Shown piece after piece: positions 1 to 64,000 of a stretch of DNA of 64,000 nt (the stretch's first letter is position 1; every line of letters starts with the position of its first letter). The notes under the pieces were generated by a model. That model ran no database searches, had not been told where the DNA came from, and saw only the letters and a program-made list of their open reading frames with translations. A program made the translations under genes and the position numbers. The DNA comes from Stenotrophomonas sp. (GTDB lineage Bacteria > Pseudomonadota > Gammaproteobacteria > Xanthomonadales > Xanthomonadaceae), in assembly GCF_036662295.1 (NCBI RefSeq), contig NZ_JAVWXA010000002.1, positions 23,446-87,445 of the forward strand, written 5' to 3'.

Positions 1-191
1 GCCAGGAAGTGCGCCAGCGCTTCGCCCTGCACTTCCAGCGAGGCCAGCGGCTGGCCGAGCACGCGCCGCACGCTCACGCCCAGCCAGCGGGCGAAGGCGG
101 GGTTGCAGCCCACCACACGGCCAGCCGCATCGGCCCAGGCGACCGGGGTGCCGAGGACTTCAAGGGCGGGCGGCGCGAGGGCGGGGGTCAT
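1..191 (-). CDS. ntrB: Nitrogen regulation sensor kinase NtrB/GlnL, 5' part (runs off window edge)
   Basis: Manual translation from ATG at 191: MTPALAPPALEVLGTPVAWADAAGRVVGCNPAFARWLGVSVRRVLGQPLASLEVQGEALAHFL, a PAS-like N-terminus. Downstream of glnA-glnK-amtB and preceded by an NtrC box. Not in the ORF track. Confidence 0.8.
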   Translation of the reverse strand, partial: MTPALAPPALEVLGTPVAWADAAGRVVGCNPAFARWLGVSVRRVLGQPLASLEVQGEALAHFL

Positions 192-208
192 TGCACCAAT
201 GTAGTGCA
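192..208. promoter_or_regulatory. NtrC binding site abutting the ntrB start codon
   Basis: TGCAC-CAATGTA-GTGCA matches the TGCAC-N7-GTGCA NtrC consensus. Confidence 0.8.
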
Positions 209-266
209 AAACGGGGGGGTTGTTGAGTCAGGTCGGTCCGGCAAGGACATACACCACCCGCCAGCG

Positions 267-734
267 TCACGGTGCCAATGGCACGCCCTGCACGTAGGTC
301 TCGCACACCCTCAGGTGAATCGCGGTGGTGCGTGCCTGTTCCTCCAGCATCGCGCGGACCGTGCCCCATTCCAGGCCACCGAGGCCCGCGCCGATGCGCG
401 GCAATGCAATGGTGGCGATGTGCCGGTCCTCGGCCAGCCGGATCATGTCGGCCACGGCCTGGCGTACGGCCCATGCCTCGGCCGGGGTGGTCCAGTGCGG
501 TTGGGTGCCAAGGTTGAACACCACCGCATCGGACGCCTCCCAGACGAAGACATCGCCCAGCTGGAACGCCTTGGCCTTGCACCGGCCGCGGTAGGCGGCA
601 TACATCGCGGGCCACCGCGCCCGGAAGGCCACCGCGATTCCCTTGCCCATGGCACCGGCGCAGTTGCAGCCATGTGCATAGGCGCCAAGGCCGGACGTGG
701 CGAAGAGGTCGCCGGTTTCGAAGGTGATCGGCAT
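267..734 (-). CDS. Stand-alone macro domain protein (TARG1/DarG-like, Appr-1-p processing family)
   Basis: GDLF, HGCNCAGAMGKGIA and LPRIGAGLGGLEW motifs; start trimmed to MPITFETG. Confidence 0.85.
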   Translation of the reverse strand: MPITFETGDLFATSGLGAYAHGCNCAGAMGKGIAVAFRARWPAMYAAYRGRCKAKAFQLGDVFVWEASDAVVFNLGTQPHWTTPAEAWAVRQAVADMIRLAEDRHIATIALPRIGAGLGGLEWGTVRAMLEEQARTTAIHLRVCETYVQGVPLAP

Positions 735-849
735 GAGGTTCGAGGCCCGGTTGGGGAGCCGATTGTTACCCGAGGCGTTCTCACCACGGGCGACTGTCGC
801 CGCGTTGCTCGCGCTCGCACGCCGCGCCGGCCGCGGCACCGCATGCGAA

Positions 850-878
850 TTGACACCCCTGCCCCCTGCCCCGACTAT
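850..878 (+). promoter_or_regulatory. Possible sigma70 promoter for the AraC gene
   Basis: TTGACA(850-855)-N17-GACTAT(873-878). Confidence 0.4.
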
Positions 879-956
879 GCCAGCGGCCGAGGGCTCACGA
901 TCGACACCGAGCAGCCTCTCCCCGGATCACAGGCTGGGAATGTCGATGGACCGATC

Positions 957-2006
957 ATGCTGAGCCAACACCTGCTCTTCTTCTTTGCCATGCTGGGGGC
1001 GTTCAACGGCATCGGCATCGCCACGTTCCTCTGGTGGCGGGCACGCGGCGAGGCGACCCAGCGCTGGCTGGCGCTGCTGATCCTTGCCGTCGGGGTGCGC
1101 ACTGGAAAGTCGGTGGTGTTCTACTTCTGGCCCGACATCCCGGTGGTGGCGCTGCAGATCGGACTGACGGCCTGTTTCATGATCGGCCCCTGCCTGTTCT
1201 TCCTGATGCGGGCCGCGATGGGTGACGGCCAGGCCCTTGCGCGCGTGGACCGCTGGCACCTGGCCGCATTGCTGCTGGTGGTGCTCGCGGTGAACATCCT
1301 GCTGCCCTATTCCGGCCATCCGCATCTCTGGCGGCATACGCTCACGCCCGGCATCAACCTGGCCTGGCTCGGCTACCTGCTGGCCACCACCGTGCTGGCG
1401 CTGGGCCACCGCGCGTGGCAACCGGGCCGGCCCGCCCGGCTGTTGCTGCTGGGCGCGCTGGTGGGGGTGTGGCTGATCTGGGCGGCGTACTACACCGCCG
1501 GCTACACCTCCTACATCGTCGGCGCGCTGTCGTTCACCTTCGTGCTGGCCACCAGCGCGCTGGTCTGCCTGCGCCTGCGCAATGGCCAGCCGGTCGTGGC
1601 GCCGTACCAGGACCGGCGCATCGCCGATGACGAAGCCGCCCCGCAATTGCAGGCGCTGGCCGAGCTGATGACGCGCGAGCGCCTGCACCTGGACCCCGGC
1701 CTGACCCTTCCCCGGGTGTCGCGACGGCTGGGCATTCCGCAGACCCGCCTGTCGCAGTTGTTGAACGACAACGCGCAGACCTCCTTCAAGCAGTACCTGG
1801 CCCAGCTGCGGGTGGTGGAAGCCAGGCAGCTGTTGCAGCAGCAGCCTGCCAAGCCGATGGAGGCGGTTGCCGAGGAGGCGGGGTTCCAGTCCATGTCCAC
1901 CTTCTACAGCGCCTTCAAGCGGGTGGAAGGCATCACCCCGGCGGCGTTCCGGGCCGCGGCGACCGGCTCCCAGAATCGATTCCCGGACTCCGGCAACCGA
2001 TCGTAG
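957..2006 (+). CDS. Membrane-anchored AraC-family transcriptional regulator
   Basis: Several hydrophobic helices followed by C-terminal AraC HTH (LHLDPGLTLPRVSRRLG...AEEAGFQSMSTFYSAFKRVEGITP); start trimmed to MLSQHLL. Confidence 0.9.
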   Translation: MLSQHLLFFFAMLGAFNGIGIATFLWWRARGEATQRWLALLILAVGVRTGKSVVFYFWPDIPVVALQIGLTACFMIGPCLFFLMRAAMGDGQALARVDRWHLAALLLVVLAVNILLPYSGHPHLWRHTLTPGINLAWLGYLLATTVLALGHRAWQPGRPARLLLLGALVGVWLIWAAYYTAGYTSYIVGALSFTFVLATSALVCLRLRNGQPVVAPYQDRRIADDEAAPQLQALAELMTRERLHLDPGLTLPRVSRRLGIPQTRLSQLLNDNAQTSFKQYLAQLRVVEARQLLQQQPAKPMEAVAEEAGFQSMSTFYSAFKRVEGITPAAFRAAATGSQNRFPDSGNRS

Positions 2007-2065
2007 TGGATTGATTTACAAGGCAATCGCCTAGCCTGCCTGCTCCTTCCAACGAGCAGGCCTGC

Positions 2066-2854
2066 ATGTCCATCTCCCGCGCTTTACCCACGCTGTTGCT
2101 GCTGCTGGCCACCGGGCTGGGGCTGGCCGGCCCCGCCGCGGCGGCGGCCCCCGTGGCGGCGTCCCCGGCGCCTGGGCGCATCCTGTTCATCCTGGCCAGC
2201 GCCAAGGTGCATGGCCGCGCCGCCCTGCCGGCCAGCATCAGTTTCGGCGAGGTGGTCCACGCCTGGGATGTCTTCCATGCGGCCGGCTACGCGGTCGACT
2301 TCGTGTCGCCCGAGGGCGGCGCCGTGCCGATCCTGGACAGCTATGTCAGCGATGACGTGCGCGCGCGCCTGGACGACCCGCGGATCATGCAGGGCCTGCG
2401 CGCCACCGCCAGCCCGGCACGGATCGACCCGGGCGCTTATCGCGCGGTCTATTACGTGGGCGGCAGCAACGCGATGTACGGGGTGGCCGAGGATCGGCAA
2501 CTGCAGGCGATCGCGATGGCGGTCTACCAGCGCGATGGCGTGGTCTCGGCGGTCTGCCACGGCACGGCGGGGATCGTGAACCTGACCCTGCCCAGCGGCC
2601 AGCCACTGCTGGCCGGCAAACGCATCACCGGCTTTCCCGAACAGCACGAAGACCAGGCGGCCGCCTACTTCAAGGAGTTTCCGTTCCTGATCGGCCGCAC
2701 CGTGCAGGCACGCGGCGGAATCTTCCACAAGGTGGACAGCGAAGCGCCCTTCATCCAGGTCGATGGCCGCGTGGTGACCGGGCAGAACTACGCCTCCGCC
2801 GCGCCGGTGGCGCAGGCCGTGCTTGAGGTACTGCGCAACGCAACCCCGCGTTGA
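2066..2854 (+). CDS. Exported DJ-1/PfpI (class I glutamine amidotransferase-like) protein
   Basis: Signal peptide; FGEVVHAW, DFVSPEGG, AVCHG nucleophile elbow, VTGQN. Confidence 0.88.
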   Translation: MSISRALPTLLLLLATGLGLAGPAAAAAPVAASPAPGRILFILASAKVHGRAALPASISFGEVVHAWDVFHAAGYAVDFVSPEGGAVPILDSYVSDDVRARLDDPRIMQGLRATASPARIDPGAYRAVYYVGGSNAMYGVAEDRQLQAIAMAVYQRDGVVSAVCHGTAGIVNLTLPSGQPLLAGKRITGFPEQHEDQAAAYFKEFPFLIGRTVQARGGIFHKVDSEAPFIQVDGRVVTGQNYASAAPVAQAVLEVLRNATPR

Positions 2855-2919
2855 GCCCCGACGCGTCGATGCCACTGCCGCACCCCCTTTCGTTTACCCC
2901 AACCGTCCCGAGGACCACC

Positions 2920-3360
2920 ATGAAAACGTCGATCCATCCCGCCGCCCTCGCTGGCGCGCTGCTCCTGTTGCTGCCCAGCTCGCTGCTGGCCAACCCCCGC
3001 GACCGCCAGGACGTGGACCGTGCCATGCAGACCTTCCTGCGGGCCTATCAAACCGACGACCCGGCTCTCGTCAGCGAGGTGTTCCGCAAGGACGGGGTCA
3101 TGATCGGTTACTCGGCCGCACGCGGCGAGGGACTGCTGCAACGCACGGGGGCAGACTTCGCCAGTGGTTTTTCCGGCAAGCCCGCGCAGGACGAAGCCCT
3201 GCGCAAACGCAGCTACGAGATCGTCGATGTCACCCCGCAACTGGCGGCAGTGCGTGTGACGCTCGATTACCCGGGCTGGAAAGGCGTGGACTACGTGGTG
3301 CTGTACAAGACCGGCGGCCGCTGGATGATCATGAGCAAGACGTGGACCGGCCACTCCTGA
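2920..3360 (+). CDS. Exported NTF2-like / lumazine-binding family protein
   Basis: Signal peptide MKTSIHPAAL...; YEIVDVT...AAVRV...DYVVLYKTGGRWMIMSKTW ending; RBS GAGGA. Confidence 0.8.
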   Translation: MKTSIHPAALAGALLLLLPSSLLANPRDRQDVDRAMQTFLRAYQTDDPALVSEVFRKDGVMIGYSAARGEGLLQRTGADFASGFSGKPAQDEALRKRSYEIVDVTPQLAAVRVTLDYPGWKGVDYVVLYKTGGRWMIMSKTWTGHS

Positions 3361-3443
3361 GCCGTCACGCCGGCTGAAGACCGGTGGCGGGGAGGGCCTC
3401 GGCGATCGGCCACCGGCTCTGCCCTGCCACCGCATCGGCCTGG

Positions 3444-3866
3444 CTAGTACCGCCACGGCCCCGAGCCATGCCCGTCGTAGTCGGCGACGATCGCGGCAAG
3501 CCACGCCTGCAGATCCTCGAGGAAGGCCGTGTGGTTGAAGTCGGTGAGTTTCCGCTTGCCCAGCATGGCCGACAACTGCAGGTGCAGTTCGTCGGTGACG
3601 TGGCGCATGCGGCCGATCATGTCGGTCTGGCGCATCAGCGCGTAGTCCAGCATGACGTCGGTGTAGTACTGGCGCGTGGCCTTGGAGAACCGGTGACGGC
3701 GGCGGAAGGCCAGCTCGGGCTCCCGGCACATGAGGATCACCGCGACGCGCTGGACGCCGGCGCCGTAGTCCTTGCCGAGGAAGTCATCCTCGCGTGGCGC
3801 CAGCTCGGACAGAATCCGGCCGACGTAGGTGTCCCAGTCCGAATCCGCGCTTATCCAGAGTTTCAT
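3444..3866 (-). CDS. Probable Imm44-like polymorphic-toxin immunity protein (orphan)
   Basis: 140 aa, MKLWISADSD...KDYGAGVQRVAVILM...FRRRHRFSKATRQYYTDVMLDY pattern; RBS AAAGGAG on the minus strand. Confidence 0.6.
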   Translation of the reverse strand: MKLWISADSDWDTYVGRILSELAPREDDFLGKDYGAGVQRVAVILMCREPELAFRRRHRFSKATRQYYTDVMLDYALMRQTDMIGRMRHVTDELHLQLSAMLGKRKLTDFNHTAFLEDLQAWLAAIVADYDGHGSGPWRY

Positions 3867-3968
3867 GTCGCTCCTTTTTGAACACCAACGGCTGCGCGTC
3901 AGCGGCCGTTGCCGGGGGCCCGGCGCGACTGTAATACGGGAACGGGGTGCATCGGGCGGCGAGCCTGC

Positions 3969-3997
3969 TTGACTACATTTGTAGTCAACGCTACAAC
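3969..3997 (+). promoter_or_regulatory. sigma70 promoter overlapped by a perfect BlaI/MecI-type operator
   Basis: TTGACT(3969-3974)-N17-TACAAC(3992-3997); palindrome TTGACTACA-TT-TGTAGTCAA at 3969-3988. Confidence 0.75.
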
Positions 3998-4028
3998 AGC
4001 GTCCACCCCCTGCCCAGTGGAGCGACGG

Positions 4029-5498
4029 ATGCGCCTGGCTGCCCGTGTGTGCGGTATTGCGATGCTGTTGTGCAGTTTCCTGGCCGCGGCCAGTGCCCCC
4101 GCCACACCCGAACAGCTGCGCGCGCTGGTGGACAGCTATGCCAGCCACCGCGGCTTCAACGGCACCGTGCTGGTGGCCCGGGAAGGCAAGGTGCTGTTGC
4201 TCGCCGCGCATGGCAAGGCGAATGCGGAGTGGTCGGTGCCCAATCGCACCGATGGCCGCTTCCGTATCGGCTCGCTGACCAAGCCATTGGTGGCCACCTT
4301 GACGATGCAGCTGGTGGAGCAGGGCACGCTTGCGCTGGACGGAACGCTGGGCGGGTATCTTCCCGAGCTGTACGGCAACACGCCGGCCGCCTCGGTGACG
4401 GTGGCGCAGCTGCTCAGCCATACCTCCGGCCTGGCCGACGTGCCGGCGCGCTATACCGACCCGTGGTGGCAGACCGCTGCGCGCCGTGCGTACACCCCGA
4501 TGGACTTCGCGCGCGAGTGGATCCCGCCGACGCTGCGCGAAGCGCCGGGCCAGCAGTGGCGCTACAACAACAACGGCTTCTTCCTGCTGGGCGTGGTGAT
4601 CGAGCGCGTCACCGGCGCCTCGCTCGCCGACAACCTGCAGGCGCGGATCTTCGCACCCGCGGGCATGACCGCCAGCGGGTTGTACGGCGATGGCACCGTG
4701 CTGGAGCGCCTCGCCCAGGGCTATGCGCGCACCCCGCAGGGGCAGTGGACGGCGCCGCAATGGATCGACCCCAGCGTCTCCTATGCGGCCGCCGGCATCT
4801 ACACCACCGCCGAGGATCTCTACCGCTTCGACCAGGCGCTGTATGGCACCTCGCTGCTGCAGGCCGACACGCGCGCGACGATGCTACAGGCGCGCGCGGC
4901 CGGGTACGGCTTTGGCTGGAACGTGGAAACCTGGACGCTGGCCGATGGCCGCACGCTGCCCGTGGTGTCCCACACCGGCAGCGTGCCGGGCTACCAGAGC
5001 TATTACCTGCGCGCCGAGCCGCACCGCGACGCGGTGATCATCCTGGACAACCTCTGGCAGGGCGCGCTGGTGGCGGCCATGGGGCGGGACCTGCTGGAAG
5101 TGCTGAATGGCAAGCCGATGCAGCCGGCAAAGCGCAGCCTGGATGATCTGCTGACGCCCATCGCCTATCAACAGGGCGTGGACGCCATGGCCCGCGCCTA
5201 CACCGGCCTGGGCGCGCGTGGGCGCGACTACGACCAGAGCGAGGCGGCCTTCAACAGCCTGGGTTACAAGTTCCTGCGCGCGGACCGGAAGGAGGCGGCC
5301 GTGCGCGTGCTGGAATGGGGCGCGGCGGCCTATCCGGCCTCGGCCAATGCGCATGACAGCCTGGGCGAGGCCTACCGGGCCGCAGGGCGACGGGACCCGG
5401 CCAGGCGCAGCTACCAGACGGCGTTGACCCTCGACCCGGCGAGCAAAAGCGCGCGTGCCGCGCTGGCCGAGCTGGAGGGCGAGCACCCGCCCCGCTGA
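4029..5498 (+). CDS. Exported serine hydrolase (beta-lactamase/class C-like) with C-terminal TPR
   Basis: Signal peptide; SLTK (SxxK), YNN (YxN) and HTG motifs; TPR tail NAHDSLGEAYRAAG. Confidence 0.9.
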   Translation: MRLAARVCGIAMLLCSFLAAASAPATPEQLRALVDSYASHRGFNGTVLVAREGKVLLLAAHGKANAEWSVPNRTDGRFRIGSLTKPLVATLTMQLVEQGTLALDGTLGGYLPELYGNTPAASVTVAQLLSHTSGLADVPARYTDPWWQTAARRAYTPMDFAREWIPPTLREAPGQQWRYNNNGFFLLGVVIERVTGASLADNLQARIFAPAGMTASGLYGDGTVLERLAQGYARTPQGQWTAPQWIDPSVSYAAAGIYTTAEDLYRFDQALYGTSLLQADTRATMLQARAAGYGFGWNVETWTLADGRTLPVVSHTGSVPGYQSYYLRAEPHRDAVIILDNLWQGALVAAMGRDLLEVLNGKPMQPAKRSLDDLLTPIAYQQGVDAMARAYTGLGARGRDYDQSEAAFNSLGYKFLRADRKEAAVRVLEWGAAAYPASANAHDSLGEAYRAAGRRDPARRSYQTALTLDPASKSARAALAELEGEHPPR

Positions 5499-5537
5499 GC
5501 GCAGCGCCCGCCCAGGCGCTGCCGATCGGGCTGGCCC

Positions 5538-6443
5538 TCAGTCCAGCAGGCCCACCAGCGAGTGATGCACGGCCACGCCGGCCAGCGCGCCCTCGCCGAC
5601 CGAGAGCGCGATGTTGCCGGCCATGCGGGCCGCGTCGCCGCAGGCGAAGACGCCTTCCACCGTGGTCTGCTTGGCCGAGTCGGCGGTGATGCAGCCGGCG
5701 TCCTGCAGCGCGCAGCCCAGTTGCTCGGCCAGGTCGCAGGCCAGGCGCGAGACCGGGGCCACGAACAGCGCATCGGTGACGATGCGGCGGCCATCGGCCA
5801 GCACGGCGGTGGCCTGGTCTTCCACGCGCTGCAACGGCGTGGTTTCGATGACCACCCCGCACTGGTCCAGCCGCGCTTTCTGCGCCGGGTCGATGCGCGC
5901 GGCATCGTGGCAGAACAGGATGACGCTGCCCCAGTCGCACAGCAGCAGGGCCTGGTCGGCGCCGCCATCGTCGGAGCAGCCCACCACGCCAAGCGTGCCT
6001 TGCTGCAGCTCATAGCCATGGCAGTACGGGCAATGCAGCACCTGCCGGCCCCAGCGCTCGGCGAGCCCGTCGATGGGGGGCAGGTCGTCGGTGACGCCGT
6101 ATGCCAGGACCAGCCGGCGGGCGGTAAACCGCTGGCCGGCGTCGCACGCGATCGCAAAGCGCCTGCCGCCCTCCAGCACCTCGGCCTGCACCGCACGTGC
6201 GCTGAGCCAGGCCACGCTGGGATAGCGCAGCAGCTCGGCGCGCGACTGCGCGGCGATGTCGGCCGGCGGCATGCCCTCGCGCCCCAGGAAACCATGGGCC
6301 ACCTGCGCGTTGCGGTTGCGCGGCTGGCCAGCGTCGATCACCAGCACGCTGCGCCGGGCCCGCGCCAGTTGCAGGGCCGCGGACATGCCAGCGTAGCTGC
6401 CGCCCACGATGATGACGTCGAACCGCTCGGGAAATGCGCTCAT
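5538..6443 (-). CDS. NAD(P)/FAD-dependent oxidoreductase, thioredoxin reductase-like
   Basis: DVIIVGGSYAG, HCPYCHGYE, GVFACGD; start trimmed to MSAFPERF. Confidence 0.9.
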   Translation of the reverse strand: MSAFPERFDVIIVGGSYAGMSAALQLARARRSVLVIDAGQPRNRNAQVAHGFLGREGMPPADIAAQSRAELLRYPSVAWLSARAVQAEVLEGGRRFAIACDAGQRFTARRLVLAYGVTDDLPPIDGLAERWGRQVLHCPYCHGYELQQGTLGVVGCSDDGGADQALLLCDWGSVILFCHDAARIDPAQKARLDQCGVVIETTPLQRVEDQATAVLADGRRIVTDALFVAPVSRLACDLAEQLGCALQDAGCITADSAKQTTVEGVFACGDAARMAGNIALSVGEGALAGVAVHHSLVGLLD

Positions 6444-6563
6444 GCAGCCGGCCACCTTGCCTGGAGGCATTCGGGGAGGAATGCGAACGGCGAGCATAGG
6501 GCGGCGGCGTGAAGCAGGCCTCACGCGCGGCGGCGTGGCCGCGCCGGACGTGCGCCGCCGCGG

Positions 6564-7724
6564 TCAGGGGGCGGTCGGCAACGCGGCCCCCTTCGGCCAC
6601 AGCATCCAGAGATTGCCCTTCTGCTTCATGTCCCCGGCCAGCTTGCCGGCCGCGTCGCCGGTGCCCCAGAACAGGTCGGCGCGCACTTCGCCGGCAATCG
6701 CGCCGCCGGTGTCCTGGGCGGCGACCGGGCGCACCACCGCGCTGCCGTCCGGGCGCGTTGTGGACAGCCACAGCAGGCTGCCGAGGGGCACCACGTTGCG
6801 GTCCACCGCCACGCTGTAGCCGGCGGTGAGCGGCACGTTCAACGAACCACGCGGGCCGTCTTCGCCGTCCGGGCCCTTGGTGAAGAACACATAGCTGGGG
6901 TTGCTGGCCAGCAGCTCGGGCACGCGCGCCGGATGGGCGACGGCCCAGGCGCGGATGGCATCCATGGTGACGTCTTCCTTCTTCAGCTCGCCCTGCTCCA
7001 CCAGCCAGCGGCCGATGGGGCGGTAGGGGTGGCCGTTCTGGTCGGCGTAGGCGATGCGCAGGTGCTGGCCATTGGGCAGCACGATGCGGCCGGAGCCCTG
7101 GATCTGCAGGAACTGCAGGTCCATCGGGTGGGTCAGCCAGGCCAGCACCGGTGCCTTGACGCCCTGTGCGCTGATCGTGGCGGCATCGTCGTAGGGCGTG
7201 AGCACGCGGCCCGCCACGCGGCCGCGCAGGCGCTTGCCCTTGAGCTCGGGATAGAGGCCGTCCAGCTGCACGATGACCATGTCGTTGGGCACGCCGTACA
7301 CCGGCACGGTGGCCTTGGCGGTGCGGGTGAGACTGCCCGGGTAGATGGGTTCGTAATAGCCGGTGATCAGGCCGTCGGCGCGATGCCCGCCCGCGCGCAG
7401 GGCATAGACGTCCAGGCGTTCCTGCAGGAACTGGCGGATGGCGCCCGGGGTGTCGGCGACGGTGGTGGCCGCCGCGCAGGTGGGTGCCCAGGTGGGGTCG
7501 GTCTTCAGGCGCGGGCAGCCGTTGCGCCACGCGCTGAAGCCGGCCTGCAGGTCGGCATCGGCCACGACGGGCAGCGCGTTCCAGTTGGCCTTGAGGTAGG
7601 TGCCGCCGGGCGCGGCCGGGCGCTGTGCGCGCTGCGGGGCCACCGCGCAGCTGGTCAGCAGGGCCAGGCCCATGAGCAGCGCCGCCGGACGTCGGCAGGC
7701 GGCGGTGAAGCGGGTGATTGTCAT
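6564..7724 (-). CDS. mltA: Membrane-bound lytic murein transglycosylase A
   Basis: Lipobox LLTSC; ITGYYEP, FLQIQGSG, NPSYVFF, AQDTGGAIAGEVRADLFWG. Confidence 0.93.
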   Translation of the reverse strand: MTITRFTAACRRPAALLMGLALLTSCAVAPQRAQRPAAPGGTYLKANWNALPVVADADLQAGFSAWRNGCPRLKTDPTWAPTCAAATTVADTPGAIRQFLQERLDVYALRAGGHRADGLITGYYEPIYPGSLTRTAKATVPVYGVPNDMVIVQLDGLYPELKGKRLRGRVAGRVLTPYDDAATISAQGVKAPVLAWLTHPMDLQFLQIQGSGRIVLPNGQHLRIAYADQNGHPYRPIGRWLVEQGELKKEDVTMDAIRAWAVAHPARVPELLASNPSYVFFTKGPDGEDGPRGSLNVPLTAGYSVAVDRNVVPLGSLLWLSTTRPDGSAVVRPVAAQDTGGAIAGEVRADLFWGTGDAAGKLAGDMKQKGNLWMLWPKGAALPTAP

Positions 7725-7742
7725 GGGCGAGGGTCCTGGGGG

Positions 7743-7823
7743 GTAGAGCCGACCGTTGGTCGGCTGGCGCGGAGACCGCGCGGTGGGTACGAGCAAGCGC
7801 AGCCGAGCAACGGTCGGCGCTAC
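7743..7823. repeat. Inverted pair of GTAG-type REP palindromes (REPIN/BIME-like)
   Basis: GTAGAGCCGACCGTTGGTCGGCT at 7743-7765 and an inverted imperfect copy at 7801-7823, intergenic. Confidence 0.8.
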
Positions 7824-7845
7824 CGGGTCTGCGGCCGTGGGGCGG

Positions 7846-8589
7846 TCACGGCGATGCCTGCACCCGCAACGAATGCAGGATGCGTGCGTCTTCGGCGTCC
7901 AGCGTGGCGGGCAGGTCGTCGCGACCACGGAAGCGGCGATGGAAGGCGCCTGCGGCCGCATCGCGATCGTCCAGCGCATAGCCGAAGGCCTGCAGCGCCA
8001 GCCACGCATCAAAGCCAGCCGGGGCCGGGCCGTCGCTGTCGCGGGGCCACACGCCAAACCCGGCCTGGGCCAGCTGCTGCCACGGGAAGAACCGGCTCGG
8101 GTCCTGCTTGCGCGCGGGCGCGAGGTCGGCGTGGCCGATCACCTGCGTGCGCGGGATGCGCAGGCGCGTGCACAGGTCATCGAGCAGGCGGATCAGCGCG
8201 TCGATCTGCGCCGGCGCAAACGGGGTGTCGCCGTCGTTGTCGATCTCGATGCCGATCGAGGCCGAGTTGAGGTCGGTGATGGCACCCCAGCGGCCGGGCC
8301 CGGCGTGCCAGGCGCGGCGATCGTCACCGACCAGCTGGTAGAGGTGGCCATCGGCGCCGACGAGGTAGTGCGAGCTGACCTTGCCGCCGCTGTTGGCACT
8401 GCGCAGGGTGTCCAGGCTCTGCTGCACCGAGTGCTGGTCGGTGTGGTGCAGCACGATGATGACCGCACCGCGCGCGTTGTAGTTCGGCGAGGCCACCCAG
8501 GTGGCGAGCGGGCTGCGGATGCCGGTGCTGGCGCAGGCGGCAAGCAGCAGGCAGGCGAACAGCGGAAGCAGGAAGCGGATTGGTCGCAT
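7846..8589 (-). CDS. N-acetylmuramoyl-L-alanine amidase lipoprotein (AmiD/AmpDh-like, Amidase_2)
   Basis: Lipobox LLAAC; IVLHHT, SSHY, AWHAG, SIGIE, GHADLAPARKQDP. Confidence 0.92.
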   Translation of the reverse strand: MRPIRFLLPLFACLLLAACASTGIRSPLATWVASPNYNARGAVIIVLHHTDQHSVQQSLDTLRSANSGGKVSSHYLVGADGHLYQLVGDDRRAWHAGPGRWGAITDLNSASIGIEIDNDGDTPFAPAQIDALIRLLDDLCTRLRIPRTQVIGHADLAPARKQDPSRFFPWQQLAQAGFGVWPRDSDGPAPAGFDAWLALQAFGYALDDRDAAAGAFHRRFRGRDDLPATLDAEDARILHSLRVQASP

Positions 8590-8689
8590 GCCCGCATTGT
8601 GCGGGAATCGGGACGGGGATGCCGGCCAGCGGCCGGCACTACCGGTTTTCCCTGTGCGCACCGGCGCACTGTCCGGGGCGAAATACCAC

Positions 8690-8718
8690 AAAAAAACCGG
8701 CGGCCCGAAGGCCGCCGG
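8690..8718 (-). terminator. Intrinsic terminator after amtB
   Basis: Minus strand CCGGCGGCC-TTCG-GGCCGCCGG-TTTTTTT. Confidence 0.9.
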
Positions 8719-8791
8719 CGAAGGTGACGCGTCTCTCTCTCGTGTTTTCTGTGGTTGCCGGCCAGCGGCCGGCACACCCTCATGGCGGTGA

Positions 8792-10228
8792 TCAGGCCTC
8801 GTAGGCCGATTCGCCGTGCGAGGTGACATCCAGGCCGGTGCGCTCGGCCTCTTCGGTCACGCGCAGGCCGAACACCAGGCGCACCACCAGCAGGATCGCC
8901 ACGGTGACCACCGCGCACCACACGATGGTGAAGCCCACGCTGACCAGCTGCACCCAGACCTGGTGGCCGATGTCCAGGTCGGCCTTGGTGCCGCCCAGCG
9001 ACTGCGCACTGAACACGCCGGTGAGGATCGCCCCGACGATGCCGCCGATGCCGTGCACGCCGAACACGTCGGCGGTGTCATCCACCTTGAGCAGGCGCTT
9101 GAGACCGGTCACGCCCCACACGCAGACCACGCCGGCGACCAGGCCGATCACGATCGCGCCCATCGGGCCGACCGTCCCGCATGCCGGGGTAATGCCGACC
9201 AGGCCGGCCACCGCGCCGGAGGCTGCGCCCAGTGCCGAGGGCTTGCCCTTGCTCACCGCCTCGACCAGCGTCCAGCCCAACACCGCCGCCGCCGTGGCCA
9301 GGATGGTGTTGATGAACGCCAGCGAGGCCACGGTATCGGCGGCCGCGGCCGAGCCGGCGTTGAAGCCGAACCAGCCCACCCACAGCAGCATCGCGCCGAT
9401 GTAGGTGAACGGCACGTTGTGCGGCTTCAGCGCGGTCTGGCCGTAGCCGATGCGCTTGCCGACGAAGTAGGCGCCCACCAGGCCGGCGACGCCGGCATTG
9501 ATGTGGACCACGGTGCCACCGGCAAAATCGATCGCGCCCATCTCGCCGAGATAGCCGCCGCCCCACACGATGTGGGCCATCGGGATGTAGCTCAGGGTGA
9601 ACCACAGCGCCGAGAACAGCAGCACCGCCTTGAACTTGATGCGCTCGGCGAACGCACCGACGATCAGCGCGGTGGTGATGCCGGCGAAGGTGGACTGGAA
9701 GGCCACGAACAGATAGTCGGGCAGGCCCTTGATCGGCGTGTTGCCCACCGAATCGGGCGCAAAGCCGCGCAGGAAGGCGAACTCGGTGAACGAGCCGAAG
9801 AACGCGTTGCCCTCGCTGAACACCGCGCTGTAGCCATAGGCCACCCACAGGATCAGCACCAGCGAGAACACCACCAGGATCTGGCTGAGAATGGACAGCA
9901 CGTTCTTGGAGCGCACCAGGCCGCCGTAGAACAGCGCCAACCCGGGCACCACCATCAGCAGCACCAGCAGGGTGGAGGTGAGCATCCAGGCCACGTCGCC
10001 GTGGTCGAAGGCCGGTGCGGCTACCGCCGTGGCCTCGACCGGGGCAGCGGCGGCGTCGGCCGCCACCGGCAGCGGCTCAACCAGCACCTCGGCCGATTCG
10101 GCCGGGGTGACCTGGGCCTGCGCATGCGCGGTGCCGGAGAACGCACCCACGGCCAACGCACTGAGCAGCATCATCAGGCACACGGCATGGAACCGGGCTT
10201 GCCACCCGGTGAAAAAAGAAGTCTTCAT
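8792..10228 (-). CDS. amtB: Ammonium transporter
   Basis: GLALFYGG, DFAGGTVVH, WVGWFGFNAGS, DVFGVHG motifs. Confidence 0.97.
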   Translation of the reverse strand: MKTSFFTGWQARFHAVCLMMLLSALAVGAFSGTAHAQAQVTPAESAEVLVEPLPVAADAAAAPVEATAVAAPAFDHGDVAWMLTSTLLVLLMVVPGLALFYGGLVRSKNVLSILSQILVVFSLVLILWVAYGYSAVFSEGNAFFGSFTEFAFLRGFAPDSVGNTPIKGLPDYLFVAFQSTFAGITTALIVGAFAERIKFKAVLLFSALWFTLSYIPMAHIVWGGGYLGEMGAIDFAGGTVVHINAGVAGLVGAYFVGKRIGYGQTALKPHNVPFTYIGAMLLWVGWFGFNAGSAAAADTVASLAFINTILATAAAVLGWTLVEAVSKGKPSALGAASGAVAGLVGITPACGTVGPMGAIVIGLVAGVVCVWGVTGLKRLLKVDDTADVFGVHGIGGIVGAILTGVFSAQSLGGTKADLDIGHQVWVQLVSVGFTIVWCAVVTVAILLVVRLVFGLRVTEEAERTGLDVTSHGESAYEA

Positions 10229-10246
10229 TGTGGGCTCCGAGTGGGG

Positions 10247-12311
<2,065 letters not shown>

Positions 12312-12350
12312 CGGTGAAACCCTCGGATGGATGATTGCGTAGGTACATAG

Positions 12351-12366
12351 AGCAATCGCCGTGCCA
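12351..12366 (-). promoter_or_regulatory. sigma54 (-24/-12) promoter of glnA
   Basis: Minus strand TGGCAC-GGCGA-TTGCT. Confidence 0.88.
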
Positions 12367-12430
12367 ATCGCGGGCGTCTCGCAAGTTGTTGATTTTTCAG
12401 GGCACCCAGCGGCGACGGGCGGGAACGGTG

Positions 12431-12476
12431 CGCACCACGATGGTGCAACGGCCGCACCACGCACACATTTGGTGCG
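12431..12476. promoter_or_regulatory. Tandem NtrC enhancer sites upstream of glnA
   Basis: CGCAC-CACGATG-GTGCA (12431-12447) and CGCAC-ACATTTG-GTGCG (12460-12476). Confidence 0.8.
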
Positions 12477-12532
12477 ACGTTTGATGTTTTATGCTCTACC
12501 GCGATTTCATCTCTTCCGAGCCACCGCCCCCG

Positions 12533-13327
12533 ATGTCCGACCTGCTCTCCGCCCTCCTGCTGGGCATCCTTGAAGGCCTCACCGAATTCCTGCCGATCTC
12601 CAGTACCGGCCACCTGCTGATCGCCCAGCACTGGCTGGGCGCGCGCTCGGACTTCTTCAACATCGTGATCCAGGCCGGCGCGATCCTGGCCATCACGCTG
12701 GTGTTCCGCCAGCGCCTGTGGTCGCTGGCCACCGGCCTGCACGACCGCGCCAACCGCGACTACGTGATGAAGCTGGGGGCCGCGTTCCTGGTCACCGCCA
12801 TCGTGGGCCTGCCGGTGCGCCTGGCCGGCTGGGAACTGCCGGAGACGGTCACGCCGGTGGCGTGGGCGCTGATCATCGGCGGGCTGTGGATGATCCTGGT
12901 GGAAACCTACAGCGCGCGCCTGCCCGACCGCGACGAGGTGACCTGGAAGGTCGCCATCCTGGTGGGCCTGGCGCAGGTGGTGGCCGGCGTCTTCCCGGGC
13001 ACCTCGCGCTCGGCGGCGGCGATCTTCATCGCCATGCTGTTCGGCCTGAGCCGCCGCGCGGCGGCCACCGAGTTCGTGTTCCTGGTCGGCATCCCGACCA
13101 TGTTCGCCGCCAGCGCCTATGCGTTCCTGGAGATGGCCAAGGACGGCAAGCTCGGCAACGAGAACTGGGGTGACGTGGGCGTGGCCTTCCTTGCCGCGGC
13201 CATCACCGGCTTCGTCGTAGTGAAGTGGCTGCTGGGCTACATCAAGTCGCACCGGTTCACCGCGTTTGCGTTCTACCGCATCGCGCTCGGCGCAGCCCTG
13301 CTGCTGTGGTTGCCTGCTGGCAACTGA
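12533..13327 (+). CDS. uppP: Undecaprenyl-diphosphate phosphatase (BacA)
   Basis: GILEGLTEFLPISSTGHL and FPGTSRS motifs. Confidence 0.96.
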   Translation: MSDLLSALLLGILEGLTEFLPISSTGHLLIAQHWLGARSDFFNIVIQAGAILAITLVFRQRLWSLATGLHDRANRDYVMKLGAAFLVTAIVGLPVRLAGWELPETVTPVAWALIIGGLWMILVETYSARLPDRDEVTWKVAILVGLAQVVAGVFPGTSRSAAAIFIAMLFGLSRRAAATEFVFLVGIPTMFAASAYAFLEMAKDGKLGNENWGDVGVAFLAAAITGFVVVKWLLGYIKSHRFTAFAFYRIALGAALLLWLPAGN

Positions 13328-13398
13328 ACACGGCCGGGCCGCGGCAACCCCGATGCCGCCCGTGCCGCGTTTTTCCCCGGGTTACCAAGGAGATGTCC

Positions 13399-14238
13399 AT
13401 GTACCGCACCCGCACCCTGATGCTGATCCTGCCGCTGGCCCTGATGGCCGCCTGCAGCAACCCGTCCGCCACGGCCCCGGCCGGCACCGGCCGCGATGAA
13501 CTGGCCCCCGCCCCGACCGCGGCCGCCGACCAGAAGGCCGCCGCGCAGTTGGACGTGCAGCGCCTGCAGGGCAACCACTGGCGGCTGGACAGCGCCACCG
13601 ATGCCAGCGGCAAGCGCGTGGATGCGCTGTTCGCGCGGGCCGACAAGCCGGTCACGCTGGACTTCAAGGACGGTCGCCTGTCGGTCAGCAACACCTGCAA
13701 CCGCATGGGCGGTGGTTACACGCTGGATGGCGGCACGCTGACGGTCTCGCCGATGGCCTCGACCATGATGGCCTGCACCGACAAGGCGCTGATGGCGCTG
13801 GACCAGGCCGTGGGCACGCGGCTGGAAGGCGCGCTCAAGGCCGAACTGGCCAACCAGGGCCAGCTGACCCTGCGCACCGCCGCCGGCGACGTGCTGGTGT
13901 TCACGCCCGAGCCGACCGCCGAGACCCGCTATGGCGGCGAAGGCGAAACGGTGTTCATCGAAGTGGCCGCACAGACCAAGCCGTGCTCGCACCCGATGAT
14001 TCCCAACATGCAGTGCCTGCAAACCCGTGAAGTGGCATTCGACGACAAGGGCCTCAAGCAGGGCACGCCGGGGGCGTTCGAGAATTTCTACGGCACGATC
14101 GAGGGTTACACCCACGAGGATGGCGTGCGCAACGTGGTGCGCGTGAAGCGCTACAAGATCGCCAACCCGCCGGCCGACGCGTCCTCGGTGGCGTATGTGC
14201 TGGACATGGTGGTCGAATCGGAGACGGTGGGTAAGTAA
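13399..14238 (+). CDS. META + DUF4377 domain lipoprotein
   Basis: Lipobox LMAAC; WRLDSA, SNTCNRMGGGY, ASTMMAC, IEGYTHEDG; RBS AAGGAG. Confidence 0.85.
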   Translation: MYRTRTLMLILPLALMAACSNPSATAPAGTGRDELAPAPTAAADQKAAAQLDVQRLQGNHWRLDSATDASGKRVDALFARADKPVTLDFKDGRLSVSNTCNRMGGGYTLDGGTLTVSPMASTMMACTDKALMALDQAVGTRLEGALKAELANQGQLTLRTAAGDVLVFTPEPTAETRYGGEGETVFIEVAAQTKPCSHPMIPNMQCLQTREVAFDDKGLKQGTPGAFENFYGTIEGYTHEDGVRNVVRVKRYKIANPPADASSVAYVLDMVVESETVGK

Positions 14239-14242
14239 TGGA

Positions 14243-14267
14243 GAAGGGCGGCCAATGGCCGCCCTTC
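14243..14267. terminator. Terminator-like hairpin between convergent genes
   Basis: GAAGGGCGGCC-AAT-GGCCGCCCTTC. Confidence 0.65.
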
Positions 14268-14268
14268 T

Positions 14269-14389
14269 TCATTACCGGGTAGTGCCGGCCGCTGGCCGGC
14301 TCCTCATTACCGGGTAGTGCCGGCCGCTGGCCGGCTCTTCATGCACCTTCGGGACGATATCCGAGGAGCCGGCCAGCGGCCGGCACTAC
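14269..14389. repeat. Cluster of three GTAG REPs (tandem 35-bp duplication plus an inverted copy)
   Basis: GTAGTGCCGGCCGCTGGCCGGC at 14279-14300 and 14314-14335, reverse-complement copy at 14368-14389. Confidence 0.9.
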
Positions 14390-14418
14390 CGGTGTGGGGC
14401 GATGCACCCGGTGAGGGT

Positions 14419-15030
14419 TTACGCCAGCGCCGGGTTCAACGTGTAGGTGCCGTGCAGCGCCGCTTCGGCCAGGACGTGGCCGTGCATGGCGCGGTGCAGG
14501 TCGGCGGCGGTGAACGGGGTGGGCAGCGTCAGCTGCGCCACGTCCAGGGCGAACACGCGGAAGAAATAGCGGTGCACGCGCTCGTCGTTGAACGGCGGGT
14601 ACGGGCCGTCGTAGCCCAGGTACTGCCCGGCCATGTCCGCATTGCCGGCAAACCAGCCGGTGAAATCGTTCAGGCCCTGGCGGCTGCCGGCGGGGCCGGC
14701 CGGTGCGGTCTTGCCCTTGACGGTGAAGCCCTCGCTGCAGCTGCCGGCCTCGATGGCCTGGACGCTGGCCGGGATGTCGGCCAGGGCCCAATGCACGAAG
14801 TCGGCACGCGGCTGGTCGCGCGGGATGCTGCAGTCGTGGCGACCGACCGTGGCCGCCACGGTGGGCACGTCCGGGTCCACGCACAGCAGCGCGAACGAAC
14901 GGGTGCCCTCGGGCACCTCGCTCCAGGCCAGGTGCGGGTTGCGGTTGGGGGCAAAGCCATTGGCATCGCCGGCGGCGAACTCGGCCGCGATCGGCTGGCC
15001 GTTGTGGAGGCTGTGACTGGTCAGGCGCAT
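14419..15030 (-). CDS. YbhB/YbcL family (PEBP/RKIP-like) protein
   Basis: NPHLAWS, CVDPDVP, FVHW, YDGPYPP, HRYFFRVFALD. Confidence 0.9.
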   Translation of the reverse strand: MRLTSHSLHNGQPIAAEFAAGDANGFAPNRNPHLAWSEVPEGTRSFALLCVDPDVPTVAATVGRHDCSIPRDQPRADFVHWALADIPASVQAIEAGSCSEGFTVKGKTAPAGPAGSRQGLNDFTGWFAGNADMAGQYLGYDGPYPPFNDERVHRYFFRVFALDVAQLTLPTPFTAADLHRAMHGHVLAEAALHGTYTLNPALA

Positions 15031-15038
15031 GGGAGTCC

Positions 15039-17108
15039 TTACTGTTCCGGGTAGCCAAGGCGGACGGCGACGGGGGTGAGCAGCGCGAAGGCCGGTGCCA
15101 TCAGCTCGCGATACAGGCGCCACTCGCCACTGGGCATGCGCGGCGGGCCCAGCGAGGCCGCCGGCGGGAAGCGCGTGCCGAACAGGTGGCCCAGGTGGGC
15201 CGCCATCACGGCCGGGTCGTTGCCGATGTCATCGATGCGCACCAGCGCGTGCGGGTACAGGTCCTGCTCGTGCAGGGTGGCCACCTGGGCCAGCGAGCGC
15301 GCCAGCCACTCGGCGGCTTCCTCCACCGAGGTCACCGCCAGCGGTGCCGGGGCGCCGTTGGCCAGCCAGTGCAGCAGCATGTCGCGCGGGTCGCGCAGCA
15401 CCACCAGCAGGCGCGCCTCGGGCAGCTGCGGGCGCAGCGCCCAGAGCAGCGCGTTGTCCCACCACAGCAGCCAGTCGATCAGGTTGGCGTCGGCCAGGCC
15501 GCGCGAGGGCAGCTGGGCGTGCCACTGTTCGACCAGCCGCTCGGGGCTGAGCTTGCCGGTCGAGAGGTCCTGCAGGGTGTGGTAACTCTGGAAGGCATCG
15601 TCGGGCGGGTTGGGACCGAAGCGGTCGCCGCGCAGCACCGGGCTGGCGGCGGCGATCGCGGCGATGACCCGCTCCACGCCCGAACCCGGCGCGCCCCACA
15701 CGAACATCGGGCGGGCGGTGTTGGCCGGGTCGATCGTGCCCATCTCCGGCCAGCTCAGCGGCGCCTTGGCCTGCGGCGGCAGCGGCAGGCGCTGGCCGGC
15801 CTCGGCCACGTGCAGGCCCACCCAGGTGCGCAGGGCGTCGGCGTGCTGGCCGGCGTCGTGCTGCACCGACCCCAGCCACGCGCGCAGCGTGGATTTGGCC
15901 TCGTCCTGGGCGGCGTCATGGATGCCCTGGACGTGGGCGACCGCAGCCGCCGGATCGCGCGCCATCAGCGCCTCGACGATGCGGGTTTCGCCACTGGCAC
16001 GGCCCGGTTCGAGGGCCACGATGCGGCGCGCGACCGCTTCGGCCGCGTCGTGCTCGCCGGCCATGTCATGCAGGCGCAGGCGCGTTTCCATCGCCGGCAG
16101 GTGCGCGGGCATGGCCTGCAGCCAGCGCTCGGCCACGGCAACGGCCTCGGCACTGCCCACCGCCTCGATCGACAGGCGGGCCAGCCACAGGTCGTGCAGC
16201 TGCGGATGGGTGTCCAGCAGCGCATCGAGGGTGTCGCGGGCCTGCTGCTCGCGCCCCAGGCGCTGCCAGGCCATCAACAGCATCTGCAGGGTCTGGCGGT
16301 CGGCCGGCCACTGCTCGAGCACCGGCAGCAGCTGTTCCAGCGCCTGCAACGGCTGCCCGGACTGCAGTTCCAGCTCGCCGGCCAGGCGGCGCATCGCCAG
16401 GGTATCGCCCTCGGGCAGGGCCAGGATCTGGCGCATGGCGGCCGCCGCGCCCTCGGTGTTGCCCTGGCGCAGGGCCAGCTGCACCAGCAGGGCGTGCAGC
16501 GAGGTCACCGCCGGGTTGAGGTCGAGCACGCGGCGGAAGGCCTGTTCGGCGAAGGCCAGCATGTCCTTGCCCAGGTAGGCGAAGCCGAGCGCGTACAACA
16601 CGCGCGCGTCGTTGGGCAGCGCCTGCGCGGCGGCCGACAGCAGCGCCACGGCGCGGTCACCCTCGCCACGGCGCAGGGCGATCATGCCGTTGAGCGCGGC
16701 CAGCTCGGGATGGTCTTCGGCCACGCGGCTGGCGGTGCGGGTAACCCGCTCGGCCTCGTCCACGTCGTTGCGGGCCAGCGCCATGTGCGCCTGCATCAGG
16801 TAGGCCGACAGCTCGTTGGGATTGAGCGTGGCGGTGCGGTCCAGTGCCGAGCCGGCGGCCTCGAACTGGCGCAGCGCCAGCAGCAGGCCGGCGTGCTGCA
16901 GGTGCAGGTCGGGGTTGTCCGGGGCCAGCGCCAGCGCCTGCTGCAGGCTGTCCAGGGCGGCATCGAACTGGCCCTGCTGCTGCAGCGAAAGCGCAAGCCA
17001 GCGGTGCGCCTGTGGCTGCGTCGGCTCGGCCTGGATCCACTCGCGGGCCAGCTGCGCGGCCTCATCGGCCGCGTTGCGGCGCAGGGCTTGGAGAATGGTG
17101 TCTTGCAT
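15039..17108 (-). CDS. TPR protein with degenerate sulfotransferase-like C-terminal domain
   Basis: Many TPR helices, then PMFVWGAPGSGVERV and LVVLRDPRD. Confidence 0.7.
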   Translation of the reverse strand: MQDTILQALRRNAADEAAQLAREWIQAEPTQPQAHRWLALSLQQQGQFDAALDSLQQALALAPDNPDLHLQHAGLLLALRQFEAAGSALDRTATLNPNELSAYLMQAHMALARNDVDEAERVTRTASRVAEDHPELAALNGMIALRRGEGDRAVALLSAAAQALPNDARVLYALGFAYLGKDMLAFAEQAFRRVLDLNPAVTSLHALLVQLALRQGNTEGAAAAMRQILALPEGDTLAMRRLAGELELQSGQPLQALEQLLPVLEQWPADRQTLQMLLMAWQRLGREQQARDTLDALLDTHPQLHDLWLARLSIEAVGSAEAVAVAERWLQAMPAHLPAMETRLRLHDMAGEHDAAEAVARRIVALEPGRASGETRIVEALMARDPAAAVAHVQGIHDAAQDEAKSTLRAWLGSVQHDAGQHADALRTWVGLHVAEAGQRLPLPPQAKAPLSWPEMGTIDPANTARPMFVWGAPGSGVERVIAAIAAASPVLRGDRFGPNPPDDAFQSYHTLQDLSTGKLSPERLVEQWHAQLPSRGLADANLIDWLLWWDNALLWALRPQLPEARLLVVLRDPRDMLLHWLANGAPAPLAVTSVEEAAEWLARSLAQVATLHEQDLYPHALVRIDDIGNDPAVMAAHLGHLFGTRFPPAASLGPPRMPSGEWRLYRELMAPAFALLTPVAVRLGYPEQ

Positions 17109-17189
17109 GACGGTCCAGCGTGCGGTCAAACCCCGATTGTAGAGCACCACGCGCGCCGCACCGTGGCATGACGCCGCCGGCGCGGGCGG

Positions 17190-18182
17190 TCAGCGCAGGG
17201 CTTCCACGCGCAGCCGCTGGGCCACCCAGCGCTCGGAGAAGCCATCGCCGCGCCAGTTTTCCAGGAAGCCGCAATGGCCGCCCCACGGGGCGATCTCCAG
17301 GTGGGCATGGGCCGGCAGGCGCCAGCCGTTGAACGTGGCGAAGGGGATCACCGGGTCGTCCTGGGCCATGAGGATGTCGGCGGGGATGGTCAGCCCGGCC
17401 AGGCGGTCCCCGGCAATCGAGTAACCGTCGAAGTAGGCCTGCAGCGAGCCGAAATCGGTGTGGTGCTCCACCAGCCAGGCGGTCAGCGCACGGATGTCCA
17501 GCTTGAGCACGCGGTCGTCCCAGTCGCTCAGCTCGGGGAACAGGTCGCGCTTGCGGCGCAGCGAGCCGGCCCACTTGCGGCGGAAGTACCAGTCGTACAT
17601 GGCCGGGCCGTTCTCGATGCTCTCCATGGTGATGGCCGGGTCCAGCACCGGGCACACCGAGGCCACCCGGCGCAGCGGCACCCCGGCCGAGGGCGCGCGC
17701 AGGGCCAGGCGCAGCACGAAGTTGCCACCCAGCGAATAGCCGGCCGCCACCAGCGGCAGCTGCGGCCAGCGCCGGGCGATGTCGCCGGCGGCGTGCACCA
17801 CTTCGTCGATGCGGTTGGAGTGGAAGATGCCCGGGTTGAGGTGGTGGGTGTTGCCGTGGTCGCGGAAGTTCAGCCGCACCACGTCATAGCCTTCCTCGAG
17901 CATGCGCGCGGCGGTCATGCGCATGTAGCTGGACTCGGCGCTGCCCTCCCAGCCATGCAGCAGCAGCGCCATGCCGATCGGCGCGCGGCCCTCCACGTGG
18001 CTGTGCCAACCCTGCAGGCGCACGCCCTGGCCACCGTCGAGGATGACCTCCTCGGTGATCGCGCCAGTGGCGGCAAGCAGGGTCAGGCCGCGCTGCATGC
18101 GCATGCGGCTTGAGCTGAGCATCGACTGCAGGTGCGGATTGCGCAGCCAGCGCGGCGGGCGGTAATCGGCAGCGGTCAACAT
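17190..18182 (-). CDS. YheT-family alpha/beta hydrolase
   Basis: NPHLQS, LLHGWEGS, GYSLGG nucleophile, DDPVIP, GGHCGF. Confidence 0.9.
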   Translation of the reverse strand: MLTAADYRPPRWLRNPHLQSMLSSSRMRMQRGLTLLAATGAITEEVILDGGQGVRLQGWHSHVEGRAPIGMALLLHGWEGSAESSYMRMTAARMLEEGYDVVRLNFRDHGNTHHLNPGIFHSNRIDEVVHAAGDIARRWPQLPLVAAGYSLGGNFVLRLALRAPSAGVPLRRVASVCPVLDPAITMESIENGPAMYDWYFRRKWAGSLRRKRDLFPELSDWDDRVLKLDIRALTAWLVEHHTDFGSLQAYFDGYSIAGDRLAGLTIPADILMAQDDPVIPFATFNGWRLPAHAHLEIAPWGGHCGFLENWRGDGFSERWVAQRLRVEALR

Positions 18183-18235
18183 GGGCGGCAGCCTGCTCCC
18201 GGTAGCGACGCTGGCGCGTGAAGGGCCGCCATCCA

Positions 18236-19027
18236 CTACTCGGCGGACATCGCCGCCAGGATGCGCGCGCGCGAGGTTTCGGCGATGCGGCGACGGCCTT
18301 CCAGGTCGTGGGTCCCGATCGGCGCCAGGAAATGCACCTCGGCGCGACGTGCCGGCTCACCGAGCAGGCGCAGGAAATTGGCGAAGAAGCTCTCGCGCGG
18401 ACCGAAGGCGACGATGGTCTGGGCATCGCCGCGCCAGCCGTAGCGCAGCGCCACCGGCTGCACCGGGACCTGGGCCTCGACGGCGGCCTGGAAGATGCGC
18501 GCATGGAACGGGCCCACTTCCTCACCGCCACGGGTGCGTCCTTCGGGGAACACGCCCACCGCCTTGCCTTCGCGCAGGCGCTCGATCATCTGCTGGGTGA
18601 CCCCATCCAGCGATTCGGTGCTGCCGCGCTGGTGGAAGATGGTCTGCCCACGCGCGGCCAGCCAACCCACCACCGGCCAGCTGGCGATCTCGCGCTTGGC
18701 CACGAAGCCCATCATGCGCTGGCTGTGCAGCACGGAGATGTCCACCCAGCTGACGTGATTGGCAACGAACAGCACCGCGCCCGGCAACGGCGTGCCGATG
18801 CGGGTGAGGCGGAAACCGAATATCCACATCAGCGCACCGGACCAGGCATTCACCGCGGCGTGCTCGAACAGGCGCGAGCCCACGCGCATGCGTCCCCATG
18901 GCGGCAGCATGGCGATCAGCAACATCGGCAGGAACAGCAACAGGTGGACCAGCAGCAGCGGTACGCGGTACAGGTAACGGCACACACGCGCCACGCCGCC
19001 ACGTGAGGCCGGGGTGGGGGAATTCAT
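18236..19027 (-). CDS. Lysophospholipid acyltransferase (PlsC-like)
   Basis: NHVSWVD (HX4D) and FPEGRT motifs. Confidence 0.9.
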   Translation of the reverse strand: MNSPTPASRGGVARVCRYLYRVPLLLVHLLLFLPMLLIAMLPPWGRMRVGSRLFEHAAVNAWSGALMWIFGFRLTRIGTPLPGAVLFVANHVSWVDISVLHSQRMMGFVAKREIASWPVVGWLAARGQTIFHQRGSTESLDGVTQQMIERLREGKAVGVFPEGRTRGGEEVGPFHARIFQAAVEAQVPVQPVALRYGWRGDAQTIVAFGPRESFFANFLRLLGEPARRAEVHFLAPIGTHDLEGRRRIAETSRARILAAMSAE

Positions 19028-19208
19028 CCGCGCACGATACGCGAGCGTGACGGGGTCTGCCAGCCGGAAACGGACAAATCGATGGCAAGCCACGGCCAGC
19101 CGCCGCAGGCGGTCAAGCCACCGCCCGGCAACGGCACAGCCGGCCCGGTCACAGTGCGCCGGCGCACTGTGGCGGCCGGCGCAACACAGCATCCACGCCG
19201 TGGCGCGG

Positions 19209-19646
19209 TCAGCCCGGGACGACGGCCGGGACCACCGCCAGGGTGAGCCGCGAGGTGCAGACCAGGCGGCCGGCTTCGTCTTCGATGCGGATGTCCCAGA
19301 CGTGGGTGCTGCGCCCGACATGCACCGCCCGCGCGGTGCCGGTGACCACCCCGCCGCGGACGGCGCGGATGTGGTTGGCGTTGATCTCCAGGCCCACGCA
19401 GACCTTCTCGCGGGTATCCACGCACAGGTTGCCGGCGCTGCTGCCGAGCGTCTCGGCCAGCACCACCGAGGCGCCGCCATGCAGGATGCCGTACGGCTGG
19501 CGGGTGCGCGGGTCGACCGGCATGGTGGCGCTGACCCAGTCCTCGCCGGCGGCGGTGAAGACGATGCCCAGGTGCTCGATCAGGGTGTTGCGGCTGAGTG
19601 CGTTGAGCGCCGGGATCGACACCGCTTCGCGGAATACCTGGGCCAT
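19209..19646 (-). CDS. Hotdog-fold thioesterase (PaaI/MenI-like)
   Basis: QPYGILHGGASVVLAETLGS, GLEINANH. Confidence 0.92.
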   Translation of the reverse strand: MAQVFREAVSIPALNALSRNTLIEHLGIVFTAAGEDWVSATMPVDPRTRQPYGILHGGASVVLAETLGSSAGNLCVDTREKVCVGLEINANHIRAVRGGVVTGTARAVHVGRSTHVWDIRIEDEAGRLVCTSRLTLAVVPAVVPG

Positions 19647-19672
19647 GCGGGGTCTCCATGCGTGGAAGGGCG

Positions 19673-21757
19673 TTACAGGATGGGCACCAGGCCGGCGCCG
19701 AAGGCGGTCAGCATGCGCACCAGCAGCCACTTGGGGCCGACGTTCACTTCCGGGAAGTCGCCCACGGCCACGTAGCACTTGTGGAAGTCCGCATGCTGGC
19801 GGCGCAGCGGCGCGGGACAGTCCGGCCCGGGCTGGAATTCGTAATCGGTGGCGTAGCGCCACGGCCAGAAATCCAGCACCGGCAGTGCCTCGGAGGCCTT
19901 GCCCACGCTGTAGTTCAGGCCCGACAGCACCGGCGGCTTGGTGCGCGGGGCCACCGTCCAGGAGTTCTGCGGGTGGATGTCGCGCAGGATGCTCTGGGCC
20001 AGCGCCTCGGCAAACACCGGGTCTTCGATGATGACCGCGCCTTCGGTGTTGTAGTTCTCGCTGCGCGGATCGAAGTTGTGCGTGCCGATCACCCCGATGC
20101 GGCGATCCACCACCATCGACTTGGCATGCAGGCCCATGCGCGCGCCGGTGCGGGTGACCGGCAGCGGCTTGTTGACCGCCTTGGTGCCCAGGAACGAGGG
20201 GCGCGTCTCGGCGCGCAGCACGCGCCGTTCCACCACGCTGCCATCGCTGCGGCGGCGTGCGGCCGGGCCGGGCGTGGGCTGGCGGCGGATCGGGGCGGCC
20301 TCGACCGGGGCGGTGGCGGTGGCGTCGGCCGCCGCCGAGGCATCGGCAAGCGGCCGGGGCGACGCGCCGCGACTGCCGCCCCCACGGGCGTTGCTGCCGG
20401 CCGCGCTGCCGCCGATCAGGCTGCTGCGCCTGCCGTCCGACGGCAGCGCCTCGCCCAGCGGGGCCGGCAACAGGTTGCGGTAGTCCACGGGGGCATCCAG
20501 CGGGAACGGCTTGAACTCATACAGGTTGAAGCCCAGCTCGCGCATGTTGCGGCGTTTGTACTTGTAGGACAGCGCGTAGACGATGGGGTTGTCGGTGGCG
20601 GCCAGGCTGTTGGTGGAGACCACGATGCGCGGCGGCTGCTCGCGCTTGCGCAGGGTGCGGAACAAGGTGCGCGCCGGCTTGGACAACACCAGGTAGGGGG
20701 TCTGCAGCAGCACTTCGCGCTGGGCGCTGGCGATCAACGCATCCAGCTGCGGCTCGGTGACGTGCTGGCCATTGGCCGGCTGGCTGGCGCGCTCGCGCCG
20801 GTGCTTGCGCGGCAGGTCGGCCACGTAGCGCACCGCGGCCACCGGCAGGGCGGTGTCCACGAAAGTGCGGGCGATGTAGTCGCCGTCGTCGGCTTCCCCG
20901 CTGACCCGCGCCACGCGCTCGGGGTGGCGGTAGGCGGTCGGCGGCATCTGCGGGGCGCCATGGTCGAGCAGGGTACGGCCGACGTCGTTGAGGCGCTCGG
21001 CCGGGACACTGCGCGGGGCGCGCCAGAAGGCATCGAAGTTGGTGGCCATCTCGCGCACTTCCGGCCCGGCCACCAGCACGTCGCGGTCGCGGAAGTTGTA
21101 CTCGCTGTCCCAGTCGTAATAGTCGTCCTGGTAGTTGCGCCCGCCGACCACGCCCAGCGCGTCGTCGATCACCAGCAGCTTGTTGTGCATGCGCTGGTTG
21201 AAGCGGCGGAAGCAGCACAGCACGCTGCCGGCGTAGTCGAAGTAGTTCAACCGCGCCTTGCCGAAGGTGGGGTTGTAGACGCGCAGCTCGAAGTTCTGGT
21301 GGCTGCTGGCCAGGGCGCCGAGGATCTGCAGGTCGGAGATGGCCGAGAGCTGGTCGATCAGCACCCGCACCTTGACCCCGCGCCGGGCGGCGGCAAGCAG
21401 TTCGTCCAGCACCAGCCGGGCGCTGTCGTCCTTGTCGAAGATGTAGGTCTGCAGGTCGATGCTGCGGGTGGCGCTGCGGATCAGGTTGAGCCGGGCGACC
21501 AGCGAGACCTCGCCCTCGTCGATGATGGTGGCGTAGTGGCGCGGGGCGGCCTCGGTCGATTCGGCGAAGGCCTTGCCGCCCAGGGCGCGCAGCGGCGAGT
21601 CCAGCGCGCAGCGGTCCGGCTGGGTGCAGTCGACCACGGTCGAGCGGGCCTGCGCGGCGATCCCGGCGGCACGCTCGCGCTGGGCGTTGGACAGCGAGGC
21701 ACAGCCACTGCCCAGCAACAGCGTTGCCAGTACCACCAGCCGCATCCAGGGGTTCAC
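19673..21757 (-). CDS. Phospholipase D family lipoprotein (ClsC/cardiolipin synthase-like)
   Basis: Two HKD motifs (RMHNKLLVIDD; GLHAKSMVVD), GGRNY and GTHNFDPRS; lipobox-like LGSGC. Confidence 0.88.
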   Translation of the reverse strand: MNPWMRLVVLATLLLGSGCASLSNAQRERAAGIAAQARSTVVDCTQPDRCALDSPLRALGGKAFAESTEAAPRHYATIIDEGEVSLVARLNLIRSATRSIDLQTYIFDKDDSARLVLDELLAAARRGVKVRVLIDQLSAISDLQILGALASSHQNFELRVYNPTFGKARLNYFDYAGSVLCCFRRFNQRMHNKLLVIDDALGVVGGRNYQDDYYDWDSEYNFRDRDVLVAGPEVREMATNFDAFWRAPRSVPAERLNDVGRTLLDHGAPQMPPTAYRHPERVARVSGEADDGDYIARTFVDTALPVAAVRYVADLPRKHRRERASQPANGQHVTEPQLDALIASAQREVLLQTPYLVLSKPARTLFRTLRKREQPPRIVVSTNSLAATDNPIVYALSYKYKRRNMRELGFNLYEFKPFPLDAPVDYRNLLPAPLGEALPSDGRRSSLIGGSAAGSNARGGGSRGASPRPLADASAAADATATAPVEAAPIRRQPTPGPAARRRSDGSVVERRVLRAETRPSFLGTKAVNKPLPVTRTGARMGLHAKSMVVDRRIGVIGTHNFDPRSENYNTEGAVIIEDPVFAEALAQSILRDIHPQNSWTVAPRTKPPVLSGLNYSVGKASEALPVLDFWPWRYATDYEFQPGPDCPAPLRRQHADFHKCYVAVGDFPEVNVGPKWLLVRMLTAFGAGLVPIL

Positions 21758-22356
21758 GGTTTCGACGCCTCGCTCAGGCGCGCGCGCAATACAAAGGTCA
21801 CTCGATCACTCAATGCTAGCTGCCAGCTGTCCATCCCATACCGGCCACGCTGCACGGTACCTCGGCTGACGACGTCGCAATCATACCCGGCCCGGGGGCA
21901 CTCCGCCGCTTCCACCCGAAGCGTCTCGGGGTGGCTCACCCCACGCAGGATCAGCCGGCCCTGCACGCCGCCGCCCTTGTCCACCACCTCGGGCCAGTAG
22001 GGCACCGAGTCGAACTCGACCACCGGGTAGCGGGCCGAGTCGAAGAACTCCTCCCCGCGCATCCAGCCGGTGTAGCGGCCTTTGCCGGGGATTTCCACAT
22101 AGCGGGTGAACATCCGCAGGTGCACCTGGTGGCGCCCGTCGGAGAGCACCTCGATGCGCCCTTCGAAGCGCGGGAACACGCCTTCGATGCGCTGCCCCAG
22201 CCGGGTGCGGATCTCGAAACCGAAGCGCGAGCGCGCGGTGTCGAATTCCAGCACCTGGCGCGGGGCGGTGGCCGGCGCCGGGGCCGGCGGTTCAGCGCAG
22301 GCCGCGTGGGACGCCAGTGCCAGCAGGCAACCCAGCAGCGTGCGCACTGCCGTCAT
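21754..22356 (-). CDS. YceI-family periplasmic protein
   Basis: Signal peptide; EFFDSARYPVVEFDS, GRLILRGVSHP. Confidence 0.85.
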   Translation of the reverse strand: MTAVRTLLGCLLALASHAACAEPPAPAPATAPRQVLEFDTARSRFGFEIRTRLGQRIEGVFPRFEGRIEVLSDGRHQVHLRMFTRYVEIPGKGRYTGWMRGEEFFDSARYPVVEFDSVPYWPEVVDKGGGVQGRLILRGVSHPETLRVEAAECPRAGYDCDVVSRGTVQRGRYGMDSWQLALSDRVTFVLRARLSEASKP

Positions 22357-22359
22357 GGG

Positions 22360-22836
22360 CTACGGCCACCAGAAGGCGGTCAGGGTGGCCACGCCCGGTT
22401 CGATGCTGGCCTCGCGGTCGATGGACAGCACCGCGATGCCGCCCGGCGGCATGCCGCGGTAGTCGCTGCTGGTGCCCTCGCTCAGCAGTGCCACCAGCTG
22501 CTCCAGGCCGGGGTTGTGCCCGACCACCAGCAGCCGGTCGACATCGCCGCGGGCCTCGATCAGGCCCATCAGGGTGCCCGGGGTGGCCTCGTAGACGGTG
22601 TCTTCCAGCCGCTTTTCCACGAAACCGGTGATACCCAGCACGGCCTCCAGGGTTTCGCGCGTGCGCCGCGAGGGCGAACACAGCACGCAGTCGGGCAACA
22701 GGTTGTTTTCCTTCAACCAGCGGCCGGCCGCTTCCGCTTCGGCCAGGCCGATGGGGGACAGCGGGCGGTCCAGGTCGGCCTGGCCGGTACTGGCGGCTTC
22801 GGCGTGGGCATGGCGCAGCAGGATCAGTTCTCGCAT
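22360..22836 (-). CDS. sixA: Phosphohistidine phosphatase SixA-like
   Basis: LILLRHA, DRPL, CSPSRRTRET, VVGHNPGLE. Confidence 0.88.
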   Translation of the reverse strand: MRELILLRHAHAEAASTGQADLDRPLSPIGLAEAEAAGRWLKENNLLPDCVLCSPSRRTRETLEAVLGITGFVEKRLEDTVYEATPGTLMGLIEARGDVDRLLVVGHNPGLEQLVALLSEGTSSDYRGMPPGGIAVLSIDREASIEPGVATLTAFWWP

Positions 22837-22853
22837 AAAGGCTCTCTTCCGGA

Positions 22854-23486
22854 TCAGGCTTTCTTCAGCCACTTCAACAGTGGCTCCCAGTCACTCTGGT
22901 GCTCGCGCACCTGCGCGGAGCGGTAATCGAACAGGCTGCGTCCCAGCCCGACCATCACCACGTAACTCTGGCTGTCGCGCAGTTGGGCGACAACCTCATA
23001 CGGCCATTCGGCCAGCATCTGGATGGCTTGCTGGGAGGTCTGGGTCCACGGTTTGGTGCGGTTGAGCACCAGCCCCACCGGCAGCGCGCGGCGGTGCACG
23101 CGGGGCACCTTGGACAGGCTGTTGAGGAAGCCGACGATGGCCTCGATGTCCAGCGCCGAGGGCAGCACCGGCACCACCACGGCATCGGCAACCTCCAGGA
23201 AGTGCCCGAGATCGTCGGCCAATGCGCCGGCGGGGGCGTCGATGATGACCGTGTCGGTGCCCTCGGGGACCAGCTTCTCCCAGGCTTTCCTGCGGTAGAC
23301 GTCGATCGGCAGCACGGCGCTTTCCAGGTTCGCCCGGCGCTGTGCCCAGCGGGTGCTGGAGCCCTGCGGGTCGGCGTCGGCCAGCACGGTCCGTTGGCCG
23401 TCCAATGCGGCATGCGCCGCCAGGTGGGTGGCGACGGTGGTCTTGCCCACCCCACCCTTGGAACCGGCTACCAGGATCGTCTTCAT
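22854..23486 (-). CDS. Orphan ParA-family ATPase
   Basis: Deviant Walker [21 protein letters not shown]; no parB nearby. Confidence 0.9.
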
Positions 23487-23616
23487 GCCAGCCTCGCTTC
23501 CGGGGAACGTCACCGCAGCGTACACCGCCGTCCGTGACGGAGATAGTCGCGCGGCTGAACCCCTGCGCGGGGCGCCGCTTTGCTATCGTGCGCGATCCAA
23601 AGGATTGCAAGCTGGC

Positions 23617-25101
23617 ATGAGCGAGTTACAGGACCTGAGCGCACTGATCCGCGCCAACACCCCGCTGATCATCATCGAGACCCAGGACGAGGGTCGCATC
23701 GTGGAGCTGTTCCGGCAGACCCTGATGCACGTCTGGCGTGCCCTGCACCGCTGGTCGATCACCGAGGGCCTGCGCCGCATCGACATGGACCGCGAGGATG
23801 ACGCGGTCGGCCCGCCGGACGCCAGCGCGGCGCTGCAGATGATCCGCCAGGCCGAACAGCGCGGGATCTACCTGCTGCTCGATTTCCACCCCTACCTGGG
23901 CTATGCCAGCCACCAGCGCGCGCTGCGCGACCTGGTCCAGCGCCGCCATTGCCAGGCCCACGTGCTGGTGCTGATCGGGGCCAAGGTGGAGCTGCCGGCC
24001 GAGCTGGAGGCGCTGGCCACCCGCTTCAACCCGCGCCTGCCCGACCTCAATGCCCTGCTCAAGATGCTGCGCGAGGAGGCCGAGGCCTATGCCCGCGAGA
24101 ACGGCGGGCGCCGGGTGGAGGTGGACAACGAGGCGGTCAAGAAGATCCTGCACAACCTGCGTGGCCTGAGCATGGTCGATGCGCGGCGGATCGCCCGGCA
24201 GCTGATCTTCGCCGACGGCGCGCTCAGCCAGGACGACCTGCCGCAGCTGGCCCGGCTCAAGTTCGAGCTGCTCAACCGGGCCGGCCACCTGCACTACGAA
24301 TACGACACCACGCGCTTTGCCGACGTGGCAGGCGCCAACCGGCTCAAGCGCTGGGTCAACCAGCGCCGGCCGATCTTCCTGGGCGGCCAGGGCCCGGCCG
24401 GGCTGGACCCGCCCAAGGGCATGCTGCTGCTGGGCGTGCAGGGCTGCGGCAAGTCGATGCTGGCCAAGGCCACCGCGGCCGGCTTCGGCGTGCCGCTGCT
24501 GCGGCTGGATTTCGGCAGCCTGTATGACAAGTACCACGGCGAGACCGAGAAGAACCTGCGCGAGGCGCTGGCCTCGGCCGAACAGCTGGCCCCGTGCGTG
24601 CTCTGGATCGACGAGATCGAGAAGGGGCTGGCCAGTGGCGGCGAGGATGGCGGGGTGTCGCGCCGGGTGCTGGGCCACCTGCTGACCTGGCTGGCCGAGC
24701 GCAAGGGCACGGTGTTCATCGTGGCCACCGCCAACCAGGTGCACGAGCTGCCGGCCGAACTGCTGCGCAAGGGCCGCTTCGACGAGATCTTCTTCGTGGA
24801 CCTGCCCGATGCCAACATCCGCGTCGAACTGCTGCGCCTGCACCTGGGCCGGCGCCAGCTCAACGCCGACGACTTCGCGCTGCCGGCCCTGGCCGCGGCC
24901 AGCGACGGCTTCTCCGGTGCCGAGATCGAGCAGGCGGTGGTGGCCGGGCTGTATGCCGCGCACGCCGAGGGCCGGGTGCTGGACACCGACCTGCTGATGA
25001 CCGAGATCCGCGGCAGCCGGCCGCTGTCGGTGCTGATGGCCGAGCAGGTCAACGCGCTGCGCGAGTGGGCACGCGGGCGCACGGTCAGCGCCGACGAGTA
25101 A
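23617..25101 (+). CDS. AAA+ ATPase (Ycf46-like)
   Basis: GVQGCGKS, LWIDEIEK, ATANQ, LRKGRFDEIFFVDLP. Confidence 0.88.
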   Translation: MSELQDLSALIRANTPLIIIETQDEGRIVELFRQTLMHVWRALHRWSITEGLRRIDMDREDDAVGPPDASAALQMIRQAEQRGIYLLLDFHPYLGYASHQRALRDLVQRRHCQAHVLVLIGAKVELPAELEALATRFNPRLPDLNALLKMLREEAEAYARENGGRRVEVDNEAVKKILHNLRGLSMVDARRIARQLIFADGALSQDDLPQLARLKFELLNRAGHLHYEYDTTRFADVAGANRLKRWVNQRRPIFLGGQGPAGLDPPKGMLLLGVQGCGKSMLAKATAAGFGVPLLRLDFGSLYDKYHGETEKNLREALASAEQLAPCVLWIDEIEKGLASGGEDGGVSRRVLGHLLTWLAERKGTVFIVATANQVHELPAELLRKGRFDEIFFVDLPDANIRVELLRLHLGRRQLNADDFALPALAAASDGFSGAEIEQAVVAGLYAAHAEGRVLDTDLLMTEIRGSRPLSVLMAEQVNALREWARGRTVSADE

Positions 25102-25124
25102 GCCGCCCTCCCCCGCCGACGGAG

Positions 25125-26039
25125 TCAGCCGAGGTGCTGCAGCACCGCGACCCACGCGGGCAGGGTGAGCAGCGACAGCAGGATGCCGTAGCCCACCAGG
25201 GCCGCGGCCAGCCGCGGGGCCAGCCGGTGCGAGATGGCCAGCGCGGCGGCGGTGATCATGGTGGGCATGGCCGATTCGAGCACGTTGACCTGCGCCATCG
25301 TCCCCTGCAGCCCGAACAGCAGGCCGATCGGCAGCGCCAGCGCCGGCATCACCACCAGCTTGAGCAGCAGGCCGATGCCCAGCGGGGCGAGTTCGGCGCG
25401 CGACAGGCGCAGCCGGATCGACAGGCCCACCGCCAGCATCACCAGCGGCAGCATGGCATCGGCCAGTTGGCGCAGCGCGGTGCCGATCCAGTGCGGCGGC
25501 TCGGCCGGCATCAGCACCAGGGCGAACAGCAGCGCCCACAGCGGCGGGAAGCGCGCGATGCGGGCCAGCACCTGGCGCGCGGTGGGTGGGCGATCGCCGC
25601 TGTAGCGGGCGATCACGTACAGCCCGAAGGTGGACAGCAGCACGAAGGTGCCGAACTGGTCGTAGACCACCGCATACGGCAGGGCGGCATCACCCAGCAG
25701 CGCGCGCACCATGGGATAGCCGATGAAGCTGGAGTTGGCCAGCGCCACGCAGATCAGCAGCACCGCGTGCACGTCGCGGGCGAAGCCGAACAGGCGCGTG
25801 GCCAGCCACACCAGCGCGCAGCTGGCGAGCATCAACAGCCACGGCGTGGCCATCAGCCCGACCAGGGCCAGGTCCAGGTGCAGCCGCGGCACGTAGGTGA
25901 GCACCGCCGCCGGCAGGCACACGTACAACACCACGCGGTTGAGCACCTCGGCGCTGTTGTCGGGCAGCGCGCGCAGGCGGGCGAACAGCATGCCCAGGCC
26001 GAGCATGGTCAGGATCAGGGCGAATGCATCGAAAGCCAT
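25125..26039 (-). CDS. AEC (auxin efflux carrier) family transporter
   Basis: Multi-TM; NSSFIGYP, LESAMP motifs. Confidence 0.88.
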   Translation of the reverse strand: MAFDAFALILTMLGLGMLFARLRALPDNSAEVLNRVVLYVCLPAAVLTYVPRLHLDLALVGLMATPWLLMLASCALVWLATRLFGFARDVHAVLLICVALANSSFIGYPMVRALLGDAALPYAVVYDQFGTFVLLSTFGLYVIARYSGDRPPTARQVLARIARFPPLWALLFALVLMPAEPPHWIGTALRQLADAMLPLVMLAVGLSIRLRLSRAELAPLGIGLLLKLVVMPALALPIGLLFGLQGTMAQVNVLESAMPTMITAAALAISHRLAPRLAAALVGYGILLSLLTLPAWVAVLQHLG

Positions 26040-26145
26040 CGCGCCAGCCTAGCCGATGCGCGCGCGGCACCGGCTGCGACCTTGGTCGAAGCCGGCGCAC
26101 ATCAGCGCGTGCGGGGCGCCCCCGGGCCCTCGCCGGCGGCCGCGA

Positions 26146-26796
26146 TCAGGGCCAGGCCGGGGGCTGGGACGCCCAGGCCTGCTGCACCTCGGCCAGGGTG
26201 GCGCGCTCGCTGTCGCGCCAGCTCGGCAACAGCGCGGCGTACCCGCTGCTGCTGCCCCACTGCTGCGGCTCGGTGCGCACCGCGGCGGCATACCAGCGCA
26301 CCGCCTCGTCCTTGCGGCCGAGCGTCCACAGCGCCAGGGCATAGGTGGCCGGCACCCAGGCGGCGTTGCCGCGCACGCCGGCCTGGGCACTGCTCCACTG
26401 CGCCAGGGCCGCGTCCACCTCACCCAGCCGGAACAGATCCCAGCCGTAGTTCCAGCGCACCGTGCGCCCGGTCGCCGTGGTCGCCGCGGCACTGCCGAGG
26501 GCTTCCTCGTACAGGCTGCGGCCCAGCTCCGGCCGGCCCTGGGCGATCGCGACGCCGGCCAGCTGCACGGTGGCATCGAGCGCCCTGCGGCCGCGCTCGC
26601 GCTGCTTCATCAACTGTTCCACCAGGTCGGCGCCATCGCCACTGACCACCACCACCGGTGCGGCGGCCGTGTCCTGGTCGAAATAGAACTCCTGCACGGC
26701 GGGCAGCGGTTGCGCGGCCACCGCGAATACACTCGAACCCACCGTCAATCCAGCCGCCAGCACCACGCCGGCCAGCCTGTGTCTTGCCACTGCCAT
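26146..26796 (-). CDS. Exported TPR-like protein
   Basis: Signal peptide followed by helical repeats (WNYGWDLFRLG, YALALWTLG). Confidence 0.75.
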   Translation of the reverse strand: MAVARHRLAGVVLAAGLTVGSSVFAVAAQPLPAVQEFYFDQDTAAAPVVVVSGDGADLVEQLMKQRERGRRALDATVQLAGVAIAQGRPELGRSLYEEALGSAAATTATGRTVRWNYGWDLFRLGEVDAALAQWSSAQAGVRGNAAWVPATYALALWTLGRKDEAVRWYAAAVRTEPQQWGSSSGYAALLPSWRDSERATLAEVQQAWASQPPAWP

Positions 26797-26956
26797 GCAA
26801 ACTCCCCCAGGTTGTCACAACAACCTCCCGGACCGATCCTAACCCCAGCGTGCGCCCGGAGGCGAGTGCCCGGGGCCATTTCAGTGCCACTGTTACAATC
26901 CGCGCCTTTCCGGCCGTGATCGCTGCGGCCGTGCCAGCCGACTTCCCGGGCCAGCC

Positions 26957-29900
26957 ATGACCAGTACCGCCGAACTCACCTCGCCTGCTTCCGCCAACCG
27001 CCCCGATGCCGGGGGCCTGGACGACAGCTACACGCTGGACCACAAGTACACCCGTACCGATGGCCGCATCTACCTGAGCGGGGTGCAGGCGCTGGTGCGG
27101 CTGCCGTTGATGCAGCGGCTGCGCGACGAGGCGGCCGGGCTGGACACGGCCGGCTTCATCAGCGGCTACCGCGGCAGCCCGCTGGGCGGGTTCGACCTGG
27201 AACTGTGGCGTGCCCGCCAGCACCTGGAGGCGGCGCGGGTGAAGTTCACCCCCGGCCTCAACGAGGACCTGGGCGCGACCATGGTCTGGGGCACCCAGCA
27301 GACCAACCTGTTCCCGGGCGCCAAGGTCCAGGGCGTGTATGGCATGTGGTACGGCAAGGGCCCGGGCGTGGACCGCTGCGGCGACGTGTTCAAGCACGCC
27401 AATGCGGCCGGCACCTCCCCGCACGGCGGCGTGCTGGCGCTGGCCGCCGACGACCACGCCTGCCGCAGCTCCACCCTGCCGCACGGCAGCGAGGATGAAT
27501 TCGTCAGCGCGATGATGCCGGTGCTGAACCCGGCCGGCGTGCAGGACATCCTGGACATGGGCCTGCTCGGCTGGGCGATGAGCCGTTACACCGGGCGCTG
27601 GATCGGCTTCAAGACCATCGCCGAGACCGTGGAATCCTCCGCGTCGGTGCAGGTGGACCCGTTCGCGCGGAAGATCGTGCTGCCGGAAGACTTCGAGATG
27701 CCCGCCGGCGGCCTCAACATCCGCTGGCCGGACCCGCCGCTGGACCAGGAAATGCGCCTGCACCGGTATGCGGTGAAAGCCGCGCAGGCCTTTGCCCGCG
27801 CCAACGGCATCGACCGCGTCGTGATGGATTCCCCGCGCGCGCGGCTGGGCATCGTCACCACCGGCAAGAGCTACCTGGACGTGCTGCAGGCGCTGGAATA
27901 CCTGGGCCTGGACGAGGCCGCGTGCGCGGCCATCGGCATCCGCGTGTACAAGGTCGGCATGAGCTGGCCGCTGGAGCCGGAAGGCATCGCACGCTTCGCC
28001 CAGGGGCTGGAAGACATCGTGGTGGTGGAGGAGAAGCGGGCCTTCATCGAGCGGCAGATGAAGGAGCAGTTCTTCAACTGGCCGGCCAGCTGGGGCCAGC
28101 GCCCGTCCATCGTGGGCAAGTACGACGAAGCCGGCGAGTGGATCCTGCCGTCCACCAACGAACTGACCCCGGCCACCATCGCCGGGGTGATCGGGCGCCG
28201 CATCCAGAAGTTCTTCAACAACGATTCCATCCAGGAACGCCTGCGCTGGATGGACGCCAAGGAAGCCGAGCTTGCGCTGCCGCGCGCCAGTTTCCCGCGC
28301 GTGCCGCACTACTGCTCCGGCTGCCCGCACAACACCTCCACCCGCGTGCCCGAGGGCTCGCGGGCGCTGGGCGGGATCGGTTGCCATTACATGGTGACCT
28401 GGATGGATCGCAGCACCGACACCTTCACCCACATGGGCGGCGAAGGCGTGACGTGGGCCGGGCAGGCGGCCTTCACCGACACCGGGCATGTGTTCCAGAA
28501 CCTGGGCGATGGCACCTATTTCCACAGCGGCTCGCTGGCGATCCGCCAGGCCATCGCCGCCAAGGTCAACATCACCTACAAGATCCTCTACAACGACGCG
28601 GTGGCCATGACCGGTGGCCAGCCGGTGGACGGCACGCTGAGCGTGCCGCAGATCGCCCACCAGATGCGCGCCGAAGGCGTGCAGACCATCGTGCTGGTGA
28701 GCGATGAGATCGGCAAGTGGAACCGTCGCGAGCAGTTCCCCGATGGCGTGGAGTTCTTCGACCGCGCCGAGCTGGACGCGGTGCAGAAGCAGCTGCGCGA
28801 CGTGAAGGGCACCAGCATCCTGATCTACGAACAGACCTGCGCCACCGAGAAGCGCCGCCGCCGCAAGCGCGGCAAGCTGGTCGACCCGCCCAAGCGGGTG
28901 GTGGTCAACTCGCTGGTCTGCGAGGGCTGCGGCGACTGCGGGCAGAAGAGCTTCTGCGTGTCGGTGCTGCCCAAGGAAACCGAGTTCGGGCGCAAGCGCG
29001 ACATCGACCAGTCCAACTGCAACAAGGACTACAGCTGCACCACCGGCTTCTGCCCCAGCTTTGTCACCGTGCACGGCGGCAAGCCGCGCAAGGGCGCGCG
29101 CAGTTCGAAGACGGCGTTGCTGGACAAGCTGCCGGCGCCGACCTTCCGCACCACGCTGGAACAGCCCTGGAACATCCTGATCACCGGCGTCGGCGGCACC
29201 GGCGTGGTGACCATCGGTGCGCTGCTGGGCATGGCCGGGCACCTGGAGGGCAAGGGCGCCAGCGTGCTCGACCAGACCGGGCTGGCCCAGAAGGGCGGCG
29301 CGGTCACCACCCATATCCGCATCGCGCGCACGCCCGAAGACATCCACGCCGTGCGCATCGCCGCCGGCGAAGCCGACCTGGTGGTGGGCTGCGACATGGT
29401 GGTGGTCAACGACTACTGGGCCCTGTCCAAGGTGCGCGCCGAGCGCTCGCAGGTGGTGCTCAACACCTATGAGGCGATGCCGGGCACGTTCACCACCCGG
29501 CCGGACCTGCAGTTCCCGGCGGCGGACATCATCGCCGGCATCCGCGTGGCGCTGGGCGGGCGCGAGCCGCTGCTGCTCGATGCCACCCAGCTGGCCACCG
29601 CGCTGCTGGGCGATGCGATCGCCGCCAACCTGTTCATCCTTGGCTTTGCCTGGCAGCAGGGCCTGGTGCCGATCTCCTTCGAGGCGCTGATGCGCGCGAT
29701 CGAGCTCAACGGGGCGGCGGTGGCGATGAACCAGCAGGCCTTCGCCTGGGGCCGCCTGGCCGCGGTGGACCCGCAGGCCGTGCAGCAGGCCGCCGGCCTG
29801 GTGGCCAACCGCCACACCGATGCCGAGCGCACTCCCGGCCCCCTGCACGACCTGCCGCCCGGCGAGTGGGAAGGCAACGAGTGGGGCGCCAACGCGGCCC

Positions 29901-30658
29901 CGCGCAACACCGCCGACGAGCGTGAACTGCGCGGCCTGCCTGGCCACGGCGTGGGCGAGGAGGTGGCCTTCCTGCCGCTGGACGACGAGCGCCTGTCGCG
30001 TTCGCTGGACGAACTGGTGGAGCGCCGCGTGCGCTTCCTCACCGACTACCAGGATGCCGCCTATGCCGCGCGCTACCGCGCCCTGGTGGACAAGGTGCGT
30101 GCGGCCGAATGGGACGTGGTGGGCAGCACCGCGCTCACCGAGACCGTGGCGCGTTACTACTTCAAGCTGATGGCCTACAAGGACGAGTACGAGGTGGCGC
30201 GGCTGTACACCAGCGGCGAGTTCCAGCGCCGCCTGCAGCAGCAGTTCGAGGGCGATTTCCAGCTGCGCTTCCACCTGGCCCCGCCGCTGTTTGCGAAGAA
30301 GGACGCGCAGGGCCGCCTGATCAAGCAGGAATACGGGCCGTGGATGCTCAAGGCGTTTGGCCTGCTGGCCAGGCTGAAGTTCCTGCGCGGTGGCCGCCTG
30401 GACGTGTTTGGCCGCACCGCCGAACGCCGTGGCGAGCGCCAGTTGATCGCCGACTACGAACAGACCGTGGCCCTGCTGCTGGACGGGCTGCGCGATGACC
30501 GGGTGGCCCTGGCGGTGGAGATCGCCAGCATCCCCGAGCACATCCGCGGCTACGGGCACGTCAAGGAAGCGCACCTGCACAAGGCCAAGGCGCGCGAGGC
30601 GACGCTGCTGGCGCAATGGAAGAACCCGCGGGCGCTGCATATCGTGCAGGTGGCGTGA
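26957..30658 (+). CDS. Fused indolepyruvate ferredoxin oxidoreductase family protein
   Basis: SGYRGSPLGG, YCSGCPHN, GDGTYFHSG, CEGCGDC...C ferredoxin motif, TGVGGTG, MAYKDEYEVARL. Confidence 0.93.
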   Translation: MTSTAELTSPASANRPDAGGLDDSYTLDHKYTRTDGRIYLSGVQALVRLPLMQRLRDEAAGLDTAGFISGYRGSPLGGFDLELWRARQHLEAARVKFTPGLNEDLGATMVWGTQQTNLFPGAKVQGVYGMWYGKGPGVDRCGDVFKHANAAGTSPHGGVLALAADDHACRSSTLPHGSEDEFVSAMMPVLNPAGVQDILDMGLLGWAMSRYTGRWIGFKTIAETVESSASVQVDPFARKIVLPEDFEMPAGGLNIRWPDPPLDQEMRLHRYAVKAAQAFARANGIDRVVMDSPRARLGIVTTGKSYLDVLQALEYLGLDEAACAAIGIRVYKVGMSWPLEPEGIARFAQGLEDIVVVEEKRAFIERQMKEQFFNWPASWGQRPSIVGKYDEAGEWILPSTNELTPATIAGVIGRRIQKFFNNDSIQERLRWMDAKEAELALPRASFPRVPHYCSGCPHNTSTRVPEGSRALGGIGCHYMVTWMDRSTDTFTHMGGEGVTWAGQAAFTDTGHVFQNLGDGTYFHSGSLAIRQAIAAKVNITYKILYNDAVAMTGGQPVDGTLSVPQIAHQMRAEGVQTIVLVSDEIGKWNRREQFPDGVEFFDRAELDAVQKQLRDVKGTSILIYEQTCATEKRRRRKRGKLVDPPKRVVVNSLVCEGCGDCGQKSFCVSVLPKETEFGRKRDIDQSNCNKDYSCTTGFCPSFVTVHGGKPRKGARSSKTALLDKLPAPTFRTTLEQPWNILITGVGGTGVVTIGALLGMAGHLEGKGASVLDQTGLAQKGGAVTTHIRIARTPEDIHAVRIAAGEADLVVGCDMVVVNDYWALSKVRAERSQVVLNTYEAMPGTFTTRPDLQFPAADIIAGIRVALGGREPLLLDATQLATALLGDAIAANLFILGFAWQQGLVPISFEALMRAIELNGAAVAMNQQAFAWGRLAAVDPQAVQQAAGLVANRHTDAERTPGPLHDLPPGEWEGNEWGANAAPRNTADERELRGLPGHGVGEEVAFLPLDDERLSRSLDELVERRVRFLTDYQDAAYAARYRALVDKVRAAEWDVVGSTALTETVARYYFKLMAYKDEYEVARLYTSGEFQRRLQQQFEGDFQLRFHLAPPLFAKKDAQGRLIKQEYGPWMLKAFGLLARLKFLRGGRLDVFGRTAERRGERQLIADYEQTVALLLDGLRDDRVALAVEIASIPEHIRGYGHVKEAHLHKAKAREATLLAQWKNPRALHIVQVA

Positions 30659-30667
30659 GGTGGGCGA

Positions 30668-30694
30668 ACGCTGACATCGGCTCGATGTCAGCGT
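30668..30694. terminator. 12-bp hairpin directly after the IOR gene (terminator-like, no U tract)
   Basis: ACGCTGACATCG-GCT-CGATGTCAGCGT. Confidence 0.45.
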
Positions 30695-30708
30695 ACCGCG
30701 ACAAAGGA

Positions 30709-30784
30709 AAATGCAATTCATAGGTTGCATTTAAGAAATGCAACCTATACCTTGCATTTTGCTAATGCACGTTATAGGTTGCTG
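30709..30784. promoter_or_regulatory. Three palindromic operators upstream of hipB
   Basis: ATGCAA-N8-TTGCAT at 30711 and 30738, degenerate ATGCAC-N8-TTGCTG at 30765; exact 27-bp period; AT-rich. Confidence 0.75.
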
Positions 30785-30897
30785 CTGCGCGATTGATTTC
30801 TCGGATTGCGTTGTTGGGATCCCAGCCAGCCCCGCCGTTCCCTTTTATCGTTCAATCGTTGCCCGGCGGTTTGTGTAGCCGCGCAGAGCAGATGCCC

Positions 30898-31155
30898 ATG
30901 AGCAATGACAGCCTCGTCGTGCGCACGCCCCACCAACTCGGGGCATTGATGCGTGCGTTTCGCAAACAGGCCGGTTTCAGTCAGGCGGCCCTCGCCGAAC
31001 GGCTGGGGGTCTCGCGCCAGGCCATCACCGCCTTGGAGCGTGAACCCGAATCCGCCACCTTTGAGCGGCTCATGAAGGTGTGGGCCGTGCTGGGTCTGGA
31101 GGTGTCGCTCCAGCGCGCCACTGGGCATACCCAACCGTTGGACATGGAGTGGTAG
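30898..31155 (+). CDS. hipB: HipB-like XRE HTH antitoxin
   Basis: LMRAFRKQAGFSQAALAERLGVSRQAITALE; C-terminal EW; 3 nt upstream of hipA. Confidence 0.85.
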   Translation: MSNDSLVVRTPHQLGALMRAFRKQAGFSQAALAERLGVSRQAITALEREPESATFERLMKVWAVLGLEVSLQRATGHTQPLDMEW

Positions 31156-31158
31156 CAG

Positions 31159-32484
31159 ATGGCCGAGCTGAAGGTCTGGATGAACGGCGTCGAGGTGGCG
31201 ACCTGGTGCGAGCGTTCCACCGCGCCGGCGCAACTGACGTACGCATCGTCCTGGCTCGCCTCGGCACTGCCTCGCCCCCTGTCATTGTCGCTGCCGCTGC
31301 TGCCCGCCGGGGCGAGCCACCGCGGGCAGGCCGTCTCGGACTATTTCGACAACCTGCTGCCTGACAACAGCGACATCCGCAATCGCCTGCGCGACCGCTT
31401 CCGCACGCAGAGCGCGGGTACATTCGATCTGTTGCAGGCCATCGGCCGCGATTGCGTCGGTGCCGTGCAGCTGCTGCCGCCAGGCCTTGCCCCCGTCGAC
31501 CTGCACAGCATCCAGTACCGGGCGCTGTCAGACGCGGAGGTCGCCGATGTGCTGCGGGGCGTCACTGCCGTGCCGGTACCGGGTTCGCCACGGCGCCCGG
31601 ACGACGACTTCCGCATCTCGATCGCCGGCGCGCAGGAAAAAACCGGCCTTCTTCAGCACGATGGCCGTTGGTGCCTGCCCACGGGTAGCACGCCGACCAC
31701 CCACATTCTCAAGCTGCCGCTCGGCCTGGTGGGCAACATGCGTGCAGACATGCAGCTCTCGGTGGAAAACGAGTGGCTCTGCATGCAGCTCATCGGCGCG
31801 TTCGGCATCCCGACCGCCAGCACCGGAATGGGCCGCTTCGAGGACCAGCGCGCGCTCATCGTTGAACGCTTCGACCGGCGTCTGGCGCGTGATGGCCAGT
31901 GGTGGCTGCGGCTGCCCCAGGAAGACATGTGCCAGGTGTTCGGTCTTCCCAGCTCGAAGAAGTACGAGGCCGATGGCGGGCCCGGCATGCTGGAGATCCT
32001 GGAACTGCTGAGGCAGTCCAGCCGTGCAGAGGACCGCGAACACTTCTTCAAGACACAGCTGCTGTTCTGGATGCTGGCTGCCACTGACGGCCATGCCAAA
32101 AACTTCAGCGTGCACCTCGACGCCGGCGGCGGGTTCCGGCTCACACCGGTTTACGACGTGCTGTCGGTGTACCCGATCCTGGGCCGTGGACCGGGAAGGC
32201 TCGATCCGCACGATGCGCAGTTGGCGATGTCGGTGCGCGGCAAGAACCGCCACCGCACGTTGCTCGGCATCCGCCGCCGACACTGGAACGAGACGGCGCG
32301 TGCTGCGGGGATTGCCGCCGGCGCCGAACCGTGGATCGACGACCTGCTGGCGCGGGTGGAGCCGGCGATCATGCGCGTGGCCGCAACACTGCCTGCCGAC
32401 TTCCCCGTGCAGGTGGCAGACCCCATCTTCCAGGGCCTTCGCAAGGCGGCCACGCGGTTGGCCTCCCAGTCCAGCGATGGCTGA
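31159..32484 (+). CDS. hipA: HipA-family serine/threonine kinase toxin
   Basis: YFDNLLPD, ISIAGAQEK, THILK, QEDMCQ, DGHAKNFS, PVYD. Confidence 0.95.
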   Translation: MAELKVWMNGVEVATWCERSTAPAQLTYASSWLASALPRPLSLSLPLLPAGASHRGQAVSDYFDNLLPDNSDIRNRLRDRFRTQSAGTFDLLQAIGRDCVGAVQLLPPGLAPVDLHSIQYRALSDAEVADVLRGVTAVPVPGSPRRPDDDFRISIAGAQEKTGLLQHDGRWCLPTGSTPTTHILKLPLGLVGNMRADMQLSVENEWLCMQLIGAFGIPTASTGMGRFEDQRALIVERFDRRLARDGQWWLRLPQEDMCQVFGLPSSKKYEADGGPGMLEILELLRQSSRAEDREHFFKTQLLFWMLAATDGHAKNFSVHLDAGGGFRLTPVYDVLSVYPILGRGPGRLDPHDAQLAMSVRGKNRHRTLLGIRRRHWNETARAAGIAAGAEPWIDDLLARVEPAIMRVAATLPADFPVQVADPIFQGLRKAATRLASQSSDG

Positions 32485-33105
32485 TCACCCCCGCCGCCAC
32501 ACCCGCAGCCGGTTGTTGGCCGGCATCGCCACCTCGTCGATCAGCTGCAACCCCTGCGCGGCGGCCAGCGCATCCACGGCCTCGGCATCGCGGATGCCCG
32601 CCTCGGGGTCGCGCGCCTTCAGCCAGGCATCGAACTGGCGGTTGCTGTCGCTGCTGTAGGCGCCGTGGTGGTTGAACGGACCGTAGATGCACAACCGCGC
32701 GTCATCGGCCATCACCGCGGGCAGCCCGGCGAACAGTGCCTGCACGTGCGCCCAACTCATGATGTGCAGGGTGTTGGCGGTGAACACCGCATCGAACGTG
32801 GGCCGCGGCGTGGGCAACGGTGCCAGGCCCGGGTGCGGCGACAGCACCGCCTGCAGTGGCCACGGCGCGGGCAGGTTGGGCAGGGCCGCCTCGGCCAGGC
32901 GCTCGGCGATGCCCGGCAGGTGGTCGGGATGGTCGCTGGCCTGCCAGTGCAGGTGCGGCAGCCCGGCGGCGAAATACGACGCGTGCTGGCCGGTGCCACT
33001 GCCGATTTCCAGCACGCGGCGGCGATCGTGCAGGTGGCGCTGCAAGACGGCCAGGATCGGCGCACGGTTGCGTTCGCAGGCCTCGGACCAACGCTGCTGG
33101 CTCAT
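32485..33105 (-). CDS. DUF938 SAM-dependent methyltransferase-like protein
   Basis: ACERNRAPIL, LEIGSGTGQHA, YGPFN, FDAWLK, MPANN. Confidence 0.9.
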   Translation of the reverse strand: MSQQRWSEACERNRAPILAVLQRHLHDRRRVLEIGSGTGQHASYFAAGLPHLHWQASDHPDHLPGIAERLAEAALPNLPAPWPLQAVLSPHPGLAPLPTPRPTFDAVFTANTLHIMSWAHVQALFAGLPAVMADDARLCIYGPFNHHGAYSSDSNRQFDAWLKARDPEAGIRDAEAVDALAAAQGLQLIDEVAMPANNRLRVWRRG

Positions 33106-33248
33106 ACGATGCTCAAGATGAATTGGATGCCGCCTATCCAACCATGACCGCAGTCACTTGTGCCACTGCCGGGCGCCACCGAAAGTCGGAGGCTTGAGTC
33201 CACTGTCGCCGGCGTCCTGCCGCGACCGTACCGGGGGAATCGCAAGCA

Positions 33249-34877
33249 GTGCAACGCCGTGAGTTTCTGACGCTGTCTGGCATGGGCCTGGCTGGCCTGA
33301 TGCTGCCGCACACCCGCCTGATCGCCGCCGAGCAGCTGCTCGAGCCGGGCGATGCGGTCGCCAACCGGCGGCTGGCCGAGGCCGCGCTGGACGCGGCCAG
33401 GCGGGCCGGTGCCAGCTACTGCGACGTGCGCATCGGGCGCTACCTCAACCAGGCGGTGATCACCCGCGAGGCACAGGTACAGAACGTCACCAACAGCGAA
33501 TCCTCGGGCATCGGCATCCGCGTGATCGTCAACGGGGCGTGGGGCTTTGCCGCCACCCACCAGCAGACCCCGGCCGCGGTACAGGCCACCGTGGCCCAGG
33601 CCGCGGCCATCGCGCGTGCCAACGCCGGCATCCAGCTGCGGCCGGTGCAACTGGCCCCGGTGCAGGGCGTGGGCGAGGTGAGCTGGAAGACGCCACTGGT
33701 CAAGAATGCGATGGCGGTCCCGATCCAGGACAAGGTGGCGCTGCTGCTGAGCGTGAATGCCGCCGCGCTCGATGCCGGCGCGGACTTCATCAACTCCACG
33801 CTGTTCCTGGTCAACGAGCAGAAGTACTTCGCCTCCAGCGATGGCTCGTTCATCGACCAGGACGTGCACCGGATCTGGCTGCCGTTCACCGCCACCGCCA
33901 TCGACAAGGCCAGCGGCAAGTTCCGCACGCGGGCCGGGCTGTCCTCGCCGATGGGCATGGGCTACGAGTTCCTCGACGGCGACGCCCGCGGCAAGGTCGC
34001 CCTGCCCGGTGGCCTCACCGCCTACCGCGACTCCTACGATCCGGTGGAGGATGCCATCGCCGCCGCGCGCCACGCCCGCGAGAAGCTCAAGGCGCCCTCG
34101 GTCAAGCCCGGCAGGTACGACCTGGTGCTGGACCCGTCCAACCTGTTCCTGACCATCCACGAGAACGTGGGCCACCCGCTGGAGCTGGACCGCGTGCTGG
34201 GCTATGAGGCCAACTACGCCGGCACCAGCTTCGCCACGCTGGACAAGCGCGACGCCGGCTTCCGCTGGGGCAGCGAGCGGGTCAACTTCTTCGCCGACAA
34301 GACCGCGCCCGGCAGCCTGGGCGCCGTCGGCTATGACGACGAGGGGGTCAAGACCCGGCGCTGGGACCTGGTCCGCGACGGCATCCTGGTCAACTACCAG
34401 GCCACCCGCGACGAGGTGCACCTGCTGGGTGAAACCCGGTCGCACGGCTGCAGCTACGCCGATTCGTGGTCCAGCGTGCAGTTCCAGCGCATGGCCAACG
34501 TGTCCCTGGCGCCGGGCAAGGCGCCGCTGAGCGTGGCGGACATGATCAAGGACGTGGAGAACGGCCTGTACATCCACGGCCGCGGCTCGTACTCGATCGA
34601 CCAGCAGCGCTACAACGCGCAGTTCGGCGGCCAGTTGTACTACCAGATCAGGAACGGGCAGCTGGCCGGCATGGTCGAGGATGCGGCCTACCAGATCCGC
34701 ACGCCGGAGTTCTGGAACGCCTGCAGCGCGATCTGCGATGAGCGCGACTTCCGCTTCGGTGGTTCGTTCTTCGATGGCAAGGGCCAGCCGGGCCAGGTCT
34801 CGGCGGTCTCGCACGGTTCCTCGACCAGCCGTTTCGACGGCATCAACATCATCAACACCGCGCGCAGCCTGGGATGA
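33249..34877 (+). CDS. tldD: TldD-family metalloprotease, paralogue 1, Tat signal
   Basis: QRREFL Tat motif; IHENVGHPLE (HExxxH); FFDGKGQPGQ...VSHG. Confidence 0.9.
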   Translation: MQRREFLTLSGMGLAGLMLPHTRLIAAEQLLEPGDAVANRRLAEAALDAARRAGASYCDVRIGRYLNQAVITREAQVQNVTNSESSGIGIRVIVNGAWGFAATHQQTPAAVQATVAQAAAIARANAGIQLRPVQLAPVQGVGEVSWKTPLVKNAMAVPIQDKVALLLSVNAAALDAGADFINSTLFLVNEQKYFASSDGSFIDQDVHRIWLPFTATAIDKASGKFRTRAGLSSPMGMGYEFLDGDARGKVALPGGLTAYRDSYDPVEDAIAAARHAREKLKAPSVKPGRYDLVLDPSNLFLTIHENVGHPLELDRVLGYEANYAGTSFATLDKRDAGFRWGSERVNFFADKTAPGSLGAVGYDDEGVKTRRWDLVRDGILVNYQATRDEVHLLGETRSHGCSYADSWSSVQFQRMANVSLAPGKAPLSVADMIKDVENGLYIHGRGSYSIDQQRYNAQFGGQLYYQIRNGQLAGMVEDAAYQIRTPEFWNACSAICDERDFRFGGSFFDGKGQPGQVSAVSHGSSTSRFDGINIINTARSLG

Positions 34878-34934
34878 ACCTGTCCCGGGCTGCGCTCGTT
34901 TTCCCGCCCCGCCACACCGACGTGGAGAGCTGCC

Positions 34935-36569
34935 TTGCAACGACGTGACTTCCTCGCCCTCACCGGGCTTACCGCAGGCGGCCTGATCGTGCCGTCGTTC
35001 TTCGGCAAGGCCATCGCCGCCGAGCAGCTGCAGAGCACGCTCGACCTGGGCCTGAAGAAGCGCCTGGCCGACGCCGCGCTGGCCGCTGCCCGCCAGGCCG
35101 GGGCCACCTACTGCGACGTGCGCATCGGGCGCTACCTGCGCCAGTTCGTGATCACCCGCGAGGACAAGGTGCAGAACGTGGTCAACACCGAGTCCACCGG
35201 CGTGGGCATCCGCGTGATCGTCAACGGCGCCTGGGGCTTTGCCGCCACCAACGCGCTGGGCACCGCCGACGTGGCGCGCGCCGCGCAGCAGGCCGCGGCC
35301 ATCGCCAAGGCCAACGCCGGGGTGCAGACCGCGCCAGTGCAGCTGGCTGCCGCGCCGGGCGTGGGCGAGGTGAGCTGGAAGACGCCGATCCGCAAGAACG
35401 CCATGGACGTGCCGGTGAAGGAAAAGGTGGACCTGCTGCTGGACGTCAACGCGGCCGCGTTGGCCGCCGGCGCCAGCTTCGTCAATTCGATGCTGTTCCT
35501 GGTCAACGAGCAGAAGTACTTCGCCAGCACCGACGGCTCCTACATCGACCAGGACGTGCACCGCATCTGGGCGCCGATGACCATCACCGCCATCGACAAG
35601 GCCAGCGGCAAGTTCCGCACCCGCGAAGGGCTGTCCGCGCCGATGGGCATGGGCTACGAATACCTCGACGGCGCCGCCGCCGGCAAGGTGCTCACCCCCA
35701 ACGGCGTGGTCAACTACAGCTCCTCCTACGACATGAAGGAAGATGCGATCGCCGCGGCCCGGCAGGCCCAGGAGAAGCTCAAGGCGCCGTCGGTGAAGCC
35801 GGGCAAGTACGACCTGATCCTGGACCCGTCGCACACCTGGCTGACCATCCACGAATCGATCGGCCACCCGCTGGAGCTGGACCGCGTGCTCGGCTACGAA
35901 GCCAACTACGCCGGCACCAGCTTCGCCACGCTGGACAAGCGCGAGCAGCACTTCCAGTACGGCAGCGACAAGGTCAACATCTTCGCCGACAAGACCCAGC
36001 CGGGCAGCCTTGGCGCGGTGGCCTACGACGATGAAGGCGTGAAGTGCAAGCGCTGGGACCTGATCACCGACGGCAAGCTGGTGGACTACCAGACCATCCG
36101 CGACCAGGCCCACATCCTGGGCAAGACCGCTTCGGACGGCTGCTGCTATGCCGACTCCTGGTCCAGCGTGCAGTTCCAGCGCATGGCGAACGTGTCCATG
36201 GCCCCGGGCAAGACGCCGCTGAGCGTGGCCGACATGGTCAAGGACGTGGAGAACGGCATCTACATCATCGGCGACGGTTCGTTCTCGATCGACCAGCAGC
36301 GCTACAACGCGCAGTTCGGCGGCCAGCTGTTCTACGAAATCAAGAACGGCAAGATCACCCGCATGCTCGAGGACGTGGCCTACCAGATCCGCACGCCGGA
36401 ATTCTGGAATGCCTGCACCGCCGTGGCCGATGAGCGCGATTACCGCCTGGGCGGTTCGTTCTTCGACGGCAAGGGCCAGCCGGGCCAGGTCTCGGCGGTC
36501 TCGCATGGCTCGTCCACCGCGCGCTTCAACGGCATCAACGTCATCAACACCGCCCGCAGCCTCGGCTGA
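34935..36569 (+). CDS. tldD: TldD-family metalloprotease, paralogue 2, Tat signal
   Basis: QRRDFL Tat motif (TTG start, RBS GGAG); IHESIGHPLE; FFDGKGQPGQ. Confidence 0.9.
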   Translation: MQRRDFLALTGLTAGGLIVPSFFGKAIAAEQLQSTLDLGLKKRLADAALAAARQAGATYCDVRIGRYLRQFVITREDKVQNVVNTESTGVGIRVIVNGAWGFAATNALGTADVARAAQQAAAIAKANAGVQTAPVQLAAAPGVGEVSWKTPIRKNAMDVPVKEKVDLLLDVNAAALAAGASFVNSMLFLVNEQKYFASTDGSYIDQDVHRIWAPMTITAIDKASGKFRTREGLSAPMGMGYEYLDGAAAGKVLTPNGVVNYSSSYDMKEDAIAAARQAQEKLKAPSVKPGKYDLILDPSHTWLTIHESIGHPLELDRVLGYEANYAGTSFATLDKREQHFQYGSDKVNIFADKTQPGSLGAVAYDDEGVKCKRWDLITDGKLVDYQTIRDQAHILGKTASDGCCYADSWSSVQFQRMANVSMAPGKTPLSVADMVKDVENGIYIIGDGSFSIDQQRYNAQFGGQLFYEIKNGKITRMLEDVAYQIRTPEFWNACTAVADERDYRLGGSFFDGKGQPGQVSAVSHGSSTARFNGINVINTARSLG

Positions 36570-36590
36570 CCGGTCAGGAGCCTTTACACC

Positions 36591-37925
36591 ATGAGTATCT
36601 TCACCGAAGCACAAGCCAAGGCCATCCTCGACAAGGTCATCGCGCTGTCCAAGGCCGATGAATGCACCGCCGTGCTGGCCGGTTCCATCGAAGGCAACAT
36701 CCGCTTCGCGCTCAACAACGTGTCCACCAGCGGCATCGTGGACAACACCGAACTGGCCGTCACCGTGGCCTTCGGCAAGCGCGTGGGCACCGCCTCGATC
36801 AACGCCTTCGACGATGCCGCGCTGGAACGGGTGGTGCGGCGCGCCGAAGACCTGGCGCGGCTGGCCCCGGAGAACCCGGAGTTCATGCCCGCCATCGGCA
36901 AGCAGGCCTACACGCCCAGCCCGACCTTCAGCGCCTCCACCGCCGCCATCGACCCGGCGTTCCGTGCCAAGGTCGCCGCCGACTCCATCGCCCCGTGCCG
37001 CGGCAACGGCCTGATCGCCGCCGGCTTCCTGGAAGACGGCCAGGGCTTCTATGCCACCGCCAACAGCAACGGCAACTTCGGCTACCAGCGCAGCACCAGC
37101 TTCGATTACACCTGCACGGTGCGTACCGAAGACGGCCGCGGTTCGGGTTGGGTCGGCCGCAACCTCAAGGACGCGGCGGATTTCAAGGCCGACCAGGACA
37201 TCCGCATCGCCATGCGCAAGGCCACCGAATCGGCCGAGGCCAAGGCGCTGGAACCGGGCAAGTACACGGTCATCCTGGAACCGGCGGCCGCCGCCGGCCT
37301 GATCAGCTTCATGATGAACTTCTTCAGCGCGCGCTCGGCCGATGAAGGCCGCAGCTTCCTGTCCAAGAAGGGCGGCGGCAACAAGCTCGGCGAACTGGTC
37401 TACGACCCGCGCGTGAACATGCATGCCGACCCGTGGCACCCCGAGGCCCCGGTCCTGCCGTGGGACAACGAGGGCATGCCGCGCACCAAGCTGCCGATCA
37501 TCGAGAACGGCCGCATCGCCAACCTGGAGTATTCGCGGTTCTGGGCCAACAAGCAGGGCAAGACGGCCAACGCCACCCCGGGCAACCTGCTCATGAGCGG
37601 TGGCGAGAAGAGCACCGCCGAGCTGGTGCGTGGCACCCAGAAGGGCATCCTGGTCACCCGCACCTGGTACATCCGCATGGTCGATCCGCAGACCGTGCTG
37701 CTCACCGGGCTGACCCGCGACGGCACCTTCTACATCGAGAACGGGCAGATCAAGTACCCGGTGAAGAACTTCCGCTTCAACGAGTCGCCGGTGATCATGC
37801 TCAACAACATCGAGGAGCTGGGCAAGCCGGTGCGCGTGGCCGGTGACGAGTCGAGCTTTGTGATGATGATCCCGCCGATGAAGCTGCGCGATTTCACCTT
37901 CACCTCGTTGTCCGACGCGGTCTGA
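36591..37925 (+). CDS. tldE: TldE/PmbA-family partner subunit (no signal peptide, no HExxxH)
   Basis: PGKYTVILEP, WDNEG, LTGLTRDGTFYIENG, NFRFNES. Confidence 0.85.
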   Translation: MSIFTEAQAKAILDKVIALSKADECTAVLAGSIEGNIRFALNNVSTSGIVDNTELAVTVAFGKRVGTASINAFDDAALERVVRRAEDLARLAPENPEFMPAIGKQAYTPSPTFSASTAAIDPAFRAKVAADSIAPCRGNGLIAAGFLEDGQGFYATANSNGNFGYQRSTSFDYTCTVRTEDGRGSGWVGRNLKDAADFKADQDIRIAMRKATESAEAKALEPGKYTVILEPAAAAGLISFMMNFFSARSADEGRSFLSKKGGGNKLGELVYDPRVNMHADPWHPEAPVLPWDNEGMPRTKLPIIENGRIANLEYSRFWANKQGKTANATPGNLLMSGGEKSTAELVRGTQKGILVTRTWYIRMVDPQTVLLTGLTRDGTFYIENGQIKYPVKNFRFNESPVIMLNNIEELGKPVRVAGDESSFVMMIPPMKLRDFTFTSLSDAV

Positions 37926-37932
37926 TCGATCG

Positions 37933-38634
37933 ATGGACCGCGCGCAGTTCCTGCGCCTGATGCTGGGCAGTGCCGCCTTCGCCGCACTGCCCTCGCTGGC
38001 GCGCGCCCAGGCCGGACGCTACGATTTCTGGTTCACCCGCCTGAAGTACGACTCCGGCGACTGGGACGTGGATGCGCGCATGCCCTCGAACCTGATCACC
38101 TCGCTGATCGACTACACCACCCTGCGCGTGGACCCCACCGAGCATGTGATCGCCCTGTCCGACCCGCGCATGCTGGAGGCCCCGTTCTGCTACCTGGCCG
38201 GGCACACGCTGGTGGAGTTCAACGCCGCCGAGCGGCAGAACTTCGTGCGTTACGTGCGTAACGGGGGTTTCGTGTTCGTCGATGACTGCAACCACGACAT
38301 CGACGGCCTGTTCGCCACGTCGTTCGAGGCGCAGATGCGCGCCTTGTTCGGCCCGGCCGCGCTGAAGAAGCTGCCCAACGGCCACGCGCTGTACCGCAGC
38401 TTCTTCCGCTTCCCCGAGGGCCCGCCGGCCACCGGGTTCGAGCTCAATGGCTGGGGCGACGACCTGGTCCACGACTATCTCAAGGGCATCGAGGTGGACG
38501 GACGCCTCGGCGTGCTCTACAGCAACAAGGACTACGGCTGCGAGTGGGATTACGACTGGCGCAACAAGCGTTTCCTGGCCGAAGACAACACCAAGTTCGG
38601 CGTGAACATCGTGATGTATGCGTTGAACAACTGA
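37933..38634 (+). CDS. DUF4159 family protein with Tat-like leader
   Basis: MDRAQFL...ARA leader; RLKYDSGDW, GGFVFVDDC, YSNKDYGCEW, GVNIVMYAL. Confidence 0.8.
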   Translation: MDRAQFLRLMLGSAAFAALPSLARAQAGRYDFWFTRLKYDSGDWDVDARMPSNLITSLIDYTTLRVDPTEHVIALSDPRMLEAPFCYLAGHTLVEFNAAERQNFVRYVRNGGFVFVDDCNHDIDGLFATSFEAQMRALFGPAALKKLPNGHALYRSFFRFPEGPPATGFELNGWGDDLVHDYLKGIEVDGRLGVLYSNKDYGCEWDYDWRNKRFLAEDNTKFGVNIVMYALNN

Positions 38635-38696
38635 CGTTTGCCCTACCCCTGCAGCCACGCCGGTCGTGGCGTTTCCCCCGATGATGCGAGCGTGCC

Positions 38697-39680
<984 letters not shown>

Positions 39681-39687
39681 GCCAGAG

Positions 39688-40590
39688 GTGAGCCAGCACG
39701 CCCCCATCGCGATTCCGGCCGAGGTGCGCAGCCGCCTCAAGGCACTGCGCCTGGTGCCCCGGCAGGCGCGCGGCGCGCACGGCATCGGCCAGCACGCCAG
39801 CCGCAGCCGCGGTGCCGGGCTGGAGTTCGCCCAGTACCGCGCCTACGAGCCCGGCGATGCCCTGCGCCAGATCGACTGGAAGCTGTATGCCCGCTCGGAC
39901 CGCTTCTTCGTGCGCGAGTCCGAACGCGAAAGCCCGATCACCACCTGGGTGCTGCTGGATGCCAGCGCGTCGGCCGCCCAGGCCGACCGCGCCCGCCCGG
40001 ACTGGTCGCGGCTGGACCACGCCTGCGCCACCGCGGCCTGCGTGGTCGAGCTGGCGCTGCAGCAGGGCGACCGCTTCGGCGCGATCGTGGTCAATGGCCA
40101 CGGCGTGCAGGTGGTGCCGGCCGGCACCGGCCCGCGCCAGCGCGACCGCGTGCACCTGCTGCTGCGCGGCGTGCAGGCGCACGGCGGCTGGCCGCCGCTG
40201 GACGCCCTGCGCCCGGTCTGGGAGCGCGTGCAGGCCGGCCACCTGCTGGTGGCGCTCGGCGATGGCTTCGATGAGGCCAACACCGTGTTGCTGGAGCGGC
40301 TGGCCGCTGCCCGCCGCGAGGTGCTGCAGGTGCAGTTGCTCAGCGCCGAGGAGCGCGATTTTCCGTTCGCGCAGGGCCATCGCTTCGAAGACCCCGAAAC
40401 CGGTGAGGCCCTGCTCGGCGACGGGCGCGCGATCCGCGACGGCTACCTGGCCCGGTTCGACCAGGCCCAGCGCGCGTTGCAGGCGCGCCTGCAGGCCGCC
40501 GGCATCGCCCATGCGCTGGGTTACCTGGACCAGCCACTGGATACGCCACTGGGCGTGCTGTTCGGCACGGGCCGCCGCGCATGGGCATGA
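39688..40590 (+). CDS. DUF58 (VWA-like) MoxR partner
   Basis: EFAQYRAYEPGD..RQIDWK; MIDAS-like DASAS. Confidence 0.92.
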   Translation: MSQHAPIAIPAEVRSRLKALRLVPRQARGAHGIGQHASRSRGAGLEFAQYRAYEPGDALRQIDWKLYARSDRFFVRESERESPITTWVLLDASASAAQADRARPDWSRLDHACATAACVVELALQQGDRFGAIVVNGHGVQVVPAGTGPRQRDRVHLLLRGVQAHGGWPPLDALRPVWERVQAGHLLVALGDGFDEANTVLLERLAAARREVLQVQLLSAEERDFPFAQGHRFEDPETGEALLGDGRAIRDGYLARFDQAQRALQARLQAAGIAHALGYLDQPLDTPLGVLFGTGRRAWA

Positions 40591-41711
40591 CGCTGCTGTT
40601 TCCGCTGGGCCTGCTGGCGCTGGCCGCGTGGTTGATTCCGCTGCTGGTGCACCTGGCCCGCCGCCAGCAGCTGGCACCGCTGCCGTTTGCGGCGCTGCGC
40701 TGGCTGCGGGCGCAGGCACGCCCGCGCCAACGCATCCGCCTGGACGAATGGCCGCTGCTGGTGGTGCGGCTGTTGCTGCTGGCGGCCCTGGCCCTGCTGC
40801 TGGCGCGCCCGGTGTTGCTCGGCGGCGATGGCGCTGCCCGCCCGGTGGTGGCGGTGGCCCCCGGCCTGCCACTGGACGCCGTGGGCGTGCTGCCGCGCGA
40901 TGCCGATGCGCGCTGGCTGGCCCCGGGCTTTGCCGCCCTCGATACGCCGGCGCCTGCCGCCGCGCAACCGTTGTCCAGCCTGCTGCGTGAGCTGGACCAG
41001 CAGCTGCCGGCCGGCGCGCCGCTGACCGTCTACCTGCCCGACCCGATGACCGGCGCCGACGGCGAGCGCCCGCGCCTGTCGCGCCCGGTGCAGTGGCGAC
41101 CGCTGGCACGCGAGGCCACGGCGCCGCCCGCGCCCGCATCCCGCGCGCCCCGGCTGCACCTCGGCGCACCGGTCGATGCGCCGGCGCTGCGCGTGCTCAA
41201 CGCCGTCCAGCAGGCCTGGCGTGGCCAGCCGCTGCCGCCGCCCGATGCCCGCGTGCCGGCCGAGGGGCAGATCGGGGTCTGGCTGTCGCCGGCACCGTTG
41301 CCGCCCCGCTGGCAGGCGTGGCTGCAGGCGGGCGGCACGCTGCTAGCCGCCCCCGGCGCCGACGCCGACGCGCGCGAGGCGGTCGTGGTCCTGCGCGACG
41401 CGCAAGGCCTGCCAGTGCTGCGCGAGCAGCGGGTCGGCCAGGGTCGGCTGCTGCGCTTCAGCGCGGCCCTGTCGCCGGCGCGGCTGCCGATCCTGCAGGA
41501 CGCCGATTTCCCGCGCCGGCTTGCCGCCTGCGTGCAACCGGTGGCCGCGCCGCAGTGGGTCGCCGCCGGCGTCCATGCACCGTTGACCGGCGCACGCGCA
41601 CCCGCGCCGCCACCACGCCCGCTTGCACCGTGGCTGCTGGTGCTGATCGTGCTGCTGTTCGCGCTGGAGCGCTGGCTGGCCACCGCCGCGCGCCGGGCAG
41701 GCAGCGCATGA
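40587..41711 (+). CDS. BatA-domain membrane protein
   Basis: LLFPLGLLAL...PLLVHL...PFAALRWL N-terminal double-TM motif; C-terminal TM with LERWL; ATGA overlap. Confidence 0.85.
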   Translation: MTLLFPLGLLALAAWLIPLLVHLARRQQLAPLPFAALRWLRAQARPRQRIRLDEWPLLVVRLLLLAALALLLARPVLLGGDGAARPVVAVAPGLPLDAVGVLPRDADARWLAPGFAALDTPAPAAAQPLSSLLRELDQQLPAGAPLTVYLPDPMTGADGERPRLSRPVQWRPLAREATAPPAPASRAPRLHLGAPVDAPALRVLNAVQQAWRGQPLPPPDARVPAEGQIGVWLSPAPLPPRWQAWLQAGGTLLAAPGADADAREAVVVLRDAQGLPVLREQRVGQGRLLRFSAALSPARLPILQDADFPRRLAACVQPVAAPQWVAAGVHAPLTGARAPAPPPRPLAPWLLVLIVLLFALERWLATAARRAGSA

Positions 41712-43864
41712 GCAACGCCGTGCACCGGGGCTGGCAGCGGGCGCGTCGCCGCGTCGTCGCGGCGACCTTGCTGGTGGCCGTTCCGCCCTGCCTCGCCGCC
41801 ACGGCCGTGGCCCTGCGCGTGGGCGGTTTCGACATCGCCACGGTGGTGCTGAGCGCCACCTTGCTGGCCACCGCCGCGCTCGCCACCTGGCGTGGCCGGC
41901 GCCTGGACCGGCACTGGCTGGTCCGGCAGCTGGACACCCACCCGGTGGCGCAGGACAGCGCGGACCTGCTGTTCGTCGGTGCCGCCACGCTCAACCCGTT
42001 GCAGCAGCGCCAGCAGGCCCGGGTGGAGGCCGCACTGCAGGCGCGCATGCCCGACCTGCGCCCGCGTTGGCCGCGCCGCGCGCTTGGCCTGGCCTGGGTG
42101 CTGGCGCTGGCCGTGACCGCGCTGGCGCTGGGCTGGCCGCGCGATCGCAGCCGCCCGGCCGGGCCGTCGCCGGCGGGTCCCGCCGCCGCCCACCCGGCGG
42201 CCCCGCCGCGCCTGCAGGCCACGCGCCTGGCCATCCGCGCACCGGCCTACACCGGCCAGCCCGAGCGCGTGCAGCACGGCCTGGACGCACGGCTTGCACA
42301 GGGCAGCCAGCTGCACTGGTCGCTGCACTTCAGCACCCCACCGCGCCAGGCCACCCTGCAGTTCCATGATGGTCGCCGCATCGCCCTGCAGCAGGACGGA
42401 CAGGCGTGGAGCGCGCGTGCCGTGATCGAACGCGCGGCCGTGTACCGCGTGGTCACCGAGCCGGCACTGCGCGACCCGCGTCTGTACCGCCTGGACGTGG
42501 TGCCCGACCAGCCGCCGAGCGTGCGCGTGCTGGTGCCGGACCGCACGCTGGTGCTGGCCACGCCCGGGCAGCGGCAGTGGGCGCTGCAGTTCGAGGCCAG
42601 CGACGACCACGGCGTGCAGGCGCAGGCGCAGCTGAAGATCACCCTGGCCCAGGGCAGCGGCGAGAACATCACCTTCCGCGAGCAGACCCTCACCCTGGCC
42701 GGCAGCGGCACGCCCACGCGCCGCCGCTTCGCGCACACCCTGGACCTGGCCGCGCTCGGTGCGCAGCCCGGCAACGATGTGATCGTGCAACTGCAGGTGC
42801 GCGACACCCACGCGCCCACGCCCCAGACCGCGCGCAGCAGCAGCGTGATCCTGCGCCTGCCCAGCCTCGAGCAGGTGCAGGGCGCCGCGCTGGAGGGCAT
42901 GGTCAAGAAGACGCTGCCGGCCTACTTCCGCAGCCAGCGCCAGATCATCATCGATGCCGAGGCACTGATCCGGCTGCGTCGGCAGTTGCCGCCGGACACG
43001 TTCACCCAGCGCGCCGATGCGATCGGCGTGGACCAGCGCATCCTGCGCCTGCGCTACGGCCAGTTCCTGGGCGAGGAAAGCGAGGGCGCGCCCAGGCCGC
43101 CGCCCACCGACGCCCCTTTGCCCACGTCCGACACCCCGGTCCCGCGCGACGACGGCCATGACCACGCGCCCGCCGCCACCTCGGCCGGCCATGACGACCA
43201 CGACCATGGCACGCCCGCCACCGACGGTGCGCCGGTCTTCGGCAGCGCCACCGACGTGCTGTCCGAGTACGGCCATACCCACGACCATGCCGAGGCGGCG
43301 ACGCTGCTCGACCCGCAGACCCGCGCCACGCTCAAGGCCGCGCTCGACCAGATGTGGTCCTCCGAAGGCGAGCTGCGCCAGGGCCGGCCCGAGGCCGCCC
43401 TGCCCTATGCGAACAAGGCGCTGGCCTTCATCAAACAGGTCCAGCAGGCCGAGCGCATCTACCTGGCGCGGGTCGGCCCGGAGCTGCCGCCGATCGACGA
43501 GAACCGCCGGATGGGCGGCGACCGCACCGACCTGGGCAGCCGCACCCTGGCGCTCGCGCCATTGCCCGCGCCGGACCCGGCCATCGTGGCGGTGTGGCAG
43601 CAGCTGGGCACCGGCGGCGATACGCCAGACCTGGATGCGTTGGGCACGTGGCTGGACCGTCACCAGGCGCGCCTGGCCGATCCGCTCAGCCTGGCCGCGA
43701 CCGTGGAAGCGCTGCGCATGGACCCGACCTGCAGCGACTGCCGGCAGGCATTGCGCGCGCAGTTGTGGCGCGCGTTGCAGCGCCCGCTGCCGCAGGTGAC
43801 CCGACGCGCCGCCCCGGACCGCATGGGCCAGGCCTACCTGGATGCACTGGAGGGGCGCCCGTGA
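41708..43864 (+). CDS. DUF4175-like membrane protein with His/Asp-rich loop
   Basis: Three N-terminal TM helices, PDQPPSV, FEASDDHGV, FRSQRQIIID; ATGA overlap. Confidence 0.7.
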   Translation: MSNAVHRGWQRARRRVVAATLLVAVPPCLAATAVALRVGGFDIATVVLSATLLATAALATWRGRRLDRHWLVRQLDTHPVAQDSADLLFVGAATLNPLQQRQQARVEAALQARMPDLRPRWPRRALGLAWVLALAVTALALGWPRDRSRPAGPSPAGPAAAHPAAPPRLQATRLAIRAPAYTGQPERVQHGLDARLAQGSQLHWSLHFSTPPRQATLQFHDGRRIALQQDGQAWSARAVIERAAVYRVVTEPALRDPRLYRLDVVPDQPPSVRVLVPDRTLVLATPGQRQWALQFEASDDHGVQAQAQLKITLAQGSGENITFREQTLTLAGSGTPTRRRFAHTLDLAALGAQPGNDVIVQLQVRDTHAPTPQTARSSSVILRLPSLEQVQGAALEGMVKKTLPAYFRSQRQIIIDAEALIRLRRQLPPDTFTQRADAIGVDQRILRLRYGQFLGEESEGAPRPPPTDAPLPTSDTPVPRDDGHDHAPAATSAGHDDHDHGTPATDGAPVFGSATDVLSEYGHTHDHAEAATLLDPQTRATLKAALDQMWSSEGELRQGRPEAALPYANKALAFIKQVQQAERIYLARVGPELPPIDENRRMGGDRTDLGSRTLALAPLPAPDPAIVAVWQQLGTGGDTPDLDALGTWLDRHQARLADPLSLAATVEALRMDPTCSDCRQALRAQLWRALQRPLPQVTRRAAPDRMGQAYLDALEGRP

Positions 43865-45693
43865 CCGCCCACCTTGCCCTTGCCCTGGCGCTGCTGGCCA
43901 TCGTGCTGGTCGGCAGCGCGCGCCTGTGCTGGCCGCGTGGCGCGGCTGCGCGTGGCGGCGTAACGATGGCGCTGCTGCTGGTGCTGCAACTGGCCAGCGC
44001 CACGCTGCTTTACTTCACCCTGCTGCCGCCGCACGTGCCGGTGGCAGCCGGCGAACTGACCGTACTCACCGCCGCGGCCGATGCCGCGCGCCACGCACCG
44101 TCGCCGGCGGCGAATACGATCGCGTTGCCCGAGGCCACCGCCGCGGCCGGCATCGCCACCGCCCCGGACCTGGCCACGGCGCTGCGCCAGCACCCCGGCA
44201 CGCGATCCCTGCAGGTGGTGGGCGATGGCCTGCCCGCCCGCGATCGCGACACCGCGCTGCCCGCAGAGGTGCGCTGGCAGCCGTCCGCGCCGCCACGCGG
44301 TTGGGTCGCGCTGACGCCGCCGGCCCCCACCGCACCGGGCAGCAGCTTCGCGGTGCAGGCACGCGCGCAGGGCGTGGCCAACGGCAGCGCCGAACTGCTC
44401 GATCCCGCCGGCCAGGTGGTGGACCGCCGCCCGCTTGCCGCCGATGGCAACGTGCAGCTGGAGGGCGTTGCCCGGGCCAGCGGCCGCAGCGTCTTCCAGG
44501 TGCGGCTGCTCGATGCCGGCCGCCACGCCGTGGACACCTCGCCCGTGCCGCTGCAGACGCTGGAACAGCCGGCGCCGCGCGTGCTGATCCTCGGCGGCGC
44601 GCCGGGGCCGGAGCTGAAGTACCTGCGCCGCTGGGCCGCCGATACCGGGCTGGCCGTGCATGCCCAGGCCAGCGCCGGTGGCGGGGTGTCGCTGGGCGAT
44701 GCGCCGCTGGCGCTCACTGCGGCCTCCCTGGCCGCCACCGACGTGCTGATCCTGGACGAACGCAGCCTGGCCGGCCTCGGCGCGGCCCAGCGCGGCCTGG
44801 TCCAGCAGGCGCTGCACGATGGCCTGGGCGTGGTGGTGCGCAGCACCGGCCCGCTCGGCGAAGGCGCGCGGCAGGCCCTGCAACGCTGGGGCCTGGCGGC
44901 CAGCGGCACGTCCTCGACCACGCCGCTGCGCTTGCCGGCCGATCCCGACCCGGCGCTGCTGCAGGCACGCCGCGGCCCCTCGCGCGCGGCCGTGCCGCCG
45001 ACCGCGGCGATCGATGCGGCCGACCGCGCCTCGCACGCGGCGGACGTGCCGGTGCTGGCGCAGTTCGCACTGCGCGCCGCCGACACGACGCCACTGCTGC
45101 ACGACGCGGCCGGGCAGGCGGTCGGTGGCTGGCGCCGCGTCGGCCGCGGCCGCCTGGCCCTGCTGCCGGTCACCGACAGTTACCGCCTGGTGCTGGCCGG
45201 GCGCGAGGATCGCCACGCCGAACTGTGGAGCGCGGTGCTCGCCCACCTGGCCCGGCCCGTGCCGGCCGCACCGGCCGCGCGCCTGGACACGGCCACGCCG
45301 TGGGCAGGCGAACGCGTCGCGCTGTGCGGTGTGGCCGAAGGCGCGCAGGTGGACGACGCAGCCGGCGCGGCGGTGCCGCTGCGCATCGATCCGGCCACCG
45401 GCAGCGCGGCCTGCGCGGCCTACTGGCCGGCGCAGGCCGGCTGGCACCAGTTGCGGCAAGGCACGCAGACCCAGGCGTTCTACGTGTACGCGCCCGACCA
45501 GGCGCGGGCGATGCATCGCCAGCAGCTGCGCGAGGCGATGGCGCAGCAGGCGCTCGAGGGGGCCGGCACCGCGCAGGCCCGCGAGGCCAGCCGGCCCGGT
45601 CCGCGCTGGCCGTGGTGGCTGGCCTTCCTGGGCGTGGCCGGGTTGCTGTGGTGGCTGGAGCGCCGGCGCCCGCCCGTGCGGCCCGCGCCATGA
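43861..45693 (+). CDS. Membrane protein with Ig-like and GATase1-like domains (last gene of the Tld/MoxR operon)
   Basis: GTGA overlap; two N-terminal TM; RVLILGGAPGPELKYLRRW; C-terminal TM ending WWLERR. Confidence 0.65.
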   Translation: MTAHLALALALLAIVLVGSARLCWPRGAAARGGVTMALLLVLQLASATLLYFTLLPPHVPVAAGELTVLTAAADAARHAPSPAANTIALPEATAAAGIATAPDLATALRQHPGTRSLQVVGDGLPARDRDTALPAEVRWQPSAPPRGWVALTPPAPTAPGSSFAVQARAQGVANGSAELLDPAGQVVDRRPLAADGNVQLEGVARASGRSVFQVRLLDAGRHAVDTSPVPLQTLEQPAPRVLILGGAPGPELKYLRRWAADTGLAVHAQASAGGGVSLGDAPLALTAASLAATDVLILDERSLAGLGAAQRGLVQQALHDGLGVVVRSTGPLGEGARQALQRWGLAASGTSSTTPLRLPADPDPALLQARRGPSRAAVPPTAAIDAADRASHAADVPVLAQFALRAADTTPLLHDAAGQAVGGWRRVGRGRLALLPVTDSYRLVLAGREDRHAELWSAVLAHLARPVPAAPAARLDTATPWAGERVALCGVAEGAQVDDAAGAAVPLRIDPATGSAACAAYWPAQAGWHQLRQGTQTQAFYVYAPDQARAMHRQQLREAMAQQALEGAGTAQAREASRPGPRWPWWLAFLGVAGLLWWLERRRPPVRPAP

Positions 45694-45708
45694 CCGCGGC
45701 GGCGCGGC

Positions 45709-46395
45709 TCAGCGCGCGGCGGGGTCGCGCCCGTACACGCCGTTGAAACGCACGTTCATGCCGCCGCATTGGCTGTTGTCCGAGACCACCAGGTAGTCGC
45801 CCAACCACTGCGCCTTCAGTTCGCAGGCCGCGTCATCGCTGTCCTTGAAATGCACGATCGCCCCGCTCGGGCGCGCGATCGCATCGATCTGCCCCAGGTT
45901 GGGCCCGTACGGGCGCTGCGGGGTGGGCCTGGCCGAGGGCCAGTAGGCCTCGCCGGTCACCGCGAGCTGGCCGTCCTGCACGCGCAGCAGCAACGTGTCA
46001 TCGCCATTGCGCCACTGCCCGGCCCACGCCTGCAGCGCCGGCGCACGCGCGACCGGCAACGGCTGCAGCCGCTGCGCCTCCACCCACCCGGCGCTGCCAC
46101 CGCCCTTGTTGGGATAGAAGGCGCACCGATAGCCCGCCTGCGCATAGCCGGTCAGCACCGTGTCGCCGCCCACCACATAGCTGCGCTGGCGGCACGCCGG
46201 CTCTCCTTTTGCGGGGCAGCCCTCGCTGTCGGCCAGCAGGTACAGGCGCGGGGTGCCGGTGACCTTGGCCAGCGCGAAATCGCCCTGCTCGGTCGGAAAA
46301 CCGCCGTTGCGACAGCTGCGCGGATCCTGCGCGGCCTGCGCCGAGGCGGTGTCGCACAGGCTGGCCAGCGCCAGCAGGAAAAGGAAACGCATCAT
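45709..46395 (-). CDS. Exported hypothetical protein (SH3b-like N-half, six Cys)
   Basis: Signal peptide; YRCAFY...GWV; C-terminal LVVSDNSQCGGMNVRFNGVY. Confidence 0.65.
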   Translation of the reverse strand: MMRFLFLLALASLCDTASAQAAQDPRSCRNGGFPTEQGDFALAKVTGTPRLYLLADSEGCPAKGEPACRQRSYVVGGDTVLTGYAQAGYRCAFYPNKGGGSAGWVEAQRLQPLPVARAPALQAWAGQWRNGDDTLLLRVQDGQLAVTGEAYWPSARPTPQRPYGPNLGQIDAIARPSGAIVHFKDSDDAACELKAQWLGDYLVVSDNSQCGGMNVRFNGVYGRDPAAR

Positions 46396-46497
46396 GCGCG
46401 GCCGTACTCCGTGGATGTGGGATGACGGTGGCGCCACGCACAGGGTCGGGGTCATCACCGGGCGGCCTATACTGCCGCTTTCCAGGGAGGATCGCGC

Positions 46498-46797
46498 ATG
46501 TCGCGTGTCGTATCGGGCGTCACCCTCGCGCTGTTGTCCGGCGCCTCGCTGCTGTACAGCGGCAGCGCAACGGCCGTCAGCGGCCCCAGCAACCTCAGCG
46601 CCAGCCGCTATCCCGAGCCGCGTTGCCAACCGCCGCGCCGGAGTTCGGGCAGCAGCGCGTCCGAGTTGAGCCGCTACCAGAACGAGGTCAAGGAGCATTT
46701 CCGCTGCGTTGAGAAGTACGTCGAGGCCGGCAACAACGACATCAAGCGCATCCAGGAATCGATGGACAACGCGGTCCGCGGCGCGAAGCGTTACTGA
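46498..46797 (+). CDS. Small exported hypothetical protein
   Basis: 99 aa; RBS GGGAGG; signal peptide; two Cys and an amphipathic helix. Confidence 0.65.
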   Translation: MSRVVSGVTLALLSGASLLYSGSATAVSGPSNLSASRYPEPRCQPPRRSSGSSASELSRYQNEVKEHFRCVEKYVEAGNNDIKRIQESMDNAVRGAKRY

Positions 46798-46818
46798 ACC
46801 CCGCGCCGGGCGGCGGCC

Positions 46819-47349
46819 TCAATCCTGCGGCAGTGCGGCGCAGTCGTCCGCGCCGCCGCAGTACTTCAAGGCGCGGCGTCGCTGCTCCTCGGTCAGCGAC
46901 GGCGGCGGCCGGGCGACCGCCGACTGGATCTGGTCCGGCCCGCCGGTCAGCCGATGCAGGCCCTGCGCGGCTTTGCCCAGCCCGTAGTTGATGCCCATCA
47001 TCAGGTAGCCGCCGCTCATGCCTACCTGCTGGGGGCTGGGCGGCTCGCTCCAGGACTTGCTGAAGCGGTTGGATTCGGCCTTTACCGGGCTGCGGAAGCG
47101 ATACAGGTCCAGCGGCACGTCGTCCTCGGGCTTGAGCGCGCGTACTTCGCCCAACGTGGTCACGTCGCCCTGCGCGGGAGCTGGGACAGCGGGCGGGTCA
47201 TTCGCACCCGGCGGCGCAGCAGACGCCGTTGTCGGCTCCGGTGCGGCTGCGGGAACGGCCACCGGCGCTACCTGTTGCGCCTGCGCGATGCCCGCCAGCA
47301 GCATGCCGGCTAGAAGTGCTCCCTGCGTTGCACGTACTGCCACCGCCAT
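46819..47349 (-). CDS. Exported hypothetical protein
   Basis: Signal peptide ending AQA, Pro/Ala linker, C-terminal CGGADDC; start uncertain. Confidence 0.6.
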   Translation of the reverse strand: MAVAVRATQGALLAGMLLAGIAQAQQVAPVAVPAAAPEPTTASAAPPGANDPPAVPAPAQGDVTTLGEVRALKPEDDVPLDLYRFRSPVKAESNRFSKSWSEPPSPQQVGMSGGYLMMGINYGLGKAAQGLHRLTGGPDQIQSAVARPPPSLTEEQRRRALKYCGGADDCAALPQD

Positions 47350-47519
47350 CCGCCCTTGCCTGTTGCGTCCAGTTGTCGAGGATACGGATACGGGCTTCAG
47401 ATTTCGTTGGGGCTGTGCAGCCGTTCAGCGGGTGTCCGCCGCGATCCGCAACAAGTTTCATTGCCCGGCCTCCGTAACCGCTTGAAACTGCTCGCCCTCG
47501 TTGCATGTGGGTCGATCCG

Positions 47520-48749
47520 ATGTCGCCGTTTGCCGTCCTGATCCTGATCGCCGTGCCGATCGTGCTCGTGCTCGGCTACCTCCATTGGCGGTCGGTGCGG
47601 AACCAGGCCCTGCACGCACTGCGCAGTGGCGCTCCGCTACGCCGGCTCAGTGAAGCGGAACTCGCCGCGTTCGCCCCGATTCGGGCCATCACCGGTGCCG
47701 TGCATGATGACCACGTGCGGCGCCTATCCGGGGCGCTCGATCCCGGCTCGGCCGCAGCCATCGGCGATTGGCCACTGCATCGGATCCTGCTGGCGGGCGT
47801 GGAGGCCGTCCTTCCTTTCGACGGCTGGCGCCATCTGGCCACGGACAACCATGCCGACGTCGTCATGGCGGGCGATGTTGCCTGGGTGGTGCGCTTGAAC
47901 GGCTTCCACATCGTCGGCGCACAGGGGCGCTGCGAACGACACCACGCCCGCGGAGAGGCTGCTCTCGAACCCGCACAGACGTCCCCGCGCCGTCCGCGTG
48001 CATGTGCCCTGGCCGCCAGCCAGCCCGGCGGCGACCGCCTGGAAAGCACAGCCGAAGTCGCGCTGCGGCGCAGTGCCGGGCTGCGTTGGGGCGGTCTGAT
48101 GGTCGCGCTGGTGGCCCTGTGGTCGCTTTTTCTCCGGCCCGATACCGTATCGACGGGGGAGTGGCTGGTCCTCAACAGCCCCGCCATCATCGCCGGAGGA
48201 ATCGGCGCGTTGGGGGTCATCCCACGCGGTCGGGGTCCAGCAATACCACTGCGGGTCATCCAGATCTCAGGGGTGCTGTGCCGGCTGCACCTGCACCCCC
48301 GCTGCGATGGCATATGGCTCATCGGCACTGACCGTCAGGTGGTCGTTCCACCGGAGTGGGCGCACTCCGGGCGTTTCGACGTTCGGCCCCAACTCACACT
48401 GGAGGTGCGCGAAACCGACGGGGCCGTCCTGGCAGCAGGCCCGCACTGGTCCCTGGCCGAAGACCGGCACGCGTTTCCGTTGAGCGGAATCGGGGCCTCC
48501 CTGGCCTGGGTGGCGTTGCTGCTGGGGGTGCTGGCAACGAGCGCGGTTCCGTTCCCTGGCATCGAAGGAATCGCCGCCTCACTGGCACGGCTGCACCTGC
48601 CCAGCGTGGCCGGCGCGCTCTGGTGGCCCGTAATCACGGCAGCGCTGGTGTGGCAGTGCCTCCACGTTGCGCGCAAGGCGTGGCAGGTTGTCCGTCGTGA
48701 TGCTGCACGTCGTATCACGTTCGAGGGCCGCCCTGCCCCGGGGCACTGA
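47520..48749 (+). CDS. IgaA/UmoB-like inner membrane protein lacking the periplasmic domain
   Basis: Colinear motifs with E. coli IgaA as recalled (RRLSEAE; VEAVLP..N..VVRLNG; VPPEW; WSLAEDRHAFPL); alternative start 47505. Confidence 0.7.
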   Translation: MSPFAVLILIAVPIVLVLGYLHWRSVRNQALHALRSGAPLRRLSEAELAAFAPIRAITGAVHDDHVRRLSGALDPGSAAAIGDWPLHRILLAGVEAVLPFDGWRHLATDNHADVVMAGDVAWVVRLNGFHIVGAQGRCERHHARGEAALEPAQTSPRRPRACALAASQPGGDRLESTAEVALRRSAGLRWGGLMVALVALWSLFLRPDTVSTGEWLVLNSPAIIAGGIGALGVIPRGRGPAIPLRVIQISGVLCRLHLHPRCDGIWLIGTDRQVVVPPEWAHSGRFDVRPQLTLEVRETDGAVLAAGPHWSLAEDRHAFPLSGIGASLAWVALLLGVLATSAVPFPGIEGIAASLARLHLPSVAGALWWPVITAALVWQCLHVARKAWQVVRRDAARRITFEGRPAPGH

Positions 48750-48842
48750 ACGGTTCACGGCCTGCGGCCGCCATATCTCACACTCTGAGACGCGTCTGTG
48801 GTGCCATGTGACCCCTCGCAATACGTCCCGGTTCTACTTCTC

Positions 48843-51323
48843 ATGGCCTACGAACTCGCCAAGCGCACCGAAGACGCCGAGCGCCGGCTGTCCACCACCG
48901 ATGGCCTGCCCTCGCGCAACGGCGCGCTGCTTACCGCGCGCCTGCAGCAGCGCTATGCCGACCGCATCACCGGCAGCTTCACCCTGCCCGGCCGCGAAGG
49001 CCGCTATGCGCCGATCCCGGCGGACGTGCCGGTGGCCCTGCGCGAGGCGCTCAAGGCACGCGGCATCGACCAGCTCTACAGCCACCAGGCCGAGGCGTGG
49101 GCGGCCACCCAGCGCGGCGAACACGTGGCCATCGTCACCCCCACCGCCAGCGGCAAGTCGCTGTGCTACACCCTGCCGGTGGTCAGTGCGGCCATGCAGG
49201 GCAAGGCCAAGGCGCTGTACTTGTTCCCGACCAAGGCGCTGGCCCAGGACCAGGTGGCCGAGCTGCTGGAACTCAATCGCGCCGGCGACCTGGGCGTCAA
49301 GGCCTTCACCTTCGACGGCGATACCCCCGGCGATGCGCGCCAGGCCATCCGCCTGCACGGCGACATCGTGGTGTCCAACCCGGACATGCTGCACCAGGCA
49401 ATCCTGCCGCATCACACCAAGTGGGCGCAGTTCTTCGAGAACCTGCGCTATGTGGTGATCGATGAAGTGCACACCTACCGCGGCGTGTTCGGCAGCCACG
49501 TCACCAACGTGCTGCGCCGGCTCAAGCGCATCTGTGCCTTCTACGGGGTGGAGCCGCAGTTCATCCTGTGCTCGGCCACCATCGGCAACCCGCAGGCGCA
49601 TGCGCAGGCGCTGATCGAAGCGCCGGTCACCCCCATCACCGAATCCGGCGCGCCCACCGGCCCCAAGCATGTCCTGCTGTGGAACCCGCCGGTGGTCAAC
49701 GCCGACCTCGGCCTGCGCGCCTCGGCGCGTTCGCAGAGCAACCGCATTGCCCGCATCGCGATCAAGTCCGGGTTGAAGACGCTGATCTTCGCCCAGAGCC
49801 GGTTGATGGTGGAGGTGCTGACCAAGTACCTCAAGGACATCTTCGACCACGACCCGCGCAAGCCGGCCCGCATCCGCGCCTATCGCGGCGGCTACCTGCC
49901 CACCGAGCGCCGCGAGACCGAGCGGGCCATGCGCGCCGGCCAGATCGACGGCATCGTCAGCACCTCGGCGCTGGAGCTGGGCGTGGACATCGGCAGCCTG
50001 GACGTGGTGGTGCTCAACGGCTACCCCGGCAGCGTGGCCGCCACCTGGCAGCGCTTCGGCCGCGCCGGGCGCCGCCAGCAGCCCGCGCTGGGCGTGCTGG
50101 TGGCCAGTTCGCAGCCGCTGGACCAGTACGTGGTGCGCCACCCGGACTTCTTTGCCGACGCCTCGCCCGAGCATGCGCGCATCGCCCCGGACCAGCCGCT
50201 GATCCTGTTCGACCACATCCGCTGCGCCGCCTTCGAACTGCCGTTCCTGGCCGGCGACCCGTTCGGCCCGATCGACCCGCTGGTGTTCCTCGAAGCGCTG
50301 GCCGAGACCGAGGTGATCCACCGCGAGGGCGACCGCTGGGAATGGATCGCCGACAGCTACCCGGCCAACGCGGTGAGCCTGCGCTCGGTGGCCGACGGCA
50401 ACTTCGTGGTGGTGGACCGCAGCGACGGCAAGCAGCAGATCATCGCCGAGGTGGACTACTCGGCCGCCGCGCTGACCCTGTACGAGGGCGCCATCCACAT
50501 GGTGCAGTCCACGCCCTACCAGGTGGAGCGGCTGGACTGGGAAGGGCGCAAGGCCTACGTCACCCGCACCCATGTCGATTACTACACCGACAGCATCGAC
50601 TTCACCAAGCTCAAGGTGCTGGACCGTTTCGACGGCTGCCTCGCCGGCCAGGGCGATGCGCACCACGGCGAAGTGCACGTGGTGCGGCGCGTGGCCGGCT
50701 ACAAGAAGATCCGCTACTACACCCACGAGAACATCGGCTACGGCCCGGTCAACCTGCCCGACCAGGAGCTGCACACCACCGCGGTGTGGTGGCAGTTGCC
50801 ACAGGCGCTGCTGCTGACCGCGTTCGACAGCAAGCAGGAAGCGCTGGACGGTTTCCTCGGCGCGGCCTACGCGCTGCACATCGTGGCCACCGTGGCGGTG
50901 ATGGCCGACGCGCGCGACCTGCAGAAGGCCGTCGGCAATGGCGATGGCGCGTGGTTTGCGATCGCCGACCAGAGCGGCCGCGGCCAGCTGCGCGGGGCCG
51001 AGTTCGACGCCAGCGCGATCGAGCTGCAGCAGCAGTTCGTGCCCACCGTGTACCTGTACGACAACTTCCCCGGCGGCGTGGGCCTGAGCGAGCCGCTGTG
51101 GCTGCGCCAGGACGAACTGCTGATGCGCGCGCGCGAACTGGTGGAGCGCTGCGACTGCAAGGCCGGTTGCCCGGCCTGCGTGGGTCCGGTACTGGCCGGG
51201 CAGGAGCAGGACGACACCACGCCCAAGGCGTTGGCGCTGAAGGTGCTGGCGCTGTTCGACGCGCAGGCGCTGCCTGCGACCGGGGCTCACCACACCGCCC
51301 ATGCCGAGGTGGTGCCGCAGTGA
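48843..51323 (+). CDS. mrfA: DEAD/DEAH-box helicase with DUF1998 (MrfA/YprA/Hrq1 type)
   Basis: TASGKS, DEVH, SAT, LELGVDIG, QRFGRAGR, C-terminal CDCKAGCPAC. Confidence 0.9.
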   Translation: MAYELAKRTEDAERRLSTTDGLPSRNGALLTARLQQRYADRITGSFTLPGREGRYAPIPADVPVALREALKARGIDQLYSHQAEAWAATQRGEHVAIVTPTASGKSLCYTLPVVSAAMQGKAKALYLFPTKALAQDQVAELLELNRAGDLGVKAFTFDGDTPGDARQAIRLHGDIVVSNPDMLHQAILPHHTKWAQFFENLRYVVIDEVHTYRGVFGSHVTNVLRRLKRICAFYGVEPQFILCSATIGNPQAHAQALIEAPVTPITESGAPTGPKHVLLWNPPVVNADLGLRASARSQSNRIARIAIKSGLKTLIFAQSRLMVEVLTKYLKDIFDHDPRKPARIRAYRGGYLPTERRETERAMRAGQIDGIVSTSALELGVDIGSLDVVVLNGYPGSVAATWQRFGRAGRRQQPALGVLVASSQPLDQYVVRHPDFFADASPEHARIAPDQPLILFDHIRCAAFELPFLAGDPFGPIDPLVFLEALAETEVIHREGDRWEWIADSYPANAVSLRSVADGNFVVVDRSDGKQQIIAEVDYSAAALTLYEGAIHMVQSTPYQVERLDWEGRKAYVTRTHVDYYTDSIDFTKLKVLDRFDGCLAGQGDAHHGEVHVVRRVAGYKKIRYYTHENIGYGPVNLPDQELHTTAVWWQLPQALLLTAFDSKQEALDGFLGAAYALHIVATVAVMADARDLQKAVGNGDGAWFAIADQSGRGQLRGAEFDASAIELQQQFVPTVYLYDNFPGGVGLSEPLWLRQDELLMRARELVERCDCKAGCPACVGPVLAGQEQDDTTPKALALKVLALFDAQALPATGAHHTAHAEVVPQ

Positions 51324-52405
51324 GCCTGAGCCTGGACAAACTGCGCCTGCTGCGCCGGCAGGCCGGCGATGCCACGCCCCCGGTGGGCGCCGGTCATCCC
51401 GCCGGTGCCCACCGGGGGCCGGCACCGGCCAACGCGTCGGCGCCCGCCACCGCGCCCACCCCGTCGGCCGCCAACGACACCCACGGCCGGCCGCCCGCAC
51501 CGGGCTCGGTCTTCGCCTGGGTGGAACAGGAAATCCGCCACAAGGCCACCGGGGTTGCCGCGCCGCCCGCCGCGCCCAGGCCAACGCCTGCACCGGCACT
51601 GCGCAAACCCGACGTGGGCGGCCTGCATCGCCTGCTTGGCCTGCGCGGGCGCGGCGCCGGCGTGGCCGCCAAACCGCGCGCCAGCGCCCAGGACCGCCAC
51701 GTTCCCGGCGAGGAGATCGCACCCGGGCTGTTCCTGATCGAATCCTTCCTGCCCCAGCCCATTCCCACCGTGCCGCTGTCGCTGGCCTTCGCCAAGCGCG
51801 AAGGCGAACAGGTGCAGCCGCAGAACCTGATGTTCTTCGATACCGAAACCACCGGCCTGGCCGGCGGCACCGGCACCCGCGCCTTCATGATCGGCGCCGC
51901 CGACTGGCATGCCCATCCCGAACAGGGCGAGGGCCTGCGCATCCGCCAGCTGCTGATGACCACCCTGGCCGCCGAGACCGCCATGCTGCGCGCCTTTGCC
52001 GGCTGGCTGCAGCCGGCCACGGTGTTCTGCAGCTACAACGGCCGCTGCTACGACGCGCCGCTGCTGAAGACCCGCTACCGGCTGGCCCGGCAACGCTGCC
52101 CGATCACCCCGCTGGACCACGTGGACCTGTTGTTCCCCACCCGCCGGCGTTACCGCGGCACCTGGGAAAACTGCCGGCTGGCCACCATCGAGCGGCAGCT
52201 GCTGCAGATCGTGCGCGAGGACGACCTGCCCGGTTCGGAAGCCCCGGCGGCCTGGCTCAATTACCTGCGCGGCGGCAACGCGGTCAACCTGCGCCGGGTG
52301 GCCGAGCACAACCACCAGGACGTGGTGACGCTGTCGCTGTTGATGCAGCGGCTGGTGGCCGAACACCAGCGCGAACGCGAGACCTTGGCCCTGCAGGGCG
52401 GGTGA
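51320..52405 (+). CDS. mrfB: YprB/MrfB-like DEDDh RNase H-like exonuclease
   Basis: GTGA overlap with helicase; FFDTETTGL, SYNGRCYD, HVDLL, EHNHQDV. Confidence 0.85.
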   Translation: MSLSLDKLRLLRRQAGDATPPVGAGHPAGAHRGPAPANASAPATAPTPSAANDTHGRPPAPGSVFAWVEQEIRHKATGVAAPPAAPRPTPAPALRKPDVGGLHRLLGLRGRGAGVAAKPRASAQDRHVPGEEIAPGLFLIESFLPQPIPTVPLSLAFAKREGEQVQPQNLMFFDTETTGLAGGTGTRAFMIGAADWHAHPEQGEGLRIRQLLMTTLAAETAMLRAFAGWLQPATVFCSYNGRCYDAPLLKTRYRLARQRCPITPLDHVDLLFPTRRRYRGTWENCRLATIERQLLQIVREDDLPGSEAPAAWLNYLRGGNAVNLRRVAEHNHQDVVTLSLLMQRLVAEHQRERETLALQGG

Positions 52406-52453
52406 GCCACGCGGCCAACGCTGCCTGCCGCGCCGGCAGGCAGCGCCCGGTGC

Positions 52454-53647
52454 TCAGACCAGCGGCACTTTCCTGGCAAACCGCTGCGTGCCCACCATGG
52501 CCCACGCATGCCCGCGGATCTTGTTGGTGGCGATCAGGTTGCAGCCGCTGTTGAGGCAATCGTTCCAGTTGTCTTCGCTGTTGGCTTCATACGCGCGCGT
52601 GATCACCTGCGGCTTGCCCGCGTTGTCGCGGAAGGTCTTCATCCACTTGTCCCGGCTCGCATGCAGGATGTGGATGTTGAAGAACACCCGATGCGCGTCA
52701 GATGGCGTGCCGTCGGCGTCGATGTCCTTGTCGGCGAAACACAGCCGTGCCTTGGGATCGGTCTCGGCGTAGGTCTTCTTGTCATCGCCATCGCCGGTGA
52801 TGCAGATGATGAAGCGGTTGCGCAGTGCCTCCAGCGTCGGCCAGCCGTTCGCCTCGGCGCCCTTGGCCAGGGTGGGCGCGGTGCCCATCAAAGCGGCCGG
52901 CGAATACACCGACCCTTCCGGCAGGCGGTCGCGCAGGTAGGCATCCAGCTCGGCGGGGAAATTCGCGGTGGCGGTGTGCTTGAGGTCCAGGTGCAGGGTG
53001 ATCACGTCGTGGCCGGGGGTTTCGCGGGCCCACGCGGTCAGGTCGGCCAGGAAACCGGAGAGCTGCCGGTAGTGCTCGTGGTAGCTGGCGTCGTGGCCGA
53101 CCGACCATGCCTTGCCATCGCTGGACTGCGAAATATCCAGCTCCACCGCGCCACAGCCGCTGTTGTAGGGCGTCGTGTTGTCCCAGCGGATCTGGTCGAT
53201 CAGGCTCTCATCGCGCTGGTAACTGTTGTGCGAGGCCTTCATCGACACCTGGTTGTAGGGCAGCCGCGCGGTGCTGGCATCGAGCAGGGTCACCTCGATG
53301 CGGCGCAGGTCGCTGGCGCCGGGCGAACTGCGATGGCCCACGGCGGTGATCTGCAGGCCATCGATGTCCGACCTCGGCTGCAGGCCGTGGCCGTCCTGCG
53401 GGTCCTTGATGCTCTTGATGTCCAGCGTGGCGATCAGGCGCCGCGAGCCGGTTTCCAGCAGCTGGATATCCAGCTCGCCGTGGTGGCCGGTCTTGGCGGA
53501 TATGTCGAACGCCTGCTGGCTGTGCGCGGGGATGGACTTGCCGTCGATGCTGGCGCCATCGCCCTCCACCCAGTAGTTGCGGGTGACGTGGGTGGTGAGC
53601 GCGGTGGCGGTGCGGTTGTCGATGGTGACGCGGGCAGGACTGGACAT
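52454..53647 (-). CDS. Phosphoinositide-specific phospholipase C (PI-PLC X-box) with extra N-terminal domain
   Basis: KASHNSY, AVELDI, SVGH, ITLHLDLK; no signal peptide; RBS AAGGA. Confidence 0.8.
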   Translation of the reverse strand: MSSPARVTIDNRTATALTTHVTRNYWVEGDGASIDGKSIPAHSQQAFDISAKTGHHGELDIQLLETGSRRLIATLDIKSIKDPQDGHGLQPRSDIDGLQITAVGHRSSPGASDLRRIEVTLLDASTARLPYNQVSMKASHNSYQRDESLIDQIRWDNTTPYNSGCGAVELDISQSSDGKAWSVGHDASYHEHYRQLSGFLADLTAWARETPGHDVITLHLDLKHTATANFPAELDAYLRDRLPEGSVYSPAALMGTAPTLAKGAEANGWPTLEALRNRFIICITGDGDDKKTYAETDPKARLCFADKDIDADGTPSDAHRVFFNIHILHASRDKWMKTFRDNAGKPQVITRAYEANSEDNWNDCLNSGCNLIATNKIRGHAWAMVGTQRFARKVPLV

Positions 53648-53877
53648 GCGAGGTTCCTTCTCGAGAATGCAGTCCGACGACGCTAGCAGCGTCAAGGGCA
53701 ATCGCGTCATCGTCCGGGGCGCCACTGCCGGCCAAAAGTGTGAAGCGGCTCTCGGTTCCCGGCGGTTTTCCGATGAGCGGGCGTTGGCGCCAGGCATCGG
53801 CCCGGGGCGGCGGCGTTGACGCGCCCTAACGCGTCGATCTCGCAGACTGGGTGCACTCATTCCGCGAGGATCCCCGC

Positions 53878-54204
53878 ATGCGCCTGTCCTTCCTGCTTGC
53901 CCTGGGTTGTGCGTTGCCGCTGGTTGCCTGCAGCCAGCCGCCGAAGCGCACCACGCCCGCCCCGACCTCCGAGCCGATGGCCGCCGGGGCCGATGCGGCC
54001 GCACGCTGCGACCCGGAAAAGATCGCCCCCTTCGTCGGCCAGACCGCCAGCGAAGCCGTGCTCAAGCAGGCCGTGCAGGCCAGCGGCGCACGCCATGCGC
54101 GCGTGCTCAAGCCGGGCATGGCGATGACCATGGACTTCCGCGAAGACCGCCTGAGCATTGAAGTGGACGAACAGAACAAGATCGTGCGCGCCAACTGCGG
54201 CTGA
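53878..54204 (+). CDS. I78-family peptidase inhibitor lipoprotein (copy 1)
   Basis: Lipobox LVAC; RVLKPGMAMTMDFREDRLSIEVD...NCG. Confidence 0.9.
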   Translation: MRLSFLLALGCALPLVACSQPPKRTTPAPTSEPMAAGADAAARCDPEKIAPFVGQTASEAVLKQAVQASGARHARVLKPGMAMTMDFREDRLSIEVDEQNKIVRANCG

Positions 54205-54264
54205 CCAAGACCGCGGCCCATCGCGGCGGCCGGCATCGCAGCGCCGGCCGCCGTGGCAGCGCGG

Positions 54265-56103
54265 TCAATCGCGCAGGCGTTCGGCCTTGCCGCTGGCGAT
54301 CGCCTGGTCGATGGCCGTGCGCACCGCGCGTGCGGCCCGCGCCGAGGCCACGCTCTGCTGCTGGGCCAGGCGCGCCTGTTCACGGCCCAGTTCGGCCTGT
54401 TCGCGGGCCACCCGGGCCATCTGCTGCGCATCGATCGCCCGCACCGCGGTGGTGCGCGCCTGGCGTGCGGCCTGGTTGGCTTCGGCGGCGGCGTCCATGC
54501 CGGCCTGGCGTCCCGCCGCCCGGGCAACGGCGTCCACATCGACATGCGCCATGACATCGGCGGTGACCTGCATGCTCAGCTTGGCCAGCTGCTCGCCCGA
54601 CAACGACTGGCGATCACCCAGTGCGGCCTGGGCATTGCCCAGTGCCGCCACTTCGGCCTGGTTGCGGGCCAGTGGGCGAAGCACCGCCGGATCGCGGATC
54701 AGGTAGCGCGCCTGGCCACGGCGTACCCACAGCGCCGGCGTTCCGTCGGCCACGTCGCGCTGCGCCTGCTTGAGATCGGCCACCGAGGCATCGACGAAGT
54801 TGTCGTCGCCGTCCATCAGCACGAAGGCCTGGGCCGCCTGGCGTGACAGGTTGACCTGGCCGTGGGTCACCATCGACACCTCCCGGCCCAGCGGCTGCAG
54901 CAGCGTCGACACGCGCGCGACACGCGGGACGGCCGGCGCTTCCGGCACCGCGGGTGCCGCGGGTGCCGCAGGCACGGCCGGTGAAGCGGGTGATGCCTTC
55001 AGCGACGGGGCAGGCGGGTTGGGGGGCGCAAGCGGCGCAGACGGCGGCGGTGGCACGTGGGGGGCCGTCGGTGCCGGCGGCGGCGGGGCCGGCGGTGGGG
55101 GCGCCGCCACCAGTCGCAGCGGCGCAATGCCCACCACCACGAACATCGCCGTGATCGCCATGGCCGCCACGCGCGGGAAGCGCCGGGTCTGCTGCAGGCT
55201 CAGCAGGCGCCGCTTGAGACTGCGGAAGTTGGGCGAGGCACTGGCCACGCCCACCGCCGGCCGTGGCGCCACGCCCAGCTGCACCAGCAGGCGGCCGTAG
55301 TCGTGCCGGCAATGCCCGTGCCCGGCCACCACGGCGCCATCGCAGGCCTCTTCGCGGGCCAGCGCATATTCGCGCGCCGCCAGGTGCACCAGCGGGTGGA
55401 AGAAGAACAGGTGCTGGGCCAGCGCCGGCAGCAGTCCCCACCACAGGTCGCGCCGCTGCAGGTGGATCAGTTCATGGGTCAGCGCCATGTCCAGGTCGTC
55501 GGCGGCCATCGCCGGCAATTCGCGCGCGGGCAGCAGCAACACCGGCCGCCACGGCCCGATCAGCTGCGGCGAGTGGATCTGCGCGGAGATCTTCAGCGCT
55601 GGCGCGCGGCGCAGGCCATGCGCCTCCGCCGCCAGGTGCAGCGCCTGCCGCAGCGAGGCATCGGTGCACGCCGCCGCCGCGTTGACCAGCGCGCGGCTGG
55701 CGCGATAGCCGCGCAGGCTGTGCAGCACCAGCACCGCCACGCCCGCTGCCCACACCGCCAGCAGCAGCAGCGGCCAGGACCACGTCGCCGCCTGCGGCGC
55801 GGCCATCGCCACGCTGTCCAATGCGGCGGGCGCCCACGTCACCGCGCTGTCGGCCACCGGTGCGCCCAGCGCCTGGACCACCGGCGCGGCCGCCGGCGCC
55901 GGCAACACCGCCAGTTCCAGCGGGTTGCTCCATACCAGGCCCAGCACCGCCTGCGCGGCCACCAGCCACCACAGCCGGCAGCGCGTGGCCGGCGGCAGGC
56001 CCGGCAGCCACCGGCACACGGCCCAGACCAGGCCCACCAGTACCGCGCTCTGTACGCTGGTCCATGCCAGCCGCATCAGCAGTTCCATCATCGTGCTCTC
56101 CAT
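54265..56103 (-). CDS. M56-family (BlaR1/MecR1-like) signal-transducing metallopeptidase
   Basis: TM helices; SPQLIG, HELIH (HExxH), FFFHPLV, REEACD; Pro-rich linker; novel C-terminal domain. Confidence 0.9.
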   Translation of the reverse strand: MESTMMELLMRLAWTSVQSAVLVGLVWAVCRWLPGLPPATRCRLWWLVAAQAVLGLVWSNPLELAVLPAPAAAPVVQALGAPVADSAVTWAPAALDSVAMAAPQAATWSWPLLLLAVWAAGVAVLVLHSLRGYRASRALVNAAAACTDASLRQALHLAAEAHGLRRAPALKISAQIHSPQLIGPWRPVLLLPARELPAMAADDLDMALTHELIHLQRRDLWWGLLPALAQHLFFFHPLVHLAAREYALAREEACDGAVVAGHGHCRHDYGRLLVQLGVAPRPAVGVASASPNFRSLKRRLLSLQQTRRFPRVAAMAITAMFVVVGIAPLRLVAAPPPPAPPPPAPTAPHVPPPPSAPLAPPNPPAPSLKASPASPAVPAAPAAPAVPEAPAVPRVARVSTLLQPLGREVSMVTHGQVNLSRQAAQAFVLMDGDDNFVDASVADLKQAQRDVADGTPALWVRRGQARYLIRDPAVLRPLARNQAEVAALGNAQAALGDRQSLSGEQLAKLSMQVTADVMAHVDVDAVARAAGRQAGMDAAAEANQAARQARTTAVRAIDAQQMARVAREQAELGREQARLAQQQSVASARAARAVRTAIDQAIASGKAERLRD

Positions 56104-56106
56104 GGC

Positions 56107-56493
56107 TCAGCCCTCCCGCTTGCGTGATTGCAGCTGCGCGACCAGTGCTTCCAGCTCGGCCAGTTCCTGGTCGCTGACCTCGGCCTTGTGCGACATGAAG
56201 GCCACGAACGGCGACACCGACCCCTGCAGGGTCTTCTCCACGAAGCTGGCCACCGCGCCCTGCACCACGCTGTCCTGGCCGGTGGTGGCGGCGTAGCGGT
56301 ACACGCCCTGCACCTGCCGGCGCTGCAGGTAGGCCTTGCCGCGCAGGCGCTCCATCATGGTCAGCACGGTCGAGCGGGCCAGCCCGCGTTCTTCGCCAAA
56401 CCCGGCCGCCACCTCGCCCACGGTGGCACCGCCCTGTTCTGCTATGTACTGCAACAGGGCCAGTTCCTGGTCCCCGATGGTCTTGCCGCGCAT
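56107..56493 (-). CDS. BlaI/MecI/CopY-family repressor
   Basis: IGDQELALL...STVLTMMERLRGK...YRYAA...FVEKTLQGS. Confidence 0.92.
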   Translation of the reverse strand: MRGKTIGDQELALLQYIAEQGGATVGEVAAGFGEERGLARSTVLTMMERLRGKAYLQRRQVQGVYRYAATTGQDSVVQGAVASFVEKTLQGSVSPFVAFMSHKAEVSDQELAELEALVAQLQSRKREG

Positions 56494-56505
56494 GGCACGC
56501 TCCGA

Positions 56506-56550
56506 TGACTACACGTGTCGCTACCGTGCCAGTGACTACAACTGTCGTCA
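56506..56550. promoter_or_regulatory. Two BlaI-type operators upstream of the blaI-like gene
   Basis: TGACTACA-CG-TGTCGCTA (56506-56523) and TGACTACA-AC-TGTCGTCA (56533-56550); BlaI/MecI core is TACA-NN-TGTA. Confidence 0.72.
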
Positions 56551-56694
56551 AGTGCCCGATGGCCCGTCCCGACGAAAGGTCGACGACGGCGGTGCGCTTA
56601 AACCTTTTGGCCCCCGGCCACATCCAACCCTGCGAGCGCGGATGCCCCGCGCCTGCGGCGCCCGGCGCCGCTGCCCCTGCCCAAGGAACACCGC

Positions 56695-57900
56695 ATGCGC
56701 GCTCGCTCCCTCCGTGCCATCGTCCTGGCCGCCCTCGTGCTGCCCCTGGCGTGCCTGGCCGCCCCGTCCACCGCGTGGGCGCCGGCCAACGCGCAGGCCC
56801 GCCAGTTCGTGCAGCGCACGATGCAGGACAAGGGCATCCCCGGCCTGCAGATCGCGGTGGTCAAGGACGGCGCGATGGTGCTGTCCGAGGCCTATGGCCT
56901 GGCCAACGTGGAGAACGCCGTGCAGGCCACGCCGGCCACGCGCTTCCCGCTCAACTCGGCCACCAAGGCCTTCACCGGGGTGGCGATGGCGCAACTGGCA
57001 CAGGCCGGGCGCGTGGACCTGCAGGCCCCCGTGTCGCGTTATCTCCCCGATCTGCCGGCGGCATGGGGCAAGGTGCGGGTGCGCCAGCTGCTCGCCCACA
57101 CTTCCGGCCTGCCCGACATCCTCGACGCACAGGGCCTGCTCGGCGGCGGCAGCGAACAGGCGGCGTGGGCGCAGGTCACCGCGCTGCCGATGGAAGCCGA
57201 ACCGGGCGCGCGCTACCGGTACAACCAGACCAACTACGTGCTGCTGGCGCGGATCATCACCCGCCAGGCCGGCGTCCCGTATGCGCAGTACATGGCCCGC
57301 CATCAGTTCGACGTGGTGGGCATGCCGCGCACCACCTTCGGCGACAGTTACGACCTCACCGCCGATGCGGCCACGATCTACAGCTGGTTCCCGCGCAGGA
57401 CCGACGCGCCCGGGGCGCCGGCGCGGTTGTCGCATTGGTTCTACGACGTCTCACCGGAACTGTGGGCCGGTGCCGGCCTCCTCACCACCGCCGACGAGGT
57501 GGGCCGCTGGCTGATCGCGCTGTCGAAGGGGCAGCTGCTCAAGCCCGCCGGCGTACACCGCATGTGGCAGCCCGAACGCCTGGCCAGCGGCGCCGACGGC
57601 GCCTGGGCGGCCGGCTGGCCGGTAATGGGCACGCAACCGTCGCTGCAGGTGGGCGGCATCGGCGGCGCGCGCGCCGCCTTCGTGGTGTATCCCGAGCAGG
57701 ACCTGGCGGTGGTGGTGCTCACCAACCTGGTCGGCGCCAACCCGCAGGAATTCATCGCGCAGGTGGCCGCGTTCTATCAATCGCCGTCGGCGACGCCCGC
57801 CGCCCGCGAGGGCGACGGTGCGCCGGCCGCGCCCATGGCATCGCCGCCAACCGGCGTCAGCCGCGCGGCCCGCCCATCACCGGCAGGATCACCCCGCTGA
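56695..57900 (+). CDS. Exported serine hydrolase (beta-lactamase/class C-like), divergent from blaI
   Basis: Signal peptide; SATK (SxxK), YNQTNY (YxN); third motif GIGG rather than HTG/KTG. Confidence 0.88.
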   Translation: MRARSLRAIVLAALVLPLACLAAPSTAWAPANAQARQFVQRTMQDKGIPGLQIAVVKDGAMVLSEAYGLANVENAVQATPATRFPLNSATKAFTGVAMAQLAQAGRVDLQAPVSRYLPDLPAAWGKVRVRQLLAHTSGLPDILDAQGLLGGGSEQAAWAQVTALPMEAEPGARYRYNQTNYVLLARIITRQAGVPYAQYMARHQFDVVGMPRTTFGDSYDLTADAATIYSWFPRRTDAPGAPARLSHWFYDVSPELWAGAGLLTTADEVGRWLIALSKGQLLKPAGVHRMWQPERLASGADGAWAAGWPVMGTQPSLQVGGIGGARAAFVVYPEQDLAVVVLTNLVGANPQEFIAQVAAFYQSPSATPAAREGDGAPAAPMASPPTGVSRAARPSPAGSPR

Positions 57901-58972
57901 TGTAGCTGGCGGTCACCGGCGAGGCCAGGAACACATAGGCCGGCGACAGTTCTTCCGGCTGCGCCGGGCGCCCCATGTCGCTGTCCTTGCCGAACTCGGC
58001 CACGTCGTCGGCCGGCTTGTCGGCCGGGTTCAGCGGCGTCCACACCGGCCCCGGCGCCACCGCGTTGACCCGGATCCCGCGCGGCAGCAACTGGCTGGCC
58101 AGCGCCTTGGTGAAGGCGTGGATGGCGCCCTTGGTGGCCGAGTAGTCGATCAGCGCCTTGCTGCCGAACAGCCCGGTCTCCGAGCCGGTGTTGATGATGC
58201 AGTCGCCTTCCTGCAGGTGCGGCAGCACCGCGCGCGCCATCTGGATGTAACCGCCGATGTTGGTCTGCAGGGTCTCCTGCAGGTGCGCGTCCTCCAGGTC
58301 TTCCAGGCGCTCGCAATGCAGCTGGAAGGCGGCGTTGTTGACCAGGATGTCGATCCCGCCGAATGCCTTGGCCACCTGCTTCACCGCGCGGTTGCAGAAC
58401 CGGGGGTCGCGGACGTCGCCGGCGATCACCACGCAGCGGCCGCCTTCGGCCTCCACGTGCTGGCGGGTGAGCTGCGCATCGGCATCCTCGTCCAGGTGCA
58501 GCACGGCCACGTCGGCGCCTTCGCGGGCGAACAGCACGGCTACCGCGCGACCGATGCCCGAGTCGCCGCCGGTGATGATCGCGCGCTTGCCGGCCAGCTT
58601 GCCGCTGCCCATGTAGTCAGGGGCGAGGAAGCGCGGTGCCAGCTCCAGCGCATGCTCGTTGCCGGGCTTGGCCAGCTGCTGGGCGGGCATCTTCTCCGGC
58701 TGCCTGCGGCTGCCGGCCTGGGTGGCCTTTTTCGCGGTCTTGCCGGTGGCCTTCTTCGCCACGCGTGCGTCCTTGGCCTTTTCCTGGTCCTGCAGGCGGC
58801 GCTGGCGGGCGGCAACGCGCGCGGCGCGCGGGTCGCCGGCGGCCGCCTTGCGGGTGGCGGTCTTCACCACCGGGCTGCGTTCGGCTGCCGGCTTGGCCGG
58901 CTTGCGCGCCGCCTTGCGGGCGGTGGTGGCAGCGGAGGACGGGGGACGGGTCGAGGTCTTGCGGGTGGCCAT
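57857..58972 (-). CDS. SDR oxidoreductase (YghA/YhdF general-stress type) with Lys/Ala/Arg-rich N-terminus
   Basis: TGGDSGIGRA, NNAA, YSATK, VAPGPVWTPL. Confidence 0.92.
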   Translation of the reverse strand: MATRKTSTRPPSSAATTARKAARKPAKPAAERSPVVKTATRKAAAGDPRAARVAARQRRLQDQEKAKDARVAKKATGKTAKKATQAGSRRQPEKMPAQQLAKPGNEHALELAPRFLAPDYMGSGKLAGKRAIITGGDSGIGRAVAVLFAREGADVAVLHLDEDADAQLTRQHVEAEGGRCVVIAGDVRDPRFCNRAVKQVAKAFGGIDILVNNAAFQLHCERLEDLEDAHLQETLQTNIGGYIQMARAVLPHLQEGDCIINTGSETGLFGSKALIDYSATKGAIHAFTKALASQLLPRGIRVNAVAPGPVWTPLNPADKPADDVAEFGKDSDMGRPAQPEELSPAYVFLASPVTASYISGVILPVMGGPRG

Positions 58973-59171
58973 GGCGGCTCCTTTGCGACAGCGTTCGAGT
59001 GCCGGTGCAGTGTGCGCAATCGCGTGGCTAGAGCCGGTGAGCAGGATGTGCGCGTACCGTGCAAGGCGCAGCGCTGGCGTGCACCGGGCGCTGGCGCGGC
59101 GGCATCATTCATCCGCCGCATACGCGCCGCGCGGCAGGCTGCAGGCCGGAAACCCCGCTGGAGCCTCGCCC

Positions 59172-59513
59172 ATGTATCGCCCCCTCATCACCGCCGCCAC
59201 CCTGGCCCTGCTGACCGCATGCAGCACCACGCCGATGGCGCAGGTACAGCCCATCGATGGCGTCATTTCCGGCCAGTGCCACGTGGACAAGGTGCGCGGC
59301 GCCGTCGGGCTGGCCGCCTCGGCCGCCACCGTCGAACGCGCCCGCGTGGACAGCGACAGCCTGCAGGTCAACGTGGTGCGCGGCGAGCGCGAGGAGAGCG
59401 GCCCCACCGCCAGCGGCGCGGCCAACCCCACCCCGGGCGCGGAAACCGGCGGTGACCGCCTCACCATCGAAACCGGCGGCACCAACAACATCACCGCGCT
59501 CTACTGCGGCTGA
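59172..59513 (+). CDS. Divergent I78-like lipoprotein (copy 2)
   Basis: Lipobox LLTAC; first Cys (GQC), DRLTIE, terminal YCG. Confidence 0.65.
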   Translation: MYRPLITAATLALLTACSTTPMAQVQPIDGVISGQCHVDKVRGAVGLAASAATVERARVDSDSLQVNVVRGEREESGPTASGAANPTPGAETGGDRLTIETGGTNNITALYCG

Positions 59514-59521
59514 TCGCCCGC

Positions 59522-60589
59522 TCAGGCCGCGCGCGCGCGCTTGACCGTGCGCCGCGCGGCCTTGAGCACCTTCAGGGTGGCCAGTTCCCACTGCCGCTCG
59601 CCGCGCAGGCCGGCCAGCGCCTTGAGCGAGCCGGCGCGCCAGCCGTCGAACACGCACGGATCGATGTAGGACTTGCGGCACACCGACGGCGTATTGCCCA
59701 ACAGGGTCGCCACCTCGCACACCACCTGTTTCTGCAACGCCGCCAGCGCGCGTTCGCTGGCGGGTTCGGGCAGCTCGGTGATGGCAAACTGGCGGATGGC
59801 TTCCAGCGTCCCGCCCCAGGTGCGGAAGTCCTTGGCGCTGAAGTCCTCGCCCATCGCATCATGCAGGTAGTCGTTGACCATGCCCGAATCCACCGGCTGC
59901 ACCGCGCCGTCGTCATCGCGGTACTGGAACAACGCTTGCCCGGGCAGCTGCTGGCACCCGCGGATCAGCGTCACCAGGCGGCGATCGTCCACGTCCACCT
60001 CGTGCGCCTGCCCGGACTTGCCGCGGAAGCGCATCTGCGCCCGCCCGCCCTTGACCAGCGCCAGGTGCCGGTTGCGCAGCGTGGTCAGCCCGTAGGAGCG
60101 GTTGTCGCGGGCGTAGACCTCATTGCCCACGCGCACCAGGGTCTGCGCCAGCAGCGCCACCACGATGGCCAGCACCTTGTCGCGCGGGAAGCCGGGCAGC
60201 TTGAGGTCGCGGCGCACGCGCCGGCGCAGGGTGGGCAGCGCCGTGCCGAAGGCGATCACCCGGTCGAACTTGCCGTCGCCACGCACCCGCGCCCAGTCGG
60301 CGTGGTAGCGGTACTGCTTGCGCCCGCGCGCGTCCCGGCCGGTGGCCTGCAGGTGGCCGTTGTGCGAGGCGCAGATCCACACGTCGGTGTAGGCCGGCGG
60401 GATCGCCAGCGCGCGGATGCGGGCCAGGGTGGGCGCATCGCGCACCGCCGCGCCGTCGGCATCGCGGTAGCTGAAGCCCTTGCCGGCGCGCCGCCGCGCC
60501 AGGCCGGGCATCTCGTCAGTGACATAGCGCAGGCCGGCCTCGCGGGCAGCGGCGGCTTCGGGGGTGGCGGCAGGACGGCTGGGGCTCAT
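59522..60589 (-). CDS. DNA topoisomerase IB (bacterial, poxvirus-like)
   Basis: GRDARGRKQYRY, RVGNE, RGKSG, KDFRTW, CRKSYID (catalytic Tyr). Confidence 0.93.
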   Translation of the reverse strand: MSPSRPAATPEAAAAREAGLRYVTDEMPGLARRRAGKGFSYRDADGAAVRDAPTLARIRALAIPPAYTDVWICASHNGHLQATGRDARGRKQYRYHADWARVRGDGKFDRVIAFGTALPTLRRRVRRDLKLPGFPRDKVLAIVVALLAQTLVRVGNEVYARDNRSYGLTTLRNRHLALVKGGRAQMRFRGKSGQAHEVDVDDRRLVTLIRGCQQLPGQALFQYRDDDGAVQPVDSGMVNDYLHDAMGEDFSAKDFRTWGGTLEAIRQFAITELPEPASERALAALQKQVVCEVATLLGNTPSVCRKSYIDPCVFDGWRAGSLKALAGLRGERQWELATLKVLKAARRTVKRARAA

Positions 60590-60725
60590 CGGCGGCGGCA
60601 ACGGACAGGGCAGGCAGTGATACCCGGTAGCGGTGCGAGGCCGCGTCAATAACACAACACGAACACCTCACGCCGCGCTTGGCGATATCCTCCAAGGTTT
60701 CCCTGGTTCGATGTCTGGAGTCTCG

Positions 60726-61127
60726 ATGCCGTCCTTGTCGTTCCGCCGCCTGCGGCGTTCTGTTGGCCTTGCGGCCCTCCTTCCCACCCTGCTGGCGCTG
60801 GCCGCCTGCCAGGCCCCGCCGATGGACGAGCAGGAAGCGGTGGGCACCCATGCGCAGAAGGCCGCCGAAGCCGCGGCCGCCCCCACCGATGAAGCAGGCA
60901 AGGCGCTGGAAGCGCCGCCGGTGGGCACCTGCGACGCCACCCAGGTGCAGAGCCTGGTCGGCCAGGCGTATTCCGATGCGGTGGGCAACCAGGCCCAGCA
61001 GGATGCCAGCGCCCAGCAGCTGCGCGTGCTCAAGCCCACCGATGCCACCACGATGGAATTCGTCGGCGAACGGCTGAACATCGAAGTGGACGAAAAGGGC
61101 AACGTCAGCGGCCTCCGCTGCGGCTGA
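60726..61127 (+). CDS. I78-family peptidase inhibitor lipoprotein (copy 3)
   Basis: Lipobox LAAC; RVLKPTDATTMEFVGERLNIEVD...RCG; RBS GGAG. Confidence 0.85.
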   Translation: MPSLSFRRLRRSVGLAALLPTLLALAACQAPPMDEQEAVGTHAQKAAEAAAAPTDEAGKALEAPPVGTCDATQVQSLVGQAYSDAVGNQAQQDASAQQLRVLKPTDATTMEFVGERLNIEVDEKGNVSGLRCG

Positions 61128-61135
61128 ACAGGGCA

Positions 61136-61164
61136 GGCCTGGAAGTCACTTCCAGGCCGCTTTT
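61136..61164 (+). terminator. Intrinsic terminator
   Basis: GGCCTGGAAG-TCA-CTTCCAGGCC-GC-TTTT. Confidence 0.8.
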
Positions 61165-61230
61165 GAAGGGGTTTGGTTGCGCCTGCAACCGTGTATTGCG
61201 GCGTTGCAGCAACTGTGATCTAGTCGAGTC

Positions 61231-61304
61231 ATCCGGTGCCTCCAGATGCGCTCAACGGATTGAGCGGGGACGAGTGTCGCCGCTCACCCGACATTGAGGC
61301 AGAG
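61231..61304 (+). ncRNA. Candidate structured cis-regulatory leader of gltB
   Basis: Competing helices and an anti-SD (TGCCTC) complementary to the RBS (GAGGCA); transcription start not established. Confidence 0.35.
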
Positions 61305-64000
61305 ATGGCCCCCCGCAACCGCCAAGGGCTTTACGACCCGCACGATGAGCGCGACGCCTGTGGTTTTGGCATGGTCGCCCAGCTCGACGATCAACCGTCC
61401 CGCCTGCTGGTGGACACCGCCATTGCCGCGCTGTCGCGCATGACCCACCGCGGTGGCGTGGCCGCCGATGGCATCACCGGCGATGGCTGCGGCCTGCTGC
61501 TGCGCCGCCCGGACGTCTTCCTCAAGGCCCTCGCCGCCGAGGCCGGGCTCACCCTAGGCGCGCGCTTCGCCGCCGGCGTGGTGTTCCTGCCGCACGACGC
61601 CGCCGCCGCGCAGGCCTGCCGCCAGACGCTGGAAGCGCAACTGCGCCACGCCGGCTGTCGACCGGTCGGTTGGCGCGAGGTGCCGACCGACCCGAGCGTG
61701 TGCGGGCAACTGGCCCGCGACACCCTGCCGCGCATCGAACAGGTCTTCGTCGATGCCGGCACCGACCAGGACGAGGCGGCCTTCACCCTGGCCCTGTTCC
61801 TGGCCCGCCGCCGCAGCGAACAGCAGCTGCGCGACCACGCCGACTACTACGTCACCACGCTCAGCCCGAACGCCATCAGCTACAAGGGCATGGTGCTGCC
61901 GGACAAGCTCAGCCGCTTCTACGTGGACCTGCAGCGCAACGACCTGGCCTCCAGCGCGATCGTGTTCCACCAGCGCTTTTCCACCAACACCCTGCCGCGC
62001 TGGCCGCTGGCCCACCCGTTCCGCATGCTCGCCCACAACGGCGAGATCAACACCATCGAGGGCAACCGCCGCTGGGCGCAGGCGCGCAGCAAGGTGTGGA
62101 AGACGCCGCGCTTCGACATCGGCGAATTCGACCCGGTGATCGCCATGCACGGCTCGGATTCGCAGAGCCTGGACAACATGCTCGAGCTGATGGTCAGTGC
62201 CGGCATGGAGCTGATCCAGGCGCTGCGCATCCTGGTGCCGCCGGCCACCCAGTCGCTGGAGTTCAAGGACCCCGACCTGGCCGCGTTCTACGAGTTCTAC
62301 GGCCTCAACAGCGAGCCGTGGGACGGCCCGGCCGGCATCGTCGCCTGCGACGGCCGCTATGCGGCGTGCACGCTGGACCGCAACGGCCTGCGCCCGGCGC
62401 GCTGGATGCTCACCTCCGACCGCCACTTCCTGGTCGCGTCCGAAGCGGGTGTGTGGGAAGTGCCGGCCGAGCGCGTGGTGCGCAAGGGCAAGCTGGGGCC
62501 GGGCGAGATGATGGCCATCGACCTCAAGCGCGGCGACCTGCTCGATTCGGACGCCATCGACCGCATCAACCGTGGCCGCGCCCCGTACAAGCAGTGGCTG
62601 CAGCAGGGCGTGACCTACCTGCAGACCGAACTGATCGATCCCTCGCTGGTGGAGGAGCCGTTCGACGAGCGCACCCTGCGCAGCTATCACAAGCTGTTCC
62701 AGCTCAGCACCGAGGAAGTGGAGCAGATCCTGCGCCCGCTGGCCGAGACCGAGCAGGAAGCCACCGGTTCGATGGGCGATGACACGCCCATGGCCGTGCT
62801 CAGCCAGCACAGCCGCCCGCTGTATGACTACTTCCGCCAGGCGTTCGCGCAGGTCACCAACCCGCCGATCGATCCGCTGCGCGAAGACTGCGTCATGTCC
62901 CTCACCACCCAGCTCGGCAAGGAGACCAACATCTTCCATGCCGGCGCGGAGACGGTGAACCACGTCATCCTCAACTCGCCGGTGCTCAGCCAGCGCAAGC
63001 TGCGCCAGCTGATCAAGATGGAGCAGTACGTCGAGAAGAACCGCCTGATCGACCTCTCCTACAGCCTGGAGGAAGGCCTCAAGGCCGGCATCGAGCGCAT
63101 CTGCGCCGAGGCCGAAGCGGCCGCGCGCGCGGGCATCGTGATGCTGCTGCTGAGCGATCGCTACCCGGTGGCCGACCGCCCGATGGTGCATGCCCTGCTG
63201 GCCACCAGCGCGGTGCACCACCACCTGTCCAACGCCGGGCTGCGCTGCGACGTCAACCTGATCCTGGAAACCGGCACCGCGCGCGACCCGCACCACATGG
63301 CCTGCCTGCTCGGCTTCGGTGCCACCGCGGTGTACCCCTACCTGGCCTACCAGACCCTGTTCGACCTGGGCCGGCGTGGCATCCTGCAGCTCAGCAAGGG
63401 CGGCGAGCAGTCGCAGATCGGCCGCCGTTACCGCAAGGGCATTTACAAGGGCCTGTCCAAGATCATCTCCAAGATGGGCATCTGCACGGTGGCCAGCTAC
63501 CGTGGCGCGCAGTTGTTCGAGATCGTCGGCCTCGATGACGAGGTGGTCGGCCTGTGCTTCCCCGACACCGCCTCGCGCGTGGCCGGGGTGGGCTTTGCGC
63601 GCCTGGATGATGAAGCCCGCGAGCTCACCGTACGGGCCTGGAACGACCTGCTGCGCCCGGACGTGGGCGGCGTGCTCAAGTACGTGCACGGCGGCGAGTA
63701 CCACATGTACAACCCCGACGTGGTCATGACCCTGCAGCGAGCCGCGCGCAGTGGCGATGCGGCCGATTGGCAGCGCTACTGCGAGGCCGTGCACGGCCGC
63801 CCGGTGTCGGCGCTGCGCGACCTGCTGCAGCTCAAGGCCGCGCCCACGCCCACGCCGCTGGACCAAGTGGCCCCGGCCGAAGACCTGTTCCGCCGCTTCG
63901 ACACCGCCGCCATCAGCCTCGGCGCGCTCTCCCCGGAGGCGCACGAGGCCCTGGCCATCGCCATGAACAAGCTGGGCGGGCGCAGCAATTCCGGCGAAGG
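61305..64000 (+). CDS. gltB: Glutamate synthase large subunit, 5' part (runs off window edge)
   Basis: ERDACGFG (N-terminal nucleophile Cys), HQRFSTNT, AHNGEINT, EPWDGPA, YFRQAFAQVTNPPID; not in the ORF track because it has no stop in the window. Confidence 0.97.
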   Translation, partial: MAPRNRQGLYDPHDERDACGFGMVAQLDDQPSRLLVDTAIAALSRMTHRGGVAADGITGDGCGLLLRRPDVFLKALAAEAGLTLGARFAAGVVFLPHDAAAAQACRQTLEAQLRHAGCRPVGWREVPTDPSVCGQLARDTLPRIEQVFVDAGTDQDEAAFTLALFLARRRSEQQLRDHADYYVTTLSPNAISYKGMVLPDKLSRFYVDLQRNDLASSAIVFHQRFSTNTLPRWPLAHPFRMLAHNGEINTIEGNRRWAQARSKVWKTPRFDIGEFDPVIAMHGSDSQSLDNMLELMVSAGMELIQALRILVPPATQSLEFKDPDLAAFYEFYGLNSEPWDGPAGIVACDGRYAACTLDRNGLRPARWMLTSDRHFLVASEAGVWEVPAERVVRKGKLGPGEMMAIDLKRGDLLDSDAIDRINRGRAPYKQWLQQGVTYLQTELIDPSLVEEPFDERTLRSYHKLFQLSTEEVEQILRPLAETEQEATGSMGDDTPMAVLSQHSRPLYDYFRQAFAQVTNPPIDPLREDCVMSLTTQLGKETNIFHAGAETVNHVILNSPVLSQRKLRQLIKMEQYVEKNRLIDLSYSLEEGLKAGIERICAEAEAAARAGIVMLLLSDRYPVADRPMVHALLATSAVHHHLSNAGLRCDVNLILETGTARDPHHMACLLGFGATAVYPYLAYQTLFDLGRRGILQLSKGGEQSQIGRRYRKGIYKGLSKIISKMGICTVASYRGAQLFEIVGLDDEVVGLCFPDTASRVAGVGFARLDDEARELTVRAWNDLLRPDVGGVLKYVHGGEYHMYNPDVVMTLQRAARSGDAADWQRYCEAVHGRPVSALRDLLQLKAAPTPTPLDQVAPAEDLFRRFDTAAISLGALSPEAHEALAIAMNKLGGRSNSGE

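What the first reader, a model, noticed from the sequence alone, without database searches (positions are those of the whole stretch)
3969..3997. Distal BlaI-type operator: a two-locus serine-hydrolase regulon
Seen: the perfect palindrome TTGACTACA-TT-TGTAGTCAA covers the -35 and spacer of a sigma70 promoter (TTGACT-N17-TACAAC) for the TPR-tailed serine hydrolase at 4029. The same TGACTACA-NN-TGT(A/C)GTCA motif occurs twice upstream of the blaI-like gene about 52 kb away, whose divergent neighbour is another serine hydrolase. Established: BlaI/MecI dimers bind TACA-NN-TGTA and are released after BlaR1/MecR1 signalling. Inference: this repressor controls the distant hydrolase in trans, giving an inducible hydrolase regulon in a Gram-negative bacterium.
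Basis: partly seen in the sequence, partly recalled or inferred. Interest (0 to 1): 0.75.

Follow-up and report, generated by a model that had tools for sequence, protein, structure and literature searches.

The report
Distant operator of a BlaI-type repressor
A 20-base palindrome on the promoter of a secreted penicillin-binding-type hydrolase gene is almost certainly the binding site of a BlaI-family repressor encoded 52 kb away in this Stenotrophomonas genome; the wiring recurs across the genus, but the principle is already known from staphylococci, mycobacteria and cyanobacteria.

Summary
TTGACTACATTTGTAGTCAA (3969-3988) is a perfect palindrome. In the 4.26-Mb genome its 18-base core, allowing up to 3 mismatches, occurs only here and twice on the blaI promoter (56506-56523, 56533-56550). 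The distal copy is the best-scoring site in the genome.

The reading is well supported by comparison, not by experiment:
- All 8 orthologues of the TPR-tailed hydrolase fetched from other assemblies (67-83% identity) keep the box at the same distance from the ATG, while the flanks diverge.
- The box occurs in 22 of 22 family genomes with the BlaI orthologue, against 3 of 128 without it.
- Ten of 10 distal perfect boxes sampled in the genus lie upstream of PF00144 hydrolase genes.
- The genome's only other BlaI paralogue has a different box.

Three points remain open. Control of the hydrolase next to blaI is not shown. The signal is unknown, because the M56 partner has no penicillin-binding domain and its periplasmic domain matches no solved fold. 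The -10 element is weak.

I rate this a new member of a known kind; M. tuberculosis BlaI/blaC is the closest parallel. This scan has noted BlaI/M56 operator regulons before on other DNA, with copper or thiol outputs; those notes are unchecked leads, not support. Interest is moderate.

The parts
3969..3988 (.). Distal operator: perfect 20-bp palindrome TTGACTACA-TT-TGTAGTCAA (18-bp core 3970-3987); its left arm supplies the -35 hexamer TTGACT (3969-3974)
   Evidence: conserved in all 8 orthologous promoters from other assemblies
3992..3997 (+). Putative -10 hexamer TACAAC, 17 nt after TTGACT. Orthologues have TACAAC, TAGCTT, TAGTTT or TAAACC at or within one base of the same spacing
   Evidence: not called by the consensus scan, so this is inferred
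4029..5498 (+). Target gene: secreted PF00144 (S12-type) serine hydrolase with a C-terminal TPR tail; motifs S82-L-T-K85, Y179-N-N181 and H315-T-G317 are intact
56107..56493 (-). blaI-like repressor gene (PF03965, 128 aa, no cysteine)
54265..56103 (-). M56 membrane metalloprotease partner (HELIH at 210-214): Pro/Ala linker, then a small beta/alpha module and a long coiled coil in the periplasm; no penicillin-binding domain
56533..56551 (-). Autoregulatory operator 1 on the blaI promoter; reads TTGACGACAGTTGTAGTCA on the minus strand and supplies the -35
56506..56523 (-). Autoregulatory operator 2 (2 mismatches), between the -10 and the ribosome-binding site of blaI, centred 27 bp from operator 1
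56695..57900 (+). Divergent PF00144 hydrolase (SATK present, no YxN, GIGG in place of KTG). It is a neighbour of the module; membership of the regulon is not shown

Best explanation
The palindrome at 3969-3988 is an operator for a dimer of the BlaI-family repressor encoded at 56107-56493. It overlaps the -35 hexamer and spacer of the promoter of the secreted TPR-tailed S12-type serine hydrolase gene (4029-5498). A bound repressor would therefore block RNA polymerase.

The same repressor shuts off its own blaI-M56 operon through two boxes that flank its -10 element. By analogy with the family, a signal received by the M56 membrane protease (54265-56103) leads to cleavage of the repressor, and both loci are then derepressed.

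Shown here, by computation: the sites, their uniqueness in the genome, their conservation, their co-occurrence with the repressor, and intact HExxH and hydrolase catalytic motifs. Inferred: binding, repression, proteolytic release, and the nature of the signal, which is unknown.
For: - Uniqueness: only three sites in the genome, all at these two promoters, and the distal one scores best.
- Conserved autoregulatory design: in 23 orthologous blaI promoters one box overlaps TTGAC, a -10-like hexamer follows, and a second box sits about 27 bp from the first.
- Footprint: all 8 hydrolase orthologues from other assemblies (67-83% identity, different gene neighbourhoods) keep the box at about the same place relative to the ATG. 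Seventeen of the 22 invariant alignment columns lie in the box, and the central two bases vary freely.
- Co-occurrence: the box is present in 22 of 22 BlaI-orthologue-positive family genomes, against 3 of 128 negative ones, each of those a single one-mismatch hit. Eight of the 9 genomes holding the hydrolase have the repressor.
- Genus level: the box is found in 110 of 121 genomes, with 0 hits for the reversed control. Ten of 10 distal perfect boxes fetched lie upstream of PF00144 hydrolase genes, 4 of this family and 6 of a second family.
- Negative control: homologues of the second family in six repressor-negative genomes lack the box.
- The other BlaI paralogue is 29% identical, pairs with an M56-TonB_C protein, and has TTACG-NN-CGTAA boxes at its own promoter only.
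- The TACA/TGTA core is typical of the family. The repressor aligns with BlaI, MecI and M. tuberculosis BlaI through the recognition helix and the region of the cleavage site.
Against: - There is no experimental evidence of binding, repression or induction, and no usable RNA data were found.
- The -10 hexamer TACAAC lacks the usual final T, and the consensus scan calls no promoter here.
- One Pseudoxanthomonas MAG (3.0 Mb, completeness unknown) has the hydrolase and box but no PF03965 gene was found.
- The M56 partner has no recognisable sensor fold, so 'inducible' rests on family analogy.
- A second conserved element upstream of many regulon promoters hints at further, unexplained control.
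Confidence: 0.85

Rival explanations
1. The box is bound by a different regulator: either the genome's second BlaI paralogue (contig C48, paired with an M56-TonB_C protein) or an unrelated factor that also acts at the blaI promoter.
For: A second PF03965 gene exists. BlaI-family boxes share a similar architecture, so some cross-recognition cannot be excluded without an experiment.
Against: The paralogue's own promoter carries TTACG-NN-CGTAA boxes, which differ at 2 of 5 core positions per half-site. That box has no other intergenic copy in the genome. The two proteins are 29% identical and their recognition helices differ. The TGACTACA box tracks the orthologue of the window's repressor across 150 genomes.
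Confidence: 0.05
2. The palindrome acts mainly as a nucleic-acid structure (RNA hairpin, terminator or attenuator), or is a repeat-element remnant, rather than a protein-binding site.
For: Any perfect palindrome can in principle form a hairpin or cruciform.
Against: - Both arms are invariant across the window and 8 orthologues, with no compensatory changes. The single arm substitution seen (TGTAGCCA) is uncompensated, which points to base-specific recognition rather than pairing.
- The loop would be only 2-4 nt and no T-run follows (one search finds no terminator).
- The box lies upstream of the predicted transcription start.
- Only three copies exist in the genome, so it is not a dispersed repeat.
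Confidence: 0.03
3. The repressor binds the box, but the system is a constitutive or growth-phase set-point device, like C. difficile CenIR for which no inducer has been found, rather than a stress- or antibiotic-inducible regulon.
For: The M56 partner lacks a penicillin-binding domain and its periplasmic part matches no known ligand-binding fold. The CenIR preprint reports that non-canonical BlaIR systems are the majority and that no inducer was found for CenIR (PMC13081940).
Against: The HExxH site is intact and the periplasmic domain is conserved across the family. This suggests a working signal-dependent protease. Outputs are accessory secreted hydrolases that vary between species, which is more typical of a conditional response.
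Confidence: 0.2

Closest known systems
Mycobacterium tuberculosis BlaI (Rv1846c) / BlaR (Rv1845c) controlling blaC
   Same: A PF03965 repressor is encoded beside an M56 protease that lacks a penicillin-binding domain. It represses a beta-lactamase-fold gene at a separate locus, plus its own operon (PMC12565901; PMC13081940). 2g9w is the best solved-structure match of the repressor.
   Different: The target here is an S12 DD-peptidase/D-peptidase-like enzyme with a TPR tail, not a class A beta-lactamase. The host is a Gram-negative gammaproteobacterium. The regulon appears much smaller: two loci in this genome.
Staphylococcus aureus BlaI/BlaR1-blaZ and MecI/MecR1-mecA
   Same: A winged-helix dimer binds an inverted repeat with a TACA/TGTA core that overlaps promoters. 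It autoregulates and has an M56 protease partner with HExxH. From my own knowledge, BlaI can also act in trans on mecA.
   Different: BlaR1 and MecR1 carry an extracellular penicillin-binding sensor (PMC9834060, listed, not read). The partner here does not. Gene order is repressor first. NCBIfam BlaI/MecI cut-offs are far from met.
PetR/PetP of Synechocystis sp. PCC 6803
   Same: This is a BlaI/CopY-family repressor plus BlaR-type protease in a Gram-negative organism. It controls a handful of unlinked genes, with the repressor degraded on a signal (bioRxiv 10.1101/2020.07.31.226407).
   Different: The signal there is copper and the outputs are electron carriers. Here the outputs are secreted hydrolases, and neither the repressor nor the periplasmic domain contains cysteine, which argues against a thiol-based metal sensor.
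CenI/CenR of Clostridioides difficile
   Same: A non-canonical BlaIR pair without a transpeptidase domain, with a multi-gene cell-envelope regulon that includes a peptidoglycan hydrolase (PMC13081940).
   Different: CenIR is Gram-positive and essential, with about 12 targets and a disordered sensor tail. Here there is a folded beta/alpha module plus coiled coil and one distal target.

Membership tests
BlaI/MecI/CopY repressor-operator systems (PF03965) | Penicillinase_R winged-helix domain above Pfam's gathering score | tested here: met
   92 bits against a cut-off of 22.6; aligns to 2g9w, 1sd4/1xsd and 1okr
BlaI/MecI/CopY repressor-operator systems (PF03965) | Operator is an inverted repeat with a TACA-NN-TGTA core overlapping a promoter | tested here: met
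   That this core is the family's recognition motif is from my own knowledge.
BlaI/MecI/CopY repressor-operator systems (PF03965) | Autoregulatory operators at the repressor's own promoter | tested here: met
   Two boxes immediately upstream of blaI, conserved in 23 orthologous promoters
BlaI/MecI/CopY repressor-operator systems (PF03965) | Adjacent M56 membrane metalloprotease with HExxH | tested here: met
   PF05569 at 210.7 bits; HELIH at 210-214; the pairing is kept wherever the downstream DNA was held, absent only in one contig-end locus
Canonical beta-lactam-sensing BlaR1/MecR1 | Extracellular penicillin-binding (transpeptidase-type) sensor domain on the M56 protein | tested here: not met
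   No Pfam hit beyond residue 301. NCBIfam blaR1_generic gives 73 bits against 400. The model is a small beta/alpha module plus coiled coil with no significant PDB match.
CopY-type copper repressors | C-terminal cysteine metal-binding motif | tested here: not met
   The repressor has no cysteine; TIGR02698 gives 32 bits against 122
BlaI/MecI/CopY repressor-operator systems (PF03965) | Direct binding of this protein to this site, and signal-dependent proteolysis | not testable with these tools
   Needs EMSA or footprinting and immunoblots
S12 / penicillin-recognising serine hydrolases (PF00144) - the target gene | SxxK, YxN and (K/H)(T/S)G motifs and the PF00144 domain | tested here: met
   183.7 bits; SLTK 82-85, YNN 179-181, HTG 315-317. 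Nearest solved relatives are alkaline D-peptidase 4y7p and R61 DD-peptidase 1cef.
Class C beta-lactamase - the target gene | Reaches NCBIfam's class C equivalog cut-off | tested here: not met
   62 bits against 415, so it should not be called a beta-lactamase
Sigma-70 promoter | -35 and -10 hexamers at 16-18 nt spacing, with A2 and T6 in the -10 | tested here: inconclusive
   TTGACT-N17-TACAAC matches 5/6 and 4/6 but lacks T6, so the scan does not call it. Four orthologues have TAGCTT or TAGTTT within a base of the same spacing.

The most novel reading that the evidence does not exclude
The Stenotrophomonas/Xanthomonadaceae BlaI-M56 pair would be a new kind of envelope sensor. Its beta/alpha-plus-coiled-coil periplasmic domain would detect cell-wall-active or D-amino-acid-containing compounds, or their peptidoglycan breakdown products. 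It would then induce secreted DD-peptidase-like and amidase enzymes that detoxify or bypass them. That would be a second, AmpR-independent inducible response to cell-wall antibiotics in a genus that includes the multidrug-resistant S. maltophilia.
Probability: 0.12. Interest if true: 0.75.

Novelty: new member of a known kind. Interest (0 to 1): 0.45.

Why it matters
According to a 2026 survey (PMC13081940), most M56/BlaI pairs in databases lack a penicillin sensor and have no known signal or output. Here the output can be read straight from the genome: one, and in relatives two, families of secreted penicillin-recognising-type hydrolases.

The wiring is nearly universal in Stenotrophomonas (110 of 121 sampled genomes carry the box). 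A distantly related repressor with a different box shows the same wiring in another genus.

This gives a small, specific promoter (about 3950-4030) that could serve as a reporter to screen for the unknown inducer. It also raises a testable question: do these non-canonical switches still deal with cell-wall chemistry?

The regulatory principle itself is not new.

Tried and rejected
- **RNA evidence.** The run search returned only contig-level data and small shares for RNA libraries. Contigs cannot show a start site or expression level, so I laid no reads.
- **Promoter and terminator scan.** Nothing was called at either locus. The promoter assignment therefore rests on position and on orthologues.
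- **Sensor domain.** Pfam, NCBIfam, the ESM Atlas and a Foldseek search of an AlphaFold model (pLDDT 74.9) gave no informative relative. The signal remains unknown.
- **Literature.** I found no paper on BlaI-type regulators in Stenotrophomonas or Xanthomonas in the searchable library.
- **Second paralogue as cognate regulator.** Rejected.
- **Third copy of the paralogue's box** at window 38249-38262. It lies inside a long reading frame (37933-38634, not checked against any family), so I treat it as chance.
- **Control of the divergent hydrolase at 56695.** The nearest operator is 145 nt from its ATG, with other conserved blocks in between. I left this as not shown.
- **Short palindrome ACGCT-ACAAC-AGCGT** overlapping the -10 (3988-4002). 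It is not kept in orthologues and was dropped.
- **One-mismatch sites in Xanthomonas and in a low-GC3 island** (L041, L043, L045/L046). They gave no clear target.

Full report
**1. The observation**

Positions 3969-3988 read TTGACTACA-TT-TGTAGTCAA, a perfect 20-bp palindrome. TACAAC lies 17 nt after TTGACT, GGAG is at 4019-4022, and the ATG is at 4029.

One hundred dinucleotide-preserving shuffles gave none.

The window lies in a 4.26-Mb, 68.5% G+C genome. A scan of all 199 contigs finds no other site within 3 mismatches of the consensus. I built a weight matrix from 46 orthologous operator copies. It scores the three window sites at 33.4, 31.5 and 24.1 bits, and the next best site in the genome at 16.4. 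The distal copy is therefore the best site in the genome.

**2. The genes**

- 4029-5498 encodes a 489-aa protein with a signal-peptide-like N-terminus, a PF00144 domain and a TPR tail.
  - All three motifs of penicillin-recognising serine enzymes are present: SLTK 82-85, YNN 179-181 and HTG 315-317.
  - Its nearest solved relatives are alkaline D-peptidase (4y7p, 1.6e-35) and the Streptomyces R61 DD-peptidase (1cef).
  - It reaches no NCBIfam cut-off; the class C beta-lactamase model gives 62 bits against 415. It should be called an S12-type hydrolase, not a beta-lactamase.
- 56107-56493 (-) is a 128-aa PF03965 repressor without cysteine.
- 54265-56103 (-) is its M56 partner. It has an intact HELIH, then a transmembrane segment, a Pro/Ala linker and about 220 periplasmic residues.
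- 56695-57900 (+) is a second PF00144 protein. It has SATK but no YxN, and GIGG in place of KTG.

**3. Is the window's repressor the cognate one?**

The genome holds exactly two PF03965 genes. The other, on contig C48, is followed by an M56-TonB_C protein and is 29% identical to the window's repressor. Its promoter carries two TTACG-NN-(C/T)GTAA boxes. The only other copy of that box in the genome lies inside a long reading frame at window 38249. The two paralogues therefore have separate boxes, each at its own promoter.

**4. The autoregulatory promoter is a conserved design**

Orthologues of the window's repressor occur in 21 of 149 other sampled genomes of the family, across 10 of 64 genera. 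All 23 promoters recovered have the same layout:
- a box beginning with TTGAC that serves as the -35;
- about nine bases containing a TA-rich hexamer such as TACGGT, TAGCGT or TAGTTT;
- a second box centred about 27 bp from the first;
- the ribosome-binding site and the start codon.

The M56 gene follows wherever the downstream DNA was held; the one exception is a locus cut by a contig end.

**5. The distal box is a phylogenetic footprint**

The TPR-tailed hydrolase is an accessory gene. In the family sample it appears only in one other genome, plus a truncated remnant in a third.

A scan of 185,579 species genomes found eight orthologues at 67-83% identity. They are in Stenotrophomonas sp. 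BIGb0135, an S. maltophilia-labelled MAG, two S. acidaminiphila, S. nitritireducens, a Pseudoxanthomonas MAG, a 'Proteobacteria' MAG, and a contig filed under Bacillus subtilis that is evidently Stenotrophomonas DNA.

All eight have TTGACTACA-NN-TGTAG(T/C)CA(A/T) at about the same distance from the ATG, with TA-initial hexamers 16-17 nt after TTGACT. In the alignment with the window, 17 of the 22 invariant columns lie in the box and three are the ATG. Mean column identity is 55%, and the central dinucleotide varies (TT, AA, AC, AT). Only the closest relatives share a flanking gene, so box and gene travel together. Invariant arms without compensatory change point to base-specific protein recognition rather than a hairpin.

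**6. Co-occurrence with the repressor**

- Across 151 family genomes the box (up to 1 mismatch) is present in all 22 genomes with the repressor orthologue. It is present in 3 of the 128 scored genomes without it. Each of those three hits is a single one-mismatch site; the reading frames listed suggest two of them lie inside genes. The reversed-pattern control found a single site in one genome and none in the rest.
- Of the nine genomes that hold the hydrolase, eight have the repressor orthologue.
- The exception is the 3.0-Mb Pseudoxanthomonas MAG, in which no PF03965 gene at all was found. Its completeness is unknown, so this stays an open point against the model.

**7. The same wiring elsewhere**

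- In the genus, 110 of 121 sampled genomes have an exact match to the degenerate box, and the control has none.
- I fetched 13 perfect-palindrome sites. Three were blaI promoters. All ten distal sites lie just upstream of PF00144 genes: four are orthologues of the TPR-tailed enzyme and six belong to a second family, first seen in L030. This genome lacks that second family.
- Homologues of the second family in six repressor-negative genomes have no such box within 250 nt.
- One of those six genomes, G143, carries a different palindrome, ATTACA-NN-TGTAAT, upstream of its homologue. The only other copies in that genome are two boxes immediately upstream of a distantly related PF03965 gene on another contig. 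That looks like an independent instance of 'two boxes at the repressor, one box at a distant PF00144 gene'.
- In two other genera, perfect boxes precede acetamidase/formamidase-family (PF03069) genes; the one read in detail begins with a signal-peptide-like sequence.
- In one Xanthomonas-like genome, a pair of boxes 27 bp apart precedes a free-standing homologue of the M56 protein's periplasmic domain.

**8. What is not shown**

- **The neighbouring hydrolase.** The operators sit 13-57 nt from the blaI start but at least 145 nt from the ATG of the divergent hydrolase at 56695. Other conserved blocks lie between them. This neighbour is also present beside blaI in only some Stenotrophomonas. Its control by the repressor is possible but unsupported. 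The distant gene has better evidence than the adjacent one.
- **The promoter.** It is inferred. The simple scan rejects it because the -10 ends in C.
- **Expression.** No usable RNA data exist.
- **The signal.** It is unknown. The periplasmic part has no Pfam or NCBIfam match. It models as four short strands and a helix followed by a long coiled-coil hairpin (pLDDT 74.9) and has no significant PDB neighbour. The Atlas shows only M56 proteins and uncharacterised free-standing relatives. Neither this domain nor the repressor has cysteine, which argues against a CopY-like thiol-based metal sensor.

**9. Mechanism**

Most likely, a repressor dimer on 3969-3988 occludes the -35 and spacer of the hydrolase promoter. 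The same protein on two boxes shuts down its own operon. Activation of the M56 protease removes the repressor and both loci are expressed.

Only the first layer is shown here, by computation: the sites, their specificity and their conservation. Binding, repression and proteolysis are inferred from the family. Supporting details are the intact HExxH and an alignment with S. aureus BlaI through the recognition helix and the region of the cleavage site.

**10. Comparison and novelty**

The nearest parallel is M. tuberculosis BlaI/BlaR. It is a repressor with a sensor-less M56 partner that represses the unlinked blaC (PMC12565901; PMC13081940). PetR/PetP shows the principle in a Gram-negative organism with four unlinked targets (bioRxiv 10.1101/2020.07.31.226407). 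CenIR shows a cell-envelope regulon, and the same preprint reports that only about 6% of M56 proteins carry a transpeptidase domain.

I found no paper describing this system in Stenotrophomonas or Xanthomonas. It is a new member of a known kind. Its value is practical: a clean, genus-wide, two-locus regulon with a compact promoter that can be used to look for the signal of an orphan class of switches.

Earlier notes of this scan describe BlaI/M56 operator regulons on other DNA with copper or thiol outputs. I used them only as a lead to PetR/PetP.

Noticed in passing
G000 contig C48:22426-24500 (locus L001 1440-3085), outside the window: A second BlaI-family repressor with an M56-TonB_C partner. 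Two TTACG-NN-(C/T)GTAA boxes lie at its own promoter, and it is divergent from a flavin reductase gene. It is a separate switch with no other intergenic box in the genome.
   Followed up: partly
Upstream of operators in L004-L006, L013, L015, L018, L024, L030, L047, L070-L076, L083, L084; weak relatives at window 3944-3951 and 56562-56569: A second conserved element, (G/C)CATGACTTC(A/C)GG-like, lies 8-13 nt upstream of the -35 in many regulon promoters. It is also present at homologous hydrolase promoters in repressor-negative genomes, which have TTGTGG/TTGAGG-N17-TACGGT/TAAGGT but no operator. It may be an UP-like element or the site of another factor; I could not explain it.
   Followed up: partly
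L048 (G122:C1:4204000-4209100) 1526-2419 (-), boxes at 2553-2570 and 2580-2597: In a Xanthomonas-like genome, two BlaI boxes 27 bp apart precede a free-standing membrane-anchored protein. It is 35% identical to the periplasmic domain of the M56 sensor and could be a decoy or modulator of the sensor.
   Followed up: partly
L044 (G128:C11) 1210-2520 (-) and L047 (G122:C1) 2530-3834 (+): In two other genera, perfect boxes lie just upstream of acetamidase/formamidase-family (PF03069) proteins; the one read in detail begins with a signal-peptide-like sequence. The regulon's outputs are amide-bond hydrolases of more than one fold.
   Followed up: partly
L089 (G143:C60) and L092 (G143:C53:15845-16239): A distantly related BlaI-family gene has two ATTAC(A/G)-NN-(T/G)GTAAT boxes at its own promoter. 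One perfect copy lies upstream of a PF00144 hydrolase on another contig. This looks like the same wiring with a different box.
   Followed up: partly
L040 (G141:C1:601392) and L042 (G098:C125:16606): One-mismatch boxes lie about 100-200 nt upstream of orthologous DUF998 membrane-protein genes in two same-genus genomes. These are possible further targets.
   Followed up: no
window 56695-57900: The hydrolase next to blaI has SATK but lacks YxN and has GIGG where KTG/HTG is expected. Conserved blocks (CCGACGAA-GGT, TTAAACCTTT, GCATCC-A) between the operators and its ATG suggest it has its own promoter.
   Followed up: partly
window 3447-3866 (-): A 140-aa protein with no Pfam match is encoded divergently from the hydrolase gene. 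Upstream lie a lumazine-binding-like protein (2851-3360), a DJ-1/PfpI protein (2066-2854) and a long AraC-family regulator (9-2006).
   Followed up: no
window 38249-38262: The palindrome GTTACGTGCGTAAC has the same core as the second paralogue's box, but it lies inside a long reading frame (37933-38634, not checked against any family). I treat it as chance.
   Followed up: yes
L055 (JAHREJ010000067.1, filed as Bacillus subtilis SK7B5) and L061: This assembly holds Stenotrophomonas-type hydrolase, box, BlaI (95% identical) and M56 genes. It is probably contaminated or mislabelled.
   Followed up: no
L028 (G064:C6:221261-224806): A remnant of the TPR-tailed hydrolase gene covers residues about 249-474 with a frame change. 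The N-terminal half, promoter and box are missing, in a genome that still has the repressor.
   Followed up: partly

Follow-up and report, generated by a model that had tools for sequence, protein, structure and literature searches.

TldD/TldE metallopeptidases are, to our knowledge, so far known solely as cytoplasmic enzymes. MoxR-DUF58-BatA modules are widespread; since 1999 they have been tied to phenotypes concerning the envelope, stress and virulence, and we know of no client or mechanism for them, whether of the Bat or of the RL3499-3502 type. In the window analysed here, a stretch of 64,000 nucleotides from Stenotrophomonas sp., genes for both stand in one cluster, which raises the question of whether the peptidase and the ATPase module make up a single system and how such a system would work. 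No published description of a TldD/E-MoxR module was found in the literature.

Organization of the gene cluster

Nine co-directional genes occupy positions 33249-45693, and all frames are open at the coordinates given:

33249..34877, + strand, tldD1, Tat-signal TldD paralogue, 542 aa (Pfam PmbA_TldD domains 1-3)
34862..34895, + strand, terminator-like hairpin overlapping the tldD1 stop codon (from fold energy)
34935..36569, + strand, tldD2, core Tat-signal TldD, 544 aa, TTG start (Pfam)
36591..37925, + strand, tldE/pmbA-like partner without leader, 444 aa (Pfam PmbA_TldD_3rd, 154 bits)
37933..38634, + strand, standalone, predicted-exported DUF4159 protein of the TldD-linked subfamily, 233 aa (Pfam PF13709, 184 bits)
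38697..39680, + strand, MoxR-type AAA+ ATPase, cytoplasmic, 327 aa (AAA_3, AAA_lid_2, bpMoxR)
39688..40590, + strand, DUF58 protein (vWA-like, DxSxS), cytoplasmic (PF01882, 107 bits)
40587..41711, + strand, BatA_N / TIGR02226 double-TM protein with predicted periplasmic domain and C-terminal TM
41708..43864, + strand, DUF4175-like membrane protein, 718 aa, predicted 3 TM and large periplasmic part
43861..45693, + strand, gene 9 membrane protein, 610 aa, predicted 2 N-terminal TM and a C-terminal TM, with periplasmic Ig-like and GATase1-like domains

The intergenic gaps measure, in cluster order, 57, 21, 7, 62 and 7 nt and are followed by overlaps, of the ATGA type at the start of gene 8 and of the GTGA type at that of gene 9. 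For the BatA_N gene (gene 7), the start codon at 40587, giving an ATGA overlap, is the more likely one; the PF07584 and TIGR02226 matches start at residue 3 of the longer gene 7 ORF. The co-directional nine-gene cluster and its family names, as proposed in the initial annotation, are borne out by the open frames, Pfam matches and motifs; all nine genes are present, but the conserved core comprises eight, tldD1 being an optional old paralogue that falls in a clade of its own and is carried by only some genera. The labels given to the last two genes hold in part: neither protein has a Pfam match of its own, and the names rest on a DUF4175 match in a gene 8 orthologue and on AFDB cluster matches for gene 9.

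The hairpin between tldD1 and tldD2 has a stem of 14-15 bp followed by TCGTTTTCCC, with a minimum free energy of -39.8 kcal/mol (z -4.06; equalled by 0 of 200 shuffles). It parts tldD1 from the remaining cluster. In a relative, one RNA-library contig of 3365 nt, at a depth of 206, runs from the end of tldD2 through tldE and the DUF4159 gene to moxR. A transcription break between tldE and the DUF4159 and moxR genes, a possibility raised at the outset, was not seen, as relatives' RNA contigs bridge this junction, a bridging that is no proof of a single transcript. In run X9, the depth of the RNA contig drops about tenfold past moxR, which could reflect either separate transcripts or GC bias.

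TldD and TldE

All three PmbA_TldD domains were found above the Pfam cut-off in the products of genes 1-3. Both TldD copies carry the previously noted RRxFL leaders and intact HExxxH motifs, read directly from the translations (RREFL at 33255-33269 and HENVGH at 34158-34175 in tldD1; RRDFL at 34941 and HESIGH at 35850 in tldD2), and no HExxxH was found in the TldE translation. The three domains, the restriction of HExxxH to TldD and the inactive type of the TldE partner are all shared with E. coli TldD/TldE (PDB 5NJ5; phmmer match to chain A, E 3e-16), an obligate heterodimer whose active site is enclosed and which both cuts off the leader of microcin B17 and breaks down CcdA41 (PMC5810440). 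The window proteins are only ~24-28% identical to the E. coli pair and fall well under the NCBIfam equivalog cut-offs for TldD/PmbA (best scores 128 vs 635, 73 vs 513 and 47 vs 438). They also differ in a metal ligand: FFDGKGQ of tldD1 (34767-34787) holds an Asp as third ligand, and the window TldD Asp aligns with the metal-ligand Cys (E. coli Cys454) of the genus's own canonical TldD, a variant noted in some bacteria (PMC5810440). The window genome also holds a canonical cytoplasmic TldD/PmbA pair.

In contrast to E. coli TldD, the window TldD proteins begin with a twin-arginine leader (RREFL/RRDFL, then a hydrophobic stretch and AIAAE), which points to a periplasmic location. Of 143 N-termini of TldD orthologues, 138 carry the RR, and neither RR nor a hydrophobic leader was found in any of the 105 TldE orthologue N-termini. 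That TldE never has a leader suggests that it may be exported with TldD by Tat hitch-hiking. Among the matches listed, tldD2 orthologues of 65-97% identity occur in at least three phyla, and the median identity across phyla is 68% for TldD and 69% for DUF4159.

The DUF4159 protein

The signal peptide of the DUF4159 protein ends in ARA-QAG and contains a single Arg; many of its orthologues have RR leaders. The predicted model adopts a GATase1-like fold, with the best PDB match to 4I66 (Foldseek E 1.5e-11, TM 0.62/0.72; profile search E 6e-12), a structural genomics DUF4159 protein of the same fold from Haliangium ochraceum (Hoch_4089), and with weak fold matches to gamma-glutamyl hydrolase, ThuA-like proteins and the glutaminase domain of CTP synthase. 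The motifs DDCNHD (38281-38298) and GCEWDYD (38536-38556) are invariant in 65 of 65 TldD-linked orthologues, and Cys119, His121, His151, His180 and Cys203 are invariant in this TldD-linked group. Hoch_4089, in contrast, has DSAEGA in place of DDCNHD and GGAF in place of GCEW, and lacks the NGWGDDLVHDY insert of the window protein. The Cys/His signature is confined to DUF4159 proteins beside TldD/E and missing from the others, including a second, unlinked paralogue in the same Pedobacter genome. In the model, Cys119 sits after strand 114-118 and before helix 126-139; these Cys and His residues would suit catalysis and metal binding equally well.

MoxR, DUF58 and the membrane proteins

The MoxR protein matches AAA_3 (211 bits), AAA_lid_2 (56 bits) and bpMoxR in Pfam and has Walker A (GAPGLGKT at 38838) and Walker B (LLLADE at 39027) motifs. 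In the DUF58 protein, the MIDAS-like DASAS pointed out initially is present at 39958-39972 and fits the DxSxS motif, and neither a leader nor a TM segment was found. Gene 7 encodes a BatA N-terminal domain (PF07584) that also matches TIGR02226 (65 bits); these are its sole Pfam and NCBIfam matches, with no vWA domain. TM segments are predicted, the first two being joined by an Arg-rich loop, and Atlas BatA clusters match. For gene 8, the L060 orthologue scored 35.8 bits against DUF4175 (PF13779, cut-off 27.3) over part of the profile only, and the matching Atlas clusters bear the same family name; positions 43148-43315 encode a linker rich in His and Asp that contains a GHxHD motif, which is found again in 13 of 25 distant orthologues. 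The AlphaFold (AF2) model of gene 9 (pLDDT 86) matched AFDB clusters named 'glutamine amidotransferase domain', 'Aerotolerance regulator N-terminal' and VWFA (E 1e-15 to 1e-21). Its matches to the glutamine amidotransferase domain clusters had E 1e-17 to 1e-21, yet TM of 0.3-0.4, and those to ThuA (E 0.2) and to an alphaproteobacterial GATase1_like protein (hhalign E 0.021) were weaker.

By the positive-inside reading of their TM segments, the BatA_N, DUF4175-like and GATase1-like proteins are predicted to lie in the inner membrane with their large domains in the periplasm, and MoxR and DUF58 can reach them only via short cytoplasmic loops and tails. The description of the complex as trans-envelope is unsupported because no outer-membrane component was found in the cluster.

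Linkage across genomes

Among the genomes surveyed from the window's family, one per genus (n=61), Tat-TldD and standalone DUF4159 co-occur in the same 29, adjacent every time on the same contig and strand, and the full gene order is intact wherever contigs reach far enough to show it. The whole module is missing from 32 of the 61 genera and is therefore dispensable. In a phylum sample of 401 genomes, 85 of which carry DUF4159, a close Tat-TldD and a short standalone DUF4159 mark one and the same set of 8 genomes; the remaining 77 DUF4159 matches lie within open frames of ~790-1220 aa. A cross-phylum set comprised 80 loci (68 informative) from Proteobacteria, Bacteroidota and one Planctomycetota MAG; among the matches listed, TldD/E stands beside DUF4159 and MoxR in 64 of the 68, some with rearranged order, and the linked loci span Xanthomonadales, alpha-, beta- and gammaproteobacteria, Bacteroidota and the Planctomycetota MAG. 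Of the four loci that break the pattern, three are additional TldD/E copies whose genomes have a linked locus elsewhere. The linkage persists despite inversion and reordering (L139, L143, L151) and with TldD/E amplified to four pairs (L128).

The TldD-MoxR link is thus not chance synteny, and it is specific to the window's TldD clade, defined by TldD of at least 64% identity. The expected co-occurrence of Tat-TldD with DUF4159, MoxR, DUF58 and BatA held for 29 of 29 family genomes, 8 of 8 in the phylum sample and 64 of 68 loci, but not for more distant Tat-TldD/E pairs (43-47% identity), which stand alone without the MoxR module. Most MoxR-DUF58-BatA_N-DUF4159 modules are without TldD/E. In most alphaproteobacteria, the module without TldD/E has DUF4159 fused to the BatA_N protein, as in L154, which encodes MoxR, DUF58, one 1001-aa BatA_N...DUF4159 protein and a GATase1_like protein; one Atlas cluster likewise carries BatA and DUF4159 together. 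In the TldD tree, the alphaproteobacterial TldD nests within the Xanthomonadales clade, and the module spread in part as a block by horizontal transfer, so that many of the co-occurrences are non-independent events. Inserts occur as well, one of 7 kb between tldE and the DUF4159 gene in L042 and unrelated ones in L122 and L128.

Comparison with known MoxR systems

We class the window module as a form of Bat / RL3499-3502-type MoxR systems. The RL3499-RL3502 operon of Rhizobium leguminosarum, reportedly described by Vanderlinde et al. in 2011 (J Bacteriol 193:2684), shares the MoxR, DUF58, BatA_N, DUF4159 and, tentatively, GATase1-like families and is an envelope-related system, as is the window module; its architecture is the one seen in L154 of the phylum sample. 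Unlike this type, the window has a separate, predicted-exported DUF4159 with the extra Cys/His signature and adds a DUF4175-like gene and the Tat-signal TldD/TldE genes. Insertions in RL3499 or RL3500 lead to poor growth on complex TY medium, with growth on minimal medium unaffected (PMC5118466). The Bat operon (Bacteroides aerotolerance, with spirochaete and Riemerella homologues; PMC3557215, PMC5700661, PMC11834572) likewise combines MoxR and DUF58 with BatA N-terminal double-TM proteins whose large domain faces the periplasm, as demonstrated for the BatA-type inner-membrane protein BB0173 (PMC5700661) and predicted for the window. In contrast to Bat of the B. fragilis type, the window BatA_N protein has no vWA domain, and no Pfam matches to TPR BatC/BatE-like or BatD-like proteins were found among the nine or the flanking genes, DUF4159, DUF4175-like and TldD/E standing in their place. 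What is new is the DUF4159 Cys/His signature, the leaderless TldE and the optional tldD1 followed by a strong hairpin.

A possible mechanism and its alternatives

Based on the gene content, motifs, predicted topology, cross-phylum linkage, BatA_N-DUF4159 fusion elsewhere and DUF4159 signature, all of which are established, we lean towards a composite system of inner membrane and periplasm that arose from two older units joined by the exported DUF4159. One unit would be a Bat / RL3499-3502-like module, in which cytoplasmic MoxR and its DUF58 (vWA-like, MIDAS) adaptor act on the BatA_N, DUF4175-like and GATase1-like proteins; the other would be the TldD/TldE metallopeptidase, folded in the cytoplasm and leaving as a heterodimer via the Tat pathway with the signal on TldD alone. 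Soluble DUF4159 would join the two: since it forms the C-terminal domain of BatA_N in most alphaproteobacteria, it here most likely docks on the membrane complex, and in the window clade it would have gained its invariant Cys/His site. By hydrolysing ATP in the cytoplasm, MoxR may then alter the state of the membrane proteins, whose periplasmic domains, with DUF4159, would hold and control the closed-chamber TldD/E or pass unfolded peptide ends to it, so that polypeptides of the periplasm or envelope would be degraded or trimmed. Hitch-hiking export, physical docking, energy coupling and the substrate are what we infer here, and the initial suggestion of a protease 'assembled or fed' through MoxR is pure conjecture. 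Against the composite system count the ability of each unit to function by itself in other lineages, the block transfer, the hairpin behind tldD1, the drop in RNA contig depth past moxR, the narrow cytoplasmic access of MoxR and DUF58 to the membrane proteins, and the dispensability of the module.

MoxR and DUF58 might instead mature TldD/E in the cytoplasm before Tat export, by metal insertion or heterodimer assembly, with the membrane proteins not being clients of the ATPase. All partners are cytoplasmic at that stage, Tat export implies prior folding and probably metal loading, other MoxR-vWA pairs mature metalloenzymes, and MoxR proteins have been described as chaperones maturing dedicated complexes (PMC3893208). 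We nevertheless regard this as unlikely, because the MoxR-DUF58-BatA_N-DUF4159-GATase1-like set occurs without TldD/E in 77 of the 85 DUF4159-bearing genomes, which makes the membrane proteins the ATPase's conserved partners, and because distant Tat-TldD/E pairs reach maturity with no MoxR gene beside them. It is quite improbable that gene 8 and DUF4159 serve in MoxR-controlled handling of periplasmic metal, keeping the Asp-liganded TldD loaded or buffering metal. The GHxHD linker, the invariant Cys and His residues, RR leaders like those of cofactor-binding Tat substrates and the Asp ligand would suit such a role, but neither the cluster nor its flanks contain a metal transporter or metal regulator, the His-rich linkers are variable (12 of 25 orthologues are without them by the pattern used) and the Cys/His set suits catalysis equally well.

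The processing of the microcin B17 precursor and CcdA41 by the E. coli enzyme, together with the very strong cross-phylum conservation, would be compatible with TldD/E trimming one module component or a secreted peptide encoded elsewhere, with no general peptide degradation. No linked precursor-peptide, modification or exporter genes were found in ~100 loci, however, and the up to fourfold amplification of TldD/E in Bacteroidota suits broad substrates better than a single cut, so that a dedicated role appears just as improbable as metal handling. Finally, the occurrence of each unit alone, the evident whole-block transfer and the inserts in L042, L122 and L128 would be expected if two systems with nothing to do with each other had merely been inherited and transferred side by side; we consider this very improbable given the perfect phyletic coupling in the family (29 vs 0), the retention of the link after inversion and reordering, and the restriction of the DUF4159 signature to TldD/E neighbours.

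Returning to the composite system, its boldest form, in which a cytoplasmic AAA+ ATPase (MoxR via DUF58) powers conformational work across the inner membrane by way of BatA_N-type proteins and feeds or unfolds substrates for Tat-exported TldD/E, is doubtful. If it were true, the lack of periplasmic ATP would be solved in a way not described before, with TldD/E as a self-compartmentalised peptidase, the TldD-linked DUF4159 as a new Cys-dependent hydrolase working with it, and the remodelling of periplasmic clients as the general job of Bat / RL3499-type modules. The module is present in hundreds of species (at least 600 matches in a genome-collection scan), including tractable hosts in Stenotrophomonas, Xanthomonas, Caulobacter henricii, Massilia and Pedobacter. 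The recurrence of the link in several bacterial phyla gives long-puzzling MoxR complexes a concrete enzyme partner, and the module supplies a defined enzyme activity, a likely adaptor in DUF4159 with mutable invariant residues and a prediction of Tat hitch-hiking for TldE. If the coupling holds, the old question of what MoxR modules do would be open to ordinary genetic and biochemical tests.

Organization of the gene cluster

Nine co-directional open reading frames were found in the window, as the initial annotation had described, and the motifs it had quoted were all recovered in the translations: RREFL and RRDFL directly after the start codons of the two TldD genes, HENVGH and HESIGH inside them, and DASAS in the DUF58 protein. 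The Walker motifs of MoxR were present as well. Four small corrections concern the BatA_N start, the leaderless TldE, the DUF4159 signal peptide and a hairpin. Pfam and NCBIfam assigned seven of the nine genes outright to a family, and the best protein matches were S. rhizophila TldD/PmbA proteins (92–93% identity).

Features of the cluster and its surroundings
30793-31155, upstream of the cluster: hipB-like HTH gene
31159-32484, directly after the hipB-like gene: hipA kinase gene
33249-45693, + strand: cluster of nine ORFs, head to tail
+ strand: tldD1 and tldD2, TldD-type, 542 and 544 aa (Pfam/NCBIfam)
34862-34895: hairpin between tldD1 and tldD2, overlapping the tldD1 stop codon, then TCGTTTTCCC; dG -39.8 kcal/mol, z -4.06
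+ strand: tldE, TldE/PmbA-type, 444 aa (Pfam/NCBIfam)
+ strand: DUF4159 gene, 233 aa (Pfam/NCBIfam)
38281-38298 (DDCNHD) and 38536-38556 (GCEWDYD): signature of TldD-linked DUF4159, invariant across phyla
+ strand: MoxR AAA+ ATPase gene (AAA_3, 211 bits), Walker A and B motifs present
+ strand: DUF58 gene (Pfam/NCBIfam), DASAS motif
+ strand: BatA_N gene, BatA N-terminal/TIGR02226 double-transmembrane domain; start probably at 40587, giving an ATGA overlap with the preceding gene
43148-43315, + strand: His/Asp-rich low-complexity linker of gene 8 (DDGHDH, GHDDHDH), with the conserved GHxHDxxEAATLLDP motif, GHTHDHAEAATLLDP

Close upstream of the cluster, the hipB/hipA genes form a toxin-antitoxin pair; together with a divergent DUF938 methyltransferase gene upstream and a convergent gene of no known family downstream, they are not obviously related to the module. 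No outer-membrane gene was found on either side, and the earlier term "trans-envelope" is not supported, as nothing in or near the cluster resembles an outer-membrane part. From moxR on (window ~39000-46000) the GC content rises from ~0.66 to 0.75–0.78, coinciding with fast-evolving, Ala/Arg/Pro-rich membrane genes. A foreign second half was rejected as the explanation of the rise at ~39000, since all relatives have the same gene order and the same conservation gradient, and the rise thus probably does not reflect acquisition from a foreign source.

Conservation of the linkage

Among 61 genomes, one per genus of the family, a close Tat-TldD (E below 1e-240) was present in 29, and a standalone DUF4159 gene occurred in exactly those 29 and in none of the remaining 32, the two genes always sharing contig and strand at a distance of a few kb. 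In 20-kb stretches, the order TldD-TldE-DUF4159-MoxR-DUF58-BatA_N-gene 8-gene 9 was seen in every family locus with enough contig. The second TldD (tldD1 in the window) is present only in some genera of the family and at two different positions, so that the unit, although of nine genes in the window, has a conserved core of eight; its separate clade in the TldD tree marks tldD1 as an old optional paralogue.

In a phylum sample of 401 genomes, close Tat-TldD was rare (8 genomes), with the full module in all eight. DUF4159 was detected by Pfam in 85 of the 401, in 77 of them within an open frame of ~790–1220 aa, while the eight short standalone copies were exactly those of the Tat-TldD genomes. 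At an alphaproteobacterial locus of this sample (L154), the long protein bears BatA_N at its N-terminus and DUF4159 at its C-terminus, and belongs to a four-gene operon of MoxR, DUF58, BatA_N...DUF4159 and GATase1_like, which we take to be the RL3499-RL3502 architecture.

When 185,579 species genomes were scanned with a Tat-TldD alignment, at least 600 matches resulted, of which the best 80 loci (65–97% identity) were studied. These came from Xanthomonadales, Sphingobium, Caulobacter henricii, Erythrobacter, Brevundimonas, Massilia, Duganella, Telluria and Microbulbifer, from many Bacteroidota (Pedobacter, Spirosoma, Dyadobacter, Hymenobacter, Algoriphagus, Pontibacter, Christiangramia and others) and from one Planctomycetota MAG. 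Within this best-80 set, DUF4159 adjoins TldD/E in 64 of the 68 loci with enough flank, and DUF4159, MoxR, DUF58 and gene 8 occur together in 52; of the four exceptions, three are additional TldD/E loci whose genomes have a linked locus elsewhere, and the fourth is a MAG without any. In the tree, the alphaproteobacterial TldD of Sphingobium, Caulobacter henricii and Erythrobacter (loci L088, L095, L099 and L060) nest within the Xanthomonadales clade, which shows that the module was transferred as a whole; the spread is therefore partly by block transfer, and the counts do not represent independent events.

The linkage is kept where the locus is rearranged, with the module divergent from DUF4159-TldD-TldE (L139), or with DUF4159 on the minus strand, followed by MoxR to gene 9 and then TldD-TldE-TldD (L143 and L151). 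It also persists where TldD/E is amplified: at Bacteroidota loci (L128 of Spirosoma panaciterrae, L120 and L124) TldD-TldE is present as two to four tandem copies ahead of DUF4159, the maximum of four pairs being seen in Spirosoma. As to inserted genes, ATP-synthase-like genes (alpha/beta, gamma, b/delta), mostly on the opposite strand, lie between tldE and DUF4159 in one family genus (L042:5100-12100), and in a single case, from Lacihabitans (L122:16279-17661), the gene immediately ahead of DUF4159, within the module, encodes a PDZ-domain peptidase of the S41 (C-terminal processing) type. A recurrent extra partner among such genes was rejected, the insertions being heterogeneous (ATP-synthase-like operon, GH5 cellulase, S41 peptidase, GNATs, Uma2).

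The association of Tat-TldD with the MoxR module thus stands for the close clade (29/29 in the family, 8/8 in the phylum sample) and not for distant Tat-signal TldD/E pairs, which at 43–47% identity stand alone on long contigs, as do two distant TldD/E pairs in the 401-genome sample.

Transcription

The hairpin, which separates the optional tldD1 from the core operon, may act as a partial terminator or contribute to RNA stability. A sigma-70 promoter scan over 14 kb of GC-rich DNA returned no site anywhere and is uninformative on transcription units, and no RNA-library run for this strain was located. In an RNA-library run of a related organism (X9), one contig of 3365 nt, ~91% identical and at depth 206, spans the end of tldD2, tldE, DUF4159 and moxR, and therefore shows no break at tldE/DUF4159/moxR, which the initial annotation had named as grounds against its reading. 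Adjoining contigs have depths of 41 over tldD1 and ~19 over DUF58 and gene 8. This unevenness argues for RNA rather than contaminating DNA as the source, and is a hint that expression of tldD1 and of the distal genes differs in level from that of tldE-moxR, with a firmness limited by GC bias and contig assembly. Two RNA-library runs of relatives gave contigs of 19–26 kb, possibly with DNA, and we regard the relatives' contigs as suggestive only.

Predicted location of the proteins

All 48 TldD orthologues at the loci of the family and of the phylum sample start with M-x-R-R-x-F-[LIV], followed by a hydrophobic stretch and AIAAE, and RR was found in 138 of 143 TldD N-termini from the best 80 of at least 600 loci, a set drawn from all lineages. 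A leader is missing from all 105 TldE orthologues, whose N-termini (MSIFTE or MPILTK) lead directly into the mature fold. Since the E. coli enzyme needs the TldD/E heterodimer, which encloses the active site, for activity (PMC5810440), the simplest reading is that TldE would be co-exported with TldD via Tat by hitch-hiking. The signal peptide of DUF4159 contains one Arg and ends ARA-QAG, and about one third of its family orthologues have RR there. No leader or transmembrane segment was found in MoxR or DUF58. BatA_N, gene 8 and gene 9 have short Arg-rich loops or tails beside their transmembrane segments and one large domain opposite each; by the positive-inside rule these domains would be periplasmic, that of BatA_N covering residues ~80–340. 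This is the topology that experiments established for BB0173, a BatA-type protein (PMC5700661).

Conserved sites of TldD and DUF4159

Both TldD copies carry Asp (FFDGKGQ, 34767-34787 and 36459-36479) where the canonical TldD of the genus, like that of E. coli, has Cys as a metal ligand. At this third-ligand position either residue, Cys or Asp, occurs in other Tat-TldD clusters, and the Asp-for-Cys variant was already mentioned in the TldD/E structure paper (PMC5810440). Between Stenotrophomonas and Bacteroidota, DUF4159 (69%) and TldD (68%) are the most conserved module proteins by median identity, followed by MoxR (57%), TldE (56%), DUF58 (31%), gene 8 (29%) and gene 9 (23%).

The DUF4159 model (pLDDT 79) matched PDB 4I66, the structure of the uncharacterised DUF4159 protein Hoch_4089, at E 1.5e-11. 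Weaker matches were to gamma-glutamyl hydrolase, to ThuA-like proteins, to the glutaminase domain of CTP synthase and to the middle domain of GH42, so that a class I glutamine-amidotransferase-like fold is predicted. FVDDCNHD(I/V)DG, the ELNGWGDDLVHDYLKG insert (NGWGDDLVHDY) and YGCEWDYD are present in 65/65 TldD-linked DUF4159 proteins of all lineages. In contrast, these signature residues are lacking in 4I66, in the fused alphaproteobacterial domain and in an unlinked second paralogue from a Pedobacter genome that also holds a linked copy. Three Bacteroidota genomes (G460, G461 and G462) have a second standalone paralogue (Pfam ~240 bits) away from TldD/E. On the alphaproteobacterial side, genome G103 has standalone DUF4159 only and no fused one. 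The signature is a candidate catalytic or metal site; in the model, Cys119 sits between a beta-strand and the helix after it, where this fold has its nucleophile, and could serve in catalysis, bind metal or take part in a disulphide.

Membrane components

Genes 8 and 9 of the window had no family match in Pfam or NCBIfam scans. One gene 8 orthologue exceeded the DUF4175 cut-off, and the Atlas clusters for gene 8 bear the name DUF4175. Of 25 distant gene 8 orthologues, 13 have a comparable His-rich segment, which suggests that the linker may bind metal. The gene 9 model (18 orthologues, pLDDT 86) resembled AlphaFold DB clusters named "glutamine amidotransferase domain" and "Aerotolerance regulator N-terminal domain" and VWFA proteins; a PDB Foldseek search gave low-TM multi-domain glycosidase matches only, and the gene 9 family gave no significant hhalign match to the GATase1_like protein from alphaproteobacteria (E 0.021, probability 2%). 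When BatA_N was compared by BLASTP with the fused protein from alphaproteobacteria, the alignment covered the transmembrane region alone.

Discussion

Mere co-inheritance of two neighbouring units is opposed by the perfect phyletic coupling, by the retention of linkage after rearrangement and by the partner-specific DUF4159 subfamily, all of which argue that the neighbourhood is not accidental, and we consider it very probable that TldD/E and the MoxR module are functionally coupled. BatA_N-type membrane proteins are the conserved partners of MoxR/DUF58 in every variant and are thus likely direct clients of the ATPase. The BatA_N-DUF4159 fusion of most alphaproteobacteria indicates that DUF4159 works on that membrane protein, and the subfamily found exclusively beside TldD/E that it works with the peptidase. 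Action could accordingly pass from MoxR to DUF58, to the cytoplasmic loops of the membrane proteins, to their periplasmic domains, to DUF4159 and finally to TldD/E.

The periplasm is without ATP. TldD/E takes only unfolded peptide ends and cuts processively (PMC5810440). Taking these two points together, our best guess is that ATP in the cytoplasm controls the membrane complex, which would hold and gate TldD/E or supply it with unfolded substrates. This particular mechanism is tentative, and the explanation as a whole is one we favour with moderate confidence. It competes with maturation of TldD/E by MoxR in the cytoplasm, with a periplasmic metal-handling role of the module, with TldD/E being a dedicated processing protease, and with simple co-inheritance.

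For DUF4159, full-text literature searches turned up nothing besides the Pfam paper, and they yielded no paper on a Tat-exported TldD. Those on TldD in Xanthomonas secretomes likewise gave no description of the module, which seems to be undescribed in print. In the related RL3499-3502 system of R. leguminosarum, insertions in RL3499 and RL3500 impaired growth on complex TY and not on minimal medium, a defect placed among those of envelope- and periplasm-related genes (PMC5118466). We class the module as a variant of the Bat/RL3499-3502-type MoxR envelope systems, themselves poorly understood, joined to a relocated member of the TldD/E proteases.
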